Made by a program: the position numbers and the translations under genes. Source: Candidatus Woesebacteria bacterium (GTDB lineage Bacteria; Patescibacteriota; Microgenomatia; UBA8517). Taken from it: 64,000 nucleotides of DNA. The notes below the pieces were generated by a model. The model was not told where the DNA came from, made no database searches, and worked only from the letters and a program-made list of their open reading frames with translations. Where the stretch lies: contig CP066693.1 of the NCBI GenBank assembly GCA_016432525.1, positions 849,639 through 913,638 on the forward strand, read 5' to 3'. Positions 1-64,000 of this stretch are shown piece after piece (within the stretch, counting starts at the first letter, position 1; every line of letters begins with the position of its first letter).

Positions 1-503
1 CCAACAACTAAAGGGATGATATAATGCTGTGAATTATTGGTAATTTCCATTGTCCAGCGATTTATATATCCAACATCTCCCCACCCTGCACATTTACAAA
101 CCTCAATAAAATTCCTCCCCCATGACGATCTTGCCTTCATCATAGTAGTTACTCCATTTCTTCCTCCTATGTACTCACGAGTATGGCACAAAAATGTCTC
201 CCCGGGTGGAATCAAAATTACTAAATCTTTTTTAGAAATCCCAATTGGCAGTTTAACTCCATGATCACAAAAATATTTAAAAGCATTGGTAGCCTTTTGA
301 GGTTTTCCCCAAATCCTATTAACTTCCGCCTCACCCCAAGGGCTATAAATTGCATACCCCGGATCAGGCATTTGTTCACGATAAAAGTATTCGCCCAAAG
401 TCACATCATATGAAGCACTTCCCAAATTTTTGGGATCATACGGATCAATAATAATATTTCCCTTTTTTAAATTTTGAAGTATGAATTTATCTGAAAGTAA
501 CAT
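1..503 (-). CDS. dcd: dCTP deaminase; the C-terminal end runs off the window start
   Basis: Minus-strand translation from the ATG at 503 reads MLLSDKFILQNLKKGNIIIDPYDPKNLGSASYDVTLGEYFY..., which matches the dCTP deaminase/dUTPase-fold N-terminus. The ORF runs past coordinate 1. Confidence 0.7.
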   Translation of the reverse strand, partial: MLLSDKFILQNLKKGNIIIDPYDPKNLGSASYDVTLGEYFYREQMPDPGYAIYSPWGEAEVNRIWGKPQKATNAFKYFCDHGVKLPIGISKKDLVILIPPGETFLCHTREYIGGRNGVTTMMKARSSWGRNFIEVCKCAGWGDVGYINRWTMEITNNSQHYIIPLVV

Positions 504-506
504 AAA

Positions 507-827
507 TCAAGAAGCTTTTTTAAGGACTAGCTCTCCAAACTCAGCCAAAAAAACAGGAATTTCATGGTCCTCAAATACAGGAAATTCAGAAATACCAATA
601 TTTCTCATTTTCTCAGCTAAAGTTTCTCCTCTTACATCCTGTATCTCAAAACCATTCGTAAGTACTCTTTTGGCACAGTTTACACTCTCAGTTTTATCTC
701 CATCATAATAAAGCCTCAATTGTTCAAAATAAGTTCCACCATCTTGAATTTTGCCGATTTGATATAAGGTAACAGCGCTTCCTTTGATTTGCGCTTCTCG
801 TATTGGATGTATATTTCTCTCTGACAT
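507..827 (-). CDS. hypothetical protein (106 aa)
   Basis: ORF whose stop lies 4 bp upstream of the dcd start, giving an operon-like arrangement. No recognisable motif. Confidence 0.4.
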   Translation of the reverse strand: MSERNIHPIREAQIKGSAVTLYQIGKIQDGGTYFEQLRLYYDGDKTESVNCAKRVLTNGFEIQDVRGETLAEKMRNIGISEFPVFEDHEIPVFLAEFGELVLKKAS

Positions 828-879
828 ATTTATTTGTTTCCAAAAATCAGGGAAACTAAGTAGTATATATGAAGTCTAA

Positions 880-2829
880 TTACTTAGCAAGTGCAATTTT
901 TTCTTCAGGTTTTTTCCATGAAGCAAATTTACAATCAGGGTATCTAGAGCATCCATAAAACTTTCTTCCTTTTTTAGTTCTCTTCAAAATTACCTCACCT
1001 TGTCTACACTCAGGACACTTCATATTAATTTTTTCCATATATTTTGCAGTATATTTACAATCTGGAAATCGAGAACAGCTTATAAATTTTCCAAACCTTC
1101 CAACTCTTACAACTAATTCTCCTTCTTTACATTCCGGACATTTCTCGTTTAACTTTTCAGTTTCAATCTTTACTCTGTCAGCCTTTTCAGCATCACTCAA
1201 TTTCTTATCAAATGGCGTGTAAAAATCCTTAATTTCTTTTTGCCATTTTGTTTTTCCATTAGCAACCGAATCCAGTTTATCTTCCATTTCAGCAGTAAAA
1301 GAAAAGTCAACAACTTCGGCAAAATTGTGAAGTAAAAAGTCAGAAACAGCCATTCCAACTGAAGTCGCAAAAAACTTCCCTTCATTTTTCTCTACATAAC
1401 TCCTCAATTGAATTGTTGAAATAATAGGAGCATAAGTCGAAGGCCTTCCAATCCCCAACTTTTCCAAAGTTTTAATTAAAGATGCTTCGTTGTATCTGGC
1501 AGGCGGCTCTGTAAACTTCTGAAACGGGCTAACCTTGATCAAATCTAAACTTTCATCTTTCGAAACATCAGGCAAGTTTACCTCATCACTTACGATTGGC
1601 ATAACCTTTCTCCATCCATCAAATTTCATAATTTGTCCAGAAGTTCTAAGCTCATATTTGTCTGCCTGAACAATAATCACAGTTTCGTCATAAATACTCG
1701 CCGCCATTTGGCATGCCATAAACCTTCTCCATATAAGTTGGTAAAGTTTTAACTCAGTTGGGTCTCCTTCAATCAAAGTCTTAAAAACATCGGTTGGTCT
1801 TATTGCCTCATGCGCCTCCTGTGCGACTTTTGATTTAGTTTTATAAAATCGTGCCTTTTCAGGTAAATAATTTACCCCAAATTCTTTTTCTATAAATTTT
1901 CGAGAGGCAGTTATTGCAACAGCAGAAATATTTGTAGAGTCAGTTCTGTGATAAGTGATAACTCCATTTTCATAAAGTTTTTGAGCAACAGCCATTGTTC
2001 TTTTGGCACTCCAACCAAAGGCTCTTGCCGCAGTCTGGCTCATGGTTGAAGTAGTAAGCGGAGCATATGGATTTTTGGAAATTGTTCTCTTTTTAACATC
2101 AAAAACTTTGTAACGAGCTTTTTCCAAACCAGAAATTACATTATCCGCTTCTTTTTTATTGTCTATTTGTGCTTTTTTGCCATCAATTTTTGTCAGTTGA
2201 ACTGTTATTTTTAGTTTTTCCTGATCTTGCGAAGCAAGATCGACATATACTTCCCAATATTCAATAGGTTTAAATGCATTAATCTCCCGCTCACGCTCAA
2301 CAATAAGTCTCACCGCAACTGATTGAACGCGCCCAGCAGAAAGCCCGCGCCTAACTTTTTTCCATAAAAGCGGTGAAAGTTTATACCCTACTAATCTATC
2401 CAAAACTCTTCTTGCAATCTGAGCATTTACCAAATTTTCATCTATCTCGTGAGGGTTTCTTATTGCCTCCTCGACTGCGCCTTTTGTAATTTCATGAAAT
2501 ACGATTCTTTTTATATCTTTTTTATCAATTTTCTTCTCTTTTAAAATCTCCAAAACATGCTGTGAAATTGCCTCTCCTTCACGATCAGGATCGGATGCCA
2601 AATAAATCTTTTCCGCCTTCTTGCTATCTTTCAAAATTGCAGATATATATTTCTTTTTGTTCCCAACCTCTTCATATAAAGGCTCAAAATTATGATCAAT
2701 ATCAATAGATAACTTTGATTTTGGAAGATCTTTAATATGCCCTCCAGTTGCATCAATTAGATATTCTTTTCCCAAAAATCGAGAAAGTGTCTTTGCTTTA
2801 GTCGGTGACTCAACAATTATTAAATTCAT
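880..2829 (-). CDS. topA: DNA topoisomerase I
   Basis: N-terminal TOPRIM (IIVESPTKAKT...DREGEAIS), a central topoisomerase IA core, and two C-terminal Cys4 zinc ribbons (CPECKEG...CSRFPDC and CPECRQG...CSRYPDC). Confidence 0.95.
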   Translation of the reverse strand: MNLIIVESPTKAKTLSRFLGKEYLIDATGGHIKDLPKSKLSIDIDHNFEPLYEEVGNKKKYISAILKDSKKAEKIYLASDPDREGEAISQHVLEILKEKKIDKKDIKRIVFHEITKGAVEEAIRNPHEIDENLVNAQIARRVLDRLVGYKLSPLLWKKVRRGLSAGRVQSVAVRLIVEREREINAFKPIEYWEVYVDLASQDQEKLKITVQLTKIDGKKAQIDNKKEADNVISGLEKARYKVFDVKKRTISKNPYAPLTTSTMSQTAARAFGWSAKRTMAVAQKLYENGVITYHRTDSTNISAVAITASRKFIEKEFGVNYLPEKARFYKTKSKVAQEAHEAIRPTDVFKTLIEGDPTELKLYQLIWRRFMACQMAASIYDETVIIVQADKYELRTSGQIMKFDGWRKVMPIVSDEVNLPDVSKDESLDLIKVSPFQKFTEPPARYNEASLIKTLEKLGIGRPSTYAPIISTIQLRSYVEKNEGKFFATSVGMAVSDFLLHNFAEVVDFSFTAEMEDKLDSVANGKTKWQKEIKDFYTPFDKKLSDAEKADRVKIETEKLNEKCPECKEGELVVRVGRFGKFISCSRFPDCKYTAKYMEKINMKCPECRQGEVILKRTKKGRKFYGCSRYPDCKFASWKKPEEKIALAK

Positions 2830-2869
2830 GTGTTTAATTTAAGCAAACTGGGAGTATAGCAAACAAGTA

Positions 2870-3448
2870 CTAATATGACAAACTTTCAACATATTCAATT
2901 AAATCAGAAGGTGCTCTTACAATCCTTGCTCCATTTTCAACTAGAAAATAACCAACTTCGCTAAATGGATCATTAATTGGTCCCAAAATTACAAATACTT
3001 CTCGCCCTAAATTTGCAGCCGCAGCGGCAGTTGATAAAGTTCCACTTCTTCTTTTTCCTCCAACAACTAAGACAGCCGAAGACATCTCGGCAATAATTTT
3101 ATTTCTAGCCAAAAAATTTTTTCCCAATGGCAGTGTACCGTCAGGAAATGGCGATATTACCTTTCCATGTTTTTTAATTCTTTCAGCTAGATCTTTATTT
3201 TCAGGAGGATAAATTATATCTTTACCTGATCCTAAAATTGCAATCGTTTCTCCACCTGCATCAAGCGCCGCCTTATGTGCAACAGTATCAATTCCGCGGG
3301 CAAGCCCTGAAATAATAGTAATTCCATTTTTGGCAACTTCATACGAAAATTTATATGCAATTTTTCTCCAATAATCATTTGTCTCGCGTGAGCCAACTAT
3401 CGCAATTGTTTTTTTGTACTCTTTCATGGATTGTTTCTTAAATTCCAA
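2870..3448 (-). CDS. dprA: DprA/Smf-like DNA-processing protein (short form, Rossmann-like domain only)
   Basis: IAIVGSRE...GIDTVAHKAAL...TIAILGSG...VVGGKRRSGTLSTAAAAANLGREVFV is typical of the DprA core. dprA next to topA is a common arrangement. Confidence 0.75.
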   Translation of the reverse strand: MEFKKQSMKEYKKTIAIVGSRETNDYWRKIAYKFSYEVAKNGITIISGLARGIDTVAHKAALDAGGETIAILGSGKDIIYPPENKDLAERIKKHGKVISPFPDGTLPLGKNFLARNKIIAEMSSAVLVVGGKRRSGTLSTAAAAANLGREVFVILGPINDPFSEVGYFLVENGARIVRAPSDLIEYVESLSY

Positions 3449-5016
3449 TAGTCAAAAATTTTTCTTGCAATTGGGGCAGCAACAACAGACCCCTCCCCTC
3501 CTTTTTCAACTAAAACTGTAACAACAACTTGTGGATTATCAGCCGGACCAAAAGCAGAAAACCACGCATGAGTTTTGTCTTTTTCGTCTGTTTCAGCAGT
3601 ACCAGTCTTACAAGCAACCTGAGGTTTAAAATCAAAAAATGGAAAGGCTGTACCCCCTGAACTACAAGCTCCAATCATTCCTTCTTTAACAATTTCTAAA
3701 GTCTCTTTACTTATACCTAAATCAGTGCAATCAATTGAAAGTTTGGAGTTTAAATAAGGTTTACAAAGTTTTCCACCATTGGCCACAACTGATGTAATAA
3801 TGTTTGCTTGAAGTGGGGTCGCAGTCAAATCTCCCTGTCCAATTGCCATATGATAAGTATTTCCCAAAAACCATCTCTCCCCTTTTACATCATTTTTCCA
3901 TTTAGGGTCAGGAACAATTCCACCCGCTTCTCCTGGCAAATCAATCCCCAAACTTTTTCCCAATCCAAATTTATGAGCCCAAAAAGCAAGTCTATCAACT
4001 CCAACCATCTCTCCAAGTTTATAAAACATTGTGTCAGTTGATCTGGCAATTCCTTTAACTAAATTTATAACCCCTTCTCGTCCTCCATATTGAGTAAAAT
4101 ACCAGTTGGTATAAGAAAAATCCCCAATTTTAATTATCCCTTCATCATTATATGTAAAATTGCGATCAATTTTGTGATCTTCCAAAGCAGCGGTAGCTGT
4201 CACAATTTTAAAAACAGATCCAGGATGAAACGTACCACTTATACTTCGATTAAAAAAAGGAAGATCAGAATTTGTCAAACCAGAAGAAATATTTGTTGGA
4301 TCAAAAGAAGGGGAAGAATACATAGAAAGAATCTGGCCTTTTCCATCACTTACAACAACAGCTCCTTTTTTGTCTCCCAATGCCTCAGCTGTTTTTTTCT
4401 GAATTCCAACATCAATAGTAGTATGAATATCAGATCCCACAATTGGCTCTTTCATTCCCAAAAGTCGCACAAATCTACCCAAAGAATCAACCTCCATTAA
4501 CGCCTCACCGTCAATTCCCCGTAAAGTGCAGTCATACTCTTCTTCCAAACCAGTTCTTCCAGTCAAATCTCCAAGTTTTCGCGCTCCTTTGTCTAAACAA
4601 TTTGGATCAACCTTGGAAACTTCACTACTATTAACTTCACTCAAATACCCAGAAATATGAGAAAATTTATCTTCCAGAGGATATATTCTCTCTGGCTCTG
4701 TAATAATCTCTTCAGGTCTCGCATTTCCCAAATCTGTAACTTTTGTGTATCCTCCTGATTTTTTAAACTCAATCCTCTTTTTAACTTCATTATTGGAAAC
4801 CAACTCCTCGCCTCCCCGAGCAAGTATTTTTCCTCGTGCTGCTGTAATCGAAATTCTTCTTATTCTATTTTCATCAGAAAGGCTGCGAAAATACGATCCT
4901 TTTATGATTTGAAGCTCAAAAAGTCGAACACTTAAAACCAAAAAACCCAAAGCCAAAAATCCTCTCAAAGCCCATGTAAGCCAGCTTAATTTTTTCTCTT
5001 GGTTAAGCTTTTGCAT
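3424..5016 (-). CDS. mrdA: penicillin-binding protein 2-type peptidoglycan transpeptidase
   Basis: N-terminal TM anchor, SxxK (GSVFK) and KTG (KTGTAE) motifs, and a location downstream of mreB. Confidence 0.85.
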   Translation of the reverse strand: MQKLNQEKKLSWLTWALRGFLALGFLVLSVRLFELQIIKGSYFRSLSDENRIRRISITAARGKILARGGEELVSNNEVKKRIEFKKSGGYTKVTDLGNARPEEIITEPERIYPLEDKFSHISGYLSEVNSSEVSKVDPNCLDKGARKLGDLTGRTGLEEEYDCTLRGIDGEALMEVDSLGRFVRLLGMKEPIVGSDIHTTIDVGIQKKTAEALGDKKGAVVVSDGKGQILSMYSSPSFDPTNISSGLTNSDLPFFNRSISGTFHPGSVFKIVTATAALEDHKIDRNFTYNDEGIIKIGDFSYTNWYFTQYGGREGVINLVKGIARSTDTMFYKLGEMVGVDRLAFWAHKFGLGKSLGIDLPGEAGGIVPDPKWKNDVKGERWFLGNTYHMAIGQGDLTATPLQANIITSVVANGGKLCKPYLNSKLSIDCTDLGISKETLEIVKEGMIGACSSGGTAFPFFDFKPQVACKTGTAETDEKDKTHAWFSAFGPADNPQVVVTVLVEKGGEGSVVAAPIARKIFDYWNLRNNP

Positions 5017-5077
5017 TAGCTTAATTATAAAGCCGCCTTGCTTTCAATAAAGATCCAAAGCGGCCAACTAAAATAAC

Positions 5078-5575
5078 CTATTTAGAGATTGCATACCCCA
5101 ATACACCATTTATATTTCCTTCTTCACCACATCTTCCAAAAAACCACAACAAATTTTTTCCGTCAATATATGTCCATATTATGCAACTATATGCACGTCT
5201 CGTACTATGAGAGAACACAAAATCACACTCAAAAAATCCTTCAGAGTATTTACATTGACGATCTATTACAAAAACCCCAAACGCGTCGGATGGAAAACCT
5301 AATCCGTCCGAACAAACTACATACACATAAGAATCTGTTCTGACAATAGGACAAACTTTACCTTCACTTAATCGAACTTGTTTATTATTAATTTCAATTT
5401 TTGGATCCTTATAAGATGAATATAATGATTTGGGAAAGTAAATAGCCTCATTTCTTGAGAGCAAAATCACGAAAGCCAAAACTAAACTAGACAAGACAAA
5501 AACACCAAAAAAGATCTTTGTAGCTTTCGGAAACATTTTCCTCTCCTTTCTCTCGAATTTCAAAGGACGCGCCAA
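5078..5575 (-). CDS. hypothetical membrane-anchored Cys-rich protein in the MreC/MreD position
   Basis: Single N-terminal TM segment. Lies between mreB and PBP2 where mreC/mreD usually sit, but shows no sequence similarity I can confirm. Confidence 0.35.
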   Translation of the reverse strand: MARPLKFERKERKMFPKATKIFFGVFVLSSLVLAFVILLSRNEAIYFPKSLYSSYKDPKIEINNKQVRLSEGKVCPIVRTDSYVYVVCSDGLGFPSDAFGVFVIDRQCKYSEGFFECDFVFSHSTRRAYSCIIWTYIDGKNLLWFFGRCGEEGNINGVLGYAISK

Positions 5576-5590
5576 TTCTACTACCTAAAT

Positions 5591-6637
5591 TCAATTAAAT
5601 CCACTTTTAACCTTAAGTCGTTTAAGAAGATTTTTATCCTCCAAAACTTTTCCACAACCCCTGACAACACAAGTTAAGGGGTCATCTGATATATAAACTG
5701 GCATATTTGTAATCTCCGATATAAGCCTATCTATTCCAGGTAAATTTGCTCCCCCGCCAGCCATAATAATTCCAGTATCCATAACATCAGAAATAAGCTC
5801 GGGAGGTGCTGATTCAATTGTCTCTTTTATATTCAAGCAAATTTCTAAAAGCACAGAGGAAAGTGCCTCTCTTACCTCATCAGAAGAAAACTTAATTGAT
5901 TTTGGAAGTCCTGTTTCCAAATCTCGCCCACGAACAACAAAAAACTTTTCTTTTTCAGATGGATATGCTGATCCAATTGAAATTTTTACATTCTCAGCAG
6001 TAGGTTGCCCCAATAAAAGTGAGTATTTAAGTCGCGCATAGGCAATTATCGCCTCATCCATCTCATCCCCTGCAGTACGAATTGATCTTCCAACAACTAA
6101 ACCCCCCAAAGAAATAAGCCCAATTTCAGTTGTTCCACCACCAACGTCAACTATAAAAGAACCAGTTGAATCCTCTATGTTAATCCCTGCTCCAATCGCA
6201 GCAGCCATTGGCTCTTCTATTAAATGTGCTTCCCTTGCTCCAGCAGCTATCGCAGCTTCGGCAACCGCTCGTCTTTCTACTTCAGTAACTCCTGACGGAA
6301 TCCCAATTACAATCTTAGGTCTTGGAATTTTTGGAATAATTGTTCCCGATTCGTGAACTTTTTTAATATAATAGGAAAGCATTGCATAAGTTGCATCAAA
6401 ATCAGAAATCACCCCATCTCGAAGTGGTCTTATCGCCTCAATTGTTGCCGGTGTTCTTCCAACCATTTTTTTTGCAGTTGTTCCAATAGCTAGTACTTCT
6501 TTTGTCTTTTTATGTCTTGCAACAACTGACGGCTCTCGAATCAAAATTCCTTTTCCCGCAACATAAACCAAAGTATTTGCAGTCCCTAAATCGACTCCGA
6601 TATCATGAGAAAAAAGTCCCAGTACTCGATTAATCAT
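5591..6637 (-). CDS. mreB: rod shape-determining actin homolog MreB
   Basis: DLGTANTLVYVAGKGILIREPSVVA..., an actin-fold phosphate loop, and 348 aa length. Confidence 0.95.
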   Translation of the reverse strand: MINRVLGLFSHDIGVDLGTANTLVYVAGKGILIREPSVVARHKKTKEVLAIGTTAKKMVGRTPATIEAIRPLRDGVISDFDATYAMLSYYIKKVHESGTIIPKIPRPKIVIGIPSGVTEVERRAVAEAAIAAGAREAHLIEEPMAAAIGAGINIEDSTGSFIVDVGGGTTEIGLISLGGLVVGRSIRTAGDEMDEAIIAYARLKYSLLLGQPTAENVKISIGSAYPSEKEKFFVVRGRDLETGLPKSIKFSSDEVREALSSVLLEICLNIKETIESAPPELISDVMDTGIIMAGGGANLPGIDRLISEITNMPVYISDDPLTCVVRGCGKVLEDKNLLKRLKVKSGFN

Positions 6638-6661
6638 CGAAGAAAGTATAACATTAAAATC

Positions 6662-8653
6662 ATGAAAAAAATTACTTCCCTCCTTTTTAACATTCTGTTT
6701 TTGATTACTCCGTTTGTTGTTTACTCAAAAACTTCTGAACTTTTTGAATTCAATAAAATGGTCTTTATTTATTTGCTTACAATTCTAATAGTTGCAAGTT
6801 GGGTAATAAAAATGATTTTGGAAAAAAAATTTATCTTCAAAAGAACTGCTCTTGATATTCCACTTTTACTTTTTTTATTAAGCCAAATTATTTCAACTCT
6901 ACTTTCAATTAATCCTCATACTTCAATTTTTGGATACTACTCCCGTTTTAACGGAGGTTTACTTTCTACCATCTGCTACCTACTATTATATTGGGCTTTC
7001 GTTTCAAATTTAGATCAAACTCAAACAAAAATTTCTTTAAAACTTGCTTTAGTTTCGGGAAGTCTTGTTGCCCTCTATGCCATACTTGAACATTTTGGTC
7101 ATAGTATAAGCTGCGCCATCTTTACTGGAAAATTTGATGATGATTGTTGGGTTCAAGATGTAAAGCTTCGGGTCTTTGCAACATTAGGCCAACCAAATTG
7201 GCTTGCAGCTTGGATAGTTGCCCTAACCCCAGTAACTTGGGCCTTTACCTTAGAATCAAAACTAAAAACCAGAAAGTCCTTTTTGTATATTTTCTTGTCA
7301 ATTTTATTTGTATCAACTTTAATATTTACAAAATCAAGATCAGGATTTTTAGGTTTTTTTGTTGAATCATTAATTTTTGCAATATTGACGCTCAAAAATT
7401 ATCCCAAAAAATTAATTGTTATTGCATTTTCTGTTTTTTTGACTTTCATAAGTTTTGGTTCTCCTTGGACTCCATCCATCTCTCAATTTCTTGACAAAAA
7501 ACCAAAGACGCAAGAAACAGTTCTGCCTACTGTCACTAGTCAATTAGAGGCGGGTGGAACAGAATCAGGAGACATCAGAAAAATTGTCTGGAAAGGGGCA
7601 CTTAGTGTTTTTACTCACTACCCAATATTTGGAACAGGTGTCGAAACTTTTGCTTACTCCTATTATCAATTTAGACCAATTGAACACAACTTAACTTCAG
7701 AATGGGACTTTCTATATAACAAAGCTCACAATGAATATCTAAATTACATGGCAAATTCTGGAATTTTAGGAATTTCCAGCTATCTTGCTATCATTTTATT
7801 TAGTATTTTTGTATTTTTAAAAAACAGAAAAAATATTTTCTCAATAGCTCTTCTTTCTGGATTTGTCTCTCTTCTGATTTCGAATTTTTTTGGCTTTTCA
7901 GTAACCCTTACAAACCTTGAACTTTTCTTGTTTCCCGCAGTCGCTATTTGTTTATCTCAAAAATCAAAAGAAAGAAAAATAAATTTTAAAGAAAACGATT
8001 TTTTACAAAACTCCCTTTTAGTGGTGGCACTTCTTACAAGCTTCTATATTATTTTTCTGATTGGAAAATATTGGTATGCAGATATTCTCTATTCTAGAGC
8101 CCGTACTTTTAATAATAGTAATCACCCCGAAAAAGCCATCGACGATCTAGACAAAGCAATTTATCTAATCGCAAACGAGCCAAATTATCATATGGAATTA
8201 GCCCAAAGTTATGCTCAAATTGGCCAGAAAAAGGTGATAGCTGAAGAGGCAGTAAAAGAAGGCCGTCTCGCACTTTCTTTAAATCCAGTAAGCATAAATC
8301 TAGTAAGAAGTCTTTCCAATGTTTACACCAAATTATCAAGCATTGATCCTCAATATCTAAATGATTCAGTAGATATTCTTAAAAATTCAACGGAAATCGC
8401 CCCTCACGATCCAAAACTTTATTTTCAGCTAGGTCTTTCCTACGGCAGAATAGAAGATGTAAAAAATTCAATCGAAAATCTCAAAAAAGCAATAGATTTA
8501 AAGCCTGATTACAAAGACGCTCGGCTCGCTCTTGCAATAGTCTATGAATCCGCAAATCAAAAAGATGATGCCAAGAATCAACTTGAATATATCCTAAAAT
8601 ACATCGCCCCAGGTGATAAATTTGTCAAAACCGAGTTAGAAAAGCTAAAATAG
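6662..8653 (+). CDS. polytopic membrane protein with an O-antigen ligase (Wzy_C)-like core and C-terminal TPR repeats
   Basis: About 10 TM segments followed by a TPR-like repeat region (AIDDLDKAIYL...LKKAIDLKPDYKDARLALA). The ATG at 6662 is preferred because the 6605 start would overlap the mreB end. Confidence 0.6.
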   Translation: MKKITSLLFNILFLITPFVVYSKTSELFEFNKMVFIYLLTILIVASWVIKMILEKKFIFKRTALDIPLLLFLLSQIISTLLSINPHTSIFGYYSRFNGGLLSTICYLLLYWAFVSNLDQTQTKISLKLALVSGSLVALYAILEHFGHSISCAIFTGKFDDDCWVQDVKLRVFATLGQPNWLAAWIVALTPVTWAFTLESKLKTRKSFLYIFLSILFVSTLIFTKSRSGFLGFFVESLIFAILTLKNYPKKLIVIAFSVFLTFISFGSPWTPSISQFLDKKPKTQETVLPTVTSQLEAGGTESGDIRKIVWKGALSVFTHYPIFGTGVETFAYSYYQFRPIEHNLTSEWDFLYNKAHNEYLNYMANSGILGISSYLAIILFSIFVFLKNRKNIFSIALLSGFVSLLISNFFGFSVTLTNLELFLFPAVAICLSQKSKERKINFKENDFLQNSLLVVALLTSFYIIFLIGKYWYADILYSRARTFNNSNHPEKAIDDLDKAIYLIANEPNYHMELAQSYAQIGQKKVIAEEAVKEGRLALSLNPVSINLVRSLSNVYTKLSSIDPQYLNDSVDILKNSTEIAPHDPKLYFQLGLSYGRIEDVKNSIENLKKAIDLKPDYKDARLALAIVYESANQKDDAKNQLEYILKYIAPGDKFVKTELEKLK

Positions 8654-8657
8654 CTCC

Positions 8658-9188
8658 ATGATCCTGAAAATCACAGACGTTAAAGATCCAAAATTACGCT
8701 TAAAATCAAAACCCGTCATCAAATTCGACAAAAAAATAAGACAGTTAATTTCTAACATGAGGGAAACTCTTATCGCCCAAAAAGATCCAGAAGGAGTTGG
8801 TCTTGCTGCTCCTCAAGTTGGAAAAAGTATCAGACTTTTCATTATAGATTATCGAAAAGAAAAAAAAGTCATCATAAATCCTGAAATAATTTCAGTTTCA
8901 AAAGAAAAAAAAGCCCCAAAAACCAAAAACAAAGATAGCATTTTAGAAGGTTGCCTTTCTCTCCCTCATTATTACGGCCCAATAAAAAGGTCACAAAAAA
9001 TAAAAATTAAGTATCAAAATTTGGATGGAAAGCTCGTTTCTGAAGAATTTACTGGATTTATAGCCCAAATTATCCAACACGAAATAGATCATTTAAACGG
9101 GGTCTTATTTGTAGATAGGATTCTTGAGCAGAAAGCCCCCCTTTATAAATTCGAAGGAAAAGATTTTGAAGAAGTGGAACTAATATGA
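8658..9188 (+). CDS. def: peptide deformylase
   Basis: Motifs GVGLAAPQVG, EGCLSLP and HEIDHLNG. Confidence 0.9.
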   Translation: MILKITDVKDPKLRLKSKPVIKFDKKIRQLISNMRETLIAQKDPEGVGLAAPQVGKSIRLFIIDYRKEKKVIINPEIISVSKEKKAPKTKNKDSILEGCLSLPHYYGPIKRSQKIKIKYQNLDGKLVSEEFTGFIAQIIQHEIDHLNGVLFVDRILEQKAPLYKFEGKDFEEVELI

Positions 9189-10033
9189 AAATAATCTTTT
9201 TTGGAACCCCAACATTTGTTCTTCCTATCCTTGAAAAATTGAACAAAAAATATAATTGGACAAACCACAAAGAATTGGTTGGCGTTGTCACACAACCTCC
9301 TCGCCCAGATTATTCAGCAGTCGATAAGTTCGCCCACAACCATAAAATTTCAATTTATTATGACCCTAAAGAAATAGAGGAAGCAGATTTAGGAATTGTT
9401 GCCTCCTACGGCAAAATCATTCCAGAGTCAGTCATTAAAAATTTCAGATTTGGAATTTTAAATATTCATCCCTCACTTCTTCCAAAGTACAGAGGCGCAT
9501 CTCCAATTCAATATGCAATTAAAGAAGGAGAAGAAAAAACAGGAGTAACAATTATTAAAATGGATGAAAAAATGGATCATGGTCCAATTGTTTCTCAATT
9601 TACTGAAGAAATACAAGAAGATGACACTCAAGAAACCTTAAGAGATCGCCTGTTTGAAAGAGCATCCGAATTTCTAATTGAGCTAATTCCAAATTATATA
9701 AATGGAAAAATAAAACTAGAGCAGCAAGATGATTCAAAAGCAACTTTCACAAAAATAATTACCAAAAAAGACGGATTTCTAAATCCCAAAGATTTACTTA
9801 GCAAAGAAAAATCTCAAGAAAATTTTAATCTAATTCGGGCAATGTATCCTTGGCCAGGAGTTTGGACAAAGGTTTACTTAACTCCCAACTCTAAAACTTC
9901 AAAAATATTAAAATTATTAAAGTCTCACTTGGAAAAAGAAAGGTTGATTATAGATGAAGTTCAACTCGAAGGAAAAAACAAAGTGACTTTCAAACAATTT
10001 CAAGAAGGCCACCCAAATTACAAACTGGCCTGA
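9185..10033 (+). CDS. fmt: methionyl-tRNA formyltransferase
   Basis: N-terminal formyltransferase fold (IIFFGTP...HPSLLPKYRGASPIQ). A 4-bp ATGA overlap with def gives the classic def-fmt pair. Confidence 0.9.
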   Translation: MKIIFFGTPTFVLPILEKLNKKYNWTNHKELVGVVTQPPRPDYSAVDKFAHNHKISIYYDPKEIEEADLGIVASYGKIIPESVIKNFRFGILNIHPSLLPKYRGASPIQYAIKEGEEKTGVTIIKMDEKMDHGPIVSQFTEEIQEDDTQETLRDRLFERASEFLIELIPNYINGKIKLEQQDDSKATFTKIITKKDGFLNPKDLLSKEKSQENFNLIRAMYPWPGVWTKVYLTPNSKTSKILKLLKSHLEKERLIIDEVQLEGKNKVTFKQFQEGHPNYKLA

Positions 10034-10275
10034 AGCTGAAATCTTTGGCTTGAAAGCTTATTGTCTTTTCTAAACTTTTTAATACATTTAGCGCAAAGAT
10101 TCATTTGATAAGCTGTATTACCCATAACAATGGTAGTTTTTTGAATATTTGGTTTAAAGGTTCTGGAGGTTTTATGGGCACGTTTTCTCCAGCGCTTACC
10201 AGCAACTCCACGATGGTGGGTTTGAGTGCGCCCATAAACAGTCTGTTTTCCGCAGTTCATACAAAAAGATGCCAT
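10018..10275 (-). CDS. rpmB: 50S ribosomal protein L28
   Basis: MASFCMNCGKQTVYGRTQTHH...TFKPNIQKTT...MNLCAKCIKK resembles L28 (MAKxCxICGKxxxxGNxVSHAN...TWKPNLQK...CTRC). Confidence 0.7.
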   Translation of the reverse strand: MASFCMNCGKQTVYGRTQTHHRGVAGKRWRKRAHKTSRTFKPNIQKTTIVMGNTAYQMNLCAKCIKKFRKDNKLSSQRFQLQASL

Positions 10276-10323
10276 AGCCTTAAATTCGTCCTCGTATTAT
10301 AATATAAAAACTTATATTACTCA

Positions 10324-10971
10324 ATGCTTTCATATCTTTTGTCTGATCCAATAATTTTTTTAGTGTCCGTAGTAGCTCTTTTGGTTGCAATCACAGTCCA
10401 CGAATTTGCCCATGCTTTTGCAGCAGATAGATTAGGTGACCCAACTCCCCGCCTTCAAGGCCGCTTAACTCTTAATCCCCTTGCCCACCTAGATCCAATA
10501 GGAACTTTAATGCTTTTGATCGTTCGTTTTGGTTGGGGAAAGCCTGTTCAGTTTGACCCATATAATCTTAAAAATCCCAAAAAAGATGCTGCAATTATAT
10601 CTCTTGCAGGTCCAGCCTCTAATTTAATATTGGCAACAATACTCGCAATAATAGTAAGGTTAGCCCAATCGCCATTCTCGCCATTTATTCTTCTTTCAAA
10701 TCTTTTGACCCCTTTGATATTTTTAAATGTAGCACTAGCAGTCTTTAACTTAATTCCAATCCACCCATTAGATGGAGGAAAAATTCTGGTCGGTTTGCTT
10801 CCAACAAGTGACGCACTAAAAGTCAACAAACTCCTAGATCAATATGGAACGATTCTTTTGATAGCCTTAGTCTTCCCTCTTCCAACAGGTTCAAATCTTG
10901 CCTACACCATCACTTCTCCTCTTATTAATTTGATCTTAGGAATACTTATTCCTTCAGTCAAAACCATCTAA
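10324..10971 (+). CDS. site-2 protease family (M50) membrane metalloprotease
   Basis: HEFAHAF HExxH in a TM helix plus NLIPIHPLDGGKIL. Confidence 0.8.
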   Translation: MLSYLLSDPIIFLVSVVALLVAITVHEFAHAFAADRLGDPTPRLQGRLTLNPLAHLDPIGTLMLLIVRFGWGKPVQFDPYNLKNPKKDAAIISLAGPASNLILATILAIIVRLAQSPFSPFILLSNLLTPLIFLNVALAVFNLIPIHPLDGGKILVGLLPTSDALKVNKLLDQYGTILLIALVFPLPTGSNLAYTITSPLINLILGILIPSVKTI

Positions 10972-11180
10972 AAAAGTTTGACCTAATAAGCTATAATATA
11001 GTTAGACCCTGCTTAAAGGAACAGGTAGCTAAAAGTTTTTCCTTGACTAAAAGCTTTTAAATGGGAAGGCGAATTTCTTTAACCCCGTGGGGTTTTATGA
11101 TGAGCCCACCCACTTGTGTGATCACAGGGGAAAATTTTAAAAGCGGCTACACCCTAAAAGCAGGGTTGTTAGTTTTCTTG

Positions 11181-11265
11181 TGCCGAGACCAGGATTCGAA
11201 CCTAGGTAGCCCATACGGGCGACAGTTTTACAGACTGTTGCGATTGACCGCTCCGCCATCTCGGC
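11181..11265 (-). tRNA. tRNA-Tyr (GTA), type II with long variable arm
   Basis: Reverse complement folds as acceptor GCCGAGA/TCTCGGC, anticodon loop CTGTAAA and a long variable arm. Confidence 0.8.
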
Positions 11266-11284
11266 AAATTCAAATAGCTATCTG

Positions 11285-11356
11285 AGCCATCTCTGGGATT
11301 TGAACCCAGGACCTTCGCTTTACAAAAGCGTTGCTCTACCGCTGAGCTAAGATGGC
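11285..11356 (-). tRNA. tRNA-Thr (TGT)
   Basis: Reverse complement GCCATCTTAGCTCAGCGGTAGAGCAACGCTTTTGTAAAGCGAAGGTCCTGGGTTCAAATCCCAGAGATGGCT. Anticodon loop TTTGTAA. Confidence 0.8.
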
Positions 11357-11406
11357 CGTTAGAGCCCAATTATACCAAAAAAAAGGTATTTACTGAAGTT
11401 TCTCCT

Positions 11407-12588
11407 TTATAAAATTAGAGCTATACCAATCACAAACAATCCCAATCCTGCAAGTACGCTAATTATTGTTGGAGCAGAAAAACCTGCAGCAGGAAGTTTG
11501 CTTGGTTGTGTTGTCACAGTTGGAGCAGAAGTTCCCGTACTCACCGTAAAACTAGCGCTTGCATTACTCGTATTGTTTGAACTATCTGTTGCAGTAATTG
11601 CAATGGTGTGCGATCCATTAGAAAGAGGATTTGTTGGAGTAAACGACCAGTTACCACTACTATTAGCAGTAACTGTTGTATCTATTTGTGCATCTGAATG
11701 AATTACTATTCTAATAGAAGCACCTGCTGCAGCTTTTCCAGAAAAAGTTGGCTTTGAAGTTGTAAGCACTCCCCCCGTTGAAAAGCTTGTTAAGCTTACA
11801 GCAACTGGTGTAGCCGTACTACCAGCCCCTCCAAGCGGTGCTTGAGTTGGTGCAAGTGTTGGTGTTGGACTAGCTGTAGGTGTAGGCGATGGGCTTTGAG
11901 TGGCTAGTGCTAGCTGAGAATTTCCACCTAGATTTGATGTTTCATTCGCCGGAGCTAGCGTTGGTGTTGATGTAGGTGTTGGCGATGGACTTTTGGTTGC
12001 GTTCGGGGTAACTGTCCCTTCTGGAGTAGCAGAAGGTGTAGCACTTGCTTGAGCTATTTCTCCCACATTTATAGTCGCACCATTTTTATTCTGTAAAACA
12101 TTTTGCCCACCTTCTCCAACTGCTACTACAATTGTGTCGTTTGTAAAGTTAACAGCAACCGCTCCATTTGCAAGAGCAGTAAAATTAACTACAGCCAAAT
12201 TTCCTGTTCCGCTTTTGGGAACAACTCCAGGAGGCAAATAAATACTATAAAAAACAGTCCCGTTTGTGTTATTTATAGTTGGTCCAATAACTTGAGGTGA
12301 TACAAAAAATGTACCCAGTGAAACACTATTTGCCTTAAGCTTTGAGGAATCAAAACTTACATAAAGTTCTGTTCCCGCAACTTGATTCGCTCCAGTATCA
12401 ATGTTAATTCCAACATCAAAGCTATCTCCAATTGCAGGCGTCGTACTAGTAGGAGCAAGAGTTAAGCTAGTAGCAGGAGCAGCTTTTTGTTTAAAAAGCT
12501 GCTGTTTTGAAGCAAGAAATATTACGGTAACCAAACCTCCAACCAAAATCAAAATCCCTATTATCGAAAAAATTAGTCTTTTATTCAT
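11407..12588 (-). CDS. cell-surface protein: N-terminal signal-anchor, cohesin-like beta-sandwich domain, Thr/Pro/Ser linker, Ig-like domain, C-terminal LPAAG + hydrophobic tail
   Basis: Paralogous to the 22068..22613 and 13121..14167 N-domains (GTFYxxPxxxGPTIxNTxG...LPPG...SGxGxLAxxNFTA...GEGGQNV). PT-rich linker. C-terminal KLPAAG followed by a hydrophobic segment resembles a sortase signal. Confidence 0.5.
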   Translation of the reverse strand: MNKRLIFSIIGILILVGGLVTVIFLASKQQLFKQKAAPATSLTLAPTSTTPAIGDSFDVGINIDTGANQVAGTELYVSFDSSKLKANSVSLGTFFVSPQVIGPTINNTNGTVFYSIYLPPGVVPKSGTGNLAVVNFTALANGAVAVNFTNDTIVVAVGEGGQNVLQNKNGATINVGEIAQASATPSATPEGTVTPNATKSPSPTPTSTPTLAPANETSNLGGNSQLALATQSPSPTPTASPTPTLAPTQAPLGGAGSTATPVAVSLTSFSTGGVLTTSKPTFSGKAAAGASIRIVIHSDAQIDTTVTANSSGNWSFTPTNPLSNGSHTIAITATDSSNNTSNASASFTVSTGTSAPTVTTQPSKLPAAGFSAPTIISVLAGLGLFVIGIALIL

Positions 12589-13124
12589 AAGTTTTTATTT
12601 ATATTTAATAAAATTGATTTCCCTGTTATATTCAACAAATTCTTCATTTTGGTGACACCATAATAAGAATCAGGTAATATACTCAAGGTAGTAGATTTCG
12701 AAGTAGGATTCAAGACCTGAAAATTCAAATTTGCAATCATAAGCTTCCCAGTCAATTGTGAGTCAAACCCTTGTCCCATTGAAAGAGTAACTATTCCATT
12801 TTTATTATCGATTTCTTTCTCTAAAACGTTAGTGCTTGTCCATATATCTCCAATGTGAACCGAAGTAATCTTTATTGTCTTTGGGTCATATTTTATCTTT
12901 ATACTAAACGCATTCGGAGCATACGTATTAAAATTATCAAATAGTAAACTTACGCTATTTGGCTGTGGTTCAAAATGAACTCCAAGATTTCTAAAGACTC
13001 TGCTCTTTCCTTCCAAAAATGCGATATCAGAAAAATTATTTTTTACCTCATACGACGCTACGAGTAGAATTACTGCAAAAATACCAAAAAAGAAAAAGTA
13101 TATAAATTTATATTTTTTTGTCAT
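12585..13124 (-). CDS. small membrane-anchored protein, possible cohesin-like fold
   Basis: N-terminal TM segment. 4-bp overlaps with both neighbours put it in the operon. No defined motif. Confidence 0.35.
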   Translation of the reverse strand: MTKKYKFIYFFFFGIFAVILLVASYEVKNNFSDIAFLEGKSRVFRNLGVHFEPQPNSVSLLFDNFNTYAPNAFSIKIKYDPKTIKITSVHIGDIWTSTNVLEKEIDNKNGIVTLSMGQGFDSQLTGKLMIANLNFQVLNPTSKSTTLSILPDSYYGVTKMKNLLNITGKSILLNINKNL

Positions 13125-14167
13125 TGGGCAGTTTTACCAAAATTCTCAAACAAAACTATGTAATCCAATAGGTTTACTTTTCCATCTTTATTTATATCTG
13201 CACGTGTATCGAAATTCGAAGTCTTTCCAAAATTCTCAAACAAAACTATGTAATCCAATAGGTTTACTTTTCCATCCCCATTAATATCCCCAGCAAGAGT
13301 TGGTGTTACAGTTGGAGTCGAAGTAGGCGCCCCTGTTGGAACTGGTGTCCCACTAATTGTAGGTGTTGGAGAAGAAACTTCTGTTGCGCAAATTAGTACT
13401 CCGCAAGAGCAAGAATTTGTTCCTTGGTATACACAATTCGGCGCTGGAGTTGCACATACTGCAGGAGTACAAGTCGGGATAATTGTAGGCACTATTGTCG
13501 GAGTAACTGTTGGGCTTGCTGCAGGTGTCGGCGTTGGAATAGCAGTAGCCGTAGCTGTTGGAATCGGGAAAGGAGAAGGAGAAGACATGCTCACTAAAGC
13601 ATTAGATGTAGTAAAACTCAAATCCGTTGGTGTCATATCAACTATCTGTATATTTGAATTACTAATAGAAAAAGTGGCAGGCCCTTGGGATAGACCTGTT
13701 GTAACAGGAGTAATTTTAAAATTTGCTAGCTCAAAAGCTCCAGTTGGAGCATTAGCTACATCATTAGGATCAATTCCAAGAATCGCAACAATCTTTCCAG
13801 TTGCATTCGCATTAGCAAGAGATGTAAGAGAAATAACCTTTTTAAGAGTGGTTGTTGGTATAACTTCAGAGGCTAGATTAACTTTACTGTTATCAAAGTC
13901 AATTTCAACTTTAACAAAACCGATTTTGTAAGTTTTCGCATCCATCATAAGTCTCAATGTTCCATCAGGTGGCAAACTTACACTGGAAGGTAAAAAACTC
14001 AAACTTACGGGGTTTATCAATGCTTTAGATAAATATTTAGCACTTTGAAAAACTTCATACAAGGTAAATGGAAGCGCAACCAAAACAACAATTAATACCA
14101 AAGCTTTTTGAAAACGACTCCCTCTTTTAAGTTCTTTTTTTAGCTCAAAAAATTTACTAAACTTCAT
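13121..14167 (-). CDS. membrane-anchored cohesin-like domain protein with a C-terminal dockerin module
   Basis: N-terminal TM segment, cohesin-like domain and PT/Cys-rich linker. Two C-terminal Ca-binding dockerin repeats (DINGDGKVNLLDYIVLFENFGKT x2), encoded by an 81-bp tandem DNA repeat. Confidence 0.6.
   Translation of the reverse strand: MKFSKFFELKKELKRGSRFQKALVLIVVLVALPFTLYEVFQSAKYLSKALINPVSLSFLPSSVSLPPDGTLRLMMDAKTYKIGFVKVEIDFDNSKVNLASEVIPTTTLKKVISLTSLANANATGKIVAILGIDPNDVANAPTGAFELANFKITPVTTGLSQGPATFSISNSNIQIVDMTPTDLSFTTSNALVSMSSPSPFPIPTATATAIPTPTPAASPTVTPTIVPTIIPTCTPAVCATPAPNCVYQGTNSCSCGVLICATEVSSPTPTISGTPVPTGAPTSTPTVTPTLAGDINGDGKVNLLDYIVLFENFGKTSNFDTRADINKDGKVNLLDYIVLFENFGKTAQ
13135..13300. 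repeat. tandem 81-bp direct repeat (2 copies) encoding the two dockerin segments
   Basis: ccaaaattctcaaacaaaactatgtaatccaataggtttacttttccatc recurs 81 bp apart. Confidence 0.8.
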
Positions 14168-14251
14168 AACTCTTCAAGATTATAATAGCACCTTTCAAAT
14201 ATTGGACACATATCAAAAACCCAATCTGTTATAATATTGCTTGACGATTGT

Positions 14252-14324
14252 GCCTGGATAGCTCAGTGGTAGAGCACTAACTTGGTAAGTTAGGGGTCGA
14301 GAGTTCAATCCTCTCTCCAGGCTC
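14252..14324 (+). tRNA. tRNA-Thr (GGT)
   Basis: GCCTGGATAGCTCAGTGGTAGAGCACTAACTTGGTAAGTTAGGGGTCGAGAGTTCAATCCTCTCTCCAGGCT. Anticodon loop TTGGTAA. Confidence 0.85.
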
Positions 14325-14329
14325 ACAAG

Positions 14330-17300
14330 CTAAAGCAACTTGGATACAACCAAATCCAAATCACTCTGATCAACCTTTCCATCAATATTTAAATCCCCAT
14401 CCATCGGTCCGCGAGTAGTTGTCTGTCCAAAATGAAGTATTACGGTTACATAATCTATTCCATCCACTTTTCCGTCACCATTGGCATCTCCGACAACTGC
14501 AGATGGAGTAGGAGAAGGAGCAGTAACCCCACCCTGACAATTAGAACTTGAAACCCCATTGTCGCTAAAGGCAAAACTTGTTCCCCCAAAAAACTTACAG
14601 GAAACCACTTGATTATTTTTAATTCTTATAACAGCAAGAGCTGCATCTGTTGTAAATGGCCCGACTGTTCGTGAACTTCGAGAATTTTTAAAATTACTTG
14701 TTCCCACCAAAAACCAATCTGTTCCCTGAGATGTCGTCACTTTTACTGAACGGGAATTATCGGAACTGTTAGTTGCGGTAGTTTGGATATTTTGGATGAA
14801 TCCACTTTTTCCAACTCCAATCGGCTCAAGCGTATCGACATAGGTCGCTTCCGTTCCGTTTCGTTCTGCCACGGCAAAATCCTGGCGGAGATTCGTGGTT
14901 TGATTCCTGGCTGGACCTGTTAACCACGCTACGGTTACTTTTGTATTTGGAACTCCTTCCATGGTCAAACGCATTTTTGAACCTTTGGGCGGCCAAGCGT
15001 ACGTCGCATCCTGCATAATACTTCCTTCGTTCATCGTCCAGTCTCCTTGCCATAATCCGGTAGCTGTAAATTGCTGTCCTTTGTGACCAGTGTTTGTAAT
15101 GTAGTATCCAAACGGATCCCAGTCCGCACCACTCGGATCTTTTGCATCTGATAACGCAACCGTCGGATTCGATATTGCCAGTTCGCCCATATTCCGATAT
15201 CCCCATTCAATTCTATGCACCGCTCCATCACGAGGTTTCACAATGAACGTATCAAACAAATACTCCGGTAACTGAACGTTCCATCTTTCCTGATGTGCCA
15301 TGCCAGGAGTAGTGCTCCAGCTTGCTGCCATTTCCGTTGTCGCCACAGCCGAAGGCGTGTTGGGGTCAGGATCAAAGTGAACAAAATCTCCCCAAAACCC
15401 AGGCTCTGATCGATCAATCATAACTTTATTAAGAAGAAGATATGGATACCCTCTCCAATCATACCCATATCGAGGAGTCAAGATTGTTCCATTAGCAAAG
15501 GCAACAATCCCCATACCATCACCAGAAACATGATCTCCAGGATAAAATCCTAGGTGTTTGCTGGACAAAAGTGTCTCCATTCGAGTATCCCAGGATCCGG
15601 GACCACGCAGCATCGCATAACCCCATCCATCAATTTTAAATGACTGATTATCAACGGTTGATCCTGCTTTTCGGCTATTTTCCTGATTAATGGTGTTTTG
15701 GAAATAAGAAATAAGATCCGTGCGGTCAGGGTACATGAGCTTCAGTAAGGCAAAAGCATTCCCATAAGCTCGTGTCAGTTGATTGACCGCTCCTCCTCCA
15801 TTTAACATCGGGAAACTCCCGTCAGAGAATGGAAACTCATTCCACATAACCAAAGATTTGAGAATTAAATCCTTCAAATTGGTAAAGGCCGGAAGTTGAA
15901 TTGTGCTTAAAAACGCCGATGCTTCATTGGCCAGATCCATATAGACACCGGGCCATCCGTAACTTCCAGGTTCATTTGCAAACGATCCGTCCTCGCGAAA
16001 AAGATTTTGAGTGGTGTACAGAGTATTTATCCACTCCGCGGCTTGCTCTTGGACAGCACTGTCGCGGGAACTTGCTGCTGCTGCTAAAAACGTCCAGATG
16101 TCCGTGCCTTCTAGTTCCACCGCTTCCCGCATATGATAGGACACAAACGGTTCACCGGCTAGATGTGTCTTCGTTGCATTCCCAAACATTTTGGTCGGGG
16201 CATAAAAATGGAATCCATTACCACCCAACGCTTGGACATCCATGTGGATATATTCCATATTGGATCCAGTCCCCAGTCGAATCCATTCTCCTGATTCATT
16301 GGCCATATCCATAAATGGGGCAGTTTTAACATTAAAATAAATATTCGCCTGTCCTGGACTATAATTTTGTGCCAGTGTACCAGAAATCCGCAAATCATCC
16401 CGATAACTTAAAAATAGCGGCAGGATGACATTATGCAAGAAACGAAAATGTTCATCGTCCGTCATGGCATTTTGTTGTAACAACTTGACATAAGAAGTGA
16501 GAGCAGTAACTCCGCCAAATTCATACTGCGTCGCAGGAAGAATAAACGGGCGTGCGATGTCCCACCGCGGTACAAAATAATAGGGTACTTCATTGGATAG
16601 AACTTGCATCGCAGACTTAAGCTCAGCAGTTGATGAATTCTGACCGATGCCAGCCAAAACAGTAGAAAGTGGACTGCCAAGGTACGGAGATCTGTTGGTT
16701 CGTGTGGCATCTTCCAAAAGAGTTCCCGGGCGCGTCAGTGCCCAATTTGTTAAATCAAATCCACCTTTGGTCATAATATGAGACGGCGCATGGGTTAACG
16801 CATAGACAAACGCACCCGTGACATCCTGTTGATATATCCCATTTTGGAATCCAAAACTCTGTCTTGTTGGAATTACATTTGTCATATCTGTGGTATCAAC
16901 CGGAGCAAATCCACCAGCGTTGTAGTCTTTTACATAGGCTAATTTTGTGACGGTTTGCATGGGAAGATAGCCATTGGCTGCAGACATCAAATATGGTTTT
17001 GATAAATTAGCAATATCATTTGATTTAAGATCCAACCGAACCAGCTCTGAGTAATTTGCTGGAACCGGTGCGTTTGATTCGACCGTCAGTGAAAATGGAG
17101 TGCTCTGTCCACGAGCAAGTTGCAATGTGGATCCGGTACTCACAGAAGTGACAGAATAGACACTTGTGGTTTTTCCAGACCGAGGCATAACAGATGTGGT
17201 GACGCCAAAACTTACCGTACTGGGAGCTAAATTGGTCCAGGTGCCATTGAACGTAATACGAATCCGTCCGTCTGAGAGCGTTGTGACCTGATGGTTGGAA

Positions 17301-17905
17301 AAATCCAATGCAGGAAATACAGAATTTCCCACAATCGCCCAGGGATTGGCGGGATTTGTTGGAGGAGCTCCTTGGGTAAAATAGGCACTTTTTAAAACAA
17401 CGCCTCCATTATGGAAATCAAATTCGATAGTATGAGATCCGGTTGCCAGATTGACTGTTCCCGGAAGGGACCAGGTGATTGCCGGTGGAGCCCCGCCATA
17501 AAATTGTGGCGTTGAACCCCATTTGTAATCCGGACTATTCGGCCACAGATCTATTTGCGACCATCCAGATGGACTTTGACCATCTACTTTTACATCCATC
17601 AGTCTATGCGCCGCTATCTGATAGTAACTAAAGACGAATGAATAATTTCCTGCGGTTGTCGCTGTGAATGGATACTGAATCGACCCATCTCTATATGAAC
17701 CAACTCCTTTTGGTGGAAATCCGCTTAAAGGACTAGCCTCTGTCGAAAGATATAAATTCCGATTCACAACATTTACAGCCGTTACACCAGCTCCTGCTGG
17801 ATCAAGGTTAAGATTAATCGTTGTAGAAGTTTGAGCGAAAGCTATCTCCTTTGCAGCAAAAAGAATAATGCCACTAACTAAAAAAATAAGTAATTTTTTA
17901 AACAT
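14330..17905 (-). CDS. large (1191 aa) secreted dockerin-bearing protein, probably a carbohydrate-active enzyme (polysaccharide-lyase/heparinase II-III-like fold suspected)
   Basis: Signal peptide and a ~1100-aa body with elevated GC. C-terminal dockerin repeats (DANGDGKVDGIDYVTVILHFGQ, DLNIDGKVDQSDLDLVVSKL). The enzyme family is not confirmed. Confidence 0.5.
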   Translation of the reverse strand: MFKKLLIFLVSGIILFAAKEIAFAQTSTTINLNLDPAGAGVTAVNVVNRNLYLSTEASPLSGFPPKGVGSYRDGSIQYPFTATTAGNYSFVFSYYQIAAHRLMDVKVDGQSPSGWSQIDLWPNSPDYKWGSTPQFYGGAPPAITWSLPGTVNLATGSHTIEFDFHNGGVVLKSAYFTQGAPPTNPANPWAIVGNSVFPALDFSNHQVTTLSDGRIRITFNGTWTNLAPSTVSFGVTTSVMPRSGKTTSVYSVTSVSTGSTLQLARGQSTPFSLTVESNAPVPANYSELVRLDLKSNDIANLSKPYLMSAANGYLPMQTVTKLAYVKDYNAGGFAPVDTTDMTNVIPTRQSFGFQNGIYQQDVTGAFVYALTHAPSHIMTKGGFDLTNWALTRPGTLLEDATRTNRSPYLGSPLSTVLAGIGQNSSTAELKSAMQVLSNEVPYYFVPRWDIARPFILPATQYEFGGVTALTSYVKLLQQNAMTDDEHFRFLHNVILPLFLSYRDDLRISGTLAQNYSPGQANIYFNVKTAPFMDMANESGEWIRLGTGSNMEYIHMDVQALGGNGFHFYAPTKMFGNATKTHLAGEPFVSYHMREAVELEGTDIWTFLAAAASSRDSAVQEQAAEWINTLYTTQNLFREDGSFANEPGSYGWPGVYMDLANEASAFLSTIQLPAFTNLKDLILKSLVMWNEFPFSDGSFPMLNGGGAVNQLTRAYGNAFALLKLMYPDRTDLISYFQNTINQENSRKAGSTVDNQSFKIDGWGYAMLRGPGSWDTRMETLLSSKHLGFYPGDHVSGDGMGIVAFANGTILTPRYGYDWRGYPYLLLNKVMIDRSEPGFWGDFVHFDPDPNTPSAVATTEMAASWSTTPGMAHQERWNVQLPEYLFDTFIVKPRDGAVHRIEWGYRNMGELAISNPTVALSDAKDPSGADWDPFGYYITNTGHKGQQFTATGLWQGDWTMNEGSIMQDATYAWPPKGSKMRLTMEGVPNTKVTVAWLTGPARNQTTNLRQDFAVAERNGTEATYVDTLEPIGVGKSGFIQNIQTTATNSSDNSRSVKVTTSQGTDWFLVGTSNFKNSRSSRTVGPFTTDAALAVIRIKNNQVVSCKFFGGTSFAFSDNGVSSSNCQGGVTAPSPTPSAVVGDANGDGKVDGIDYVTVILHFGQTTTRGPMDGDLNIDGKVDQSDLDLVVSKLL

Positions 17906-19389
17906 TAACTAATTTTACTAATAATTAAGTTTAGATCATTAATGTCAACTTTTCCATCCGCATTTACGTCTCCATCTCTTGCTCCGTTTGTTGTTGTTTG
18001 CCCAAAATGAATTACTACAGTCATATAATCAATTCCATCCACTTTCCCATCTCCATTAACATCGGGGGAAGTAGGAATCGGAGACGAAGTTGGTGCTAAA
18101 GTTGGGCTAGGGGTATTAGTTGCTACATTTCCAAATCTGTCCCAATCCCGCAAACCCAATGCTCTGAATGCATTCCAAAACCCGTCCACACTTGTGGGAG
18201 CTAATGAATTAGGTCCAACATTAACTACTTGCCCAAACCATTGTCTTCCTGATCCATATAGCGGGCTTCCTGAAGGAACTACCATCCTGAGTTTTGAAAA
18301 ATACCCTTCTATGTTTTGATTCGAAAAGATGTCTGATATAGGACTAGAAAAAGCCTGTTTTATGGAAGAAATATTGCTATCTATTTCTGCTTCAGATAAC
18401 CCAAGCTCTTGAGCCTCTTGCCCCCGAGTTAGTGTTATAGTCTGGCTCCCTAATAAAGGCGAGCTCAAAAAGGCATTGTTAGTAATTGTATTAGTTGTAT
18501 TGCCGCTTGTCCAAGCATAACCATTGGGACCAAGAATATTGTTAATCAAATATGTGTTGGCTCCAGCAAGCCAAGGTCCCCATGGGCCCTCGCGACCAGC
18601 CTGTCCTGTCATTTTCCAAAAAAAATTGTTGGCAATCAAATGGTCGGAACCGTCCATAACAAGGCCCCAAAAATGACCTGTAACAAAATTACGGGTGACA
18701 ATACTATCATGTGTATTATGCCAACCGTGAATTCCATATCCTTCACCTCCAATTAGAATGTTATTGTCGACAATGGTATGGGTAGCCATTTGGCCAACGG
18801 TATATCCACCAGAAATATACAGCCCATGGTCAAACCTTCCGTTTCCCATCAAAATAAATCTATTTCCCTGATAAAATGTGTATTCTGCCGAACCCTGACT
18901 AATCCCGTTATAACCAAAAAGTGTATTGTTAACTAGTTGGATCCCATTACTAACTGGACTACCTCCAGTAAAAAACGCGTTTCCAGAATTTGCTTTGCCT
19001 CCAAACCACATACTTTCCAATCTTGTATAACTAGCGACATGAACAGGAGGCGGCAAATCACCATCAGTTGAAAAGATAACTCTCGCGCCTGGCTCAGATT
19101 TGAAAATAGTCATATTTGAAGAACTTGTTCCTGCAGGTCCAAAAGAAACTGAAGAAATCCTATAAATGCCTGAGGCAATCATTACTGTATCTCCGCTTTT
19201 TATGCTGCTTATTGCTTTTGTTATAGTCTTCCAAGCGGAAGTTTGTTGAGTTCCAAGATTTCCATCATTTCCACTATTAGTATTTACATAATAAGTAGAT
19301 GCCAACGCTTTTCTTGGAAATAAAAACAAAAAAAAGAAAACCAGAATCAAAAACAAAAATATTCTTTTCATCTCAAAAACTATAAACAT
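17905..19389 (-). CDS. secreted right-handed parallel beta-helix (pectate-lyase-like) protein with C-terminal dockerin
   Basis: Signal peptide and PbH1-like repeats (NNILIGGEGYGIHGWHNTHDSIVTRNFVTGHFWGLVMDGSDHLIANNFF). Dockerin repeats DVNGDGKVDGIDYMTVVIHFGQ and DVNADGKVDINDLNLIISK. Confidence 0.6.
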   Translation of the reverse strand: MFIVFEMKRIFLFLILVFFFLFLFPRKALASTYYVNTNSGNDGNLGTQQTSAWKTITKAISSIKSGDTVMIASGIYRISSVSFGPAGTSSSNMTIFKSEPGARVIFSTDGDLPPPVHVASYTRLESMWFGGKANSGNAFFTGGSPVSNGIQLVNNTLFGYNGISQGSAEYTFYQGNRFILMGNGRFDHGLYISGGYTVGQMATHTIVDNNILIGGEGYGIHGWHNTHDSIVTRNFVTGHFWGLVMDGSDHLIANNFFWKMTGQAGREGPWGPWLAGANTYLINNILGPNGYAWTSGNTTNTITNNAFLSSPLLGSQTITLTRGQEAQELGLSEAEIDSNISSIKQAFSSPISDIFSNQNIEGYFSKLRMVVPSGSPLYGSGRQWFGQVVNVGPNSLAPTSVDGFWNAFRALGLRDWDRFGNVATNTPSPTLAPTSSPIPTSPDVNGDGKVDGIDYMTVVIHFGQTTTNGARDGDVNADGKVDINDLNLIISKIS

Positions 19390-19429
19390 GTTAGCATAAC
19401 TTAAATCTTTGTGCTAAAATACCCTCACT

Positions 19430-19621
19430 ATGGCCAAAAAAGGAGCTCGAGAAATAGTCGCTTTAGTGTGTAGTGTTTGTAAAAGCCAAAACTACATAAC
19501 TGAGCGAAACAAGGTTAATCTTCAAGTTAAAGCCAAAAAAGGCGAAAAACTTATAGTCAAAAAATATTGCAAAACTTGCAAAAAACACACCGAGCACAAA
19601 GAATCTTCAAAGCTAAAATAA
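19430..19621 (+). CDS. rpmG: 50S ribosomal protein L33
   Basis: MAKKGAREIVALVCSVCKSQNYITERNK...KYCKTCKKHTEHKE resembles the L33 zinc-ribbon form. Confidence 0.8.
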   Translation: MAKKGAREIVALVCSVCKSQNYITERNKVNLQVKAKKGEKLIVKKYCKTCKKHTEHKESSKLK

Positions 19622-19623
19622 GC

Positions 19624-19652
19624 TTGACTTTTTCTTTATCTTATAGTATATT
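19624..19652 (+). promoter_or_regulatory. sigma70-like promoter (TTGACT-N17-TATATT) for the first small Cys-rich gene
   Basis: -35 TTGACT at 19624-19629, 17-bp spacer, -10 TATATT at 19647-19652. Confidence 0.45.
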
Positions 19653-19701
19653 TATGCAGTAGCAAATCGCTACTCTAGTAGCTTTTTTCGTGGAGGAACG
19701 G

Positions 19702-19980
19702 ATGCAAACGCCAGTATCTTTTATCAAAGAAGGTGGCAGCTTGCCGCACTCGTATCATAGGGATCCAATGATTCCCCGCGAGCGAGTGACCGCCGAGATC
19801 ACAAATTGCGCTTGCTGCGGTAAGCCAATCATGATCAAAGAGGGCGAAGATCCCCTCTGTCGGCGTTGCAAGAACCAGGGTGCGATCCCGGTTTTGTGTC
19901 GCATTGCAACCTGCACCACCATCATGTGGCGACGCAAGGACGAGCCTGCACCGGTTTGTTGCAATCACGAAAAAGTTTAG
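19702..19980 (+). CDS. small Cys-rich (zinc-ribbon-like) protein, paralog 1
   Basis: RBS GGAGGA before the ATG at 19702 (the ORF track's 19690 is a GTG). Cys pairs CACCG...CRRC and CRIATC...CC. GC-rich. Own terminator downstream. Confidence 0.5.
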   Translation: MQTPVSFIKEGGSLPHSYHRDPMIPRERVTAEITNCACCGKPIMIKEGEDPLCRRCKNQGAIPVLCRIATCTTIMWRRKDEPAPVCCNHEKV

Positions 19981-19992
19981 GGCCAAAGGGCC

Positions 19993-20040
19993 ATCCCGCA
20001 CTGACTTGGGTCAACCAACGTTAGCGCGGGATCTTTTTTG
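19993..20040 (+). terminator. rho-independent terminator
   Basis: ATCCCGC...GCGGGAT stem followed by TCTTTTTT. Confidence 0.6.
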
Positions 20041-20116
20041 CTCAAAAATTCATTTATTGATATAATATAATTCCTTAAATATTCGAGATGTCTTAGAGTT
20101 CATTGAAAGGAAAAAC

Positions 20117-20401
20117 ATGAGTAAGCATAGTAGGGCTCGGTTGTCGTTGGACAGAGTTGGCAATTACGTTTTTGGCGGAGTCTTAAATCACCCGCCATCG
20201 TATCTTCCCAATTACCAGTGTCTAAGTGACTATTCGCTTAGACAAAAGGTCATCGCCCAAAACGGCGGAAAGCCACCAACTTCCGGCGACATACGTGCAC
20301 TAAAGCCTTCCTATCATATCCAGACATGTAGAGAGCCTGGTTGCACAACTAAAGGCATCACCAAAATTGGTGAACCATTTTTCTGTCGCAGACACAAATA
20401 A
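20117..20401 (+). CDS. small Cys-rich (zinc-ribbon-like) protein, paralog 2
   Basis: RBS AGGAAA. CREPGC...CRRH C-terminal motif. AT-rich promoter-like region with TATAAT at 20061-20071. Own terminator. Confidence 0.5.
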   Translation: MSKHSRARLSLDRVGNYVFGGVLNHPPSYLPNYQCLSDYSLRQKVIAQNGGKPPTSGDIRALKPSYHIQTCREPGCTTKGITKIGEPFFCRRHK

Positions 20402-20422
20402 TAGGAAATAGCATATAGATCA

Positions 20423-20462
20423 ATCCCGCATTCAAAAATCTAACGAATGCGGGATTTTTTTG
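20423..20462 (+). terminator. rho-independent terminator
   Basis: ATCCCGCATTC...GAATGCGGGAT stem followed by TTTTTTT. Confidence 0.65.
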
Positions 20463-20521
20463 CCTATTTAATGTATAATATACTATCGTAACAAGCTTAG
20501 TGTAAAAGACAAGGGGACGAG

Positions 20522-20752
20522 ATGGTGACAAAGATGGTGGTACCTGAAAAAAGGGAAGCTAAAGTTCAATTGGTTACACGCCCACACAACCATGCGCGTC
20601 GGACTCCGGATGCAATGATTGTTCCATGTGCAGGTAAAGGCTGTCACGTTCAATTGATCGTTCCAATTGAACGATATGAAAAGGATAAGCTTTATTACTG
20701 CAGAGGCACTTTTTGTAAATACGAACGAACTACTCAAACAGGAGTAAGATAA
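20522..20752 (+). CDS. small Cys-rich (zinc-ribbon-like) protein, paralog 3
   Basis: RBS AAGGGGA. CAGKGC...CRGTFC motif. Extended -10 TGTATAAT at 20473-20480. Own terminator. Confidence 0.5.
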   Translation: MVTKMVVPEKREAKVQLVTRPHNHARRTPDAMIVPCAGKGCHVQLIVPIERYEKDKLYYCRGTFCKYERTTQTGVR

Positions 20753-20769
20753 CAAACCAAAGCAGGCCA

Positions 20770-20812
20770 AATCCTCGCAACACACGACAATTTTGCGAGG
20801 ATTTTCTTTTTG
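20770..20812 (+). terminator. rho-independent terminator
   Basis: AATCCTCGCAA...TTGCGAGGATT stem followed by TTCTTTTT. Confidence 0.6.
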
Positions 20813-20829
20813 ATATAATGACCATAAAT

Positions 20830-20900
20830 AGGCCTGTAGTGAAATGGCATCACAACCGTCTCCAAAACGGTTATTCCAGGTTCGAATCCTGGCAGGCCTG
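20830..20900 (+). tRNA. tRNA-Trp (CCA)
   Basis: AGGCCTG acceptor, anticodon stem ACCGT/ACGGT with loop CTCCAAA, T-arm CCAGGTTCGAATCCTGG. Confidence 0.8.
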
Positions 20901-20990
20901 CATTTGTTATTCAATTGTCGACACTTTTTTACACTTACATTCACTTTACCTATCTCGTAAATGTTGCTATTTTTACTCTATAATTAATTA

Positions 20991-21947
20991 ATGCCTGAAA
21001 TATTAATTGCTTTAATAAGCGGAATCGTCCTTCTCCTCTTTTCAACCAAAACTCTAATAAAGTTATCTGAAACTCTTTCTTTATCCTTAAAGCTATCACC
21101 TTTGATTATTGGTATGACTGTTGTCGCAATCGGGACTTCCCTGCCTGAATTGTCAGTATCCACAATCGCATCACTCCAGCACGATTATGGTTTGGCAGTC
21201 GGAAATATTATCGGGTCAAATATTGTAAATATTCTACTTGTTTTTTCAGTAGGTATACTCATAGGGAACCTCCGCATAGGGACAACTAAAACCCCAAGAA
21301 ATGCAATAATTTTGCTACTTTTTACTTTCATTTATACCTACACGCATCTATTTACAAATTTCCCTAGACAAACACTGGGGTTATTCTTTATAACCACCTC
21401 ATTTTTGGTTACTTTTCTCGAATATAAATGGGCACTCTTTGGTCGAACTCATGAAGATAATAAAAAATTCAAAAATTCTAAAAGGGTTAGGTTTACATTA
21501 GGAAAACTTATATTACTAATAATGTCTGTAGCCGGAATAATAACAGGCGGATATTTCATCGTAACATCAACCGAGAAACTATCTTTGATTACCGGATTGT
21601 CTACGGGGGTGCTTGGTTTAACTTTAACTGCAGTTGCAACTTCCTTACCGGAACTTCTAACTACCATATTTAGCCAAGAAGAACATGAAGAAAAGATGAC
21701 TATCGGAAACATAATTGGAAGTAATATTTATAATCTTTTTCTAATAGGAGGAATTATCGACTTATTCAGTGGTAATACAAATTTAATTCAAATCAACTGG
21801 TTAACGCTAAACTTAACGACTGTCTTTTTGGTTTTAATAATATTTATATTTCGCGGTAAAACAATTCCTAAATGGATTGGCCTAACATCTCTACTTTTAT
21901 TTTTTATGTATATCCTATACGAGACCAAAAATCTATCTTTGAACTAA
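20991..21947 (+). CDS. Ca2+/cation antiporter (CaCA / YrbG-like)
   Basis: Two alpha-repeats (GTSLPELSVS...GNIIGSNIVN and ATSLPELLTT...GNIIGSNIYN) and about 10 TM segments. Confidence 0.75.
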   Translation: MPEILIALISGIVLLLFSTKTLIKLSETLSLSLKLSPLIIGMTVVAIGTSLPELSVSTIASLQHDYGLAVGNIIGSNIVNILLVFSVGILIGNLRIGTTKTPRNAIILLLFTFIYTYTHLFTNFPRQTLGLFFITTSFLVTFLEYKWALFGRTHEDNKKFKNSKRVRFTLGKLILLIMSVAGIITGGYFIVTSTEKLSLITGLSTGVLGLTLTAVATSLPELLTTIFSQEEHEEKMTIGNIIGSNIYNLFLIGGIIDLFSGNTNLIQINWLTLNLTTVFLVLIIFIFRGKTIPKWIGLTSLLLFFMYILYETKNLSLN

Positions 21948-22067
21948 TAGATTACTTAATAGAATAAGCGTATTGAAGGTTTAGAAACTGTCCGATCTTT
22001 TCAACATCAAACGAGCTAATTTTTTTTGTGCCAAATTGTTCGAAGGTCGTGCACTAATGCCTGCCAA

Positions 22068-22613
22068 TTACTTCCCAGAAGCCTTACGAACGTTTATGGA
22101 AATAGGAGAAAGAGTGGAGATAACGTTTTGCCCGCCTTCACCAGTTGCAATAACTAAAGTATTCGCCGAATCAAAAGAAACAGGAGTAATTCCTTGAGAG
22201 ATAGCCGTAAAATTAAGAGTTGCCAGAACCCCAGATCCCGAAACAGGCATAGATCCTGGGGGAACAATCAAAGCATAAGAAAGTTTCCCTGAAGTATTAT
22301 CTATAGTAGGCCCTAATATTGTCGGATTTGTATAAAATGTTCCGGCAACAACTCCATTAAGTCTAAGCTTCAAAGGATCATAATTTATATTTAATTGAGC
22401 CCCAGCTGTTTGATTTAAACCTGTCGAAATATAAACTCTCAAAGAAAATTGATCGTTTACTTTAATTTTATTATTAACAAGCAAAAAACTTAGGCTTGTA
22501 GAAGGAGCGGCACTGCTTCTAATATCATATTTTCTATTCACCTGGTTAACTACAAAAAGGCTAACTAAAACTGAAATCAGAAAAAATACCGTTGCCAAAA
22601 ACCATTTAACCAT
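22068..22613 (-). CDS. membrane-anchored single cohesin-like domain protein
   Basis: N-terminal TM segment. Domain paralogous to the N-domains of the 11407 and 13121 genes. Confidence 0.45.
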   Translation of the reverse strand: MVKWFLATVFFLISVLVSLFVVNQVNRKYDIRSSAAPSTSLSFLLVNNKIKVNDQFSLRVYISTGLNQTAGAQLNINYDPLKLRLNGVVAGTFYTNPTILGPTIDNTSGKLSYALIVPPGSMPVSGSGVLATLNFTAISQGITPVSFDSANTLVIATGEGGQNVISTLSPISINVRKASGK

Positions 22614-22671
22614 TTCTTTTAATTTAATAACTTTTGCAATTTAAATGCAAATTTTATTATAATTAGCGTCC

Positions 22672-23712
22672 ATGTCTATAAAAAATGAAGCCCAAAAGTT
22701 AACTATCATTATTCCAGCCTATAAAGAGGCTGGCTCAGTTGGCGATACTGTCAAAAGTTTGATTAATCAAACTACACCACCAAAACAGATAATTGTAATT
22801 GATGACTGCTCAACAGATAATACAGCCGAAGTAGCCAAAGCATCAGGCGCAAAAGTCGTGACACCTCCTCATAACACAGGCACTAAAGCCGGAGCTCAAA
22901 ATTATGGTTTATCTTTTGTTGATACAAAGTATGTTATGGCAATTGATGCAGATACAATTATCGCAAAAGATGGAGTCGAAAAGCTTCTTCCCGCTCTTTT
23001 TGAAAAAAATGTTGTGGCAGCTTGTGGATCAGTAATTCCAAGATATCGAAAAACTCTTTGGGAACGTGGGCGATACATTGAATATCTAATGGCTTTTACT
23101 TTTTACAAACCAATTCAAAACTACTTTGAAAAGCCATTAATCTCATCTGGCTGTTTTTCTGTCTACAAAACAAAAATTCTCAAAAAAATGGGTGGTTGGC
23201 AAACTCGCACAATGGCAGAGGATATGGATCTTACCTGGAGTTTTTATCATAAAGGATATAGTGTAAGATTTGTACCAGAAGCAGTAAGCTACCCCATCGA
23301 GCCTCACAATTTTAATTTTATGAAAAAACAGCTCAAAAGATGGTCGCATGGTTTCATGCAAAATGTAATTCTTCATGGAAAAGAAGTAATAGAAATTCCC
23401 TATCTTGCAGGAATTATTACTGTTGGTCTTTGGGATGCATTAATAGCTTCTCTTTCCTACCTTTTTCTAGCCCCTGTTCTTACTTTGGTTTTCAGAAATC
23501 CTATTTTTTTACTTGCGTATATAATTGACGCCCCTGCCATTGCAGCTCCAGTCCTTATAAAAGCCTATGAAAGAAAAGAATTTTGGGAAGCTCTTACAAG
23601 TATTCCATCATTTTTTGTTCTACGTTTTGTTAATTGTTACTTTATATTAGAAGCATTTTTCCAAGAAATAGTATTCAAAAACAGATTAACTGTTTACGAG
23701 AAAGGTCACTAA
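22672..23712 (+). CDS. family-2 glycosyltransferase, processive synthase type (QxxRW)
   Basis: IIIPAYKE...VIDDCSTD...AIDADT and QLKRWSHG (QxxRW), with C-terminal TM helices. Confidence 0.75.
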   Translation: MSIKNEAQKLTIIIPAYKEAGSVGDTVKSLINQTTPPKQIIVIDDCSTDNTAEVAKASGAKVVTPPHNTGTKAGAQNYGLSFVDTKYVMAIDADTIIAKDGVEKLLPALFEKNVVAACGSVIPRYRKTLWERGRYIEYLMAFTFYKPIQNYFEKPLISSGCFSVYKTKILKKMGGWQTRTMAEDMDLTWSFYHKGYSVRFVPEAVSYPIEPHNFNFMKKQLKRWSHGFMQNVILHGKEVIEIPYLAGIITVGLWDALIASLSYLFLAPVLTLVFRNPIFLLAYIIDAPAIAAPVLIKAYERKEFWEALTSIPSFFVLRFVNCYFILEAFFQEIVFKNRLTVYEKGH

Positions 23713-24114
23713 ATGAACGCAGGATTACCAACAACAGGGATAGCATCAATCTTCTATTTTTTAAGTATAATCTTCATGTTTGTAAATGAGTGCATAAATA
23801 TTGTCCGCAAGAAAAGTAACTTAAAAAGGTGGAGATTTGTAGGAAAACAAATTTTTATAACAGCTTCCATTATATTTGCAATAGTGGGAACTGGGTATAT
23901 CTTAAAGATGGCAATCCCAGCAAAAGAAGTAACTGCAATTACTGGCATAAATACAACTGAAGGGTTTCAAAAAAATACAAATTTGATATTTTTTACTCCT
24001 TTTATAATACTCGCAATTTTAATAGCACTTACCCAGATCCTCAGATTATTCTTTCGACTTTCTTCCCGCTATATAAACTCCCAAAGACACAAAAGCCAAC
24101 AAAGCCATAATTAA
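23713..24114 (+). CDS. small 3-TM membrane protein coupled to the GT2 gene
   Basis: TAA-ATG junction with the GT2 gene. Hydrophobic segments. Overlaps the convergent 24046..24597 gene, so the exact end is uncertain. Confidence 0.4.
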   Translation: MNAGLPTTGIASIFYFLSIIFMFVNECINIVRKKSNLKRWRFVGKQIFITASIIFAIVGTGYILKMAIPAKEVTAITGINTTEGFQKNTNLIFFTPFIILAILIALTQILRLFFRLSSRYINSQRHKSQQSHN

Positions 24115-24597
24115 AAATAAGACCTGAAATCCAAAATAGGTAGCAATAAACCCACTTGCGATACTTCCAACGGCTGTCATTAAAGCCGCCCAAAATTGCC
24201 ACACTCCCCATTCTCGAACATGTTTTTTGGGATCCAGATATCTTGAAACTGAAGCATTAAAAACAGGGGAACCAACTCCATCAGTAATTCCAACAATTAT
24301 CTGTACTGCAAATAAAGTTGGAATACTTGGGAATATTGCAATCGCAAGCCAAGCCAGTCCCCTTACCAAAAAATTAAGCTGCAAAATGTGGCTTTCAAAT
24401 TTCACTCCATCATGAAGCCTTGTTGAAATAAGTCCAGCAATACTACTTGCCAAAAATCCAACTCCAAATAATATCCCCGAAATAATTGCCCCTCCGTGAA
24501 TTGATTTTACAAAAAGCGCATAAACTGGGACCAAAATAGCTCCAGCCAAAACAAAAATAACATTCGAAGCAAGTAAAAATTTCAAATTTCTATTCAT
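24046..24597 (-). CDS. 6-TM membrane protein resembling a half-size MFS transporter
   Basis: Six hydrophobic helices and an MFS-like signature region (...GVGFLASSIAGLISTRLHD...). Confidence 0.45.
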   Translation of the reverse strand: MNRNLKFLLASNVIFVLAGAILVPVYALFVKSIHGGAIISGILFGVGFLASSIAGLISTRLHDGVKFESHILQLNFLVRGLAWLAIAIFPSIPTLFAVQIIVGITDGVGSPVFNASVSRYLDPKKHVREWGVWQFWAALMTAVGSIASGFIATYFGFQVLFLIMALLAFVSLGVYIAGRKSKE

Positions 24598-24683
24598 CTA
24601 TATTTATAATATCAGATGTAAATATACTATTGTGATATAATATTTTATCGATCGTTTAGTTTTTTGCACATTAGGAGATTTCG

Positions 24684-24923
24684 ATGATTGTAAAAATTTC
24701 CGCGCCGGAGATCAAAGATTGTTCATCACCTTGCCAAAAATTGGATGCAATAAGAATCGCAAACAACATCACCGACTTGACAATGTTTGTCAGATTCTTG
24801 GCAATTCAGGGCATCCGCACAAGCGAACAAGAACTCACCATGATCCAAACAGGAAATTACCTCCCAGCATTTGAGCAAAAAGCACAGACATTGGTATTGA
24901 GTATTTCAGAAGTCATGCAGTAA
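24684..24923 (+). CDS. hypothetical small protein
   Basis: RBS AGGAGA before the ATG. Followed by a strong hairpin. Confidence 0.35.
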   Translation: MIVKISAPEIKDCSSPCQKLDAIRIANNITDLTMFVRFLAIQGIRTSEQELTMIQTGNYLPAFEQKAQTLVLSISEVMQ

Positions 24924-24940
24924 AAATTAAACCTCTTCTT

Positions 24941-24971
24941 CCCCTTCGGGAAAACCAAAACCTCGAAGGGG
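24941..24971. terminator. bidirectional hairpin terminator between convergent genes
   Basis: CCCCTTCG...CGAAGGGG 8-bp stem between the 24684 (+) and 24979 (-) genes. Confidence 0.5.
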
Positions 24972-24978
24972 ATTCAAA

Positions 24979-25995
24979 TTAACCTCCACAATTAGGACAA
25001 ACATATTTTGTGGATCCATTAACTCCTTGTTTAACCATGTTTGCTCCACAATCAAAACAAACCCTTACTGAACTATTCGCCTCTCTAGTATTTTCCACTT
25101 TTATCTCGTCTCCTGCTCTCAAATCAAAGCTCATTTGATTTTCAGAAATTTTAACTCTTGGTTTTTTTCTACGAATAGGTCTTCTATCATATTCACGAGT
25201 GTTATCAACCACTTGAGATCCATAATCACATCTTCTCCAATACTGGCAAAAATTCCTACAAATAAGGCTATTGGTAGGGTTAGCAACTGGTATTTTACCT
25301 TCGCCAATTCTTTTATTTAAATCTTCAAGATAACCAACTAAGGTTATAAACTCTCGAAGAGTCTGGCCATTCCAGGGCAGTTTTCTTTCCAACTGCATTC
25401 CGCGAGAATTTTTTCCTCCATCCACAGAGACATATAAAAGGTTTGCTCCTACTATATCAAGCTCTCTTCCTTCGGGAGTTAAAGTATTTGAAGCAACTCC
25501 CATATTCCATACCAACAATTTACGGACATCAGAGTTTAAATCAGATTCAGCCTTTAATTGTTTTAAAACAAAATAAGGAACAAATTTAATACAAACCAGC
25601 TGATCCAAAGTATATATTTGTCCAGTTTCCTGATCTTCTTCCTGATAGCTATAAACACAATCTATTCTACTTTTAACTCCCAAATCTAAATCAATAAGTT
25701 CAAGTGGTTTTCCAAATCTTGTTAATTTCTCTTGAAGAATTCTTTTTGATCCTGCAGATTTTATCTCTGCTACTGTATATAAATACCTATCCTCACTTGT
25801 ACTTCGTGAATCAATTCCGATCTTTCGAAAATACCACATCCTATCACAAGCCAGTGGAACAGAAATATCAACTTTTGGATTAAACCCTATTCCGTCACTC
25901 AAAGACTTAACCAAATTGGGTGTAAAATCCCTAACTCCTGGAGTCCTCTCAGAAGCAAACTCAATTTCACCCGAGAATTCAATTCTCTCTGCCAT
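24979..25995 (-). CDS. hypothetical protein with Cys cluster and C-terminal zinc ribbon; possibly a Cas4/RecB-like PD-(D/E)xK nuclease
   Basis: One N-terminal Cys plus a Cx3Cx5C cluster (CRNFCQYWRRC) reminiscent of Cas4/AddB-type Fe-S nucleases. C-terminal CFDCG...CPNCGG ribbon. The catalytic motif is not confidently identified. Confidence 0.3.
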   Translation of the reverse strand: MAERIEFSGEIEFASERTPGVRDFTPNLVKSLSDGIGFNPKVDISVPLACDRMWYFRKIGIDSRSTSEDRYLYTVAEIKSAGSKRILQEKLTRFGKPLELIDLDLGVKSRIDCVYSYQEEDQETGQIYTLDQLVCIKFVPYFVLKQLKAESDLNSDVRKLLVWNMGVASNTLTPEGRELDIVGANLLYVSVDGGKNSRGMQLERKLPWNGQTLREFITLVGYLEDLNKRIGEGKIPVANPTNSLICRNFCQYWRRCDYGSQVVDNTREYDRRPIRRKKPRVKISENQMSFDLRAGDEIKVENTREANSSVRVCFDCGANMVKQGVNGSTKYVCPNCGG

Positions 25996-26138
25996 CGACT
26001 ATCGGCCCTAGTTATACTATCAATTCAAATAGTTCAAAAAAAGGGGATCTTCTTGTATCAAAATAATACTAAAAATTTCATTTCTTTGAAGTGATCTGAT
26101 AAAATACTTAATAAGTTCCGGAAAGGAGGCGAATTTAA

Positions 26139-26333
26139 TTGATTATTATTAAAAAACAAAAAGGAGAATCCGAAGATCATCTCATTGCCCGTTTTAGGAA
26201 AAAAATCCTTTACGAAAAGGTAATTCCTGATTTTCGTGAACGCGAACGCCACAAGAAAAAATCAGAGCAAAGAAAAGAAAGAAACTATAGAGTCGCCCAC
26301 TTAAGAGAGCTTGAGAAAAAGCGTTCTGTGTAA
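26139..26333 (+). CDS. rpsU: 30S ribosomal protein S21
   Basis: TTG start after GGAGG. ...HLIARFRKKILYEKVIPDFRERERHKKKSEQRKE matches the basic C-terminus of S21. Confidence 0.7.
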   Translation: MIIIKKQKGESEDHLIARFRKKILYEKVIPDFRERERHKKKSEQRKERNYRVAHLRELEKKRSV

Positions 26334-26978
26334 TTTTGTAGGACCATTTATGGCAATCGCATCCCTGTGTTCTTTTGTTCCATATCCCTTGTTTTTGTGC
26401 CATAAATAAGGGAGGTATGGAGGACTTTTTGAAAACTCTTCCATAAGTTTATCTCTATAGACTTTGGCAATAATCGAAGAAGCTGCAATTGAAATACTTT
26501 TGGAGTCTCCACGGATAATTGCTTTTTGTTTCTTCTGAGAAACACCCGAGACATATGGAACATAAAATGCATCAATCAGCAAATAATCAATTCTTATTAA
26601 ACTTTTTACAGCCCTTCTAAATGCCATATTGGTAGCATCAACAATTCCATTTTTATTAATTTCAGATACACTTGCTTCCCCTATTGCCCAAGCTAAACAG
26701 TTTTCTTTAATCCAAAAAGATGCCAATTCTCGCTGTTTTGGTGTCAACTTTTTCGAGTCGTTAATGCGAACCATACTGCGAATCGCATCTTTCTGGCTAC
26801 GAAGTCTCGAAGAAAGTGCGATCGCAGTTGGTTCGAAGATAACAGCAGCAGTAACCACAGGCCCAGCAAAAGCGCCCCTCCCCACTTCATCCATCCCAGC
26901 AACAAGCTTATGCCCCTGCTTCCAAAGCCCTCTCTCAAATGAAAAATTAGGTAGATCCATAATTGCAAATTCTAACAT
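26301..26978 (-). CDS. rnhB: ribonuclease HII
   Basis: AGMDEVGRGAFAGPVV (DEVGRG) motif and overall RNase HII layout. Confidence 0.9.
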   Translation of the reverse strand: MLEFAIMDLPNFSFERGLWKQGHKLVAGMDEVGRGAFAGPVVTAAVIFEPTAIALSSRLRSQKDAIRSMVRINDSKKLTPKQRELASFWIKENCLAWAIGEASVSEINKNGIVDATNMAFRRAVKSLIRIDYLLIDAFYVPYVSGVSQKKQKAIIRGDSKSISIAASSIIAKVYRDKLMEEFSKSPPYLPYLWHKNKGYGTKEHRDAIAINGPTKLHRTLFLKLS

Positions 26979-26996
26979 AGAAATTTATACTGAATT

Positions 26997-27269
26997 ATGA
27001 AAAAGATTGATTCAGATGAAATAAAGAAAATTGTTTCTGAGGCTCTAAATGAAGTTATAGTACCAATTATTGAAAAAATTGACGAAAAAACTGATCAAAT
27101 GGAAACGAAGATGACAACATTGGAAACGAAGATGACAACATTGGAAACTAACATGGCAACCAAGGAAGATATTGATCGTCTCGAAAGAAAATTTGACGCA
27201 CAGCAAAAAAGACTAGATCGGCATGGAATTCAGATTGAAAATCTTCAAAAAAGAGTAAGTATCTTATAA
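26997..27269 (+). CDS. small coiled-coil protein with an internal repeat
   Basis: METKMTTLETKMTTLETNMATKEDI, encoded by a tandem ~21-nt DNA repeat. Confidence 0.35.
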   Translation: MKKIDSDEIKKIVSEALNEVIVPIIEKIDEKTDQMETKMTTLETKMTTLETNMATKEDIDRLERKFDAQQKRLDRHGIQIENLQKRVSIL

Positions 27270-27352
27270 TCAATATTGATTATCCGTTTTCTTTGCAATT
27301 TGGATTTATTCTGTGTTAAAATACCCCAAAACCTCCAAAGGTAACCTACACA

Positions 27353-27526
27353 ATGCTTAAGTATTTTAAAGAAGTTCTAGGTGAGTTAAAACAAGTAACA
27401 TGGCCAACTAGATCTGAAACTATAAAACTAACATTTATAGTAATTGCAATTTCAACTATAGTAAGCATTTATCTAGGAGGTCTAGATTTAGGTTTCACTA
27501 AACTATTAGGAATTTTACTAAAATAA
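27353..27526 (+). CDS. secE: preprotein translocase subunit SecE (57 aa, absent from the ORF track)
   Basis: MLKYFKEVLGELKQVTWPTRSETIKLTFIVIAISTIVSIYLGGLDLGFTKLLGILLK. The conserved KVTWPTR motif plus a single TM helix. The stop lies 1 nt before nusG. Confidence 0.75.
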   Translation: MLKYFKEVLGELKQVTWPTRSETIKLTFIVIAISTIVSIYLGGLDLGFTKLLGILLK

Positions 27527-27527
27527 A

Positions 27528-28142
27528 ATGGACGACACAAAAAAAGAATCAGTAGAAGAGCGCGGAACTGGAAAGAAAAAAATTCCAGGCCATATCGTCA
27601 TTTCTCAAACTGAAGACAAAAATGCCAAATGGTATGTAGTTCACACTGCATCAGGCCATGAAGCTCGCGTTTCAGAAAATCTTCGCCAACGCGTTGAAAC
27701 AATGAATCTTCAAAAAAATATCTTCGAACTTCTTATTCCAACTCAGGATAAAGTAATTATTCGTGGTGGTAAAAAATTAAATATCAAAGAAAAAATTTTT
27801 CCAGGATATCTTTTAGTTAAAATGATTTTGGATGACAACTCTTGGCTTGCAGTCAGAACAACCCAGGGAGTTACTGGCTTTGTAGGAACTGGCGATCAGC
27901 CAACTCCTCTGTCAGATTCAGAAGTATCAAATATTCAAAAATTCGTATCATCTCCTGCTCCCCGTTATAAAACCAAACTTTCAGTTGGTGAAGCAGTTAA
28001 AATTACAGATGGTCCATTCACAGATTTCCTTGGAACAATTCATGAAATGGACGAAACAAGAGGAAAAGTAAAAGTATTGGTCTCAATTTTTGGTCGCGAA
28101 ACTCCAGTCGAGCTAGATTTTCTTCAAGTACAAAAAGTTTAA
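27528..28142 (+). CDS. nusG: transcription antitermination factor NusG
   Basis: NGN domain (WYVVHTASGHE...) and KOW (GEAVKITDGPFTDFLGTI). Confidence 0.9.
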   Translation: MDDTKKESVEERGTGKKKIPGHIVISQTEDKNAKWYVVHTASGHEARVSENLRQRVETMNLQKNIFELLIPTQDKVIIRGGKKLNIKEKIFPGYLLVKMILDDNSWLAVRTTQGVTGFVGTGDQPTPLSDSEVSNIQKFVSSPAPRYKTKLSVGEAVKITDGPFTDFLGTIHEMDETRGKVKVLVSIFGRETPVELDFLQVQKV

Positions 28143-28720
28143 GGTTTCTCAAAGACTAAAACATACGATTCTTCCTGAAAAACAGAAAAAACACCTGATC
28201 TTTTTAGATCCACTACTCCTTCTTGACTAAAAATTTTATTTACTCCTTCTCTTCCTCTTCCGTGATATTCCTCTTTTAGGCTAAATCCCGAAGATTCAAA
28301 TACATTCTTCAAATCAATATCCTCACTAAAACCTCTATATCCATACGGGGTATTTGTCTCGAGAATAATCACTTTTCCATCTCTTCGGCAAACCCTAAAC
28401 CATTCTTTTGCTATTTCACTTAAATCTCCTATATTGCCTGATGAAAAATTTAGAGAAAGCTTATATTTATCATTTGGAGGATAATGTGAACCAAAAAAAT
28501 CTTTGCAAAAGATAGAACCAACGGATTCAGCTGCCAAAGGTAGTCTTTGAGCATTGGCAACAAGATCTGTCCCTTTTTTAATTGAAACACCAGGAAAAGA
28601 AGTAGAGTCTTTATCCAATCTAACAACATCTTCAGTTACCAAATCAGGTCTCAGATACTCTGCAAACGAAGTCATTCCTACTCCCACCTCTAAAGTAAAA
28701 TCCTTATCTTCACTCATCAT
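28139..28720 (-). CDS. probable class I SAM-dependent methyltransferase
   Basis: LEVGVGMTSF (motif I-like) and DGKVIILE. The 28753 start in the ORF track is a TTG. The ATG start at 28720 is preferred. Confidence 0.4.
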   Translation of the reverse strand: MMSEDKDFTLEVGVGMTSFAEYLRPDLVTEDVVRLDKDSTSFPGVSIKKGTDLVANAQRLPLAAESVGSIFCKDFFGSHYPPNDKYKLSLNFSSGNIGDLSEIAKEWFRVCRRDGKVIILETNTPYGYRGFSEDIDLKNVFESSGFSLKEEYHGRGREGVNKIFSQEGVVDLKRSGVFSVFQEESYVLVFEKP

Positions 28721-28860
28721 AAAAGTGTATACAAAATTACCATTGAAACACAAGACATAGGGTTCTAATATAGGTTAGAACGCCCTTTTACACTAAGTGG
28801 AGGTGTCCCTGGAAAAAAAATCCTTATCGTCAGTTTCTTGTCGTAAGTAAAGGGGGATAT

Positions 28861-29247
28861 ATGAATCTCAACACGCTTTTCAAGTTGGGAGCAATCCTGC
28901 TCCTCGTAGTCGGGCTCGCCCTTCTTGTCGTTCCAAATGAAGTGGCTAAGCTTGTAGGTATCTCCTACGATTGGCCGCTAACTGATGGTCTGCGAGTAAT
29001 GGGTGGTATGCTCCTTGGGGTAGCCCTTGTCCAGTGGCAGGTCAGCGAATCCAAATCCAAAGACTTCAAGGAAACAGCTATATGGTCTGGCCTTGCAGGC
29101 ACAGTTCTGGGATTTGTAGTTCTATTGACCGCCCAAATCGGTCAGCGCTACAACTGGGTTGCATGGGCACTGGTCGTAATTCTTGGTCTAGGCGCATTGG
29201 GATTCCTATATTATGGAGTCCTCGGCCAGGGCGAAAAGCAAACCTAA
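28861..29247 (+). CDS. small 4-TM membrane protein (GC-rich)
   Basis: RBS AGGGGGA before the ATG. Four hydrophobic helices. Confidence 0.45.
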   Translation: MNLNTLFKLGAILLLVVGLALLVVPNEVAKLVGISYDWPLTDGLRVMGGMLLGVALVQWQVSESKSKDFKETAIWSGLAGTVLGFVVLLTAQIGQRYNWVAWALVVILGLGALGFLYYGVLGQGEKQT

Positions 29248-29323
29248 CAACAACAAGCGGCTTCTCCTCAAAAAACCAATTAAACCAAGGGGTTAGTTGA
29301 TGAGGACAAGCCGCATTTTTTAT

Positions 29324-29614
29324 TTATCTACTTTCAGTCTCAACTTCAATTCCACCAGTTCTTCTTGCAATTAAATTATATAAAAAACCCTCCAGTAGTC
29401 CCATTAAAAAACCTATCACTACATACAAAACAGGCATTATCAAAAAAGTTGTTACCAGAAGTGGGGTTGCAGAAACTGGTTTGACAAATCGATATTGCAT
29501 TAGAAAAGTCGCAGAAGAACTCAAAACAGCATTAATTATTCCAAAAACAAAAAAAATAAATGCTTGTACCTTTGCTAAAGACATGGAATTTATGTGTTTA
29601 ATTCTTGTCATCAA
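29324..29614 (-). CDS. small membrane protein
   Basis: Two to three hydrophobic helices. Confidence 0.35.
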   Translation of the reverse strand: MMTRIKHINSMSLAKVQAFIFFVFGIINAVLSSSATFLMQYRFVKPVSATPLLVTTFLIMPVLYVVIGFLMGLLEGFLYNLIARRTGGIEVETESR

Positions 29615-29640
29615 CTTTCACCCCCAATACCAATATATTA

Positions 29641-30165
29641 TTATGCAACTTTCGTCTGATCAAATGAAAGCCCTTCCTTACTCATCCATATTCCAGGTTC
29701 ACCAGTTTTTCGATCAACAAAAAACTCTACTGAATGTTCGCAATTTTGGGAAAAAACATCTTTATATTTATTTACCAAAAGTTGACATTCCATTTTTAGT
29801 ATTAAATTAGCCATATCGTTGTCAAGAGATGACAATTTAAAATAGTCATAAGAAGCAACACTGCTTCTGAAATAACGTTCCACTTCAGTCCGAAGTATCC
29901 TTATGGAAGAGTTTGTCCTCTTTACAATTCCGCCTTCAGGGGTATCTTCTACTATTTGCCCTAATTCTTTGACTCTTTCATCATTTAATCTCCCAGCAAA
30001 AAACCTAGAAAAAAACAGAGCAGTCAGACCATTTCCTTCTTTCTCACCAGTTTTCGATTTACACTCTTGAATAAAATTACCAATAACATTATCAACTACA
30101 ACATCAGAAGATTGGTCTAAATCTCCTAAAAAATTTATAAATGATTTTCCGTTTTCACTTTGCAT
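29641..30165 (-). CDS. hypothetical cytoplasmic protein
   Basis: 11-bp overlap with the upstream 885-aa gene, consistent with an operon. Confidence 0.4.
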   Translation of the reverse strand: MQSENGKSFINFLGDLDQSSDVVVDNVIGNFIQECKSKTGEKEGNGLTALFFSRFFAGRLNDERVKELGQIVEDTPEGGIVKRTNSSIRILRTEVERYFRSSVASYDYFKLSSLDNDMANLILKMECQLLVNKYKDVFSQNCEHSVEFFVDRKTGEPGIWMSKEGLSFDQTKVA

Positions 30166-32812
30166 ATAATTGCAATCCTTTTTGCAAAGAAGTTAACTCA
30201 TCTGCCTTTACTCCACTGGTTGCAAGGCCTTGCGGATCAAAACCTGAAAAGTCAATAAAATATATTTTTCCATCAGAGCCAACTATTATATTATCAGGGT
30301 TGACAATCTGTCCACTCACAGCAATGTCTCCATGTGCACGACCAGTTACAGTTTGTATTTGTTGCAGTTCTGATACCGCTTGATTTATTTGATCTTGTGT
30401 AAACTTTCCTCCAGCCGTCACATAATCAGCCAACGTCTTCCCTGCTATATAAGATTGCTTATACCCAATAATATTTCCCGTAGCATCATAAACGAAACCT
30501 TCAAAGTTAGGTATACCAGCTTGACCTCCAAACTGTTGATAAAACTTTATCTCATTCTCAGCAGACTGTATTGCAACCTCAGATTGTAATGTTGTATTTT
30601 TAAAAACCTTAACTACAGTTCCAGTCGTGGAATCAACATAAGTATCAGCATAAGCTCCGCTCCCTAATTTAGTTACAGATGTAATTGGGTTTCCTGCTTG
30701 ATCAAACAAAGTCTCCCCTGGTTGATAGGCATAAACTCGGGATTGAAGCTCGGGATTAACGATAACACTTACAGGCACTTCTTCCCATTTACCATTAACT
30801 AACCTTAATGTTAATCCTTGTGACTCTAAATCATTCAAGTAATTTCTAACCGAAGCATCTTTAGCAGCCAAATCTAAAAGTTCAGCATATGTCTTTGCCC
30901 CTGCAACTACTGACTGTGCCGGTTTAGAGAAAAAACTAATTATCGCTTCACGAAATGGACTTAATGCCAAATCAGCCAAAAAAGTCCCCTGAATCCCTGC
31001 TGCAATCGTCTCAGCTCCACAGCCTTCTGGCTTTAATCCTGCATTGGCAAGAGCATTACACTGTGCCCACGCAACAGATGCATCAGTAGTTGAACCTAAA
31101 AGACCAAATGTTACCAAATCGGCAGATTGATACTGCAATAAAAGATATTTTTGCCAGAAAGGAAGGCTTGGATCTTTAAGTATAGCCTCCTGTCTTCGAA
31201 TCCATGACTTTAGACCAATAGATAGTGTTTGAAGACTCAGTCTTTCAAACTGAACAGAAATCGGGTCAGTCGCCTTAGTTTGAGCCTCTTTTATCATATC
31301 AACCTGACTCTGACTGAGATTAGAATTTCCAAATAAAATATCTGCTTGGGATTGTGCACTATATTGTTTATCTGCATAGGAAAAAATTTCACTTATAGAT
31401 TTAGAGCAAACTTGACCAGATTTAATTAAATCCGCAACCCTTCTTGGGTCTGCTCCTTCACCCAATCCAAGCTGGATTGTGCCGGTCTGATTTCCATTTG
31501 CATCGCAAAGGTATATGTATGTTCCTTGAAGATCAGCGCTACTTGATAGAAAACTTAAGTATTTCAAAGGGTCGGATAAAAGAGTTTTCTGGAAAGCTGT
31601 CCTAAACGACGGATCATTGACATTATTAATATTTACCCAAGTACAATTTTGGCCATTTTTATCACAAATATAAACTTCATATCCACCATTCACACTTTTT
31701 CTCACAATTCCATCAAATCCAATAAGACACATTCTCCCAACTCCAACAATTTTTCCATCGCAGCTGCATACTCCAGATCCACCTCCATAATAAGGATCAC
31801 ATATTTGCCCAGGAATAATCTCGTAAATATTTTTTGGCGCAGTTCCACACCAATTCTTACCATTAAATTGGAAAGATGTATTAGCACAACACTTTATACC
31901 ATTTACAACTTCCAAACTATCAGAAACGCAAATAGAAGAAGCTATTGTATTTAAAGGCGGAGGAGTACTGGTAAGTATTTGGTTTATCTGTTGCCTGCTA
32001 CAACAAATAGAAGAGGCGCTATCACATCCCGATCCTCCATTTACAACAGAAAGTCCAACGCTTGCACAGCTTCTTGTAGCAATACACACTCCACCAGCCA
32101 AAGAACAAGCAGCTCCATTTGAAACCAAGGCAGATCCAGGGCTTGTTCCAGGTTTACAAGGACCACCATCTGGAAGCAATCCTCCATTCACAACATGGCA
32201 CAAAGTATTATTAATAGCACAGTCTCCTTCATGTAAACATCCAACAGCTGCATAGGGGACAATATCAGGGTTTGAAGAAATTCCAGTTCCCTCACAGACA
32301 TTATTGACACACGAATATCCGCTACAACATCTACTACCATATTTATCTCCACAAACATCTCCGCCAACTGCACAAACAGGAATTACTTGACCAGTACTAC
32401 AACAATTTTGTCCAAAAGAACATTGCCCTGAAGCGCCTTGCCTTCCTGTATAAGAACACGAAAGTATGTAACAAGACCCTAAACAAGGAGGTGGAGTTGG
32501 TGCAGGAGTTGGTCCCGGATTTACTCCAGGAAAAGTGCCGCCTGGCCTTGAAGGTGGAGCCTGGCATCCTCCACAACCAGTCGAACAATTACTTGCAGGA
32601 GATGTATCAGTATAAGCTTCGCACCAACCACCAGGGTTACATCTATAACAGGTTTTAGGTTTTGGATAATTAAAAGGTGTTGCATTAGGTTTTGGAGTTG
32701 TAGGAACAATTGGAGGTGGAGCAATTGCAGCTCGGGTTAAACTTCCACTGGACAGAAAAAGAAAACTTCCAAGAAGAAAAAGTAAAATGGCAGTAATTTT
32801 TAAATTTCTCAC
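30155..32812 (-). CDS. Cys-rich protein with N-terminal signal peptide/anchor and a C-terminal protein-kinase-like (APH/ChoK-type) domain
   Basis: Signal/anchor, Pro-rich segment and many CxxC/CSTGCGGC clusters. C-terminal LGSGAYADTY ... VVKVFK ... ENEIKFY ... AHGDIAVSGQIVNPDNIIV ... KIYFIDFSG give an ordered kinase-like motif set. Confidence 0.55.
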   Translation of the reverse strand: MRNLKITAILLFLLGSFLFLSSGSLTRAAIAPPPIVPTTPKPNATPFNYPKPKTCYRCNPGGWCEAYTDTSPASNCSTGCGGCQAPPSRPGGTFPGVNPGPTPAPTPPPCLGSCYILSCSYTGRQGASGQCSFGQNCCSTGQVIPVCAVGGDVCGDKYGSRCCSGYSCVNNVCEGTGISSNPDIVPYAAVGCLHEGDCAINNTLCHVVNGGLLPDGGPCKPGTSPGSALVSNGAACSLAGGVCIATRSCASVGLSVVNGGSGCDSASSICCSRQQINQILTSTPPPLNTIASSICVSDSLEVVNGIKCCANTSFQFNGKNWCGTAPKNIYEIIPGQICDPYYGGGSGVCSCDGKIVGVGRMCLIGFDGIVRKSVNGGYEVYICDKNGQNCTWVNINNVNDPSFRTAFQKTLLSDPLKYLSFLSSSADLQGTYIYLCDANGNQTGTIQLGLGEGADPRRVADLIKSGQVCSKSISEIFSYADKQYSAQSQADILFGNSNLSQSQVDMIKEAQTKATDPISVQFERLSLQTLSIGLKSWIRRQEAILKDPSLPFWQKYLLLQYQSADLVTFGLLGSTTDASVAWAQCNALANAGLKPEGCGAETIAAGIQGTFLADLALSPFREAIISFFSKPAQSVVAGAKTYAELLDLAAKDASVRNYLNDLESQGLTLRLVNGKWEEVPVSVIVNPELQSRVYAYQPGETLFDQAGNPITSVTKLGSGAYADTYVDSTTGTVVKVFKNTTLQSEVAIQSAENEIKFYQQFGGQAGIPNFEGFVYDATGNIIGYKQSYIAGKTLADYVTAGGKFTQDQINQAVSELQQIQTVTGRAHGDIAVSGQIVNPDNIIVGSDGKIYFIDFSGFDPQGLATSGVKADELTSLQKGLQLYAK

Positions 32813-32843
32813 CCTTTAACCACTATAAATTAGACCAGATTTC

Positions 32844-32872
32844 TTTACAATAGGCTTAATTTATAATATAAT
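32844..32872 (+). promoter_or_regulatory. sigma70-like promoter TTTACA-N17-TATAAT for rplK, predicting a near-leaderless transcript
   Basis: -35 at 32844-32849 and -10 at 32867-32872. The ATG is at 32881. Confidence 0.35.
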
Positions 32873-32880
32873 TTCATGCT

Positions 32881-33306
32881 ATGGCAGCAAAAAAAGTAAA
32901 AACTATCGTTAAAATTAACCTGAAAGGGGCAGAGGCAACTCCGGCCCCACCTGTTGGTACTGCATTAGGCCAACATGGTATTGCCATTATGGAATTTGTC
33001 AAAGCTTACAACGACAAAACAGCCAGCCTCAAAGGCCAGGTAGTCCCCGCAGTCATCACAATTTACGAAGATCGTTCATTTGATTTTATTATCAAAATGG
33101 CCCCAGTAGCTGATATGATCAAGAAAAAACTAGGAATCGAAAAAGGTTCAGGTAAAGTTCCATCAGTTACAGTCGGCACTCTCACAAAATCTCAAGTCGA
33201 AGAAATAGCCAAAGAAAAAATGCCAGATTTAAATACTGATAATTTAGAGGCAGCAGAAAAAATTGTTGCAGGTACAGCAAGATCGATGGGAGTAAAAATA
33301 GAATGA
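32881..33306 (+). CDS. rplK: 50S ribosomal protein L11
   Basis: MAAKKVKTIVKINLKGAEATPAPPVGTALGQHGI... Confidence 0.95.
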   Translation: MAAKKVKTIVKINLKGAEATPAPPVGTALGQHGIAIMEFVKAYNDKTASLKGQVVPAVITIYEDRSFDFIIKMAPVADMIKKKLGIEKGSGKVPSVTVGTLTKSQVEEIAKEKMPDLNTDNLEAAEKIVAGTARSMGVKIE

Positions 33307-34052
33307 AAAAAGTAAAAGAAGAAAAAAGTTTACCCGCCGACAGAAGGGTCCATATAGCAGGTTTAAAAGGCGGTCAGCGCGTAGTATCAATCTCAGCAGA
33401 ATCAGAACAAAAAGAAACAAAAACTGAAAAAGTGGAGACTAAAAAAGAAACAAAAGAAAAAAAGGAAAGAGCTCGTGGCAAGAAATATCAGAGTTCAAGA
33501 TCAAAAATTGATAAAAACAAATTTTATACAACACCAGATGCAGTCAAAACTTTAAAAGAAATAAGTTATTCCAAATTTGATGAAACAGTCGAACTTCACG
33601 CTCTTGTCAAAAAAGATTCCCTTTCAGTTAATGTCACTCTCCCTCATTCATTTGGCAAATCTAAGGCAATTGAGGTTGCAAACGAAAAAACCATAGAGAA
33701 ACTCGAAAAAGGAAAAGTTGACTTTGATGTTCTTTTATCAACCGCTGATTTCATGCCAAAACTCGTTAAATTCGCAAAAATCCTAGGTCCAAAAGGCCTT
33801 ATGCCAAATCCCAAAAATGGAACACTAATCAAAAAGACATCAGATGCTGACAAATTCGCGTCAAACTCTATGACAATAAAAACCGAGAAAAAAGCTCCTT
33901 TAATTCATACAACAGTAGGAAAACTAAGTATGGATCCAAAAAATCTTGAAGAAAATGTTGAAAGCGCTCTAACAGCAATTAACAAAAGATTAATTCTTAA
34001 AGCCTACTTAAAATCAACAATGAGCCCTTCAATAAAGCTATCACTTAGCTAA
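33303..34052 (+). CDS. rplA: 50S ribosomal protein L1 with a ~55-aa Lys/Glu-rich N-terminal extension
   Basis: L1 homology begins near GKKYQSSRSKIDKNKFYT...FDETVELHA. ATGA overlap with rplK. Confidence 0.85.
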   Translation: MKKVKEEKSLPADRRVHIAGLKGGQRVVSISAESEQKETKTEKVETKKETKEKKERARGKKYQSSRSKIDKNKFYTTPDAVKTLKEISYSKFDETVELHALVKKDSLSVNVTLPHSFGKSKAIEVANEKTIEKLEKGKVDFDVLLSTADFMPKLVKFAKILGPKGLMPNPKNGTLIKKTSDADKFASNSMTIKTEKKAPLIHTTVGKLSMDPKNLEENVESALTAINKRLILKAYLKSTMSPSIKLSLS

Positions 34053-35381
34053 AGGAGTAATCGGATAAACAATAGGAGTACTCTTTTGACCAAATAAAAT
34101 TAAAAGTAAAATTCCAATTCCTAGAAACAAAGTGATAAATATTAAAGTCAAAAACAAATTCGCAATAGAGGCACCCAATCCATATTTTGAATAAATAAAG
34201 GCAGCAGCCCCAAAAATTAAAATTCCATAGACTATCAAAGAAATTACCAAAACCAAAAGAGCAATAAGTGGGAAAAATTGTGAATTAGAATAAATATAAA
34301 AATTTCTGGAAAAATAATTAAATCCTGCAAATATTAATCCTGTATAAAGACTTGCAAATATTGACGATCCCAAACTAACCAAGAAAATAACCACTACTTT
34401 ATTGGTTTTCTCAAAACTTCTACTCTTCAAGATTTTATACAAAACAAATCCAACCAAAGAAACAGTAACTATTACTCCGACAAAAACAGCTATTCCCATT
34501 CCAATTTCTCTGAGGTAAAGTTTTATCTGGCTATCTGCATAAATTCCAGCGACTTTATAAGTTTCGGAAGGTCCCAAAGAAGATGCGTTCTTAATAATAG
34601 CTCCATTACCAATCTGATTATAAAAATTATCAAAACTCGGGCTTGCCGCAGGTGCAGCCGAACCTGCATCCATTTTAAGGCTTGAGACAATCTCATTTGT
34701 TCTATAATTTATCTGCCCCTGTCCACCTTTTAGAAATAAATCAGAGTCAGTTGATATCCCAACCTGCAAATTTTGGATTTTATCATCTACTTTTAAAGTT
34801 TCAAAATTAAAATTCCAAGCTCCCAGTATATTTTTGCTCGCATACCCATTTGCCCTAAAGTAAACAAAAAATGCTCCAGATTTATTTTCTTTAACAGGGG
34901 TAGGTAGGCTAATATTTAATGTATCCCCTTTTAAATTAAAGTCCGCTTTCTGATATTTATTATTTCCGTAATATTGAAAATAATCAGGCTCCTGATACTC
35001 CAAACACGGGGGCTGAATGTAAAGAGTTCCCTGGGGTACTACCCCATATCGAATGCAACTAGGCTCTGCCAGAACTTGATAAACAGTTAAATCGTTTGGG
35101 TTTACTTTTGGAATCTGAAGCTGCATTTCAGAAAGCTGTTTGCTATCCAAATTCGAAAAAACAATCTTGGCAGATACTACTGCCTCCCCATTTCCACGAA
35201 AGGTAACTGAATAGTATTGCGACTGTCCTAAAAAATTAGGATTAGAAGGAGGTCTTCTGACTGGCATTATAGAAGGAGCAATTGTTCCGCTACTTCCAGC
35301 AGATTGAGAATCCTGAGCCAATATCGATCTTGGAAGCAACAAAAAAATGCTAAGTATTATCAAGAATATTTTTTTAACCAT
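34041..35381 (-). CDS. membrane protein: signal peptide, ~280-aa extracytoplasmic domain, C-terminal multi-TM region
   Basis: Hydrophobicity pattern only. Confidence 0.4.
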   Translation of the reverse strand: MVKKIFLIILSIFLLLPRSILAQDSQSAGSSGTIAPSIMPVRRPPSNPNFLGQSQYYSVTFRGNGEAVVSAKIVFSNLDSKQLSEMQLQIPKVNPNDLTVYQVLAEPSCIRYGVVPQGTLYIQPPCLEYQEPDYFQYYGNNKYQKADFNLKGDTLNISLPTPVKENKSGAFFVYFRANGYASKNILGAWNFNFETLKVDDKIQNLQVGISTDSDLFLKGGQGQINYRTNEIVSSLKMDAGSAAPAASPSFDNFYNQIGNGAIIKNASSLGPSETYKVAGIYADSQIKLYLREIGMGIAVFVGVIVTVSLVGFVLYKILKSRSFEKTNKVVVIFLVSLGSSIFASLYTGLIFAGFNYFSRNFYIYSNSQFFPLIALLVLVISLIVYGILIFGAAAFIYSKYGLGASIANLFLTLIFITLFLGIGILLLILFGQKSTPIVYPITPLAK

Positions 35382-35403
35382 TATCTAATTATAAACATCT
35401 AGT

Positions 35404-35796
35404 CTATTCCATTAAAGTATCGTTTGTATAATCTTTTATTAAATTATCCAAAGAAGCCTGTCCTTTACTCTTTTCTTCTACGCTGCCATGCAACAAATCA
35501 TATATATGTAGTATCTGATCCAAATGAACAGAGCCCTCCATATACCATTCCACTACTTTTCTTTTCTTATTTAAAAGTATATGAGTTATGCTTCTTATGG
35601 TAAAATCATGCTCATCATCAAGCTTGGGATCGAATTTTGAACTAATTGATTTAGTCCCTTCCATCACTTCATCCCACCATTCAGGATCAATTTTTTCTAT
35701 AGAAACAACTGGCCAAATTCGTTTGCGCTCGGATGACATATTTGCAATAATCATTGTATCAAATATTGATATGGATGAAGACGTTGCAAGAGACAT
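35404..35796 (-). CDS. hypothetical protein
   Basis: ORF with no recognisable motif. Confidence 0.3.
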   Translation of the reverse strand: MSLATSSSISIFDTMIIANMSSERKRIWPVVSIEKIDPEWWDEVMEGTKSISSKFDPKLDDEHDFTIRSITHILLNKKRKVVEWYMEGSVHLDQILHIYDLLHGSVEEKSKGQASLDNLIKDYTNDTLME

Positions 35797-36049
35797 AAGA
35801 CCTGGTCAAGGTAGAATAGTTTCCAATACTGAAGCTAAACTAAATATGGGGAGAAGCTTCCAAAGAGCAAGACATGAGGGACTAAAATCCAATCCAACAG
35901 AATGGGAAGCAAGTAAACGCCTAGCAAATAAGCCTCCAACCGACAATGAAAGAAAAATCCTTTTTGATGAAAACCCGTCAGATGTTAAAACATATAAAGC
36001 ATCAGGTTTGTCAGATGAAGAAATCTATAATATCTTGAAAAATAGATAG
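35771..36049 (+). CDS. hypothetical small protein (92 aa)
   Basis: Internal ATG at 35771 of the 35588 ORF. Avoids a long antisense overlap. Confidence 0.3.
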   Translation: MDEDVARDIRPGQGRIVSNTEAKLNMGRSFQRARHEGLKSNPTEWEASKRLANKPPTDNERKILFDENPSDVKTYKASGLSDEEIYNILKNR

Positions 36050-36123
36050 ATCTTTGCTACAATACTCTCTACTTGTCCAAAGACAGCAAGCATCAAGTTA
36101 ATTAAGTCTTGCCGAGGAAATAT

Positions 36124-36645
36124 ATGAAAAAACTTGCAAAAAGAGAGTTTGCCGAAAAACTCACCGATAAATTTCAAAAAGCTAAATCTATTGTGTTTGT
36201 GGATTTCGCAAAAATGAATGTGACAATCCAACAAACTCTTAAAAGTGATCTTAAAAAGTCTGATGGTAAGCTTTTAGTCGCCAAAAATACTCTTATAAAA
36301 ATCGCTGGAAAAAATGCCAAGCTTCCAGAAGATTTGCTAACCGATCAAATTTTGTCAGGTCAAACAGCAATTTTAATTGCAGATAAAGACCCAGTTGCCC
36401 CAATTCAAACACTTGGAAAATTCTTAAAAACTTCTGAAATTCCCCAACCCAAAGCAGGAATTGTCGAAGGACAGTTTCAGACCAAAGAGGCAATTATAGC
36501 TATCTCTAAACTTCCTTCTAAAAATGAATTGTTCGCTCAGGTTGTCGGCTCAATTCAATCCCCACTTTATGGTTTGGTTGGAGTTTTGAATGGCAATTTG
36601 CAAAAACTTGTCTGGATCCTGCAAGCTAAAGCAAACGCAAATTAA
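36124..36645 (+). CDS. rplJ: 50S ribosomal protein L10
   Basis: L10 fold. RBS GAGGA before the ATG at 36124 (the 36109 start in the track is a TTG). Confidence 0.8.
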   Translation: MKKLAKREFAEKLTDKFQKAKSIVFVDFAKMNVTIQQTLKSDLKKSDGKLLVAKNTLIKIAGKNAKLPEDLLTDQILSGQTAILIADKDPVAPIQTLGKFLKTSEIPQPKAGIVEGQFQTKEAIIAISKLPSKNELFAQVVGSIQSPLYGLVGVLNGNLQKLVWILQAKANAN

Positions 36646-36691
36646 TATTAATAATAGTATATATTTTTATAGAAGCTAGGAGGTGAGTCAA

Positions 36692-37072
36692 ATGGCAGAA
36701 AAAATAGAAAAATTAGTTAAAAGTATTTCAGAACTTTCAGTTTTGGAGGTATCTGAACTCGTTAAAGAACTTCAAGACAAACTTGGAGTTTCCGCTATGC
36801 CAGTCGCAGCAGCTCCAGCAGCAGCCGCAGCATCTGAGGAAGCCCCAACAGCAAGTGGTGGAGTTCAAACAGTTACCATGACCGCATCCGGTGCAAACAA
36901 AATTGCAGTCATCAAAGCTTTAAGAGAAATTAACCAAAATTTAGGACTCAAAGAAGCAAAAGACATGACAGAAAGTTTACCAGCTAAAGTTGCAGAAAAC
37001 GTTAAAGCAGAAGAAGCAAAAACTTTTGCTGAAAAACTTAAAGCAGCAGGAGCAACTGTTGAAGTTAAGTAA
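36692..37072 (+). CDS. rplL: 50S ribosomal protein L7/L12
   Basis: MAEKIEKLVKSISELSVLEVSELVKELQDKLGVSA...AAGATVEVK. RBS AGGAGG 8 nt upstream. Confidence 0.9.
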   Translation: MAEKIEKLVKSISELSVLEVSELVKELQDKLGVSAMPVAAAPAAAAASEEAPTASGGVQTVTMTASGANKIAVIKALREINQNLGLKEAKDMTESLPAKVAENVKAEEAKTFAEKLKAAGATVEVK

Positions 37073-37074
37073 AA

Positions 37075-37962
37075 CTAAATTATTTTTTCAAAATACTTAG
37101 CAAGTGCAGGTAGTTCTGGAGATATTTTATTATATGTAAAACCAGGGCCTCTATTTACTTCCAAAAGCCATGGTTTTCCTGCTTTGTCTATCAAAACATC
37201 AACTCCAGCTATCTCAAGTTTTAAGACCCTTGAAGATTTTGTCGCTATAGTTCGAATATCTGGCGGCACTTCTTTGGGGTCAAAAAATTCTTCAGATGCC
37301 CCTCGTGCAACATTTGCTCTAAACTCTCTTGGATCATCTTGAATCTTCTTTTCAGCTACAGCAATTCTATCACCCAAAACTAAAAGTCTATATTCGATAT
37401 CTCGCTCGCAATATTTTTGAAACATAAATCCTTCACTTGGATGTTTCTTGCGAAGTTCCATAAAATCATTGCGGTCTTTAAGTAAAAATACACCAATTCC
37501 TCTTTGAGTTTTTGGATTTTTAGAAACTACTGGAAGTCCAAATTTATTAATAATCCGATCAATGTTCTTTTCAATATTTCCTCTTGAACATAAAAATGTA
37601 GGAATTACCGGCAAGTCATTTATTGCAAGCCTAATAAGTGAAGGAAGCTTATCACCAGTATAACTGGCAAAACTAAATACTGAATCTATAAATCCAATAT
37701 GGTAATAATCCATACATATAGATAATGCTTTTGCAATTGAAGAATATCCAAAAGTTTTACGAAAATATATCAAATCAAAATCACGAAGGTCATGCTTTCC
37801 AATATTTACATCAATCTTTCCTCTTTCAAAACTAAACTCAATATCTGAAAAAGATGCCGTCAAAACATCAACTTTTCCTTTTAAATCATGTTTTACATGT
37901 GAATAAATACTATCTTTTGTTTTCTCCTCTTTGCCCATTAAAATTAGAAGCTTTTTTTTCAT
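37075..37962 (-). CDS. RimK-like ATP-grasp ligase (paralog 1)
   Basis: PVVSKNPKTQRGIGVFL and GVDVLIDKAGKPWLLEVNRGPGF ATP-grasp signatures. Confidence 0.75.
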   Translation of the reverse strand: MKKKLLILMGKEEKTKDSIYSHVKHDLKGKVDVLTASFSDIEFSFERGKIDVNIGKHDLRDFDLIYFRKTFGYSSIAKALSICMDYYHIGFIDSVFSFASYTGDKLPSLIRLAINDLPVIPTFLCSRGNIEKNIDRIINKFGLPVVSKNPKTQRGIGVFLLKDRNDFMELRKKHPSEGFMFQKYCERDIEYRLLVLGDRIAVAEKKIQDDPREFRANVARGASEEFFDPKEVPPDIRTIATKSSRVLKLEIAGVDVLIDKAGKPWLLEVNRGPGFTYNKISPELPALAKYFEKII

Positions 37963-38062
37963 TACTCAGATTATATGCTTAAAAAATTAATAACACAAAA
38001 AAATGCCACGTATTTGGTGTAATTTGCCAATATACGTGGCTAACTAAAATATTAAAACAGAT

Positions 38063-38665
38063 TCATACGAGTCGACCGGTCAGGAAAAGCCAGATAGCCC
38101 AAACCGTCTCTTGCGAAACAGAGGCCAAGACCTTGGTCGGCGGCTCATAAGCCAAAAAGGTGGTGTCTATGATCCTAAGAGCCTCATCATTCCCAGCGTT
38201 GGACTTCCTGAGCCACTTCCAAACCCTACGATTCAGGTTGGGAATGAACTTCGGGTCATCAGTAACGACATAAAAAAGCAGATCAGCCGCCCACTGATGA
38301 GCACCACGGCCTTCTGTGCCGGGAATCGGCTCACCAGTTTTATTGCTGACAATCTTTGTGCTCTCACCCTGCATGGAATCATCACAGAGATTAATCAGTC
38401 TCTCAAGTGTCTCCTTGCCCAAAATTGCCTCCATAGCAGGTCCACGCCCGGTCGTAATCGACCGAAATTGGGTCTCCTCCCGGATTTGCCTCATTACCTT
38501 TGGTCCCAGTTTGTCTGGATCAAGGTTGTAACCCAAGATGGTAAGCCATACCCGCATTGCCGTAAGCTGATCAAAGCTAAAAAATTCAATCGGATACGGA
38601 TTCTCTGAGTTAACTAAATTGAGAATAATCCGATCAATTTCTTCACGAATATCTTTAGGTGCCAT
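38063..38665 (-). CDS. hypothetical protein (200 aa), GC-rich, embedded in the ATP-grasp array
   Basis: Clearly higher GC than its neighbours. No recognisable motif. A 9-bp perfect inverted repeat lies downstream (38005..38040). Confidence 0.4.
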   Translation of the reverse strand: MAPKDIREEIDRIILNLVNSENPYPIEFFSFDQLTAMRVWLTILGYNLDPDKLGPKVMRQIREETQFRSITTGRGPAMEAILGKETLERLINLCDDSMQGESTKIVSNKTGEPIPGTEGRGAHQWAADLLFYVVTDDPKFIPNLNRRVWKWLRKSNAGNDEALRIIDTTFLAYEPPTKVLASVSQETVWAIWLFLTGRLV

Positions 38666-38734
38666 TTCTTCCTCCAGGCTACTTAGCCTTAGAATATAGA
38701 ATAGTAAACATATTATATCATACTACAGGATAGT

Positions 38735-39622
38735 TTAACTACTTTGAAGAGTCTCAAAATATTTAATGATTTCGAGAGCTGCATTTACGCTCGTATATTT
38801 TTCCAGACCTTCAAACTGAGGGGCTGGATTTACCTCAAGTATATATGGCTTGTCAGTTTCTTTATTTATCATAATATCAACTCCTGCAATTTGAGTTCTC
38901 ACAACAGCTGCTACACTCTCGGCCAATTCTCTAACATCCGCTCGACTATTCAAATCAAAATTAGAACCCATCCCTCCTTGACTGATATTACTTCTAAACT
39001 CCCCGATCTTTGGAGTTCTCTTCATGGCCCCAACTGCTTTATACCCAACACAAAAAACTCTAATATCTCCATCGTTTGGAATAAACTCTCTTACAACAAA
39101 CGATAAAGAACTTTTAAGTATTTCGGAAGCCCTAGCTTTAAGCTCATTCATATCATTTGCCTTAAATACACCTTTACCTTTTCTTCCATCACTTCTTTTA
39201 ATAATGATTGGAAATTTAAATTCACCAGAAAAATTATCTAAAAATTTTATTGAAAAGAAAAGAAAGCTTCTTGGATATTGAAAGTTATTTTGAGTTTGCC
39301 TTAAATAATCTATGGCAGGAGTTAAAAAATAATTATACGTTGGGTCAATCACCTTCTTATTTACTATTATGGTTTTATATTTCTCCGCTAAATATAAAAA
39401 CGCTGTATACCATTCCCATCTTCTTTTGCTAGTTAGGGAATAAACTAGATTATATGAGGACAAATCATGTCCAGTTAGAATTGGTTTAAATTCATTAGTT
39501 GATGTATCAATTATAAGATCAGATGAAAGAGATCCCAAAACTTCATGTCCTCTTTTTTTACCTTCTTCAGAAAGTCTTTCAAACTGAATTCCTTTTGTAA
39601 GTCCAACAATAAGTATTTTCAT
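38735..39622 (-). CDS. RimK-like ATP-grasp ligase (paralog 2)
   Basis: FPIIIKRSDGRKGKGVF and GVDIMINKETDKPYILEVNPAPQF. Confidence 0.75.
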   Translation of the reverse strand: MKILIVGLTKGIQFERLSEEGKKRGHEVLGSLSSDLIIDTSTNEFKPILTGHDLSSYNLVYSLTSKRRWEWYTAFLYLAEKYKTIIVNKKVIDPTYNYFLTPAIDYLRQTQNNFQYPRSFLFFSIKFLDNFSGEFKFPIIIKRSDGRKGKGVFKANDMNELKARASEILKSSLSFVVREFIPNDGDIRVFCVGYKAVGAMKRTPKIGEFRSNISQGGMGSNFDLNSRADVRELAESVAAVVRTQIAGVDIMINKETDKPYILEVNPAPQFEGLEKYTSVNAALEIIKYFETLQSS

Positions 39623-40491
39623 TTTGCATTTGCAATTGCGTGTTCAACATAAACTTTCCCAATATTCTTTGAATATGCCTTTTCCATCCCGATAAAACCA
39701 GCAGTATGATTAACCTCCAATAAATATTTTTTGTTTTGCTTATCAATCAAGATATCTACTCCAGCAACGCTCATGTCAACAGCTTTTACGGCCAAATTAG
39801 CCAGTTTACGGCTTTCGCTATCAAGCTCAATAGTTTCAACACTTCCACCAAGAGAAAAATTTGCTCTAAACTCACCCTGCCCTGGAATTCTTCTCATTGG
39901 AAAAATCTCCCCTCCGATAACCAAAGCTCTAATATCATATTCATAATCAATGAATTTTTGCGCTATAAAACTTTTTGCTTCTTTTCCCTCTTCCTGAAGT
40001 TTCGAAATAAGATCGTTTAGTTCGTTTTGATTATTTAGCTTATATACAGAAGCCCCCTTGCCCATCCTGGATGATTTAAAAACAAATGGAAATCCTAAAG
40101 TTTGAGATGCTTTTTTATAATCTTCAAAATCCCTAGAATAAAAGCTGTCTGGAATAGGTAAATGATTAATATTAAGCCTCAATATATCACCGATTTTATC
40201 GATTGAATATTGATGTTTGAGTACATTATTGTCAAAAATCTTTATTCCTCTTTCCTTAAGCGCCACTATAACATTTGAGATAGATTTTATTGATGTAAAT
40301 ATCCCCCTAACAATTGCGATATCACAATTTAAATTATCTAACTTATCTACATTTAGTTTGTTATCAATTATAGAAAATTTAAATTCCGATAGATCAACGA
40401 GCTCAAAATCATGTCCCAAAGCACGTATTTCTTCTTCAATTCTTTTGTTTTCATCAAGACTTGTTAAAGTTGTAATAAGAGATATCTTCAT
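39619..40491 (-). CDS. RimK-like ATP-grasp ligase (paralog 3)
   Basis: FPFVFKSSRMGKGASVY and GVDILIDKQNKKYLLEVNHTAGF. 4-bp overlap with paralog 2. Confidence 0.75.
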   Translation of the reverse strand: MKISLITTLTSLDENKRIEEEIRALGHDFELVDLSEFKFSIIDNKLNVDKLDNLNCDIAIVRGIFTSIKSISNVIVALKERGIKIFDNNVLKHQYSIDKIGDILRLNINHLPIPDSFYSRDFEDYKKASQTLGFPFVFKSSRMGKGASVYKLNNQNELNDLISKLQEEGKEAKSFIAQKFIDYEYDIRALVIGGEIFPMRRIPGQGEFRANFSLGGSVETIELDSESRKLANLAVKAVDMSVAGVDILIDKQNKKYLLEVNHTAGFIGMEKAYSKNIGKVYVEHAIANAK

Positions 40492-40507
40492 TTTTATTAT
40501 TTGTGAT

Positions 40508-41845
40508 TCATACCTGTTTATGACTCCAAAGCTTCTGATACCAATCCGCGCTTTTGTCTATCTGCTTTGGACTAACCAAAAATCCTGACAAATCTCGTCT
40601 TCCTATTATAATCTGAGATCTTAAATTTGATCTATTTGCTAAACTTGCAATCGTAACAATTTTCCTCCCAGCTAGATAGAATGTCAAATTGATAACTGTT
40701 CTATTTTCCTTACCCAAGCCACTTTTTACCTTTTTCGACCATAAAATATTTTCTTTTGTTACGAGTCCCAGTTTTTTTGCCAAGTCCCTATCCATTGAAG
40801 TTCTCCATGCACCAGTATCAATTTTTGCAATCATTTCGTGTTTCTTGCTACTGTTGGATACCACTTTTATTTTTTCCCAAGTATTAATTGTTTTAATTCC
40901 ATCATCAGGAATTACTCTGTTTCCAAATCTTTCTCCAAAGATAGCTTTGGCTATCTTTACAGCATGCTCGCTATCTCTTACTTCCAAATCCTCTACACGA
41001 TCCAATCTTTTTTTAAGACCAGCCATATTGGCAAGTTGAATTTGAAGTCCGGGTCGTGCATTTAACTCCAATATCATAGGCCCATCAGTTGGATGAAGTA
41101 TAATATCCACACCAACATATCCAAGCCCACAAGCTTCAGCAGTTTTAGATGCAAGATCCAAAATCTTATTCCATTGAGGAATTTTAATTCCATTGAGCTT
41201 TCGCTTTGTATCAGGCTTGTAAATTATCGGATTTCCATGATAAATTGCCCGTGTTGTAATACCAGTTGCAATATCAATTCCAACAGCAACCGCTCCTTGA
41301 TGAAGATTTGCTCTTCCTCCTGATTCCTTTGTAGGGAGTCTGAGCATTGCCATAACCGGAATTTTGTTAAAAACAATAACACGGATATCAGGTGTTCCGC
41401 GATACGCATATCGCAAAAATGCCTTATGTCTTCCAACATATTCCTGAATAAATGCAACGTCAGGCACATTTCCAAGGCTATAAGCCCCTTCCAAAATATC
41501 AACAACCTTAAGCTTCAAGTCCTCAACTGTAACTCTCTCTTTTTGCGTTGTAACCCACCCGTTTCCATCTCTAGCCTTTCTTTTAATAACTACGATTCCC
41601 TCGCCTCCAAATCCTCTGCTTGGTTTTAATACAAAACTACTGGGTAATTTTTCCCAACTAAAATCAGTTATATCCGCCAAACTTTTGAATCTTTTGTAAA
41701 CCATTGGGGTTGGAATTTTAGCCCTTTTCAAAACTCTATACATCTGAAGTTTTGAATCAGCGATTCTTTTTCCAACTCTTGAATTATATTTATATAAATA
41801 AAGCTGCGATCTTGCATTGAGTCCCAATATTGAAGAAATTTTCAT
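40508..41845 (-). CDS. ATP-grasp ligase (paralog 4) fused to a C-terminal retropepsin-like aspartyl peptidase domain (RimB/'ATP-dependent Zn protease'-like)
   Basis: N-terminal ATP-grasp (VLKPSRGFGGEGIVV ... GVDIILHPTDGPMILELNARPGL). C-terminal KIDTGAWRTSMD (DTGA) retropepsin-like signature. Confidence 0.65.
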   Translation of the reverse strand: MKISSILGLNARSQLYLYKYNSRVGKRIADSKLQMYRVLKRAKIPTPMVYKRFKSLADITDFSWEKLPSSFVLKPSRGFGGEGIVVIKRKARDGNGWVTTQKERVTVEDLKLKVVDILEGAYSLGNVPDVAFIQEYVGRHKAFLRYAYRGTPDIRVIVFNKIPVMAMLRLPTKESGGRANLHQGAVAVGIDIATGITTRAIYHGNPIIYKPDTKRKLNGIKIPQWNKILDLASKTAEACGLGYVGVDIILHPTDGPMILELNARPGLQIQLANMAGLKKRLDRVEDLEVRDSEHAVKIAKAIFGERFGNRVIPDDGIKTINTWEKIKVVSNSSKKHEMIAKIDTGAWRTSMDRDLAKKLGLVTKENILWSKKVKSGLGKENRTVINLTFYLAGRKIVTIASLANRSNLRSQIIIGRRDLSGFLVSPKQIDKSADWYQKLWSHKQV

Positions 41846-41864
41846 AATTTATTACAAGCTTTGC

Positions 41865-42674
41865 TTATTTTGACTTAATCAGTTTTCTAAATCGATAGTA
41901 TTCCAAAAATCTTAAACCCGAATATTTTCCAATTACAAAATCCAAAACAGCAACTCCTATCAAAAGAATTTCGGGATGAGCAAGAGCAAAACTTCTCAAA
42001 ACCTGAGTAACCAAAAGAAGGTATGACAAAAAACCCAAAAACAGTGTTTCTGCTGTTATCTTGATGGCTGTTTTCCCAGATTTTCCAAGTTGAACTCTTG
42101 TAAAATCCTCAGACAAAAGAACCAAAACAAGGACAGGGAAAATAGATACATTTGCTATGTCAATTCTTCCGATTACAGGAGTTAAAAATACAAGTCCGAG
42201 TAAACATACTGCAATTGCCCAAAGTATAAATGCCATACGAGGAAGATATTGCAACCTAACCTTGGCATCCCTCAAAAAGACACGCGTAAATGTAGACACA
42301 AAAACAATTATTAGAAATAAAATAATTCCAATCAAAGGGCCTATTGATAAAAATACAACAGAAAGCGCTGCAGGAAGTAAAATTCCAAAACCTCGAATAC
42401 CAACTATGTGGCGAATTGCAGCAATCAAAGATGCAACCAGAGGTAATAATAGAAGAAGAGTTATAGTATCCGAAGACACTCCTGATGCAATCGCATAGGA
42501 AATCGCATAAGATATAACATTCCCAGGCCAAAAAGCCGATGTCCCAGCCAAAAATCTATTAGCAATAAAAAAAGTTAAAACAAATGTTGCCAAAAAAAAG
42601 GTAAGAAGTGTTACTTTTCGAAGGGTTGTCATGGAAATAAGCTCCAAAATTATACCATTTTTTGAAGATGTCAA
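41865..42674 (-). CDS. polytopic (about 7-8 TM) membrane protein heading the ATP-grasp operon
   Basis: Seven to eight hydrophobic helices. Sits where 7TM partners of RimK-like/peptidase systems are described. Divergent from the rSAM gene. Confidence 0.45.
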   Translation of the reverse strand: MTSSKNGIILELISMTTLRKVTLLTFFLATFVLTFFIANRFLAGTSAFWPGNVISYAISYAIASGVSSDTITLLLLLPLVASLIAAIRHIVGIRGFGILLPAALSVVFLSIGPLIGIILFLIIVFVSTFTRVFLRDAKVRLQYLPRMAFILWAIAVCLLGLVFLTPVIGRIDIANVSIFPVLVLVLLSEDFTRVQLGKSGKTAIKITAETLFLGFLSYLLLVTQVLRSFALAHPEILLIGVAVLDFVIGKYSGLRFLEYYRFRKLIKSK

Positions 42675-42810
42675 GCCACTTGCTCTTGTTTTTGGTCCAC
42701 CAAAATCCGCAAACTTGATTCAAGTGATATAATAATCTATAGGATATTAGAATAATATCTTTTATTTCAAAAGCACATTCACATATTAGTTGTAGCGAAA
42801 GCAGGATCAA

Positions 42811-43929
42811 ATGAACGAATGGATATTCAGGACTTTCAGTCCAATAATAAAAGTCGTTGGAGCGGGATGTAATTTAAGATGTACATACTGCTTCTACTTT
42901 GGACATCAGCCAAAGATAAATATAATGGGAAATGATGTGTTGAAACTAGTATTAAGCGAGTGTCTTCAAGCGGCGTCTTTCGTTAGATTCATCTGGCACG
43001 GAGGTGAACCCACAATAGCAGGAGCAGAATATTATCGAAAGATACTTGCCATAGAAGACAAAGTTCGTAGAGATGGTCAAAAAGTTACTCATAGTATACA
43101 AACCAATGCTACGCTTTTAAATCCTCAATGGATTGATCTTCTTAAATCCAAGAGATTCTCTATCGGAGTAAGCATTGATGGGCCAGAATACCTCCATAAT
43201 TTTGCTAGAATCAACGCAAACGGTCGCGGATCATTTAGAGAGGTTCAAAAAGGTATCGTGCTATTTCGGAATGCAGGAATAAAATTCGGCTCAATCGCTG
43301 TAGTCAATAGTTACACAGTGAATTTCCCTGAAGAAATATTCTGGTTTATGTACAATCAGAAAATTTCCTTTAGTGCTAATGCGTGTGTAGCATATCCTAG
43401 CGATCCAGAGGAGGTCAGACAATTAACAATAAGCCCAATGCAATTCTCTAATTTCCTTCTTCGATTGTTAGATCTATGGCTAAAAACAGATGATCCAACA
43501 TTCAACATCAAGCCATTAGATGACATAATCAAAGGAATATTAGGACGACAACCTTCTCTGTGTAGATATCGCGGACAATGTCAAATGTATCTAACAATAG
43601 ACTCCAATGGAGATGTTTATCCATGCGATGAGTATCTAAATCAAAATTACAACTTTGGCAACCTAAGACAAACGCCATTGAAAAAAATTGTTCAAAGCAC
43701 AAACCTCAATGAGTACTATGCAGGCAGAACAATCATGCAAACTGTCTGTCAAAACTGTCAATGGTTCAATATCTGCAAAGGAGGCTGTATGAGAGAATGG
43801 GGCGGTTCTAAATCCATTACCGACCCTAGAGAAACGGAATTCTGCAAAGCTCGACAGTTTCTGTTCGAGGAAGTAAGAGATCGAATTCAGCTATTGGGAT
43901 ATTCCAAAAAGGAGATTCTAAATGTCTGA
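42811..43929 (+). CDS. radical SAM enzyme with C-terminal SPASM domain (peptide-modifying maturase type)
   Basis: CNLRCTYC (CxxxCxxC) near the N-terminus. C-terminal CQNCQWFNICKGGC (Cx2Cx5Cx3C) plus additional auxiliary-cluster Cys. Confidence 0.9.
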   Translation: MNEWIFRTFSPIIKVVGAGCNLRCTYCFYFGHQPKINIMGNDVLKLVLSECLQAASFVRFIWHGGEPTIAGAEYYRKILAIEDKVRRDGQKVTHSIQTNATLLNPQWIDLLKSKRFSIGVSIDGPEYLHNFARINANGRGSFREVQKGIVLFRNAGIKFGSIAVVNSYTVNFPEEIFWFMYNQKISFSANACVAYPSDPEEVRQLTISPMQFSNFLLRLLDLWLKTDDPTFNIKPLDDIIKGILGRQPSLCRYRGQCQMYLTIDSNGDVYPCDEYLNQNYNFGNLRQTPLKKIVQSTNLNEYYAGRTIMQTVCQNCQWFNICKGGCMREWGGSKSITDPRETEFCKARQFLFEEVRDRIQLLGYSKKEILNV

Positions 43930-44167
43930 CATACTCATATCCACAATCAGATGCGTGGCAATCCCACCTCCGTCTCACATCGGTCCTTCTCAAATCGTAA
44001 ACGCTCTTTTGGCAAACAGCAGCCCTCTTGCTATAAATGCCAATATGCCTGCAATAGACGGCGAAGAGGATTGGGACGACGATTGGGACGATAGCTGGTC
44101 GGAACATTCAGATGGGCCAAGCTGGGGTGACGGCGACCAATGGAGTGATTCCACTCACAATCCATAA
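43922..44167 (+). CDS. candidate RiPP precursor peptide (81 aa) with five Trp-x-Asp/Glu repeats
   Basis: ATG overlaps the rSAM stop (atgtctga). Leader-like N-terminal half, then core EEDWDDDWDDSWSEHSDGPSWGDGDQWSDSTHNP. Confidence 0.55.
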   Translation: MSDILISTIRCVAIPPPSHIGPSQIVNALLANSSPLAINANMPAIDGEEDWDDDWDDSWSEHSDGPSWGDGDQWSDSTHNP

Positions 44168-44272
44168 CGTCGAAAACTACAACATAGTATGCTAAAATAA
44201 AAAGCCTGGATCCTACTTGCTCTAAACAAAAGTGGGATCTGGGCCTCTCTGAAACGAGAGATACAAAAAATT

Positions 44273-45277
44273 ATGAATCTCAACTTCCGAATTACAAAAA
44301 CTTCTAATCTTTTTCATTTCATCTCAAATCTAACTAACTGGCATTTCAGTGTTAGACCTTCATACAAAAGATACTGGTTAGAAAAAACTGGTCCACTTAC
44401 AAAAAAAGAGGAAGAAACACTTCAAGAAGTAGATTCTTTATTTAAAAAATACAATTTTGGTCCCAATTACTGGGGACACGTACTATTAACAGAAGAAGAT
44501 GAAATTGTTTGGGAAAAAGCAAATAAAAAATTTGGGGCAAAAGATACCGAAAAATTCAGGCATTTTGAAAAAGTATTTTCAAAAAGATTTGAAAAAATCT
44601 GGACAGAAGACAAAAACAAATTAACTGAATGGAAAAAAGTATTAGAAAGATCAAATCAAAATAAAACTTCTGATAAACTTATTGAAACTCTAAATTCATT
44701 ATTTGGAAAAGACGGGGGCGGAGAGGTGATTGATGTAATCTTACTATTAAGCACTCCTAACACACGAGGTGCTGGTGGTGGAAATCTAGCTCCTCGCGCT
44801 ATTACATTGGAAGTATCTCAAACTCCAGACCAGTATACTACTAACGTTCAACTTATGCTTTGGCACGAACTTGTTCACGTAATTTGGGAAAAAGGACCGT
44901 ATCAAAAAACATTCAATAACTTTCACGAAAAGTTATTGAATTCAGGAGCTCTATCTCCTGTAGAAAATGTCCCATTAAGAGTTACACTCAACGAAGCTGT
45001 AATGGAATCCCTCTTACCTTATGGATATCTTGGATATAAATATTTCAATTATAAAAGTAAAGATTACTTCAATGAAATACTTTCGAAACTTGAAAACAAT
45101 TTCGACAAGAATCAAGTGATGATATATTGGCGAGTATATTCTGCCAACAAACTTTTTGAATTATCTCAAAATTATTGTGAAAGAGGAAAAGCAATTGATA
45201 AAGACTTTTTAGAAAAGGTTGTAAAAATAATGATTGAATTTATTAATAAAAGGTGGAGTCTATCAACCAATCCCTGA
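44273..45277 (+). CDS. hypothetical protein with an HExxH motif (WHELVH); possible metallopeptidase
   Basis: LMLWHELVHVIWE. Immediately downstream of the precursor. Confidence 0.35.
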   Translation: MNLNFRITKTSNLFHFISNLTNWHFSVRPSYKRYWLEKTGPLTKKEEETLQEVDSLFKKYNFGPNYWGHVLLTEEDEIVWEKANKKFGAKDTEKFRHFEKVFSKRFEKIWTEDKNKLTEWKKVLERSNQNKTSDKLIETLNSLFGKDGGGEVIDVILLLSTPNTRGAGGGNLAPRAITLEVSQTPDQYTTNVQLMLWHELVHVIWEKGPYQKTFNNFHEKLLNSGALSPVENVPLRVTLNEAVMESLLPYGYLGYKYFNYKSKDYFNEILSKLENNFDKNQVMIYWRVYSANKLFELSQNYCERGKAIDKDFLEKVVKIMIEFINKRWSLSTNP

Positions 45278-45291
45278 AACTTTAAAGGACA

Positions 45292-45501
45292 TTACCCTTG
45301 TTTCTGTATCCCTAAAATCCACAAAACAGCTTCTTTTTTGTAACGTCTGTCTCCTCTTGAATTAATCCTAATCGGAGGAAGTTTACCTCTTTTGCCCCAC
45401 CTCTTAATAGTAAGGGGAGAAACTCTTAGAAGTTCTGCAACCTCCCTTACTGTCAATAAATCTGGCAGTTCATCAAGGTTGATCTTCTTTTTACTATTCA
45501 T
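45292..45501 (-). CDS. small helix-turn-helix DNA-binding protein (excisionase/MerR-like HTH)
   Basis: LLTVREVAELLRVSPLTIKRW HTH signature. 69 aa. Confidence 0.55.
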   Translation of the reverse strand: MNSKKKINLDELPDLLTVREVAELLRVSPLTIKRWGKRGKLPPIRINSRGDRRYKKEAVLWILGIQKQG

Positions 45502-45574
45502 ATCTTAATTGATATAGTCTCAAGCCTAAGGCTTAACTTAATCAATCACAAATTAACAAAAGGTATCATTTATG

Positions 45575-47068
45575 TCAACGGTCAATTACACCATAAATTA
45601 TATATGGCCCAAATTGGTTCAGTTTTACAAAGCCTGGATAAGGCTTCTCGTTTGAATAAATTAAAAGGTAATGAGCCTCAAAATCACTATATTCTTCAGA
45701 TCTTTTAAGTTGCTCTCGCCAAACATAAGCTGTTGCCCAATTAAAATAAAAGCCAAAAGGCCTTTTAGCATCATTACTCAAACTATATTCAAAATACCCT
45801 CTTCCAAGCGCATCTTTATCTATAAAGTTTATAGATTTATCCAAAAAACTATAAGGAATATCTGAATAATGGCTTAAAAAACCGTTTGGATATGTGTAGT
45901 TTTCAATAAATCTAAAATAAGAAAAACTAAATCCGGCAAACCACAAAATCAAAAAAGGGAAAACAAATAAGATTACCCAGCCATTTTTAGCTATATCATC
46001 AATAGTAATACCAAAAATTAAAGCAAGTGCCGGCAAGCTTATCAAAAAGTATCTGGGCACAATTGGAATTTTAAAAAGAATCAAAAACCAAACAGGAGCA
46101 ACAGCCCAAGCAAGTAATAATAGTTTATTAAAACTCTTCTTCTCCTTCAAAGCTTTTATGGCAAAATATATTAGAGCACCACAGATCGAAAATTTCATCA
46201 CCAAACCTAACTTTAAAAGTTGGGAATTTATATCTGAAAATTTTTTATACCCATACCCAAGTTGATATTCAAAATCACCTCCCCCAATAAAATTAAAATA
46301 ATGAGAGGCTACATCAGCACTCCTTTGAATAATAGACATATTTTTATCTTCAAACTTAGTTTCAGACTTAAAAAAACTTCCAAACTTATTATTATTTCTA
46401 TAGTAAATCAAAGAAGGAACAAATATTACACCTGCCAAAACTATCCCAATGAAAAAATACCTTTTTGAGATTCCTTTAAGGCTAATTACTACTGCCCAAA
46501 AACTAGTAAATACAAATGAAAAACAAATAAGATAAAGCTGAATTAACGCCCCCCACAAAAAAGCAAGAAATATAATGAATTTACTTTTCTTTTTCAAGGC
46601 CAAAAATGTAATAAGAATTGAAATTGATACAAAGCTAACAACTGGTGTGGGCTGATAAATCATTCTAGAAAACACAATCCACCATGGATGCACTGCCAGA
46701 AAAAGAGATGAAATAATAGCCACTTTCAAAGAAAAAAACTTGTAGCCAACCACAAATATAGCTAAAACACTCACCAGATTAAAAATGGAAACCAAAATTG
46801 ATGCACTTACAGGGTTTGTGCTAAAAGCTATAAAGGGAGCAAAAAACCAGATCAAAATTGGTCCCCAAGATAAATTTCCCCAAGGAGATTCTAAAGCAAA
46901 TTTCTGAGCGTTCAAAAAGTTTCCATGTCTTAGATATTCCTGAACTTGAGTCGCAAGCCTAGGTTGGTCATATCCAAACTCAATCGTATCAATGTGAGAT
47001 AGACGCAAAAAAAGATAGATAGAAGAAATTAATACTAAAACTAAAAATATGGCTACATTACGCGACAC
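45575..47068 (-). CDS. GT-C fold glycosyltransferase (ArnT/PMT-like, family 39/83 type)
   Basis: Twelve or more TM helices. N-terminal loop FGYDQPRLA and a topology typical of lipid-linked sugar transferases. Confidence 0.55.
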   Translation of the reverse strand: MSRNVAIFLVLVLISSIYLFLRLSHIDTIEFGYDQPRLATQVQEYLRHGNFLNAQKFALESPWGNLSWGPILIWFFAPFIAFSTNPVSASILVSIFNLVSVLAIFVVGYKFFSLKVAIISSLFLAVHPWWIVFSRMIYQPTPVVSFVSISILITFLALKKKSKFIIFLAFLWGALIQLYLICFSFVFTSFWAVVISLKGISKRYFFIGIVLAGVIFVPSLIYYRNNNKFGSFFKSETKFEDKNMSIIQRSADVASHYFNFIGGGDFEYQLGYGYKKFSDINSQLLKLGLVMKFSICGALIYFAIKALKEKKSFNKLLLLAWAVAPVWFLILFKIPIVPRYFLISLPALALIFGITIDDIAKNGWVILFVFPFLILWFAGFSFSYFRFIENYTYPNGFLSHYSDIPYSFLDKSINFIDKDALGRGYFEYSLSNDAKRPFGFYFNWATAYVWREQLKRSEEYSDFEAHYLLIYSNEKPYPGFVKLNQFGPYIIYGVIDR

Positions 47069-48332
47069 GATCTTTTAATGCTCGATAATATCTCTCTAAT
47101 GCTTCTTCAGCTTTCTTCCAATGCTCTTCCCCATATCCTCTTTCAGCCAAAGCTCTTTCGTGAACCGCCAAAGCTCTCAAATGAGCGGCTTTGGAAGCCT
47201 GAAAATCAGAAATTCTATAGACTTCAGATACAAACTTTCGAGTTAAACTTTCCGTTTCCTCACTAAAGTCAGTTGTTACATCAACTTTTTTACGAAGTAA
47301 ATGAATCTCAAGTGAAGCTGCAATTTTAGGCTCAAATGCCAATTTCACCTCATCGCGAATTAACTTATAAAACTTAACTAATCTTTTACTTGCCTTATCC
47401 CATTTACTTTGCTCTCCTTGGGAAATCGCTTCAATCATAAGCTTTGCTGCGTCAGTTGCTAGATTCTTGGAAAGCCCCCATTGCTCTTTTAAATGCTTCA
47501 TTGCATAATCTACGAATTTAGTTCCCTTGGGAATCTTAGATAATCTCCACCAATTCACTTCAAACCCAGCCACAACTTCAGGTTTAAATCTAAAATGAAA
47601 CATATTATCATTTCCCCCAAATCTTCTCCTTCTTCTACTATAGTCAAGAATTGCCCTTTTAAGATGCTCAGGAGTCATTGCTGGAAGATGGTCCTCTTCC
47701 CAATAAATTTCTGCATATGTCATCTGCCATGGTAGAAGCCCGCTTGTCCTCTGCTCCCCAGAAGGTCTTATAAAAAGATCTACATAAGGATATAGCTGAT
47801 CTCCTGTATCAAGGTAGGAAGAAAAAAGTTTCTCATCAATCTGGTCCTCAGAAATTCCATCTCTTATAATCTTTTTTGTGGCTCGCATTATCTCATCACG
47901 CCCTCCATAATCAAGTGCAACATTTAAAACATGTTTTGTATAATGTCTAGTTTCCTCTTCTGCTTTTTGTATCTCAGAAACAAGTGCCTTTGGAAGCCTG
48001 TCTTTTCTACCCAAATGAACAAAACGAATCTGATTCTGATGTGCTTCTTTCATAACATCTTTAACAAACCTTGAAAAAAGCTTCATTAAGTAAGATATTT
48101 CATCATCAGTCCTATCCCAATTTTCAGTTGAAAATCCCCAAACTGTAAGTGTATGTATCCCAAGCTCCCTCGCTGCCTTTGCAATGCTTTTTCCTGCTTC
48201 AAAGCCTTTATGGTGACCTTTTAGAGTATGAAGTCCTCGAGCTCTTGCCCAACGCCTATTACCATCAAGAATTATAGCTATATGATCAGGAACTTTTGTG
48301 CCTCTGGGAAGTGTTAAATCACCTTTTAACAT
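47058..48332 (-). CDS. uppS: undecaprenyl-diphosphate synthase (cis-prenyltransferase) with a ~170-aa C-terminal extension
   Basis: HIAIILDGNRRWA...VWGFSTENW...DLFIRPSGEQRTSGLLPWQ core. Extra helical C-terminal domain. Confidence 0.85.
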   Translation of the reverse strand: MLKGDLTLPRGTKVPDHIAIILDGNRRWARARGLHTLKGHHKGFEAGKSIAKAARELGIHTLTVWGFSTENWDRTDDEISYLMKLFSRFVKDVMKEAHQNQIRFVHLGRKDRLPKALVSEIQKAEEETRHYTKHVLNVALDYGGRDEIMRATKKIIRDGISEDQIDEKLFSSYLDTGDQLYPYVDLFIRPSGEQRTSGLLPWQMTYAEIYWEEDHLPAMTPEHLKRAILDYSRRRRRFGGNDNMFHFRFKPEVVAGFEVNWWRLSKIPKGTKFVDYAMKHLKEQWGLSKNLATDAAKLMIEAISQGEQSKWDKASKRLVKFYKLIRDEVKLAFEPKIAASLEIHLLRKKVDVTTDFSEETESLTRKFVSEVYRISDFQASKAAHLRALAVHERALAERGYGEEHWKKAEEALERYYRALKDRVA

Positions 48333-48344
48333 GGGTAAGAGAAA

Positions 48345-49160
48345 TTATATCATAAGTCTGCTTTTTAGTACCAATATAGGGAAAACAAAGACTGCATTAT
48401 AAATTCTTGAAATTCTTGATGGCTCTTTTATAAGTCTCCACATCCACTCCAATCCTATAGCTGAAAGCCATTCAGGGGGTAAACTAGCCTCACCTGAAAA
48501 ATAATCCAAGGTTCCACCAACAACCATCACTCCTTTTACTTTTAGATTTTCAATATTATCAAATACCCATTTCTCCTGCTTTGGTGCGCCAAATGCTACA
48601 AACAAAAAATCTGGCTTAGACATATTAATATCTCTTAAAGTATCTTTATATAACTTACTATCTACTTCTGAGACAGGCTTCGCATCATTATTTAGTTTAG
48701 GTCCAGAATTTCCTTGAATATTTATATTAGGGAACTCTTTTAGTATTTTTTCGATGCATCTTTTATTTACTCTATTTACTCCTCCAAGAAGAAAAACTTT
48801 ATATCCACGCTCATTGGCTATCTTAAGCAGTTCAATAAACATTTCCCTTCCTTTTGTTATCCTATATCCATCAAACCCTAAAACTTTCAGTGCTAATTTT
48901 AGTCCTACTCCATCAACGATTGAAATATTACTTTTCTCCAAAGATTCTTTTAGTTTTTTGTCATCTTGTGCCTGAACAATTATCTCAGGGTTCGGAGTAG
49001 TTATGTAAAATTTTTTGCCTCTTGTTAGGCAAAAATCAACTTTTTCTAGCACTTCGCGCTTATCTTTGCTAGTAATTTTTACTCCTAAAACAGTGGCATG
49101 AGTTTGACCTTTTCTCATAAATTTAAGGCTAAATACATCTCTAACATTACCACAAACCAA
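48345..49160 (-). CDS. WecG/TagA/CpsF-family glycosyltransferase (GT26)
   Basis: VFLLGG...VAFGAPKQEKWV...GVGGTLDYFSG signature. Confidence 0.8.
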   Translation of the reverse strand: MVCGNVRDVFSLKFMRKGQTHATVLGVKITSKDKREVLEKVDFCLTRGKKFYITTPNPEIIVQAQDDKKLKESLEKSNISIVDGVGLKLALKVLGFDGYRITKGREMFIELLKIANERGYKVFLLGGVNRVNKRCIEKILKEFPNINIQGNSGPKLNNDAKPVSEVDSKLYKDTLRDINMSKPDFLFVAFGAPKQEKWVFDNIENLKVKGVMVVGGTLDYFSGEASLPPEWLSAIGLEWMWRLIKEPSRISRIYNAVFVFPILVLKSRLMI

Positions 49161-49410
49161 AATATAATTGCAATTTTTGTGATTCCTTTCTTAAAAACTA
49201 CTTTTACCTATAACATCCTAAATCTCATCCAAAAAGTCAAAATTTTAAGTTTTACTATATTCATACATAATTCTAATTTAACAAGCAAAAATTACTTATT
49301 TTGTGTAAAAAAATTTTCCTTTTTTCTGAAGCTACAAATAAAAATACATGCCCAATTTATCCACAATTTGTAGATCGTTAAGCTTACAAAATATAGGACA
49401 TAGCAAAAAT

Positions 49411-49440
49411 TTGACAGTAACTTTCTAAATCAAATATAAT
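49411..49440 (+). promoter_or_regulatory. near-consensus sigma70 promoter TTGACA-N18-TATAAT
   Basis: Directly upstream of the 49484 peptide gene. Confidence 0.55.
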
Positions 49441-49483
49441 CAATCTTGTCCGGGAATTTTTAAGTACAGAAAGGAAACTGAAA

Positions 49484-49636
49484 ATGTTTGTTTTCTCTCT
49501 ACACGAAGAGGAATTGCCGGAAGACATAGCAAACGGCCCAGTTGAAATGGAAGACGGTCCCGTCGAAGGATTAAGCCCTCTACACGTCACATCAAATCCA
49601 GACGCCGACGAAGGGGACAAGGATCCTGAACAGTAA
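49484..49636 (+). CDS. small acidic peptide (50 aa)
   Basis: RBS AAAGGAAA before the ATG. MFVFSLHEEELPEDIANGPVEMEDGPVEGLSPLHVTSNPDADEGDKDPEQ. Promoter and terminator present. Confidence 0.45.
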   Translation: MFVFSLHEEELPEDIANGPVEMEDGPVEGLSPLHVTSNPDADEGDKDPEQ

Positions 49637-49663
49637 TCACATAAGTTGATTCTTTAATTCAAA

Positions 49664-49718
49664 TGCCCTGCGCAAACGAGAAATCTATATATCTCAATAA
49701 ACGCAGGGCACTTTTTTT
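49664..49718 (+). terminator. rho-independent terminator (9-bp stem, long loop, T7 tract)
   Basis: TGCCCTGCG...CGCAGGGCA followed by CTTTTTTT. Confidence 0.45.
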
Positions 49719-49741
49719 AAAATTCTTCTTCCTATAATATA

Positions 49742-49770
49742 TTGACTCATTTGAAATCTTGTAATATAAT
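49742..49770 (+). promoter_or_regulatory. near-consensus sigma70 promoter TTGACT-N17-TATAAT
   Basis: Directly upstream of the 49809 peptide gene. The ACAGAAAGGA leader resembles the 49484 leader. Confidence 0.55.
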
Positions 49771-49808
49771 ACGCTTATCCAATTTTTTGGCACAGAAAGG
49801 ATTCAAAA

Positions 49809-49955
49809 ATGCCAACCGTATATTGGATGAGCAGCGACGATGATGACGAGGTCTCAAATCCTGGCACCCCGCCGCCGGAATTGGGTGAGCCGCAAAGCGA
49901 CCCGCCGCCTTCTGGAACCGAAATCGATGAGAATGGAGAACCCACCGGTAGTTAA
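49809..49955 (+). CDS. small acidic Pro-rich peptide (48 aa)
   Basis: RBS AAAGGA. MPTVYWMSSDDDDEVSNPGTPPPELGEPQSDPPPSGTEIDENGEPTGS. Confidence 0.45.
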   Translation: MPTVYWMSSDDDDEVSNPGTPPPELGEPQSDPPPSGTEIDENGEPTGS

Positions 49956-50042
49956 CATCTAGTCGCAAGTCACAGTGAGCGAGTTCACCTCCAAAGATTT
50001 ACCTCTTTGAATGAATTCGCTCATATATCATAATAAAAAATA

Positions 50043-51272
50043 ATGCCTCATCAAATAAAAACTTCAAAGAACGGTCTAACAATAATTCTTTCAATACAAC
50101 CCAATGTCAAAATTACAACAATAGTTTCTTCTTCTAGAGCTGGCTCAAGATATGAGACAAAGGAAGAGAGAGGATATGCACACTTAATGGAACACACAAT
50201 GCTTCTAGGATCAAAAAATTATTCTCAAAAAGACATAAATTCTAATCTTGATCTTTACGGAGGATATCTAAACGCTCTCACAAATCAGGAATTTGTTAAA
50301 TGCACAATGCAGGTATTATCTGAAAACGAAGAAAAACTCTTGCCTATTTTTGCAGATTTGTTAGAAAACCCTATTTTTAACGAAAAAATATTAAATAACG
50401 AGAAAAAAGTTGTTTTGGAGGAAATAAAACTATTTGAAGGCAAATATCGAGAAATACTTTGGAGAAATACTCTTCAAAAAATTTTACCTAAAAACCATCC
50501 CCTTACAAATCATGCTTTAGGTGAAGTGAATACAATCAAAAAGGCATCCAGTGACCATCTAGCTAAATACCACAATCGAACAATGCAGCCAAACCAAACA
50601 GTAATTTGTATAATTACACCCAATAAAAGTGGCCAAAAAGCTTCAGAATACATATTAAATAATCTTTGGAAGAACCAAAAAATTGAAACTCAAAAGAATA
50701 ATAAAATAACAACAAAAATTAAACAAGCTTATATTGAAATGGAAATACCCACTCCCCAATCTCAAATTCTAATAAATTATGCAACAAAAAGACTTGAATA
50801 CAAAGAGTCACTTATCTTGCATTTAATTTCAACTTACTTGGGATATGGAAAAACTGGGGCACTTAAAGACATGCTCAGGAGTCAAAAGGGTCTAATATAT
50901 AGTCTGCAAACCATGACTCCTTCTTATCAAGAAATGTCTTGTTTCGCTGTAGCGACATCATCCACAAAACCTAAAGAAGTTATAGAAGTAATAACTAATA
51001 AATTAGAAAGTTTATCTCAAAGCATAACAGATCAAGAAATTGAAATTGCAAAAACTAAACTTATAAACTCAGTCTCTCTTTCTTTTGTAAATCCCATAAA
51101 TGAATGTAATGTTCTTCTCAGTGAATATCAAAATTACAATATAGTTCAGACAAACGAGGAGAGAAAAGAGAAAATAAAAAAAATCAAACCAGAAGAAATA
51201 AAGGAAATTGCCTCTAGGCTACTCAAGCCACAAAACAGAGCAATAGCTATTGGAAAAGGAAAATCAGATTAA
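50043..51272 (+). CDS. M16-family (insulinase-like) zinc peptidase
   Basis: Inverted zinc motif HLMEH (HxxEH) plus downstream E. 409 aa. Confidence 0.75.
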   Translation: MPHQIKTSKNGLTIILSIQPNVKITTIVSSSRAGSRYETKEERGYAHLMEHTMLLGSKNYSQKDINSNLDLYGGYLNALTNQEFVKCTMQVLSENEEKLLPIFADLLENPIFNEKILNNEKKVVLEEIKLFEGKYREILWRNTLQKILPKNHPLTNHALGEVNTIKKASSDHLAKYHNRTMQPNQTVICIITPNKSGQKASEYILNNLWKNQKIETQKNNKITTKIKQAYIEMEIPTPQSQILINYATKRLEYKESLILHLISTYLGYGKTGALKDMLRSQKGLIYSLQTMTPSYQEMSCFAVATSSTKPKEVIEVITNKLESLSQSITDQEIEIAKTKLINSVSLSFVNPINECNVLLSEYQNYNIVQTNEERKEKIKKIKPEEIKEIASRLLKPQNRAIAIGKGKSD

Positions 51273-51277
51273 TTTTT

Positions 51278-52285
51278 TTACCTCTTAGTAGTAATACTTC
51301 TTTTCCAAAGATCAATATTCTCTAAAACAATCCCAGTTCCCCTTACAACACAATAAAGCGCATCGTCTGCAACATGAGATGGCACTCCAGTTTCATCAGT
51401 CATAAGCCTGTCAAAATTGCGAAGAGTCGAAGTTCCGCCACTCATAATAATTCCTTTATCAATAATGTCAGATGCCAATTCAGGCGGAGTATCTTCTAAA
51501 ACCCCCTTGACAGCACCAATAATTTGATCTAATACGGGCCTTATTGCATCAGTAATTCCTTGCGAAGAAACTATTACACTTCTGGGGAGTCCAAAAACTA
51601 AGTCTCGTCCTGAAATCTCTATCTTTTCATCTTTAGTCAAATGTGTTGCAGATCCAATCTTAATTTTTATATCCTCAGCAGTCTGTTCTCCAACGATTAG
51701 ATTGTGTTTCTTCTTCATATAATTTTGAATTGCCTCATCGATTTTGTTTCCAGCAACTCGAACACTGCGACTAATTACAACTCCTCCAAGAGAAATTACT
51801 GCAGCCTCAGCTGATCCCCCACCAACATCCAAAATCATATGCCCAGAGGCAGCATTAACAGGAATATTTGCTCCGATTGCTGCAGCTAGTGGCTCGTCAA
51901 TTAAATACGCATTCCCAGCTCCAGCTGAGCGCGTAGCATCTAAAGCTGCTCGTCTTTCAACTTGTGTACAACCAGCTGGAACGCAAACCATAACATCAGG
52001 TCTCACAAAATGAATTCTTCCTGTAACTTTACCAATAAAATACTTAAGCATCGCTTCAGTTACTTGATAGTCAGCAATCACTCCATCTCTCATGGGTTTT
52101 AATGCAATCAAAGAATCAGGAGTACGTCCAAGCATCCTTTTGGCTTCCTCCCCAACAGCTAAAACACTATTATCATCAGCTGAAATAGCAACAACAGTTG
52201 GCTCATTTGATATAAGCCCTTCTCCTGCTACCCAGACAAGAGTGTTAGCAGTTCCCAAATCAATAGCAATACGTTTCTTAATCAC
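51278..52285 (-). CDS. second MreB-like actin homolog
   Basis: IDLGTANTLVWVAGEGLISNEPTVVA... A paralog of the 5591..6637 mreB. Confidence 0.85.
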   Translation of the reverse strand: MIKKRIAIDLGTANTLVWVAGEGLISNEPTVVAISADDNSVLAVGEEAKRMLGRTPDSLIALKPMRDGVIADYQVTEAMLKYFIGKVTGRIHFVRPDVMVCVPAGCTQVERRAALDATRSAGAGNAYLIDEPLAAAIGANIPVNAASGHMILDVGGGSAEAAVISLGGVVISRSVRVAGNKIDEAIQNYMKKKHNLIVGEQTAEDIKIKIGSATHLTKDEKIEISGRDLVFGLPRSVIVSSQGITDAIRPVLDQIIGAVKGVLEDTPPELASDIIDKGIIMSGGTSTLRNFDRLMTDETGVPSHVADDALYCVVRGTGIVLENIDLWKRSITTKR

Positions 52286-52309
52286 AGTTTATTATTATAT
52301 AATATACCA

Positions 52310-53467
52310 ATGACCAAAATTAGAGTTCTCTTTTTCTTGATGTCACTTTTTATAGTTTTGACTGTAGGCACAATTGCTTTCTTTTATGCAACTGGTTATA
52401 GGATTAACAAAGGAAATTTATCTCCTCAAGGAATTCTCGTTATTAACTCAGACCCAAATGGGGCACAAATTTTAATCAATGGTGAGCTTAAAGAAGTCTC
52501 AAATGCCAATCTCACACTCCCTGAGGGTGATTATGACATTATTCTTAAAAAAGATGGTTTTATTTCATGGCAAAAAAGAATAAAAATTCAAAAAGAAGTG
52601 GTTACTGAGCTTGATGCAGATCTTTTTCCAAGCGCACCATCGCTCTCTGCAATCACATTTGACGGAATTTCAAATCCCATCATCTCAGACGATGGAACAA
52701 AAATCGCCTACAATATCACAAGCTCTGACGCAGATAAAAATGGCTTGTGGCTTCTCGAAACAGTTAATCTTCCTTTAGGTTTTAATCGCGAACCCAGAAG
52801 AATAACAGATTTAAATTTAGATCCAACCTCAACCTGGAAATTTTCACCAGATTCAAGAGAAATTTTAGTCACTTCAAAAAACGGGCTCTTTTTGCTCTCT
52901 ACATCCGAATTCAAATCTCAATCCAGTTTAGTTAATGTTGCTGCTCAAAAGGAAAAAATCCTCACCGCATGGAAACAAAAAGCCGATGAGCTTTTAAATT
53001 CGCAGCTTCAAAAACTTCCCCAAGAGCTTTCAAATATATTCCTAAACAAAACTTCCAACATTTCTTTCTCTCCAGATGAAAATAAAATTTTATATGAAGC
53101 TTCCGCATCAGCCACAATTGCCAAAGGTTTAATTAAACCCCTACCTGGAAGTTCAACTCAAAAAGAAGAAAGAAATATTGAAAAAGGAAAAAAATATGTC
53201 TTCGATATTAAAGAGGACAAAAATTTTGAAGTGGGAGCATCAAGCGATACAATCTATTGGCTTCCAAATTCAAGAAATTTACTTATTCCACAAAAAGACA
53301 AGATTGTAGTTTCAGATTATGATTCAACAAACAAAATAACAGTCTATTCAGGATCATATATTTCTCCAAATGCGTTTCCATCTGCTGCCCAATCAAGAGT
53401 TTATCTTCTTACAAACTTAGGCTCACAAAATTCTCCTCTAAATTTATATTCTTTAAGCCTGAAGTAA
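52310..53467 (+). CDS. membrane-anchored PEGA-domain protein with a large extracytoplasmic region
   Basis: N-terminal TM segment, then ILVINSDPNGAQILINGE...LTLPEGDYDIILKKDGF (PEGA). Confidence 0.55.
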   Translation: MTKIRVLFFLMSLFIVLTVGTIAFFYATGYRINKGNLSPQGILVINSDPNGAQILINGELKEVSNANLTLPEGDYDIILKKDGFISWQKRIKIQKEVVTELDADLFPSAPSLSAITFDGISNPIISDDGTKIAYNITSSDADKNGLWLLETVNLPLGFNREPRRITDLNLDPTSTWKFSPDSREILVTSKNGLFLLSTSEFKSQSSLVNVAAQKEKILTAWKQKADELLNSQLQKLPQELSNIFLNKTSNISFSPDENKILYEASASATIAKGLIKPLPGSSTQKEERNIEKGKKYVFDIKEDKNFEVGASSDTIYWLPNSRNLLIPQKDKIVVSDYDSTNKITVYSGSYISPNAFPSAAQSRVYLLTNLGSQNSPLNLYSLSLK

Positions 53468-53470
53468 TAA

Positions 53471-53722
53471 TTATTTAAGTTTTATATAAACAATGGCCAG
53501 ACGGGCAACAGAATATACAATAATAATGCCATCAAAAACTTCGTACACAATACGAAATGGCCATACCCGCAATGATCTCAAGCCTTTGAGCTCTCCCCTT
53601 AAGGGTTTACCAGCCAAAGGATCATCAGCCAAGATCTCAAGTTTGTTTATGATCTTCGTCTTCTCTTTTTTTGAAAGTCTCTTCAGTTGTTTAACTACTT
53701 GAGGTTTATATCTTATCTCCAT
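53471..53722 (-). CDS. RelE/ParE-family type II toxin
   Basis: MEIRYKPQVVKQLKRL...KIINKLEILADDP...GKPLRGELKGLRSLRVWPFRIVYEV. Immediately downstream of a Phd/YefM gene. Confidence 0.65.
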   Translation of the reverse strand: MEIRYKPQVVKQLKRLSKKEKTKIINKLEILADDPLAGKPLRGELKGLRSLRVWPFRIVYEVFDGIIIVYSVARLAIVYIKLK

Positions 53723-53733
53723 TCAACTACAAA

Positions 53734-53997
53734 TTACATTCCAATCTTTTCGAGAAGCTCTTTATGGGAAATAGTTGCCTTCTCTTTTCTGGCACCTCTT
53801 ATCACATTCGGCTCCTCTTTATTTGATAAAATGTCTAAAGTTTCAAACCAAGAATCAAGCTCATCTTTGCTTAAAAGAACCACAGAAGATCCACTTCTTA
53901 ATTTAATCTCATATTTTCTTATTCCTTTACTCGCAGCTTTTATTAAAGAATAGAGATTTTTTCTCGCTTCACTCGCAGTATAAACAATTGTATCCAT
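53734..53997 (-). CDS. Phd/YefM-family antitoxin
   Basis: ...YTASEARKNLYSLIKAAS...SVVLLSKDELDSWFETLDIL. Confidence 0.7.
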   Translation of the reverse strand: MDTIVYTASEARKNLYSLIKAASKGIRKYEIKLRSGSSVVLLSKDELDSWFETLDILSNKEEPNVIRGARKEKATISHKELLEKIGM

Positions 53998-54035
53998 ACA
54001 AAAATCGTACTACAACCAGTACGCATTGTCAACTG

Positions 54036-54107
54036 TGTCCCCGCCAAGAATCGAACTTGGATTTAAGGTTTAGGAAACCTCCGTTCTATCCGTTGAACTA
54101 CGAGGAC
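54036..54107 (-). tRNA. tRNA-Arg (CCT)
   Basis: Reverse complement GTCCTCGTAGTTCAACGGATAGAACGGAGGTTTCCTAAACCTTAAATCCAAGTTCGATTCTTGGCGGGGACA. Anticodon loop TTCCTAA. Confidence 0.8.
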
Positions 54108-54317
54108 GTGCCTAAATTATACCAAATTCGCCTAAAGTAAACTAATTTTTATCCAACACAACTCCAATCTCCCTTTTGAGTTTGCAATCAAAACCAACTA
54201 GTGATAAATTACACATTATGGGACTGGCTGAATAAGCTAGAATGGAATTGGGCATATTCACAATATGATGGACATAGAGCAGTATCATCAATCCTAATCG
54301 AAAGGAGGTAATAATTT

Positions 54318-54530
54318 ATGCCTATCGATATATGGAAAGACGATTGGCGCAATCTCGGAGATAACGTACACGGCGCAACCGTGAAAATCGACGACGATAA
54401 CACTCATACAACCGTTCATGGAGATGATTGGCATAGATCATGGGATACAAACCGGACCACAAACGAAATCTCACATGATCATGTCACAACCCATGATGAT
54501 CACGAGCACTATGACGTAGACAAACTCTAA
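54318..54530 (+). CDS. small His/Asp/Trp-rich peptide (70 aa)
   Basis: RBS AAAGGAGG. MPIDIWKDDWRNLGDNVHG...DDWHRSWDT...HDDHEHYDVDKL. Confidence 0.45.
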   Translation: MPIDIWKDDWRNLGDNVHGATVKIDDDNTHTTVHGDDWHRSWDTNRTTNEISHDHVTTHDDHEHYDVDKL

Positions 54531-54645
54531 GTCTAATCATATTTGTAACTGTCTAATTCCAAACTGAAGAGTGCCTCAAAAGGTACAGATCCCATCTGTA
54601 GAATTAACAATTCCACTCTTCTTACAATAAGATATAATAAAGTTT

Positions 54646-54984
54646 ATGAGCGACCCAAAACAACCACTTTATAAATATCTATTTGAATATTGTAAAGAAA
54701 ACAAATCATTAGGCCACAAAGCCACTAAGGATATTTTAAATAAAGCAGTTAAAGACTTTCTTAAAAAGGAAATAAGTATAAAAGAATTAAGTAGCATCGG
54801 AGAACAATTACTATACGAATTAAATAAGCCTTCAGAACCATACAATTGGCCTGGTACAACTGGTAATTTATTGTCTGATCTATCCGAATTCGATTATTAT
54901 TCAAATTTAGCGTCAAAAGGTGACAAAGGAGCAGAAAAGTATATCCAAAAACTTCTATCAGAGATAAAAGATTGGATTAAATAA
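54646..54984 (+). CDS. hypothetical protein (112 aa)
   Basis: ORF only. Confidence 0.35.
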   Translation: MSDPKQPLYKYLFEYCKENKSLGHKATKDILNKAVKDFLKKEISIKELSSIGEQLLYELNKPSEPYNWPGTTGNLLSDLSEFDYYSNLASKGDKGAEKYIQKLLSEIKDWIK

Positions 54985-55650
54985 CTATTTATCCACAACC
55001 ACCACAATCTCCCCTTTAATCTTTTCAGGCATGATACTCAGAACTTCAGATATTGTTCCACGATAGATAGTCTCATAAATCTTAGTAAGCTCACGGCATA
55101 CACAAATCCTTCTATCTCCCACACTCTCAAGAATTTCAGTTAAAGTTTTTCTGATTCTAAATGGTGACTCAAAAAATATAATTGGCATATCAATCTCTTT
55201 GATTCTTTCAAAAATCTTTTTCCTTCCTTTTTTGGGCATAAATCCCAAAAATTCAAATTTGCTCATATTAAAACCACAAATAGAAATAGAAGAAGTCAAA
55301 GCTGACGCCCCCGGAATAGATATTATTTTAATCCCGTTCTCATTCGAGGTTAAAAACTCAACAAGCTCATTTCCAGGATCAGAAACCGATGGAGTACCTG
55401 CATCTGTTACCAGTGCTAGACTACTCCCCTTTCGCAAAAGAGATATTATGGTGGCATACTTCTTATCTGAACTGTGCTGATGGTAACTGTCAAGAGGAGT
55501 CTTTATATCGTAATGCATCAAAAGTAGTCTTGTTTTTCTAGTATCCTCACAAAGTATCAAGTCAACACTCTTTAAAATCTCTAGTGCTCTTAAACTAATA
55601 TCCCCCAGATTCCCAATCGGTGTAGCAACAATAAACAAGCTTCCAGCCAT
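54985..55650 (-). CDS. rsmI: 16S rRNA (cytidine1402-2'-O)-methyltransferase
   Basis: MAGSLFIVATPIGNLGDISLRALEILKSVDLILCEDTR... Confidence 0.85.
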   Translation of the reverse strand: MAGSLFIVATPIGNLGDISLRALEILKSVDLILCEDTRKTRLLLMHYDIKTPLDSYHQHSSDKKYATIISLLRKGSSLALVTDAGTPSVSDPGNELVEFLTSNENGIKIISIPGASALTSSISICGFNMSKFEFLGFMPKKGRKKIFERIKEIDMPIIFFESPFRIRKTLTEILESVGDRRICVCRELTKIYETIYRGTISEVLSIMPEKIKGEIVVVVDK

Positions 55651-56062
55651 ATATCCATTATAGGCCTGCTAATTTCTAAACACAAATTGTGGATAACTTT
55701 GCAATTTTATTTACTACAAGATAATATCTCTAGTTTTTGCCCAAAAATGATATAATATTTTTATCGCAAGATTAACAAACAAGGGATAAAAAAAATGAGT
55801 GAAGATAAACAACTTTCACTCGATTCGGCATCTCTAGAAGGAAAAATTGTTTAGGCTTTCCACCACGACGGACTTTCATATCAGGATTACACAAACATGG
55901 AAAACGTAGTGCTGGAATCTGGAGGTGGAATACCATTTAGGGTCTCTGACTTTGTCATGACCCTACTTAATTGGGGAATGATTATTTGGAAGAACAATAA
56001 GCTTGTCACACAAGACAGCAATCAAACACCGCCCCGATTTTTTTTCTGAAAAAAAACTAAAT

Positions 56063-58537
56063 TTATGGAGCCACTTCCTTCCAAATAACATTGCGCCTTG
56101 ATAGTTGTCTTGGGAAATTTACAATCTGAGTTGGATCATACTGCACAAACTCAGCCGGTGTCGTGTTATTCAAAGCTCCACCCAAATCTCTTTGCAAATT
56201 AACTGTAGTAGCAACAACAGCTCCGTCTACCACAAGCTTCGTGTTTCCAGCCCCAGTATTAAAGCTCCCCCCATTAAAGAATAATCCAGTCAAAGCTGGG
56301 TTATTTCCATTGGTTATAGATTGATCAACATTTGTATTATTCTGAACTATTGCCAAAAAGAAATCAGAAGCGCTATTCAAAGCAATTCTTCCGTTTATAT
56401 TAAGATTGCCTCCTTCAACAAATAGTATTACTTTCCCACTGATAGTTACATTTCCGCTAATCGTTAAATCACCACTACTTTTGTACCATCTATATCCGCC
56501 AGAAGAAGAGCCACCAGTGTTAAATGTAGTATTTGTTGCAGTTGAAGAAGGCAGATTAAAGTTTGCATCAGCCAAAACACTTGATGGTGTCAAGCTTGAA
56601 AAGTAAGCATAGTCATACTGCTTACCCAAATATGAGCTATTGGCATTCCAATTTGTTGAAGAAGGTGATCCTCCAGCTATACCAAGATCCAAATTCCCTC
56701 CATAAGTTGCAACTCCAGGTGAAACTCCAGGACTATTTACAATCAAGCTTGGAGTGCATGCAGGAGTTGTACAAGTAAATGGAATCTTAGATGAAACATT
56801 TCCTCCACCATACACATCCCCATCCCCACATTGCCACCAAGCAATAGCAGGGCAAAGACCAACAGTAACAGTTGCAGATGGTCCAGAAAGAGCTGATATG
56901 GAACAAGCAGGCAAACCCGAAGCCTGAATCCTTGAATAATACGATCCTATTGCCATATTTATAGTTGTGTATGTGCATCCTAAGGCTCCACAACTGAATG
57001 TCGCGGCTGGCAGCATCCCGCTATCAATTATTTGGTTATTAGTAACTGCGTTATAAATTCTTATCTGGTATTGAGTAGCCAAAGGAACTCGATTCCACTT
57101 CCAAGTAACAGATCCAGTACCAGTTGGAGTTGGAGAGCATGTTGAAGCAGGAGGATCAATTGGAGTAGGAGTAGCACATTGTAGAACTGCCACATTTACA
57201 TTTACAGTTGCAGTTGCAGTTCCACCTGAACCTATACAATTCAAGGTATAAAAGGCACTGACCGTCAAATTTGCTGTTTGTTCTGTCCCAGAAGTACTCT
57301 TAGTCCCATTCCAAGCGCCTATTGCACTACACGATGTTGCATTTGTAGTGCTCCAATTTAAAGTTGCAGATGTGCCAGATGGAATAGTTATTGTTGTCCC
57401 AGTTTGAGGCGGAGTACCTCCTGTTGCAGTAAATGTTATTACGGGAAGCGGAGAACAAGTTGATTGAATTTGAGCCTGACTAAATCCAGAAGACTGACCA
57501 GTCGCTTGATTATAAAGAAAACTGTTTCCAACTGCTGCCCAATCACATTTTGGTCTTACTAGTTGGGGATTATTGGTATAATAATAGCCCGTGGCGTCAC
57601 CCGGCTTGCTACCTGTACAATAAGTTGTTCCAGCTCCTCCAGGACAAGAAACTCCCGAAACGAAAGTGCACATGCTCCCTGCACCACAAGGTCCTGCGCA
57701 AGGCTGACCACATTTATACGGAGTATTAGATTTACATAAACATGTTGTTCCTGGCTGAGTATAATCAACACCATCAACTACACAGGTTGGGTTCGCACAT
57801 ACTCCTCCACCACCTGGCAGTGGCTTACAATATACTGCTTCTCCAGAAGTTGATTTTGCACAATCCGCAGTTACTATACAAGGTCCACCACAAATACTAT
57901 TAAGACAACCCAATGGTCCACAACCACTTGGAGGTGGAGTACCAGTACCACCACCAGATGAAGCTGCACAGCAAATTACATCAGTTGAGTTACTACAGTA
58001 TCCAGCTCCAGAAGATGCAGTTCCACCTGAAGCACTACAACTTGCAGATGAAGTACACCAATAAGGTGGTGAACAAGACGGTGTTCCACCTCCACTGGGT
58101 GTTGGAGTAGGAGTAGATCCACCCCCCCCACAAGCAGGACCACTATTTACTAAAACAGAGTCGCAAGGTGCAGCTCCAGGTTGGCAAAGATGTCCGCCAA
58201 CACAATCACCAGGAGCAGTACATCCCGGTGTACCTGTACAACTCACACCACCACAACAACTCGCCGGAGCTGGGCCATTAACATAAGTGGCATCACAAGA
58301 AGTTGCACCCATGGTACAACCAACTGCAAACAAACAACTACAAATTCCTGTTCCTGTCCCGCAACTACTAGCGTAGTCACTATTTATCGAACAAGAACCA
58401 GGTCCAATTTGATTACAACTACTTCCACAAGTCTGAGCATTAACAACCCCAGGTTTTAAAAATAGTCGAACACCAATAAATAAAGCAAAAAGTATGGTAA
58501 AAATATTTATTATTTTGACAAAATTAGTAATTCGCAT
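56063..58537 (-). CDS. large (824 aa) secreted Cys/Gly/Ser/Thr-rich protein with Ig-like middle and a beta-helix-like C-terminal repeat region
   Basis: Signal peptide, ~300 aa of dense Cys/Gly/Thr-rich sequence, and C-terminal ISGNVTISGKVILFVEGGNLNINGRIAL-type repeats. Confidence 0.45.
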   Translation of the reverse strand: MRITNFVKIINIFTILFALFIGVRLFLKPGVVNAQTCGSSCNQIGPGSCSINSDYASSCGTGTGICSCLFAVGCTMGATSCDATYVNGPAPASCCGGVSCTGTPGCTAPGDCVGGHLCQPGAAPCDSVLVNSGPACGGGGSTPTPTPSGGGTPSCSPPYWCTSSASCSASGGTASSGAGYCSNSTDVICCAASSGGGTGTPPPSGCGPLGCLNSICGGPCIVTADCAKSTSGEAVYCKPLPGGGGVCANPTCVVDGVDYTQPGTTCLCKSNTPYKCGQPCAGPCGAGSMCTFVSGVSCPGGAGTTYCTGSKPGDATGYYYTNNPQLVRPKCDWAAVGNSFLYNQATGQSSGFSQAQIQSTCSPLPVITFTATGGTPPQTGTTITIPSGTSATLNWSTTNATSCSAIGAWNGTKSTSGTEQTANLTVSAFYTLNCIGSGGTATATVNVNVAVLQCATPTPIDPPASTCSPTPTGTGSVTWKWNRVPLATQYQIRIYNAVTNNQIIDSGMLPAATFSCGALGCTYTTINMAIGSYYSRIQASGLPACSISALSGPSATVTVGLCPAIAWWQCGDGDVYGGGNVSSKIPFTCTTPACTPSLIVNSPGVSPGVATYGGNLDLGIAGGSPSSTNWNANSSYLGKQYDYAYFSSLTPSSVLADANFNLPSSTATNTTFNTGGSSSGGYRWYKSSGDLTISGNVTISGKVILFVEGGNLNINGRIALNSASDFFLAIVQNNTNVDQSITNGNNPALTGLFFNGGSFNTGAGNTKLVVDGAVVATTVNLQRDLGGALNNTTPAEFVQYDPTQIVNFPRQLSRRNVIWKEVAP

Positions 58538-58541
58538 ATTT

Positions 58542-59030
58542 TCAGTTAATTATTTTCTGGACTTCCAGTGCTTTAAAAGAAAAGTCACTTTTGAAGGCCG
58601 AGCGTATTGCAACATAATCTTTATTATTTATATCACTTGAGCTAACCAATAAATACTCTTTTTTGATTGAATTAGTTAAAGTAAATTTTGTAGTATTATC
58701 AAAAGAAACACTAAATACTCTATAAGTTGTTACTAAATCAAAAGAGCCATTAGAGCCATTTCTTTTTAAATTATTTACTTCACCTAATATAAAAACCTGA
58801 TCTGGATTGTTTATCACAAAATCCACTCCGGTTTTAGATTTTGGATCAACTCTGTACCTTGTGACAAAAAACTTAACATCACTATTTGCCAGATCAATCA
58901 TACCCTGGATCTTTTTTTCACCTTCTCTGTTTCTTAAATAATCATTTTGAAGTTTAAAATAAACAGCCAAAAGAATAAGAAGTAATACACCAATAAACAT
59001 AATTACACCTAAAAATATTTTTCTCTTCAT
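58542..59030 (-). CDS. membrane-anchored hypothetical protein
   Basis: N-terminal TM segment. 5-bp gap from the upstream gene. Confidence 0.4.
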   Translation of the reverse strand: MKRKIFLGVIMFIGVLLLILLAVYFKLQNDYLRNREGEKKIQGMIDLANSDVKFFVTRYRVDPKSKTGVDFVINNPDQVFILGEVNNLKRNGSNGSFDLVTTYRVFSVSFDNTTKFTLTNSIKKEYLLVSSSDINNKDYVAIRSAFKSDFSFKALEVQKIIN

Positions 59031-59156
59031 AGGTAGGCTATCAATTCAGTATATGAGAGTTCTAATAAAAATGTCAATAAAACAAAAAACCACTGGCTTC
59101 ACCTTGAAAATGCTTACGCACCTCCTAGGACTTTGACCAGTGGTCGGGGATTAAGG

Positions 59157-59573
59157 TTATAGGTAGCTGAGCTTGCACGTCGGGCTCGATGGGATGAGAA
59201 ACTCTCCAGAGCATTTAAGCTCATAAACTGGTCCTCCCCATGATACAGTCGCAAGCACAACATCGGTCAGCGCGATAGGCACACTGCAATCGTATGACGA
59301 GTTCACCGGCGACGCTTGATAAGTCAGCTGCTGACCTATCACCACATGTTTCGGCGGATAACTCATGCCATAACGCATGTTCCACTCGCCGTCCTTCGGC
59401 CTATAACCAGGTTCGAGAATATGACAAAAAACCCAACTCCCGTCACTGAGTGCGATCTTAACCTCAGCTCCGTAAGCAGGGCTGTTGTCAGCAGTTTTCT
59501 CTGACGCCTGGGCTCCTGTACCGAACGCCAACACACAGCATAGAGCTACCAAAACCAAAATTCGGGTTTTCAT
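59157..59573 (-). CDS. small secreted protein (138 aa) in a high-GC patch
   Basis: Signal peptide MKTRILVLVALCCVLAFGTGAQA. RBS AGGAGGG. Local GC far above the window average. Confidence 0.45.
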   Translation of the reverse strand: MKTRILVLVALCCVLAFGTGAQASEKTADNSPAYGAEVKIALSDGSWVFCHILEPGYRPKDGEWNMRYGMSYPPKHVVIGQQLTYQASPVNSSYDCSVPIALTDVVLATVSWGGPVYELKCSGEFLIPSSPTCKLSYL

Positions 59574-59756
59574 ATTTCCCTCCTGAGAAACAGTTTACCC
59601 TTACGTTAGACGACTCGAAGAAGATTTATCTTCCTCTATAGAGTCGTCTAGCTAATCCTTTGTTATTTCAAAAATTTAAAGAGCTAACCCAATAATTATT
59701 TCTATAGGACATATAATAGTCTCATTCACCTACAAAGTCAAATCCTACAGGATGAA

Positions 59757-59908
59757 ATTGGCAAAAAAAATCCCCCTTTTGGGGGTTTAAGTCCTTCCCC
59801 TTTTTCCTTAAAAGGGAAAAACGCAAACTAGGTTGCGTAATAATTAATTCCATTCTGAGAAACAAGTATAACACACATTTTCAACAGGAAAAAGATAGTC
59901 AAAAGATA
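59757..59908. repeat. copy 1 of a ~150-bp repeated element containing three consecutive hairpins
   Basis: About 99% identical over ~110 bp to 63778..63887. Hairpins CCCCC-TTTT-GGGGG (an intrinsic terminator on the minus strand with an A8/T8 tract), CCCTTTT-TCCTT-AAAAGGG and ACGCAA-ACTAGG-TTGCGT. Confidence 0.7.
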
Positions 59909-60086
59909 TATCTATCTATATATCAAACGAAAAATTAACCCAGATCCCCAGTAACAAGAATAGAAGGCTCCACTGAACCTATTGTTAATAATCTTCTTTT
60001 TATTCCCCCATGGAGTATCTTCCCTACTAAGGGAATAACAAAATAAGTTTAACGATTACAATAGTGGATTTTGAAATACTACCAAT

Positions 60087-60115
60087 TTGACACAAAACAT
60101 TCAGCTTGATACTAT
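60087..60115 (+). promoter_or_regulatory. sigma70-like promoter TTGACA-N17-TACTAT
   Basis: Upstream of the 60182 peptide gene. Confidence 0.45.
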
Positions 60116-60181
60116 GCATTCATCCTAATGTTCTAGAACCATAGGATAATATTTCGTTCTTTCCAAATTCGGAGGTGCCTT

Positions 60182-60409
60182 ATGTCAACCAAGGATGAAG
60201 AGCAGGCAAAACGTGATACGTTAGTTGGTCGATTTGACCGAGCAATGTACGGTGATCTGCTCAACAAATTCGGACCACCAGCAACGAACGATGACGATGA
60301 GTTTGATGCTCAGGTAACAGGTTCCACGCCATCTGATCTGCGCGCAGCTCAACATGACGCTCGAAATGATGCGGAGATCCGAGAATCAAAGCCAAACTCA
60401 AACGATTGA
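60182..60409 (+). CDS. small acidic protein (75 aa)
   Basis: RBS GGAGGTG. MSTKDEEQAKRD...NDDDEFDAQ... Confidence 0.4.
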   Translation: MSTKDEEQAKRDTLVGRFDRAMYGDLLNKFGPPATNDDDEFDAQVTGSTPSDLRAAQHDARNDAEIRESKPNSND

Positions 60410-60459
60410 CAAAGCAGTGGCGAAAGGCCTCATTTTTTAACAAAAAAGTGAGGCCATTT

Positions 60460-60807
60460 TCATCTAACCTCCAGCTTAACAAAAAGCTTTAGAAGTGCTT
60501 CCTCAGGGCAATCGCCATAGAATTCATTTTTTTTATAAATAACTTTATAACCTTCCTCTGTATGACTCAGTTTAATTTTATCTCCAATTATTTCCATTAC
60601 ATTAATATTCACTTCAGGATTAACAGGTATATAAGTTTCGCATAATCGCCATAAATAAGACAAACTAGGAATCCACAACTTATCTATTTCTTCATCCCAT
60701 TCATGTTTTGATTTTCTAAATGACTGAATCCAAGAATTTTCCTCAAGAAGTTTTATAAATTCTTCTGAATATTTCTGTATTGCTAGCTCTCTAGTTATAT
60801 TCAACAT
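60460..60807 (-). CDS. hypothetical protein (115 aa)
   Basis: ORF only. Confidence 0.35.
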   Translation of the reverse strand: MLNITRELAIQKYSEEFIKLLEENSWIQSFRKSKHEWDEEIDKLWIPSLSYLWRLCETYIPVNPEVNINVMEIIGDKIKLSHTEEGYKVIYKKNEFYGDCPEEALLKLFVKLEVR

Positions 60808-60990
60808 AAAATATTATAACAAAACTGTGCTTTCTAGTTCTAGTTTTACAGTGGGACAAAGCACTAGATACTAGACAATGGGTGGTGCAAATCCACCCCT
60901 CCCCAAATCTACAAAACAATAAATTTCACTTCAGTTCCAAAAGCTGCAAGAGTTAAAAACTTCCTCCTAGTAATTTCCTTAGACATAAAA

Positions 60991-61974
60991 TCAAGATACT
61001 CTTCCTTGAAGCTTAAAGATATTATCCAATCTCACATCTCCACCATCACCATCAGAAGCATTGTTAGACGGTAATTGAACTTGTGAGTTGTTATCAAAAT
61101 GATTTGTCCAAATCCAAGGCTTAATACCTTTTGCACTAGCATTTTTCATATAACTCCTATACATAGATACTAAATCAGCCGAATCTGCTTTGCCGCCAGA
61201 CAAAAAAAACAAAGAAACAGGCAAGATATTTGATATATATATAGATTGCCAATCACCATCTAACGACAATTCCTGTTTTCTAAAAGAATTGTCAAGATAA
61301 ATCTCAAACAACCCATCATCCAAGATTGAATAACTGAAGTTCCAACCTGGATAAAAACCATTTCTAAATACGTTTTGCCCTTTTCTGTCTGAGCCAAAAC
61401 GAATTATTACAGGAGCATCTTTTGAAACTTCCCTTTTTTCTACAATTTCTCCATATTCATTTTTCTTTCCAGAAGCCATCCACACATCAATCATTCCATT
61501 TTTATTTGAGGCAACCTCCATTGCTTGTCTTACTTGTTTTGCCAATGCCTCAACCGAACCGATTCTCTCTCCATCGGGATCATCAACTGTATACGTCTCA
61601 TTATAACCAAACGATTCAAGAGTAAATATATGTCCATCCTGCATTCTAGTACTTTTGTCAGCCACAAAAACCACAGGATTGTAACCAGGAATTGCAGCTT
61701 CAACTATAAATTTTGCATTTGGATCCAATCTCTCCACCTGTGCTCTCATTGTCTTTATTTGGTCTTTAACAACATTTTCATCCATCCACCTCTCTACCTT
61801 TGGGGCAGCGCTAATTTTAGTCTTTTCGATTGTTGGAGTCTGATCTAAAGTCGGAGTAGCTGTAAGCTCACCTTGAGCAACCACTTTTCTTTGTGAAGAA
61901 ACTCCCAATAAAGCACCAGCAGTTCCAAAAGCTGCAAGAGTCAAAAACTCTCTTCTACTAATCTCTTTGGGCAT
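60991..61974 (-). CDS. secreted protein with a Tat-type signal (SRREFLT), paralog A
   Basis: MPKEISRREFLTLAAFGTAGALLG. The C-terminal 230 aa are paralogous to the 62007..63695 protein (IPGxNPxxFxADK...DDPDGxRxGxVEAL...KKNEYGxIxEKRxVSKDAPVI). Confidence 0.5.
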   Translation of the reverse strand: MPKEISRREFLTLAAFGTAGALLGVSSQRKVVAQGELTATPTLDQTPTIEKTKISAAPKVERWMDENVVKDQIKTMRAQVERLDPNAKFIVEAAIPGYNPVVFVADKSTRMQDGHIFTLESFGYNETYTVDDPDGERIGSVEALAKQVRQAMEVASNKNGMIDVWMASGKKNEYGEIVEKREVSKDAPVIIRFGSDRKGQNVFRNGFYPGWNFSYSILDDGLFEIYLDNSFRKQELSLDGDWQSIYISNILPVSLFFLSGGKADSADLVSMYRSYMKNASAKGIKPWIWTNHFDNNSQVQLPSNNASDGDGGDVRLDNIFKLQGRVS

Positions 61975-62006
61975 AATTAAAACAGATTCGTTGAAGTCTA
62001 AAGATA

Positions 62007-63695
62007 TTATTCAACATGTGTTTTCATTTTAATAATTGACGCAAATGATCCAGACAAGTCCGAGGCGTTATTTACTGGTATATTTTGCCTTTTAGAATCG
62101 TTAGGAAGTACTGGCGTTAACCATTCCCATGCTCTGATTCTCTTTTCCTCAGCCCTTGATACATAAGCACGCATCATTGGCCAAACATCTGTACCATGAT
62201 AATCTGGATTAAGACTTATAAAAGAAATATCCAAGGCAGAGAGAAAGAAAATAGAATTACCGAGATCTTTTAATATCGCCTTGCTATCGAACCAAGATTT
62301 GGGATAAGAATCAGTTTTTAAAAAGACATAAAGTTCGCCATCCTTTAACAGTTGAAAACCAAATTTCCAACCATTTATTGTCTCCATAGCAACATCTTGT
62401 GTAGTATTAGATCCAATCTCCACGATTACAGGTGCATCTTTTGAAACTTGTCTTTTTTCTATAATTTTTCCATATTCATTTTTCTTTCCCGTATTGACCC
62501 ATACATTAACCATTCCATTCTCATCAGACACTACTTCCATCCGTTGTCTAATCTGTTTCGACAGAGCTTCAACCGCACCAACTCTTCCTCCATCAGGATC
62601 ATCAACAGAATATTCATTATCAAATTCAAATTCCTCGAAATAAAGATTTCCACCTTTTAATTTATCTGTCTTATCTGCCATAAAAATTATTGGGTTAGCC
62701 CCAGGAATCCAAGCTTCTAAAGTATAATGCAGGCTTGGATTCAATCTATTTATTTTTTTATTCATCTCGGAAAACCATTGATCTGCAGAGGATTTTTCAA
62801 TCCACTTTCCTGAAGGAATAAAACCCTTCAATTCTTTTGCACTTAACCCTCCCTTACTTTCATACTTCCCATCCACATATTTTGCAAAAACAAGATTGTC
62901 TGCAGCAAAAAGACCTGGATCTGGAGTCGGTTGAGGAGTAACCTGCCCGCCATCGGTATTTCCTTCTAAAGGATTATTAATCATTCCTGATTCATTTGGA
63001 TTTTGGTTATCTTTGACGAAAGGAGTATAAGTCACAGTCCCCGTTTCTTTGTCTTTGATAAGTGCCATTCCTGGCGTGTATCTATTAAAATCAGATATTT
63101 TAACTTGAAGGACTATCCCCAATTTTCTATTCACACCACTTATAGTTGACTCATCAACTCCATAAAAAGCAAGTTGATGAAAATTATCTCCAGCCGCAGC
63201 TCCGGAAATATATAGTTCATCATTAATCATTCCTGCAAAAATATAAGGTGTATATGTTACGTCAGGAGTGTTTGCAGTTTGTACCAAATTTCCAACAGCG
63301 CTAAGCACGCTAGTTAATTTCTTATACTCATCCTTTGAGGTTATTTCTTTTGCAAGAGCGCTTTCAGGGTTATAAAAAGACTTAAGATCATCTTCGCTTT
63401 TAATTCCGTAATCAGACGCTTTTCCCAAATCATAAGCAAGCGTTGGAAAGGGGTTTAAAGTTTCTTGTTTCTCAGGTGATTTAGGAGCCTCATAAGGTAA
63501 AGCTGTTGGAGTAACCAGTTTCCCACTATTTAGCCACTCATTTGCATCATAAATAATAGTAGTTGGTTTGTCATCACTCTGGGGAGCTTGAAATTTTATA
63601 TCTTTTGCGTTTGCAGGACGAGAGTTACCACCGAATGTGGCCTCGGTAGCCAATACTGTAACAACTCCAAAATTTATAAGTCTATCTTTATTCAT
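62007..63695 (-). CDS. secreted/exported protein (562 aa), paralog B
   Basis: Conserved C-terminal domain shared with the 60991..61974 protein. Confidence 0.5.
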   Translation of the reverse strand: MNKDRLINFGVVTVLATEATFGGNSRPANAKDIKFQAPQSDDKPTTIIYDANEWLNSGKLVTPTALPYEAPKSPEKQETLNPFPTLAYDLGKASDYGIKSEDDLKSFYNPESALAKEITSKDEYKKLTSVLSAVGNLVQTANTPDVTYTPYIFAGMINDELYISGAAAGDNFHQLAFYGVDESTISGVNRKLGIVLQVKISDFNRYTPGMALIKDKETGTVTYTPFVKDNQNPNESGMINNPLEGNTDGGQVTPQPTPDPGLFAADNLVFAKYVDGKYESKGGLSAKELKGFIPSGKWIEKSSADQWFSEMNKKINRLNPSLHYTLEAWIPGANPIIFMADKTDKLKGGNLYFEEFEFDNEYSVDDPDGGRVGAVEALSKQIRQRMEVVSDENGMVNVWVNTGKKNEYGKIIEKRQVSKDAPVIVEIGSNTTQDVAMETINGWKFGFQLLKDGELYVFLKTDSYPKSWFDSKAILKDLGNSIFFLSALDISFISLNPDYHGTDVWPMMRAYVSRAEEKRIRAWEWLTPVLPNDSKRQNIPVNNASDLSGSFASIIKMKTHVE

Positions 63696-63777
63696 TATTT
63701 AGTTTAACTAAATATTATGGGTCTGATTATATCTTGACTTATATTCGTTGTCAAATTTATATAGGATATTTTATCTA

Positions 63778-63930
63778 ATTGGCAAAAAAAATCCCCCTTT
63801 TGGGGGTTTAAGTCCTTCCCCTTTTTCCTTAAAAAGGAAAAACGCAAACTAGGTTGCGTAATAATTAATTCCATTCTTAAGAAATCAGTATATCACAAAC
63901 CTTCAAGAGGAAAAAGATAGTCAAAAGATA
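63778..63930. repeat. copy 2 of the three-hairpin repeated element
   Basis: See copy 1. Lies 84 bp upstream of the start of the 62007..63695 gene. Confidence 0.7.
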
Positions 63931-64000
63931 ACAAACTACACCATTTTCATAACTAAACCCGCCTGAGAAACAGCATGCGGCAAAGAAGAAAGTGGGCTCA

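What the first reader, a model, noticed from the sequence alone, without database searches (positions are those of the whole stretch)
37075..42674. Array of four RimK-like ATP-grasp ligases (one fused to a retropepsin-like DTGA peptidase) plus a 7-8TM protein, divergent from the rSAM/precursor operon and inserted where rpoB normally follows rplL
Four consecutive minus-strand genes (37075, 38735, 39619, 40508) each carry both halves of the ATP-grasp signature (xKPxxGSxGxGV ... GVDxLIDKxxKxYLLEVNxxPGF). The fourth has a C-terminal domain with KIDTGAW, matching the aspartyl-protease signature of retropepsin-like peptidases, which are known partners of RimK (RimB in Pseudomonas rimABK). The operon starts with a polytopic membrane protein (41865..42674) whose promoter region is shared divergently with the rSAM gene (42675..42810). 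Established knowledge: RimK-type ATP-grasps add amino acids (typically Glu) to carboxylates of proteins or peptides. Graspetide ATP-grasps make Asp/Glu-to-Ser/Thr/Lys macrolactones/lactams. Inference: the Asp/Ser/Thr/Trp-rich peptide next door is a plausible common substrate. That would make this a hybrid RiPP system (rSAM crosslinks plus ATP-grasp ligation or macrocyclisation), or alternatively a peptide-tagging system acting on the adjacent L7/L12-L10 products. A fourfold expansion of the ligase is unusual.
Basis: partly seen in the sequence, partly recalled or inferred. Interest (0 to 1): 0.8.

Follow-up and report, generated by a model that had tools for sequence, protein, structure and literature searches.

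The report
Rlo-like ligase-protease operon in Woesebacteria
This is a conserved operon of tiny "candidate phyla radiation" bacteria that joins a membrane protein, four amino-acid-ligating enzymes and a built-in protease. It is a new variant of the recently described Pseudomonas Rlo/Rim systems and is not a partner of the radical-SAM peptide genes next door.

Summary
Window 37075-42632 (minus strand) carries a six-gene operon:
- a 7TM protein (PF14402);
- an ATPgrasp_ST/RloC-like ligase fused to a C-terminal retropepsin domain (PF05618, DTGA);
- three RimK-family ligases;

All four ligases keep the ATP-grasp catalytic residues.

The interpretation does not hold.
- In 80 related Patescibacteria loci the 7TM + fusion pair is adjacent in 79. 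Most also carry one to four extra RimK-like genes.
- In 39 loci the array lies tail-to-tail with rplL, so the position is ancestral in Woesebacteria, not an insertion.
- None of these loci has the rSAM enzyme, the 81-aa peptide or the 334-aa protein, even at E ≤ 1. Nor does L084, the closest relative, which has an identical six-gene array.
- That trio is therefore the strain-specific insert.
- The three RimK paralogs are 24-28% identical and each has orthologs elsewhere, so they are old, distinct enzymes.

Best reading: a Rlo/Rim-type module that builds acidic, probably Glu-type, peptide chains at the membrane and trims them. The retropepsin keeps the three basic residues that bind polyglutamate in RloA. 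The product and acceptor are unknown.

Novelty: new variant of a known kind. Interest is moderate.

The parts
41865..42632 (-). First gene of the array: a polytopic membrane protein of 255 aa from the ATG (an upstream TTG at 42674 would give 269 aa). It is a 7TM_transglut / RloB-like membrane module without the periplasmic inactive-transglutaminase domain.
   Evidence: PF14402 at 1.6e-22, 80.6 bits against a cutoff of 25. The NCBIfam RloB model matches only profile positions 311-507 of 508, at 56.5 bits against a cutoff of 900. Gene callers give 255 aa. The 120 best homologs are 208-320 aa and carry PF14402 only. The AF2 model is all-helical with pLDDT 81 and has no PDB fold match with E < 1. 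It sits directly upstream of the fusion gene in 79 of 80 loci, with a median gap of 7 bp.
40508..41845 (-). Fusion protein of 445 aa. The N-terminal part is an RloC-like ATP-grasp amidoligase (aa ~3-301, nt 40943-41839). The C-terminal part is a RimB/RloA-like retropepsin domain (aa ~320-425, nt 40571-40888), with DTGA at aa 343-346 (nt 40808-40819).
   Evidence: PF14397 at 1.9e-69 and TIGR02291 at 284.6 bits against a cutoff of 314.2. The AF2 model has pLDDT 80.5, with best PDB fold hits RimK 5zct (1e-9) and ArgX. A profile of the C-terminal domain hits RloA structures 9G59/9G58. 37 of 38 homologous domains match PF05618. D[TS]G is kept in 73 of 77 homologs. K341, D343, R382 and R405 are invariant in 38 homologs.
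39619..40491 (-). RimK-family ligase 'RimKc' (290 aa).
   Evidence: TIGR00768 at 144.2 bits against a cutoff of 143.4, and PF08443 at 7.7e-25. PDB sequence hits are ArgX 3vpb (1.5e-15) and Pseudomonas RimK 7qyr (2.1e-14). Catalytic K139/R188/D246/E259/N261 are present. It forms its own clade with orthologs in other Woesebacteria.
38735..39622 (-). RimK-family ligase 'RimKb' (295 aa). It overlaps RimKc by 4 nt.
   Evidence: PF08443 at 2.8e-30 and TIGR00768 at 133.9 bits, below the cutoff of 143.4. K142/R188/D249/E263/N265 are present. It is 28% identical to RimKc and 24% to RimKa, and forms its own clade.
38063..38665 (-). Lineage-specific 200-aa protein embedded in the array, with no known family.
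   Evidence: No Pfam, NCBIfam or PADLOC hit. Only three clusters were found among 5.8 billion proteins. Weak but syntenic homologs lie at the same position in L005, L074 and L084.
37075..37962 (-). RimK-family ligase 'RimKa' (295 aa), the most divergent of the three. Its stop codon lies 2 nt from the stop of rplL.
   Evidence: PF08443 at 5.6e-18 and TIGR00768 at 90.4 bits, below the cutoff. K148/R192/D255/E268/N270 are present. Its clade has the most orthologs among Woesebacteria loci.
45292..45501 (-). MerR/HTH_17-type 69-aa DNA-binding protein on the same strand as the array. It is a possible regulator or first gene of the ancestral operon, now separated from the array by the inserted plus-strand trio.
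   Evidence: PF13411 at 1.2e-11. Its ortholog lies -33 to +312 bp upstream of the 7TM gene, co-directional, in L004, L005, L011, L012, L013, L023 and L041. In L084 the ortholog is 88% identical.

Best explanation
This is the Patescibacteria (CPR) version of the Rlo/Rim type of amino-acid ligase plus retropepsin system. The source genome is a Candidatus Woesebacteria bacterium.

**Shown**
- The core is a membrane 7TM protein followed by a cytoplasmic RloC-like ATP-grasp ligase that carries its own RimB/RloA-like aspartic peptidase at the C-terminus.
- Three old, mutually divergent RimK-family ligases and a small lineage-specific protein are co-oriented downstream. Gaps of -4 to 100 nt suggest co-transcription.
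- All catalytic motifs are intact.
- The module is conserved across CPR classes and is independent of the neighbouring rSAM/peptide genes.

**Inferred mechanism**
- The ligases use ATP to form acyl-phosphates and add alpha-linked amino acids, most likely Glu or other acidic residues, onto a carboxylate.
- The carboxylate could be a growing free peptide or the C-terminus of an unidentified acceptor.
- This probably happens at the membrane, on or next to the 7TM protein.
- The dimerising retropepsin domain cuts the acidic chain, which would set its length or recycle it.
- The different RimK paralogs probably add different residues or act at different steps, such as priming versus elongation.
- The 7TM partner may export, anchor or sense the product. 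Its role is the least supported step.
For: **Family assignments**
- All six genes have been assigned as described above.

**Ligase fold and residues**
- The best fold matches of the fusion model are RimK (a poly-alpha-glutamate synthetase) and ArgX/LysX.
- The catalytic K/R/D/E-x-N residues are kept in all four ligases.

**Retropepsin domain**
- Its profile hits the RloA crystal structures, and PF05618 matches 37 of 38 homologous domains.
- DTG is kept in 73 of 77 homologs.
- K341, R382 and R405 are invariant.
- They align with RloA K-x-D, RPVI and DRS. These correspond to K46, R114 and R137, with the same 23-residue R-R spacing.
- K46, R114 and R137 are the residues shown to coordinate polyglutamate. 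R114A and R137A have the strongest effect on polyE cleavage and fail to complement in vivo (PMC12239564).

**Published precedents**
- RimB trims polyglutamate tails and stimulates poly-alpha-Glu synthesis by RimK.
- A RimB-RimK hybrid protein is proteolytically active (PMC11957791).
- Loss of rloB or rloC suppresses loss of the RloA proteases. This implies that the ligase and membrane protein make what the protease removes (PMC12239564).

**Comparative genomics**
- The 7TM + fusion pair is adjacent in 79 of 80 loci, from Woese-, Shapiro-, Beckwith-, Collier-, Levy-, Kaiser- and Moranbacteria and Paceibacterota.
- Extra ATP-grasp genes follow the pair in 61 of 68 loci.
- The exact set RimKc-RimKb-(200 aa)-RimKa recurs in L005 and L084, and without the 200-aa gene in L023.
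- The four loci where the retropepsin has NTG in place of DTG are exactly those that carry a MATCAP/QEGLA-type metallocarboxypeptidase gene right after the fusion gene. This fits a ligase-plus-peptidase pair working on a C-terminal tail.
Against: - No substrate, product or acceptor is identified, and no protein with an acidic C-terminus is encoded in the array.
- Amino-acid specificity cannot be read from the sequences.
- The 7TM protein has no solved structural relative and lacks the transglutaminase-like domain of RloB, so an export or anchoring role is a guess.
- The biochemical function of RloBC itself is unknown in Pseudomonas.
- The D. psychrophila RimBK hybrid did not glutamylate SBW25 RpsF, so homology to RimK does not guarantee polyglutamylation.
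- Accessory genes in other loci leave room for a cell-envelope small-molecule or peptidoglycan-related product. These genes include a SAM methyltransferase, a GNAT, a PBP1-like protein and a glycosyltransferase-like protein (the last two assigned from sequence only).
Confidence: 0.6

Rival explanations
1. Hybrid RiPP pathway. The ATP-grasp ligases modify the Asp/Trp-rich 81-aa peptide together with the divergently transcribed rSAM/SPASM enzyme, either by macrolactone/lactam formation or by adding Glu.
For: The two gene sets are adjacent and divergent, with a 178-nt intergenic region. The peptide has an acidic C-terminal half. The rSAM enzyme resembles peptide-modifying maturases such as DynA and DarW.
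Against: - No homolog of the rSAM enzyme, the peptide or the 334-aa protein appears at E ≤ 1 in any of 80 related loci, nor in L084, the nearest relative, which has the identical six-gene array.
- The slot between the MerR-like gene and the 7TM gene is empty in seven relatives. It holds an ABC exporter in at least eight others and an IS200-like transposase in one.
- The ligases are 40-78% identical across genomes that lack the peptide, so their substrate must be something those genomes share.
- Graspetide models score far below their cutoffs.
- Gaps within the array are 100 nt or less, which leaves no room for a hidden precursor gene.
Confidence: 0.03
2. Ribosomal-protein tagging. The RimK paralogs glutamylate S6 (the canonical RimK substrate) or the adjacent L7/L12-L10 stalk proteins, and the retropepsin removes the tails, as RimB does.
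For: The genes belong to the RimK family. The convergent neighbourhood with rplL-rplJ-rplA-rplK is conserved in 39 of 80 loci. RimK/RimB act on RpsF in Pseudomonas.
Against: - The ribosomal genes are on the opposite strand, tail to tail, and the linkage is absent outside Woesebacteria/Microgenomates.
- L7/L12 ends in ...VEVK, not in Glu.
- The invariant partner is a polytopic membrane protein, which has no role in known ribosome modification.
- The core ligase is RloC-type. In Pseudomonas the Rlo system is genetically distinct from Rim: deleting rimB does not interact with rloA mutants.
- rpsF is not in the window, so its C-terminus could not be checked.
Confidence: 0.12
3. Cell-envelope precursor ligases. 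The ATP-grasp enzymes build a non-ribosomal peptide stem or decoration on a lipid-, sugar- or peptidoglycan-linked carrier held by the 7TM protein, comparable to Ddl or the pseudomurein ATP-grasp ligases. They would not be making a polyGlu chain.
For: - Pfam names PF14397 'sugar-transfer associated ATP-grasp'.
- Rlo mutants have cell-shape, ampicillin and hypo-osmotic phenotypes, and the Vibrio orthologs are controlled by the cell-wall stress regulator VxrAB.
- Some Parcubacteria-type loci carry a PBP1-like protein and a glycosyltransferase-like protein, or a 780-aa ATP-grasp fusion, downstream.
- There are weak hits to Ddl and to pseudomurein ligase models.
Against: - The retropepsin keeps the residues that bind polyGlu in RloA. 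Such a peptidase is not expected on a short stem peptide.
- The envelope-gene neighbours are lineage-specific, not general.
- The best fold matches are RimK and ArgX, which act on protein or peptide C-termini.
Confidence: 0.2

Closest known systems
RloABC operon of Pseudomonas aeruginosa (retropepsin-like osmotic stress tolerance; mBio 2025, PMC12239564)
   Same: The same three protein families sit in one operon: a 7TM_transglut membrane protein (PF14402), an ATPgrasp_ST/TIGR02291-type cytoplasmic ligase and a PF05618 retropepsin. The catalytic Asp and the polyGlu-coordinating Lys/Arg/Arg are conserved.
   Different: - The membrane protein lacks the periplasmic inactive-transglutaminase domain.
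- The retropepsin has no signal peptide. It is fused to the C-terminus of the ligase, so it must be cytoplasmic rather than secreted.
- One to four additional RimK-family ligases are appended.
- The host is a monoderm-like CPR bacterium, whereas the paper reports 96% of RloB hits in Proteobacteria.
RimK/RimB and the RimBK hybrid of Desulfotalea psychrophila (JBC 2025, PMC11957791)
   Same: A cytoplasmic RimK-family alpha-L-amino-acid ligase is paired or fused with a retropepsin that cleaves polyglutamate. The three downstream genes are RimK-family by Pfam.
   Different: - In RimBK the protease is N-terminal and the ligase is RimK proper. Here the protease is C-terminal and the ligase is RloC-type.
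- The Rim systems have no membrane partner.
- The RpsF target is unverified here.
LysX/ArgX amino-group-carrier ligases
   Same: Among the best sequence and fold matches of the RimK paralogs and the fusion model (3vpb, 3vpd, 5k2m).
   Different: No LysW carrier gene and no LysY/Z/J/K genes are nearby. Scores are far below the equivalog cutoffs.
Graspetide (omega-ester/amide) ATP-grasp maturases
   Same: ATP-grasp fold, with a distant fold match to PsnB.
   Different: There is no conserved precursor peptide, and model scores are about 10% of the cutoff. The only nearby peptide is strain-specific.

Membership tests
RloABC system | RloC-type ATP-grasp (PF14397 / TIGR02291) | tested here: met
   PF14397 scores 234.4 bits against a cutoff of 31.4, covering profile positions 2-277 of 278. 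TIGR02291 scores 284.6 bits, slightly below its equivalog cutoff of 314.2. Family membership is therefore met, but strict equivalog status is not.
RloABC system | RloB: inactive transglutaminase domain fused to 7 TM helices | tested here: not met
   Only the 7TM half is present. PF14402 scores 80.6 bits. NF052267 matches profile positions 311-507 of 508 only, at 56.5 bits against a cutoff of 900. CPR homologs are 208-320 aa with PF14402 alone.
RloABC system | RloA: stand-alone secreted retropepsin with an N-terminal signal peptide | tested here: not met
   The domain is homologous but is fused to the C-terminus of the cytoplasmic ligase, so it has no signal peptide of its own.
RloABC system | The three components encoded together in one operon | tested here: met
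   The 7TM and fusion genes are 19 nt apart in the window and adjacent in 79 of 80 loci.
RimK family (TIGR00768 / PF08443) | Profile score above the curated cutoff | tested here: met
   PF08443 scores 65.7, 105.8 and 88.0 bits against a cutoff of 21 for RimKa, RimKb and RimKc. TIGR00768 is reached only by RimKc (144.2 against 143.4). RimKb (133.9) and RimKa (90.4) fall below it.
RimK family (TIGR00768 / PF08443) | ATP-grasp catalytic residues (ATP-binding Lys, Arg, and the Mg-binding Asp and Glu-x-Asn) | tested here: met
   All are present in the three paralogs and in the fusion protein.
RimK family (TIGR00768 / PF08443) | Adds Glu to the C-terminal Glu of ribosomal protein S6, or makes poly-alpha-Glu | not testable with these tools
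   rpsF is not in the window. This needs biochemistry.
RimBK hybrid | RimB domain at the N-terminus of a RimK-proper ligase | tested here: not met
   The domain order is reversed and the ligase is of the ATPgrasp_ST type.
Graspetide biosynthetic cluster | Graspetide-clade ATP-grasp next to a conserved precursor peptide | tested here: not met
   TIGR04187 scores 37.3 and 21.4 bits against a cutoff of 350. The peptide is absent from all related loci.
LysX/ArgX amino-group-carrier pathway | LysW-type carrier and LysYZJK genes nearby, with the equivalog score reached | tested here: not met
   TIGR02144 scores at most 112 bits against a cutoff of 275.6. There is no unassigned ORF or space in the array.
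Known anti-phage defence systems | Match to a PADLOC model | tested here: not met
   No hits for any of the six proteins.

The most novel reading that the evidence does not exclude
CPR bacteria may run a ribosome-independent, multi-ligase assembly line. It would consist of an RloC-retropepsin fusion plus up to four distinct RimK-type ligases docked on a 7TM protein. It would make a defined or mixed acidic peptide polymer for the cell surface or for osmotic/charge homeostasis. That would be a so far undescribed class of bacterial peptide product and a lineage-wide trait of these minimal, episymbiotic cells. It would also reveal what the unexplained RloBC proteins of pathogens synthesise.
Probability: 0.25. 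Interest if true: 0.75.

Novelty: new variant of a known kind. Interest (0 to 1): 0.45.

Why it matters
- A streamlined CPR version offers an independent handle on that chemistry. It has the protease fused to the ligase, no transglutaminase-like domain, and a variable set of extra ligases and peptidases.
- The module is strongly conserved: the fusion protein is 62-78% identical within Woesebacteria and 40-49% across CPR classes. These genomes lack most biosynthesis, so spending four ligase genes on it suggests an important envelope or homeostasis function.
- For the scan itself, the result removes a false link. The rSAM/peptide cluster should be judged on its own.

Tried and rejected
- **Hybrid RiPP link.** Rejected on synteny.
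- **Reverse test.** I looked for close relatives of the rSAM enzyme in JGI metagenome contigs. The scan returned only one relative at 24% identity, with no array. This is uninformative.
- **Insertion boundaries.** No flanking direct or inverted repeats mark the rSAM-peptide-334-aa insert, and there is no clear GC shift.
- **Promoter and terminator scans.** The number of sites does not exceed the shuffled expectation.
- **Fold of the 7TM protein.** The model is confident (pLDDT 81), but there is no PDB match with E < 1.
- **Retropepsin domain versus PDB.** As a single sequence it gave nothing. Only the profile worked.
- **The 200-aa protein.** There is no family match, and only three clusters turned up in the large database. 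Profile iteration added only L005 and L074. A possible link to the ~195-aa 'c13' proteins of other loci, suggested by eye, was not confirmed.
- **Defence system.** No PADLOC hits.
- **RNA elements.** Rfam found only tRNAs in the window.
- **Iyer et al. 2009 (PMC3268129).** This paper defined these Pfam families, but it is not held in the library. What it says about this gene neighbourhood could not be checked.

Full report
**What is there**

Between 37075 and 42632 the minus strand carries six co-oriented genes. The gaps between them are 19, 16, -4, 69 and 100 nt.
- **41865-42632:** a polytopic membrane protein. It has 255 aa from the ATG used by gene callers. It matches PF14402 7TM_transglut at 1.6e-22.
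- **40508-41845:** a 445-aa protein. Its first ~300 residues are an ATPgrasp_ST / TIGR02291 "alpha-L-glutamate ligase-like" domain (1.9e-69 and 7.8e-85). Its last ~125 residues carry KIDTGAW.
- **39619-40491, 38735-39622 and 37075-37962:** three RimK-family ligases (PF08443 at 7.7e-25, 2.8e-30 and 5.6e-18).
- **38063-38665:** a 200-aa protein with no family match, lying between the last two ligases.

The exact proteins occur in a Candidatus Woesebacteria bacterium assembly, GCA_016178105.1.

**Are the enzymes intact?**

I aligned 126 RimK-like sequences from the window and related loci. The columns that are 99-100% conserved in the family are the ATP-binding Lys, an Arg, and the Mg-binding Asp and Glu-x-Asn. 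All are present in the three paralogs and in the fusion protein.

An AlphaFold2 model of the fusion protein has mean pLDDT 80.5. It has two well-folded parts joined by a disordered linker at aa 305-317. Its best PDB fold matches are E. coli RimK (5zct, 1e-9), ArgX/LysX and Pseudomonas RimK.

The C-terminal domain is weak as a single sequence. PF05618 scores 21.6 bits against a cutoff of 27, and a single-sequence search of the PDB found nothing. The family-level evidence is clear:
- 37 of 38 homologous domains match PF05618.
- A profile built from them hits the RloA crystal structures 9G59 and 9G58 at 2.3e-9 and 7.3e-8. The mBio paper identifies those entries as RloA.
- D[TS]G is kept in 73 of 77 full-length homologs.

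**The known system it resembles**

NCBIfam names the best matches RloA3 and RloB. The rlo operon of P. aeruginosa has three components:
- a secreted retropepsin, RloA;
- an inactive-transglutaminase/7TM protein, RloB;
- a cytoplasmic ATP-grasp, RloC.

Loss of the three RloA paralogs is lethal in low-salt medium, and deleting rloB or rloC suppresses that lethality (PMC12239564). RloA cleaves runs of at least 8 Glu. K46, R114 and R137 coordinate the polyGlu chain, and R114A and R137A have the strongest effect on activity.

In the CPR domain the equivalent residues are K341 (K-x-DTG), R382 and R405. They are invariant in 38 homologs. They align with the RloA residues and show the same 23-residue spacing between the two arginines.

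The related cytoplasmic pair RimK/RimB adds and trims polyGlu tails on S6. RimB also stimulates free poly-alpha-Glu synthesis, and a RimB-RimK hybrid protein exists (PMC11957791).

**How it differs from the known systems**
- The membrane protein has only the 7TM half of RloB. The profile matches positions 311-507 of 508, and all 120 best homologs are 208-320 aa.
- The retropepsin is fused behind the ligase and so must act in the cytoplasm.
- The domain order is the reverse of RimBK.
- Extra RimK-family ligases are appended.

**Comparative genomics**

One scan of GTDB species genomes returned 80 loci, all from Patescibacteria-type MAGs. I annotated them with the window's proteins.
- The 7TM gene directly precedes the fusion gene in 79 of 80 loci, with a median gap of 7 bp. 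The remaining locus starts inside the operon.
- These loci span Woese-, Shapiro-, Beckwith-, Collier-, Levy-, Kaiser- and Moranbacteria and Paceibacterota. Fusion-protein identity ranges from 40% to 69%.
- Among the 68 loci with at least 4 kb downstream, the number of RimK-like genes after the fusion gene is 0 in 12, 1 in 11, 2 in 31, 3 in 13 and 4 in 1. Eight loci carry a ~480-800-aa ATP-grasp fusion protein. Only seven have no extra ATP-grasp gene at all.
- The window's three paralogs are 24-28% identical to each other. Each falls in its own clade with orthologs from other genomes. They are old, distinct subfamilies, not a recent expansion.
- The same order RimKc-RimKb-(~200 aa)-RimKa recurs in L005 and L084, and without the 200-aa gene in L023.
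- In 39 of 80 loci the array ends tail-to-tail with rplL-rplJ-rplA-rplK. The position is therefore ancestral in Woesebacteria/Microgenomates and not an insertion in this genome.

**The rSAM/peptide neighbour**

None of the 80 loci contains a homolog of the rSAM enzyme, the 81-aa peptide or the 334-aa protein, even at E ≤ 1. Nor does L084, the closest relative (fusion protein 78% identical, all six array genes present).

In this window a MerR-like 69-aa gene lies beyond the trio, at 45292-45501. Its placement in relatives varies:
- In seven relatives it sits -33 to +312 bp upstream of the 7TM gene, on the same strand.
- In at least eight others an ABC exporter gene occupies the slot.
- In one, an IS200-like transposase does.

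The 2.6-kb rSAM-peptide-334-aa trio is therefore a strain-specific occupant of a variable slot. No boundary repeats were found. A reverse search for close rSAM relatives in metagenome contigs found only one distant hit, with no array.

In addition, graspetide and LysX models score far below their cutoffs, and the array has no room for a hidden precursor gene.

**A supporting pattern seen in passing**

In four loci (L073, L078, L081, L082) the retropepsin motif reads NTG instead of DTG. These are exactly the four loci where a MATCAP/QEGLA-type metallocarboxypeptidase gene follows the fusion gene. This suggests that one peptidase replaces the other. It fits a system that adds and removes residues at a C-terminus.

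**Mechanism**

The shown facts are the gene content, the intact catalytic motifs, homology to RloC/RloA/RloB-7TM and RimK, wide conservation in CPR, and independence from the rSAM genes.

The rest is inferred:
- The ligases build alpha-linked, probably acidic, amino-acid chains on a free peptide or on an unknown acceptor's C-terminus.
- The work happens at the membrane, next to the 7TM protein.
- The fused retropepsin, acting as a dimer like other retropepsins, limits or recycles the chain.
- The paralogs differ in residue or step.

The role of the 7TM protein is unknown. Its model is confident, but it has no solved structural relative.

Three rivals remain:
- Ribosomal-protein tagging is disfavoured by the convergent, lineage-limited linkage, the Lys C-terminus of L7/L12 and the obligatory membrane partner.
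- Envelope-precursor peptide ligation stays plausible, because Rlo phenotypes are envelope-related and some loci carry PBP1-like or glycosyltransferase-like neighbours.
- The hybrid RiPP reading is close to refuted.

**Verdict**

The proposed link to the rSAM/peptide genes and the "unusual insertion/expansion" framing are not supported.

The locus is a new variant of a known kind: an Rlo/Rim-type ligase-retropepsin system. It is widespread and strongly conserved in CPR bacteria, and its product is unknown. Interest is moderate (0.45). It would rise if the multi-ligase array proves to make a distinct peptide polymer.

Noticed in passing
window 42811-45277 (+): The rSAM/SPASM enzyme, the 81-aa Asp/Trp-rich peptide and a 334-aa protein form a compact plus-strand trio that is absent from every related locus examined. 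The 334-aa protein contains an HExxH motif (WHELVH), so it may be a metallopeptidase belonging to that peptide system. No flanking repeats mark the insertion.
   Followed up: partly
L073, L078, L081, L082 (fusion gene and the gene after it): In these four loci the retropepsin motif is NTG instead of DTG. Exactly these four carry a MATCAP/QEGLA-type metallocarboxypeptidase gene (PF08014, TIGR02421) directly after the fusion gene. This suggests replacement of one peptidase by another.
   Followed up: partly
L008, L015, L017, L018, L026, L029, L046, L051 (about 1.8-2 kb upstream of the 7TM gene); L020:2038-2724: The slot between the MerR-like gene and the 7TM gene holds a divergently oriented ABC exporter (ABC_membrane + ABC_tran, ~576-602 aa) in at least eight relatives, and an IS200-like transposase in L020. 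The exporter could be functionally linked to the array's product. This was not tested.
   Followed up: partly
L021, L024, L025, L038, L040, L054 (downstream of the fusion gene); also L067, L070, L077: A ~780-aa protein (about 480 aa in the Parcubacteria-type loci) stands where the RimK paralogs usually are. It has a biotin-carboxylase-like ATP-grasp domain and an unassigned C-terminal half.
   Followed up: partly
L013, L020, L022, L028, L030, L031, L032, L034, L036, L039, L045 (between RimK-like genes): A ~200-230-aa SAM-dependent methyltransferase (PF13649) is embedded in the arrays of eleven relatives, at about the position where this window has its unrelated 200-aa protein. Other loci have a GNAT or a DUF3541 protein there instead.
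   Followed up: no
window 34041-35381 (-): A 446-aa protein with an N-terminal signal-like segment and C-terminal TM helices is encoded on the opposite strand between rplA and rplJ, interrupting the rplKAJL cluster. Homologs sit at the same place in L021, L024, L025, L045, L074 and L084. It has no family match.
   Followed up: no
window 32881-37072 (+): rplK-rplA ... rplJ-rplL is not followed by rpoB/rpoC anywhere in the 64-kb window, and the same holds in 39 related loci. Separation of rpoBC from the stalk-protein genes appears to be a lineage trait.
   Followed up: partly
window 37072-37075: The stop codons of rplL (+) and RimKa (-) are only 2 nt apart, and no terminator-like hairpin was detected between them. 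Convergent transcription would therefore run into the opposite gene.
   Followed up: no

What the first reader, a model, noticed from the sequence alone, without database searches (positions are those of the whole stretch)
42811..45277. Radical-SAM/SPASM maturase translationally coupled to a precursor-like peptide with five Trp-x-(Asp/Glu) repeats, followed by an HExxH protein
The sequence shows a CxxxCxxC radical-SAM motif at the N-terminus of the 42811 ORF and a canonical SPASM Cx2Cx5Cx3C (CQNCQWFNICKGGC) at its C-terminus. An 81-aa ORF starts inside its stop codon (atgtctga). That peptide has a leader-like N-terminal half and a core EEDWDDDWDDSWSEHSDGPSWGDGDQWSDSTHNP, giving five W-x-[DE] units (WDD, WDD, WSE, WGD, WSD). 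Established knowledge: SPASM rSAM enzymes install crosslinks in RiPPs. One class (three-residue cyclophane-forming enzymes, 'triceptides') acts on repeated aromatic-X-X motifs and crosslinks the aromatic ring to the side chain two residues downstream. Streptide/darobactin-type enzymes also crosslink Trp. Inference: this is a previously unannotated Trp-crosslinked RiPP locus with an unusually Asp-rich, W-x-D repeat core. The downstream WHELVH protein may be the leader peptidase.
Basis: partly seen in the sequence, partly recalled or inferred. Interest (0 to 1): 0.85.

Follow-up and report, generated by a model that had tools for sequence, protein, structure and literature searches.

The report
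Acidic cyclophane-type RiPP cassette in Woesebacteria
A tiny-genome, uncultured bacterium (Candidatus Woesebacteria) carries a conserved three-gene cassette that very likely makes a ring-crosslinked, strongly acidic peptide natural product. The cassette is a radical-SAM enzyme, a short peptide full of aromatic-x-Asp repeats, and an unannotated HExxH metalloenzyme, and it is a new branch of the known "triceptide" kind.

Summary
The ORF at 42811-43929 is a radical-SAM/SPASM enzyme. It overlaps by 8 nt an 81-aa ORF that has its own Shine-Dalgarno site, and an HExxH protein follows.

Comparative data turn the peptide from a guess into a gene family. I read 13 independent lineages with rSAM identity of about 30-56%, from Woesebacteria, Wolfebacteria, Saccharibacteria and unnamed metagenome contigs. 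In 12 of them a short Trp/Tyr/His-rich peptide gene lies beside the rSAM; in L094 the call is uncertain. Eleven carry a homologue of the HExxH protein, and two carry a transglutaminase-fold protein instead.

The true repeat is aromatic(W/Y/H)-x-Asp/Glu. D/E sits at +2 of 82% of core aromatics, against a 27% background. The window peptide has six units, not five.

The rSAM is anSME-like but scores below every curated family cut-off. It forms a clade apart from the sulfatase-linked anSMEs, and no sulfatase signature is nearby.

Best reading: a triceptide-type pathway forming aromatic-C to Asp-Cβ three-residue cyclophanes. This chemistry is already shown for OscB (Trp-Asp) and YxdB (Tyr-Asp).

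The partner is a gluzincin-fold metalloenzyme of a large unannotated family. It is probably a peptidase, but an αKG-HExxH oxygenase role is not excluded.

Verdict: a new variant of a known kind. No chemistry has been tested.

The parts
42811..43929 (+). Radical-SAM/SPASM peptide maturase, 372 aa. It is anSME-like and has no N-terminal RRE domain.
   Evidence: Pfam Radical_SAM + SPASM. Best NCBIfam hit is TIGR03942 anSME at 293 bits, below the 349 cut-off, followed by DynA 222, DarW 198, DarE 173, AmcB 153 and GrrM/OscB 150, all below their cut-offs. anSMEcpe 4K36 scores 193 bits and the ChlB rSAM domain 9GM3 scores 84 bits. It falls in a clade separate from the sulfatase-linked anSMEs.
42868..42891 (+). 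CxxxCxxC radical-SAM cluster motif (C20, C24, C27).
   Evidence: Read from the sequence. Invariant in 21 clade members.
43561..43845 (+). SPASM region with eight Cys (C251, C257, C272, C313, C316, C322, C326, C345) for two auxiliary 4Fe-4S clusters. Asp273 (43627-43629) aligns with the catalytic Asp277 of anSMEcpe.
   Evidence: Residue-by-residue alignment to 4K36/4K37. All eight Cys are invariant in the clade, and D273 is conserved in at least 90% of members.
43908..43914 (+). Shine-Dalgarno site (AAAGGAG) for the peptide gene, 7 nt before the ATG and inside the 3' end of the rSAM gene.
   Evidence: Read from the sequence. The alternative GTG start at codon 12, used in one GenBank annotation (P0121), has no such site.
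43922..44167 (+). Precursor peptide, 81 aa, overlapping the rSAM gene by 8 nt.
   Evidence: Homologous peptides lie next to rSAM homologues in L001, L002, L087-L092 and L095. More divergent ones lie in L093, L096 and L013, and an uncertain one in L094. No Pfam or NCBIfam family. No RNA gene here.
43991..44026 (+). Conserved leader motif (QIVNALLANSSP in the window; consensus roughly xx(I/V)xxA(L/I)LxES).
   Evidence: Peptide alignments A1 and A4.
44072..44149 (+). Core with six aromatic-x-Asp/Glu units: W51DD, W55DD, W59SE, H62SD, W68GD, W74SD. The surrounding stretch (residues 46-81) has 14 acidic residues out of 36 and no Lys or Arg.
   Evidence: Shuffle test p=0.006. Register analysis gives 82% D/E at +2. 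The six unit positions align with HPD/YSD/WSE/HSD/WGD/WSD of L001 and HPD/YDD/WSE/YSD/WGD/WAD of L002.
44204..44260 (+). Strong RNA hairpin (15-bp stem, 44204-44244) plus a small second hairpin, directly after the peptide gene. It may act as a transcript-end, attenuator or stabiliser element.
   Evidence: Minimum free energy -31.4 kcal/mol, z = -6.65, with 0 of 200 shuffles folding as well. A comparable 10-15 bp stem follows the peptide gene in 7 of 9 loci although the sequence is not conserved. It is not a canonical terminator, as it lacks a U-tract.
44273..45277 (+). Partner protein, 334 aa: a gluzincin-fold HExxH...E metalloenzyme of an unannotated family. The putative metal site is H198/E199/H202 (44864-44878) and E241 (44993-44995).

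Best explanation
This is a three-gene RiPP cassette of the triceptide (three-residue cyclophane) type.

**Shown by comparative evidence**
- The 81-aa peptide is a ribosomal precursor with an N-terminal leader (conserved ...ALLxES... motif).
- Its C-terminal core is very acidic and has six Ω-x-D/E units, where Ω is Trp, Tyr or His.
- The precursor gene overlaps the rSAM gene by 8 nt and has its own Shine-Dalgarno site inside the rSAM gene, an arrangement that suggests translational coupling. A strong hairpin follows it.

**Inferred from enzyme ancestry and motif register**
- The anSME-like radical-SAM/SPASM enzyme has one rSAM cluster, two fully ligated auxiliary clusters, the catalytic Asp and no RRE domain.
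- It uses 5'-deoxyadenosyl radical to abstract a hydrogen from Cβ of the Asp/Glu at position 3 of each unit.
- The resulting carbon radical adds to the aromatic ring two residues upstream and is re-oxidised. This gives one C(sp2)-C(sp3) three-residue cyclophane per unit (-2 Da each, up to -12 Da in this peptide).

**Inferred, less certain**
- The cytoplasmic HExxH...E partner then processes the modified peptide, most likely by removing or trimming the leader up to the first ring.

The biological role of the poly-anionic, multi-ring product is unknown. Metal binding or host/competitor interaction are guesses.
For: **1. Precursor/enzyme pairing.** In the Woesebacteria clade a small ORF with >=5 Ω-x-[DE] units lies within 60 nt of the rSAM stop, or overlaps it, in every readable lineage except L002, where it follows the partner gene. 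These are the window, L001, L087, L088, L089, L090, L091 and L092. No such ORF lies next to the rSAM in 80 outgroup anSME-like loci.

**2. Wider CPR distribution.** More distant relatives with about 30-38% rSAM identity keep the arrangement with other cores:
- L095, Wolfebacteria: WDD..WEN..WED.
- L093: HTD..YND..FEN..WSN.
- L096 and L013 (Saccharibacteria): PWD(R/K)GHWANRK.

**3. Motif register.** D/E sits at +2 of 82% of core aromatics against a 27% background and 6-12% at neighbouring offsets. The invariant columns of the peptide alignment are the position-3 Asp residues, while W, Y and H interchange.

**4. Enzyme.**
- All eight auxiliary-cluster Cys and the catalytic Asp align with anSMEcpe.
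- After anSME, the next-best profiles are DynA, DarW, DarE, AmcB, GrrM/OscB and YhhB, all crosslinking maturases.
- The cassette rSAMs form one clade separate from anSMEcpe and from all 23 sulfatase-linked loci.
- The sulfatase signature is found in 0 of 15 clade loci, including the whole 64-kb window, against 23 of 80 outgroup loci.

**5. Chemical precedent.**
- OscB forms Trp C7-Cβ(Asn or Asp) and YxdB forms Tyr C3-Cβ(Asp) (PMC11002830).
- 3-CyFEs, daropeptide maturases and anSMEs share ancestry (PMC12912966).
- DarE is itself retrieved by the anSME model TIGR03942 (PMC10705402).

**6. Partner as peptidase.**
- It has the gluzincin signature HExxH...E with 99-100% conservation.
- The fold is nearest to M1, M61 and M30 peptidase catalytic domains.
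- In L091 and L095 it is replaced by a transglutaminase-core Cys-His-Asp protein. From my own knowledge, that fold serves as the leader peptidase in lasso-peptide pathways.
Against: - No chemistry was or could be tested here. The crosslink type, its regiochemistry and the number of modified units are inferred.
- The rSAM scores below the cut-off of every curated cyclophane-synthase family. It is closer in sequence to anSME (193 bits to 4K36) than to the one solved triceptide synthase, ChlB (84 bits).
- anSME-type enzymes and DarE can also oxidise Ser to formylglycine, and Ser is the commonest X2 residue here (30 of 61 units).
- No transporter or immunity gene is conserved in the cassette, so the fate of the product is unknown.
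- The comparison rests on 13 lineages, chosen through rSAM or peptide similarity.
Confidence: 0.6

Rival explanations
1. The precursor/maturase pairing is the same but the rSAM chemistry is different. Instead of Ω-Cβ cyclophanes, the enzyme might oxidise Ser to formylglycine or a β-oxo residue, modify Asp at Cβ without ring formation (hydroxylation, dehydrogenation or an aminomalonate-type oxidation), or form C-O or C-N links.
For: The best profile and the best solved relative are anSME, with the catalytic Asp conserved. DarE makes formylglycine when Ser is placed at the abstraction site (PMC10705402). From my own knowledge, a 3-CyFE makes formylglycine and aminomalonate in vitro (Ma et al. 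2021, listed among the references of PMC12186529). Ser is the commonest X2 residue.
Against: The conserved position is the Asp/Glu at +2 of an aromatic residue, not Ser. X2 varies over S, G, N, D, P, A, I, R and E. The strict pairing of an aromatic residue with D at +2 has no explanation unless both residues take part. Ether links of the darobactin type need an aromatic residue at position 3 (title and abstract of PMC10705402), which is absent here.
Confidence: 0.2
2. The partner HExxH protein is not a peptidase. It is an αKG/Fe(II)-dependent HExxH oxygenase like ChlH, BpmH or PflC, and it hydroxylates residues within the preformed rings or cleaves the backbone oxidatively. This rival concerns only the third gene.
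Against: No member of the partner alignment hits the αKG-HExxH model, or any other NCBIfam model, even at E<=10. M1, M61 and M30 peptidase domains match slightly better and over more residues. The partner is replaced by a transglutaminase-fold protein in two lineages. By inference from general knowledge, CPR bacteria are mostly anaerobic fermenters with a poor αKG supply, and the Asp Cβ would already be substituted.
Confidence: 0.3
3. The peptide is a scaffold for a small molecule rather than a macrocyclic peptide product. Each crosslinked Ω-x-D unit would be excised by the metalloprotease to give an aromatic-Asp derived cofactor or metabolite. This would parallel PQQ, where PqqE makes a Glu-Tyr C-C bond and peptidases then release it.
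For: The predicted bond (acidic side-chain carbon to aromatic ring) is chemically analogous to the PqqE reaction, from my own knowledge. The cores hold many tandem units, like multi-core precursors. A conserved metalloprotease-like partner is present. No transporter is conserved in the cassette.
Against: W, Y and H interchange at homologous unit positions, which does not fit one defined cofactor. No further tailoring enzymes are conserved. Distant cassettes have non-acidic cores such as PWDKGHWANRK.
Confidence: 0.07
4. The rSAM is an ordinary anaerobic sulfatase-maturating enzyme and the 81-aa ORF is a chance or unrelated ORF.
For: The top NCBIfam hit is TIGR03942 at E 2e-87. One homologue (P0008) carries the source name 'Iron-sulfur oxidoreductase MdsB'.
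Against: The score is below the model's cut-off (293 against 349). No sulfatase signature occurs in the 64-kb window or in any clade locus, against 23 of 80 outgroup loci. The peptide is conserved in sequence and position across lineages whose rSAMs are only about 30-56% identical. The clade is separate from the sulfatase-linked enzymes. The peptide gene has its own Shine-Dalgarno site and a downstream hairpin.
Confidence: 0.03

Closest known systems
Triceptides made by three-residue cyclophane-forming rSAM enzymes (3-CyFEs), especially OscB/GrrM (Trp C7-Cβ Asn/Asp) and YxdB (Tyr C3-Cβ Asp)
   Same: A SPASM rSAM without an RRE domain, related to anSME. An adjacent precursor with repeated Ω1-X2-X3 units. 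Asp at X3 and W/Y/H at Ω1 are all documented substrates (PMC11002830, PMC11499958). Multiple rings per peptide.
   Different: The rSAM is not a member of any curated 3-CyFE family: GrrM/OscB 150 bits against 310, YhhB 143/445, AmcB 153/425, FxsB 94/370, XyeB 84/450. The precursor family is not in Pfam or NCBIfam. The core is almost purely Ω-x-D, with 5-8 units in most Woesebacteria-clade precursors and no basic residues in the window core. The hosts named in the records are CPR/Patescibacteria. The conserved partner is a new gluzincin-like family.
Anaerobic sulfatase-maturating enzyme (anSMEcpe, PDB 4K36; TIGR03942)
   Same: It is the closest solved structure and the best profile hit. The length and domain order are the same, and all three clusters and the catalytic Asp are conserved.
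   Different: The score is below the family cut-off. There is no sulfatase or C/S-x-P-x-R substrate nearby. The rSAM lies in a separate clade. It is paired with a small acidic peptide instead.
Darobactin/dynobactin/daropeptide maturases (DarE, DarW, DynA)
   Same: They are the second- to fourth-best profile hits (222, 198 and 173 bits). They are anSME-derived enzymes that crosslink Trp in short motifs without an RRE domain. DarE is also retrieved by TIGR03942 (PMC10705402).
   Different: Daropeptides have the Ω1-X2-Ω3 motif and ether links, whereas here position 3 is Asp/Glu. All scores are far below the cut-offs (450-650). Those precursors carry a short core with one or two rings, not 5-8 tandem units.
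ChlB/ChlH: fused rSAM cyclophane synthase plus αKG-dependent HExxH hydroxylase (PDB 9GM3, 8S5F)
   Different: Here the two are separate genes. The partner shows no sequence match to the αKG-HExxH family. It resembles M1-type peptidase domains at least as well. In two lineages a transglutaminase-fold protein replaces it.
Lasso-peptide B-protein type leader peptidases (transglutaminase-fold Cys proteases), as an analogy for the alternative partner
   Same: A small Cys-His-Asp transglutaminase-core protein is encoded next to a RiPP precursor in L091 and L095.
   Different: There is only weak Pfam support in L091 (22.9 bits against a cut-off of 23). No lasso cyclase is present. The role is inferred from my own knowledge, not tested.

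Membership tests
Radical SAM / SPASM superfamily | A CxxxCxxC motif and a C-terminal Cys-rich SPASM domain, with Pfam models above their gathering scores. | tested here: met
   C20/C24/C27 are present. PF04055 scores 63.2 bits (cut-off 29.5) and PF13186 scores 46.1 bits (cut-off 21.5). The eight auxiliary Cys align with anSMEcpe.
Anaerobic sulfatase maturase (TIGR03942 / NF010321 / NF010308) | A whole-protein score at or above the curated cut-off. | tested here: not met
   293.4 bits against 349.45, 225.4 against 441, and 199.3 against 484.
Anaerobic sulfatase maturase (TIGR03942 / NF010321 / NF010308) | A sulfatase substrate with the C/S-x-P/A-x-R signature encoded in the genome, often nearby. 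| tested here: not met
   There is no signature in the six-frame translation of the 64-kb window or of the 14 related loci, against 23 of 80 outgroup loci. The rest of the 0.9-Mb genome was not available.
Triceptide pathway (3-CyFE + precursor) | An anSME-related SPASM rSAM encoded next to a precursor that carries conserved Ω1-X2-X3 motifs. | tested here: met
   The pairing is seen across the 13 lineages (in L094 the peptide call is uncertain), with the Ω-x-D/E register at 82%.
Triceptide pathway (3-CyFE + precursor) | A C(sp2)-Cβ crosslink between Ω1 and X3 (-2 Da per motif). | not testable with these tools
   This needs co-expression followed by MS/MS and NMR.
Curated 3-CyFE subfamilies (XyeB, GrrM/OscB, FxsB, YhhB, AmcB) | A score at or above the NCBIfam cut-off of one subfamily. 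| tested here: not met
   84/450, 150/310, 94/370, 143/445 and 153/425 bits respectively.
YxdB family (Tyr-x-Asp triceptide synthase, WP_226048651.1) | Sequence relatedness to YxdB and a YxD precursor. | not testable with these tools
   YxD-type units are present in the precursors. The YxdB sequence is not held by any tool, and no NCBIfam model of that name appeared among the best 25 of 64 hits.
Daropeptide / dynobactin maturases (DarE, DarW, DynA) | An HMM score at or above the cut-off, and an Ω1-X2-Ω3 (or dynobactin-type) core. | tested here: not met
   173/650, 198/650 and 222/450 bits. Position 3 is D/E in 61 of 74 cases.
αKG-dependent HExxH β-hydroxylase family (IPR026337), for the partner protein | A sequence match to the family model. 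| tested here: not met
   None of the 12 partner-family members hits any such NCBIfam model at E<=10, and there is no PDB sequence hit to 8s5f.
αKG-dependent HExxH β-hydroxylase family (IPR026337), for the partner protein | The ChlH-like fold, and Fe/αKG dependence. | tested here: inconclusive
Gluzincin (clan MA) metallopeptidases, for the partner protein | HExxH plus a downstream Glu ligand on a later helix, within the thermolysin-like α/β catalytic fold. | tested here: met
Gluzincin (clan MA) metallopeptidases, for the partner protein | Membership of a curated peptidase family model. | tested here: not met
   There is no Pfam or NCBIfam peptidase hit above threshold. The only hits are faint: DUF2268 at E 0.048 and Reprolysin_3 at E 0.077.

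The most novel reading that the evidence does not exclude
The cassette would be the founding example of a RiPP system found across several CPR groups. It would comprise a distinct clade of anSME-derived cyclophane synthases, a previously unrecognised gluzincin-like enzyme family (at least 680 clusters at 50% identity) and precursors whose cores range from poly-anionic Ω-x-D arrays to basic PWDKGHWANRK tails. Its products would be multi-ring, highly charged peptides used by these reduced-genome, presumably episymbiotic bacteria for metal capture or for interaction with their hosts. The partner enzyme might also carry out chemistry not yet described for HExxH proteins.
Probability: 0.3. Interest if true: 0.8.

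Novelty: new variant of a known kind. Interest (0 to 1): 0.62.

Why it matters
- **Host biology.** From my own knowledge, CPR/Patescibacteria have about 1-Mb genomes and are regarded as poor in natural-product pathways. A compact, conserved RiPP cassette in Woesebacteria, Wolfebacteria and Saccharibacteria would give a first handle on a secreted or structural small molecule in these uncultured organisms.
- **Enzymology.** The system offers a cyclophane synthase clade that sits between anSME and the DarE/3-CyFE families. It appears to accept Trp, Tyr and His at the same site and to require Asp at position 3. That helps in understanding, and in engineering, what sets X3 specificity (compare HtkB D214 and HaaB H204 in PMC11499958).
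- **Annotation.** A functional context is assigned to a sizeable protein family that has no annotation at all.
- **Testability.** The whole system is three small genes and can be tested directly by co-expression in E. coli.

Tried and rejected
1. **Genome-contig scan with the rSAM alignment.** It returned only 26-33% identical anSME-like loci. I reused these as an outgroup for the peptide scan, the sulfatase scan and the tree.
2. **Metagenome scan with the peptide alignment.** It returned only three loci, all the same lineage as L002.
3. **Foldseek against the PDB for the partner model.** Nothing was significant; the best hit was an M61 peptidase at E 0.095. The afdb50 library was unavailable.
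4. **Sequence searches of the partner** against PDB, Pfam and NCBIfam. No family was found.
5. **RNA-gene explanation for the GC-rich peptide region.** No Rfam or tRNA hit lies there. The higher GC (0.48 against about 0.35) follows from the Asp/Trp/Gly/Pro/Ser codon content.
6. **Defence-system reading.** PADLOC gives only a generic rSAM match to pVip at 49 bits.
7. **Upstream divergent operon as part of the system** (7TM_transglut plus four ATP-grasp genes, 37075-42674). Rejected because none of the other loci has it.
8. **M16 peptidase at 50043-51272 as the leader peptidase.** It is not conserved near the cassette elsewhere.
9. **Literature.** No paper links CPR or Woesebacteria with cyclophane or rSAM peptides. 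The two key subscription papers (Sugiyama 2022 JACS; Phan & Morinaka 2024 NPR) are not held, so I could not check whether this clade appears in their similarity networks.

Full report
**Source and observation.** The window comes from a Candidatus Woesebacteria (CPR/Patescibacteria) genome. The three proteins are identical to GenBank QQG47449.1, QQG47450.1 and QQG47451.1, which lie on a 916,571-bp contig. There they are labelled 'radical SAM protein' and 'hypothetical protein'.

- The ORF at 42811-43929 encodes 372 aa with C20-x3-C24-x2-C27 and CQNCQWFNICKGGC.
- The 81-aa ORF at 43922-44167 starts 5 nt before the rSAM stop codon, an 8-nt overlap (ATGTCTGA). An AAAGGAG Shine-Dalgarno site sits 7 nt upstream.
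- A 334-aa ORF with WHELVH follows at 44273-45277.
- The peptide has the five W-x-[DE] units listed, plus H62-S-D.

**The enzyme.** Pfam gives Radical_SAM plus SPASM.

NCBIfam ranks the families as follows:

| Family | Score (bits) | Cut-off |
|---|---|---|
| anSME, TIGR03942 | 293 | 349 |
| DynA | 222 | 450 |
| DarW | 198 | 650 |
| DarE | 173 | 650 |
| AmcB | 153 | 425 |
| GrrM/OscB | 150 | 310 |
| YhhB | 143 | 445 |

The enzyme therefore belongs to the anSME/daropeptide/3-CyFE radiation but to none of the curated families. The nearest solved structure is anSMEcpe (193 bits), and the triceptide synthase ChlB scores 84 bits. The residue alignment shows all eight auxiliary-cluster cysteines. 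Asp273 aligns with the catalytic Asp277 of anSMEcpe. All eight cysteines are invariant in 21 clade members, and Asp273 is conserved in at least 90% of them. The rSAM motif starts at residue 20, so there is no N-terminal RRE domain. A best hit to the anSME model does not argue against peptide crosslinking, because DarE is retrieved by the same model (PMC10705402).

**The peptide is a real, conserved gene.** A direct protein search found only two relatives. Reading the neighbourhoods of rSAM homologues then recovered a peptide in every case I could inspect.
- Woesebacteria-clade rSAMs (42-56% identity) are followed, usually within 60 nt or with overlap, by small acidic ORFs. Examples:
  - L001: ...YSDWSEHSDGPSWGDNTDWSDSTHNP
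  - L087: ...YSDAGYNDSHSDSGGPGWGDQWNDGSEHSDSWSDQGSP
  - L088 (not called as a gene in the record): ...YSDTGYNDYSDHSDSPSWSDNWNDGPNHSDSWGDSSDD
  - L090: ...WDDLDWGDYSDYNDAPWDDWADWSDS...
  - L089, L091 and L092 carry further examples.
- In L002 the peptide gene lies after the partner gene instead.
- A scan of all fetched loci found such ORFs next to the rSAM only in this clade. None was adjacent to the rSAM in the 80 outgroup anSME-like loci.
- More distant relatives (about 30-38% identity) keep the arrangement with other cores:
  - L095 (Wolfebacteria): WDD..WEN..WED
  - L093: HTD..YND..FEN..WSN
  - L096 and L013 (Saccharibacteria): PWD(R/K)GHWANRK

**The repeat.**
- In ten acidic cores, D/E occupies +2 of 61 of 74 aromatic residues (82%). 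The figure is 6-12% at +1, +3 and +4, and 27% overall.
- Ω is W 30 times, Y 16 times and H 15 times. X2 is mostly Ser.
- Composition-preserving shuffles give p<=0.006 for each Woesebacteria-clade peptide.
- The invariant alignment columns are the position-3 Asp residues, while W, Y and H interchange.
- The six units of the window (WDD, WDD, WSE, HSD, WGD, WSD) align one-to-one with HPD, YSD, WSE, HSD, WGD, WSD of L001.
- The leader carries a conserved ...ALLxES... motif.
- A strong hairpin follows the peptide gene in the window (44204-44244, z = -6.65) and in 7 of 9 loci, although its sequence is not conserved. From my own knowledge this is a common feature after RiPP precursor genes.

**Not a sulfatase maturase.** A sulfatase active-site signature is absent from the whole window and from all related loci, but present near 23 of 80 outgroup rSAMs. 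In a neighbour-joining tree all cassette-linked rSAMs form one clade. anSMEcpe and every sulfatase-linked enzyme fall elsewhere.

**The partner.**
- The 334-aa protein has no Pfam, NCBIfam or PDB sequence match.
- It nevertheless belongs to a family with 682 representatives at 50% identity, 236 of them with E<=1e-30.
- In 150 of those representatives H198, E199, H202 and E241 are 99-100% conserved, together with G168 and E180. This is a gluzincin-type HExxH...E signature.
- HExxH proteins in cyclophane clusters are known hydroxylases of Asp and His, and one (PflC) can cleave both oxidatively and hydrolytically (PMC12636437). The 'leader peptidase' reading therefore has a serious rival.

I still favour a peptidase, for two reasons. 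No sequence link to the αKG-HExxH family is detectable. In two lineages (L091, L095) the partner is replaced by a transglutaminase-core Cys-His-Asp protein. That kind of swap is expected for a protease function.

**Mechanism proposed.** The conserved pairing, the register and the enzyme's cofactor sites are shown. The following steps are inferred:
1. H-abstraction at Asp/Glu Cβ.
2. Radical addition to the ring of the residue two positions upstream.
3. Formation of up to six three-residue cyclophanes.
4. Proteolytic trimming of the leader.

The chemistry has direct precedent. OscB forms Trp C7-Cβ(Asn/Asp) and YxdB forms Tyr C3-Cβ(Asp) (PMC11002830). The result is therefore a new branch of a known kind rather than new chemistry. 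The genuinely new elements are:
- the CPR hosts, with no literature link found;
- the separate rSAM clade;
- the almost purely Ω-x-D poly-anionic cores;
- the unannotated partner family.

**Limits.**
- No experiment was possible.
The clade may already sit in a published similarity network.
- The comparative set is 13 lineages.
- The product's function is unknown.

Noticed in passing
window 37075-42674 (- strand): A divergently transcribed operon sits upstream. It encodes a 7TM_transglut membrane protein (RloB-like, 41865-42674) and an ATPgrasp_ST protein with faint retropepsin/Zn_protease-like C-terminal hits (40508-41845). It also encodes three RimK-like ATP-grasp ligases (39619-40491, 38735-39622, 37075-37962) and a 200-aa protein with no family and raised GC of about 0.49 (38063-38665). 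It looks like an Rlo/RimK-type peptide-ligase system. It is not found next to the cassette in other loci.
   Followed up: partly
window 49484-49636 and 49809-49955 (+ strand): Two small acidic, Pro-rich ORFs lie just upstream of an M16 (insulinase-type) peptidase gene at 50043-51272, in a stretch of raised GC. Their sequences are MFVFSLHEEELPEDIANGPVEMEDGPVEGLSPLHVTSNPDADEGDKDPEQ and MPTVYWMSSDDDDEVSNPGTPPPELGEPQSDPPPSGTEIDENGEPTGS. They have no family hit. I did not examine whether they are genes.
   Followed up: no
window 45292-45501 (- strand): A 69-aa MerR/HTH_17 (excisionase-like) protein is encoded convergently, immediately after the partner gene. It also matches the PADLOC 'mad1' model at 42.5 bits. 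It is not seen next to the cassette in other loci.
   Followed up: no
L094 5660-6098 (- strand): The candidate precursor has a strong Shine-Dalgarno site and reads MSDAHVVAKVKELAKQQPANGDRIIAKVKELAKQQLANSWNDC, with an internally duplicated leader. It ends at a TGA, after which the frame continues as CHNDHSGG before a TAG. This could be a sequencing error, stop-codon read-through or recoding that would add more Ω-x-D units.
   Followed up: partly
L013 7264-8127 (- strand), Saccharibacteria: The partner-family gene next to this rSAM/peptide pair appears only as fragments. One example is the 90-aa ORF containing EELLISSFIPEGYLGQN. It may be a pseudogene or contain frameshift errors.
   Followed up: no
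L090 6840-7493 (-) and L092 6026-6730 (+): A second, smaller HExxH protein (216-234 aa) with weak Peptidase_MA_2 matches lies one or two genes from the cassette in two lineages. It may be an additional processing peptidase.
   Followed up: partly
L095 1581-3320 (+): In the Wolfebacteria locus an ABC transporter (ABC_membrane + ABC_tran) is encoded directly upstream of the rSAM. It is the only candidate exporter seen next to any cassette.
   Followed up: no

Follow-up and report, generated by a model that had tools for sequence, protein, structure and literature searches.

Pup and UBact proteins end in a conserved GGQ/GGE or R[TS]G[EQ] motif. PqqA contains an E-x3-Y motif, and in a PQQ-type pair the precursor would always be linked to an M16 gene. 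Ocr, ArdA and similar acidic DNA-mimic or decoy proteins are folded. In the CPR bacteria, which are uncultured, a large share of the genes are orphans. The literature on small acidic proteins or on Shine-Dalgarno (SD) use in Woesebacteria and CPR bacteria yielded nothing useful for comparison. Here, two small acidic ORFs (A and B) from 'Candidatus Woesebacteria' (CPR) were analyzed against these systems. They are located in a 64,000-nt stretch of DNA, the window, which is AT-rich (GC 36.9 %). The features of the locus are as follows:

Before wecG, (-) strand: uppS
48345-49160, (-) strand: wecG, the flank before A
49411-49440, (+) strand: promoter A, TTGACA-N18-TATAAT, a 12/12 sigma-70 match
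49441-49483, (+) strand: 5' UTR of A, with an SD-like AGAAAGGA at 49468-49475, 8 nt before the ATG
49449-49521, (+) strand: predicted 5' hairpin of A, leader (UCCGG, AAUU, SD) paired with codons 2-13, enclosing the SD and AUG
49484-49636, (+) strand: gene A, 50-aa acidic protein MFVFSLHEEELPEDIANGPVEMEDGPVEGLSPLHVTSNPDADEGDKDPEQ
49665-49718, (+) strand: intrinsic terminator A, 8-bp GC stem, 29-nt loop, T7
49742-49770, (+) strand: promoter B, TTGACT-N17-TATAAT, an 11/12 sigma-70 match
49771-49808, (+) strand: 5' UTR of B, with AGAAAGGA at 49794-49801, 7 nt before the ATG
49809-49955, (+) strand: ORF B, 48-aa acidic Pro-rich MPTVYWMSSDDDDEVSNPGTPPPELGEPQSDPPPSGTEIDENGEPTGS, putative coding
49975-50024, (+) strand: hairpin 3' of B, 13-bp outer and 6-bp inner stem, without a T-run
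50043-51272, (+) strand: M16 peptidase gene 3' of B (Pfam PF00675 and PF05193, HxxEH present)
51278-52285, (-) strand: mreB, beyond the M16 gene
After mreB, (+) strand: PEGA-domain gene

The M16, WecG and MreB proteins and several hypothetical proteins have identical NCBI entries in a 'Candidatus Woesebacteria bacterium' MAG (locus tags HY044_). A and B are missing from the NCBI/GenBank annotation. From the gene at 43922 to that at 54318, exactly nine in-series proteins intervene and take up QQG47451 to QQG47459 (wider run QQG47450 to QQG47460), so that no number is free for A or B. The exact peptides A and B were found only in gene calls of two Logan assemblies (SRR12113414/5), which are thus the sole source of both. 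The Logan contigs are base-identical to the window with no polymorphism found between them and it, and the two assemblies appear to be one population.

The first-pass annotation had described ORFs of 50 aa (A) and 48 aa (B) with textbook promoters, a shared leader and RBS, a hairpin with T7 after the first gene, extreme acidity and elevated GC, and each of these descriptions agreed with our results. The two near-perfect promoters are arranged in tandem, with an SD-ATG about 40 nt downstream of each. When both strands of the whole window were scanned, two 12/12 sigma-70 sites were seen (0.12 expected) and eight sites with at least 11/12 matches (3.95 expected). The 5' UTRs of A and B align at about 28 of 38 positions (z=5.2; 0/5000 shuffles as high) and share the 10-mer ACAGAAAGGA, of which exact copies occur only at 49466 and 49792. 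Unlike the 5' UTRs, the sequences upstream of the -35 boxes showed no significant likeness. In the terminator of A, GCCCTGCG (49665-49672) pairs with CGCAGGGC (49702-49709) and T7 follows at 49712-49718; the consensus scan missed this hairpin because its loop is 29 nt long. A and B are the top two in acidity among the window ORFs of 30-130 aa, and their GC3 values are 0.46 and 0.56, compared with 0.18-0.36 in ordinary genes. The view of A and B as independent, promoter-driven, monocistronic small-gene units was supported. In viral contigs, ACAGAAAGGA-N4-5-AAAATG gave more than 120 unrelated matches, so by itself this string is simply a good ribosome-binding context.

Neither A nor B matched Pfam, NCBIfam or PHROGs, and no signal peptide, TM segment or Cys was visible when the two sequences were read. 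Arg, too, is absent from both peptides. AlphaFold single-sequence models (no alignment) were coil for both A (pTM 0.14) and B (pTM 0.22). In a word-indexed search of 5.8 billion protein clusters A matched itself only, and the same search missed the ortholog described below. Viral and metagenome scans with A, B and the alignment of A with this ortholog (A') found nothing, and blastn against phage genomes likewise.

The first-pass annotation had also proposed a search for homologs, which was rewarded for A, with a coding-consistent substitution pattern, but returned none for B. Related genomes (L131, L132/L133 and L134) were reached via a 90 %-identity MreB cluster. L131 (NCBI GCA_040960765.1) has an MreB 97 % identical to that of the window (dS 0.54). 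Its sole small gene between mreB and wecG, A', has the position and orientation of A. The product of A', MFTPLHDEELPEDIRVFVEPHDDDGPVEGLSPLHNPPPKADDALEEDSEDSNNS, has 54 aa and shares 51-60 % identity with A depending on the alignment. Neither the two promoter hexamers nor their 18-nt spacing has changed; the three differences all fall within the spacer. The 5' UTR is 84 % identical, the ATG-TTT start is retained, and a terminal hairpin GCCCTG...CAGGGC followed by T5 is found in the place equivalent to the A terminator, abutting the mreB stop. The GC content by codon position of A' (0.72/0.33/0.50) gives it a composition like that of A.

Two blocks are conserved between A and A', LH[ED]EELPEDI and DGPVEGLSPLH. 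The latter contains eight synonymous codon changes and no replacement; the stretch that was scored has a single replacement, E/D, one codon before the block. Counted by codon position, the differences number 17/15/29, and indels are 3 nt or multiples of 3, so that the frame is kept. From this one pairwise comparison with a single ortholog, on which the estimate of selection is based, the dN of A is 0.32, against 0.016-0.088 in the flanking mreB, wecG and PEGA genes. Outside the two blocks, and especially in the C-terminal third, A thus evolves fast. An ankyrin repeat was considered and rejected: GLSPLH only resembles 'G-x-TPLH', Pfam gave no ANK match, and the PDB profile search gave E-values of at least 290 per stretch.

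Given its T-poor composition, the open frame of A has p=0.08, i.e. its length alone is not beyond chance. Because of the ortholog with conserved signals, the synonymous-only block and the in-frame indels, we conclude from the sequence comparison that A is a genuine protein gene, conserved but unannotated and restricted to a narrow lineage. Thus, of the earlier description of two independent small protein genes, the part concerning A was borne out, whereas B is without comparative support.

The first 15 codons of A share 88 % DNA identity with L131, which is more than the protein requires. This excess of nucleotide conservation fits a constraint at the RNA level. The predicted 5' hairpin of A has an MFE of -22.7 kcal/mol (z=-2.87; 0/200 shuffles), and the L131 hairpin has the same architecture (z=-2.41), with no compensatory pairs found between the two. 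Its role may be translational gating or protection of the 5' end. In the case of B, a hairpin enclosing the AUG was also predicted but is weak (z=-1.04).

We also analyzed the relation of B to A. The two peptides had been called paralogous, and this claim failed: they gave no BLASTP alignment, and their local, global and gapless scores were within those of composition-preserving shuffles (p=0.79, 0.75 and 0.39), the leaders alone being similar. B against the A' peptide gave E=14. No homolog of B was found in viral contigs, JGI metagenome contigs, phage genomes or the loci of L131, L132/L133 and L134, and phmmer against 1.84 billion representative proteins returned the self-match only. The open frame of B has p=0.18 given its T-poor composition, and there is little periodicity in its GC content across the codon positions (0.62/0.54/0.56). 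An origin of B from antisense mreB was rejected, as the tblastn match was weak, there was no DNA similarity and the score was below shuffles. By sequence, B looks like a second cassette in the style of A, with a promoter and leader resembling those of A and a similar composition, found in this genome alone. Its putative coding status derives from its signals and the analogy with A; by that analogy, B is probably, but not demonstrably, translated.

When the interval from the mreB stop to wecG was compared among the relatives, its content was found to vary:

Window: WecG 100 %, MreB 100 %; A, B and the M16 gene
L131: WecG 84 %, MreB 97 %; A' only
L132/L133: WecG 67 %, MreB 93 %; 233 bp, no gene
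L134: WecG 53 %; 314 bp, no gene

The M16 gene is absent between mreB and wecG in L131, L132 and L134. Homology between the window and L132 ends about 15 nt before the -35 box of A, where L132 enters the mreB stop codon. This break and the A' terminator abutting the mreB stop indicate that A, B and the M16 gene occupy a spot of gain and loss just 3' of mreB. By parsimony, A would have been gained before the split of the window and L131 lineages, and B and the M16 gene later in the window lineage, although losses are also possible. The nearest homolog of the M16 protein in a protein search was 33 % identical and without synteny, and relatives among the matches listed in the contig scan had 22-26 % identity. 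A CATAAT lies 8 nt upstream of the M16 ATG, so that this gene looks leaderless with an apparent start-proximal promoter of its own.

Ordinary genes of the window, including ribosomal protein genes, have GC3 of 0.18-0.36 and mostly no SD, and TATAAT is often found 4-12 nt before their ATG, which suggests leaderless mRNAs. Nine ORFs have GC3 of 0.39-0.56 (20117, 28861, 38063, 43922, A, B, 54318, 59157 and 60182). Each is preceded by a clear SD and none matches a known family; the majority look monocistronic, and a hairpin with a T-run ends most of them. The earlier grouping of A and B with other small GC-rich genes of the window was therefore fair (GC3 about 0.39 or more, SD in all, terminator in most). 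An SD is present in 8/8 genes with GC3 of at least 0.39 and in 5/53 others (Fisher p=4e-7, with 60182, at GC3 0.387 just under the cut-off, counted as low-GC3), and a start-proximal -10 box is present in 0/8 and 22/53, respectively. Two ORFs of the class clearly specify proteins (TM helices in one, a signal peptide in the other), which supports reading A and B as genes built in that style. Most plausibly, these GC3-rich, SD-led orphan genes are accessory or acquired. We regard the SD/GC3 dichotomy of the genome as a more notable by-product than A and B themselves.

The explanation that we favor, and consider rather probable as a whole, is that A is a genuine narrow-lineage gene, SD-led and gated by a hairpin, with a disordered, motif-binding product, that B is a similar cassette, and that both belong to a genome-wide, accessory class of GC3-rich genes. 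A would be transcribed singly, from the consensus sigma-70 promoter to the intrinsic terminator. Its mRNA would have a leader of about 37 nt with an SD site, a rare mode in a genome that appears mostly SD-less and often leaderless, and the SD and AUG probably lie within the 5' hairpin, which may gate or stabilize the message. The predicted product is a highly acidic, intrinsically disordered, cytoplasmic protein of about 50 aa, in which purifying selection seems to act on the two short blocks only (LHxEELPEDI and DGPVEGLSPLH). Its most likely action would be to bind a partner protein, using these blocks as short linear motifs, while the acidic tail would serve as a flexible or charge-mimicking appendage. 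The earlier suggestion that A and B are small regulatory or chaperone-like proteins is possible.

Both transcripts, and B especially, could instead be small non-coding RNAs in which the ORFs are by-products of T-poor, GC-rich sequence. The open frames are not significant given their composition, ORFs of at least 34 aa are found in five of six frames of the B island, the GC3 of A and B is atypical for the genome, and the conservation of the first 15 codons of A is beyond protein need. In addition, the fold of transcript B is more stable than those of its shuffles (z=-3.66), but the most conspicuous stable element in it is the terminal hairpin at 49975-50024, and for the body of transcript A the margin over shuffles is small (z=-1.79). 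At A and B nothing in Rfam 15 matched at gathering or E-value thresholds (tRNAs alone matched in the window), the best scores in 49300-50100 being 11-18 bits against cut-offs of 60-98. A role as CsrA sponge was rejected, as GGA-motif enrichment is weak (p=0.04 and 0.36) and the window encodes no CsrA-like motif. In A, most of the variation falls on codon position 3, the indels keep the frame, and L131 retains both SD and ATG. Obvious proteins are also encoded by other genes built in this style. Non-coding transcripts are thus unlikely in our view. A similarly low probability is given to B as a decaying or non-functional remnant, in which a copied A promoter and leader were joined to foreign or random GC-rich DNA and A alone is functional. 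The likeness of A and B is confined to promoter and leader, B is absent from all three relatives and from the collections searched, and it has no T-run terminator and weak codon periodicity; yet its consensus promoter, SD and ATG are intact, its open frame spans the entire GC-rich island, and it is identical in both Logan assemblies, though these are apparently one population. The minus-strand ORF over A (49384-49620, 78 aa) is hardly credible as the real gene. It is open in L131 too (90 aa), and in the second block this antisense frame, which shares wobble positions with A, is almost as conserved as A (11/13 against 11/14 residues); such conservation is expected as a by-product of A. For this reason the choice of coding strand was based on conservation of the promoter, SD, ATG and terminator and not on substitutions alone. 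The minus-strand ORF runs through the A promoter, its ends differ between the genomes, its product is low-complexity and Ser/Gly-rich, and, as the first-pass annotation had remarked, it lacks such signals (no conserved start codon, SD or promoter).

A further reading takes A and/or B as RiPP precursors, either modified in trans by the ATP-grasp or radical-SAM (rSAM) enzymes in the window, a link drawn by the first-pass annotation, or cut by the M16 peptidase. The conserved N-terminal blocks and the hypervariable Ser/Thr/Lys/Asp/Glu-rich C-terminal third of A resemble a layout of leader plus variable core, an M16 gene that looks active from its sequence directly follows B, B and the M16 gene are both peculiar to this genome, and four ATP-grasp genes and an rSAM/SPASM gene are found 5.5-12 kb upstream. 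However, no modifying enzyme adjoins A or B, the nearest gene of the ATP-grasp cluster ending at 42674, 6.8 kb off. The ATP-grasp genes are RimK-like and not graspetide-ligase-like, a small gene of its own (43922) overlaps the rSAM gene, and the M16 gene apparently has a start-proximal promoter of its own. In L131, A' is the only gene between mreB and wecG, and M16 is missing. In L134 the uppS, HTH_17, 7TM_transglut and ATPgrasp_ST genes are retained while A and B are both missing, which argues against A and B as substrates of that system. The peptides contain no Cys and match no precursor family in Pfam, NCBIfam or PHROGs. We therefore consider a RiPP role very unlikely, and the proposed link to the ATP-grasp and rSAM enzymes was not upheld.

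Returning to the favored explanation of A as an SD-led protein gene with B as a similar cassette, a bolder version, which we offer as quite doubtful speculation, is that A and B are the tip of a distinct class of strongly promoted, GC3-rich, SD-dependent microprotein genes in this episymbiotic CPR bacterium, whose remaining genes would mostly give leaderless mRNAs. Such genes would be inserted at hot spots, the mreB 3' end being one, and their products would be disordered acidic effectors or decoys, with translation gated by a 5' hairpin. Examples would be charge mimics directed at host or phage factors. In practical terms, real small genes overlooked by annotation pipelines can be recovered from the combination of a promoter and an SD, and within a largely leaderless genome they can stand apart as a class, in composition as well as in translation. 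Were this class general, it would give a simple handle on accessory or effector microproteins in CPR genomes and would raise the question of why GC3-rich genes initiate translation differently.

When compared with the known systems, A and B share with Pup and UBact their small size, acidity and predicted intrinsic disorder, and A ends in Gln. In contrast to the conserved Pup/UBact ends, the C-termini (PEQ in A, NNS in the L131 ortholog and TGS in B) are not conserved, the C-terminus being the least conserved part of A, and the window showed no ligase or proteasome genes. As in the M16/ATP-grasp RiPPs (PqqA/PqqF, sboA/albEF and graspetides), B adjoins an M16B-type peptidase and A has a conserved N-terminus and a variable C-terminus; unlike them, A and B have no adjacent modifying enzyme, precursor-family match or conserved core motif, and A' has no M16 gene. 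The M16 protein scored 37.6 bits against the PqqF cut-off of 320 bits, and E-x3-Y was absent from A and B on reading their sequences. With the acidic DNA-mimic or decoy proteins (Ocr and ArdA) A and B share small size and a strongly negative net charge, but they are predicted to be coil and have no phage or defence context and no PHROG match.

The lineage-specific orphan microproteins are of about the same kind: A and B are about 50 aa long and unannotated with their own promoter and SD, and A in addition is confined to a narrow clade, has its own terminator and is fast-evolving but for short motifs. A and B differ from them in the unusually strong consensus promoter and extreme acidity, and in their contrast with the host (GC3 about 0.5 where the host has 0.25, and an SD where the genome is mostly leaderless). 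Judged by these features, A would belong among the orphan microproteins, a known kind.

The source genome's GenBank annotation contains neither of the two small acidic peptide ORFs, A (49484-49636, + strand) and B (49809-49955, + strand). Their sequences occur only among Logan gene calls, and ORF B was left uncalled in one of the two Logan assemblies.

The surroundings of A and B were compared with the mreB-wecG locus of three relatives (L131, GCA_040960765.1; L132; L134). The 10-mer TTTACCTCTT, which forms the mreB stop-codon junction, occurs at 51277-51286 and again at 49998-50007, just upstream of the M16 peptidase gene, and the strain-specific M16 gene is thus flanked by a direct repeat. 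In L131, TTTACCTCTT follows the terminator of A', the ortholog of A. The repeat could be an insertion scar or could have arisen by chance, the latter being a possible explanation because several other 10-11-nt repeats are found in the same region.

Three further blocks of the window have the following gene content:

37075-42674: three RimK-like ATP-grasp genes, an ATPgrasp_ST gene, a 7TM_transglut gene and a 200-aa orphan (38063)
42811-45277: an rSAM/SPASM gene, an overlapping 81-aa small gene (43922) and a 334-aa gene
53468-54984: a ParE/PhD toxin-antitoxin pair, tRNA-Arg(CCT), a 70-aa gene (54318) and a 112-aa gene

The third block is a second strain-specific insertion, adjoining a tRNA. It separates the PEGA gene from the TP_methylase gene in the window, and these two genes adjoin each other in L131 and L134. 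The 70-aa product of gene 54318 is rich in His, Asp and Trp. The genes of 42811-45277 stand between the 7TM_transglut and HTH_17 genes, which are adjacent in L134. The 81-aa product of gene 43922 is Trp/Asp-rich, and in HYS03, another MAG of this species, the gene is annotated as 70 aa. Of the 37075-42674 cluster, the 7TM_transglut and ATPgrasp_ST genes are retained in L134. The ATPgrasp_ST product gave weak protease-like matches at its C-terminus, and the 200-aa orphan is GC3-rich.

A perfect DnaA-box consensus, TTATCCACA, was observed at 49357-49365 inside the motif ..ATTTATCCACAATTT.., which the window and L132 both conserve in the spacer between mreB and wecG. The spacers of L131 and L134 carry versions of the box with one mismatch, and two more perfect boxes are located at 54989 and 55688. 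A replication origin at 49357-49365 was rejected, as there is neither a box cluster nor a skew switch.

The window also contains another tandem pair of GC-rich, Shine-Dalgarno (SD)-led small genes, both Cys-rich (regions 19624-20050 and 20117-20401):

about 19703-19981: first ORF, about 92 aa
20117: second ORF, 94 aa

The first ORF is preceded by TTGACT-N17-TATATT and GGAGGA and terminates in a hairpin and T-run. Its region (19624-20050) folds unusually well (z=-5.1) and had no match in Rfam.

Across the whole window, the genes fall into two styles differing in GC3, SD use and a start-proximal -10 box, for example:

minority style: 20117, 28861, 38063, 43922, 54318, 59157, 60182
majority style: 32881, 36683, 50043, 51278-52285, 52310

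The minority genes are orphans whose GC3 lies between 0.39 and 0.56; they have a clear SD, and most also end in a terminator of their own. The contrast was significant among window genes (Fisher test of SD presence by GC3 class, p=4e-7; cut-off 0.39, with 60182, at 0.387, counted in the low-GC3 group). Majority genes have a GC3 of about 0.25 and look leaderless, since they lack an SD and often carry a TATAAT box 4-12 nt upstream of the ATG.
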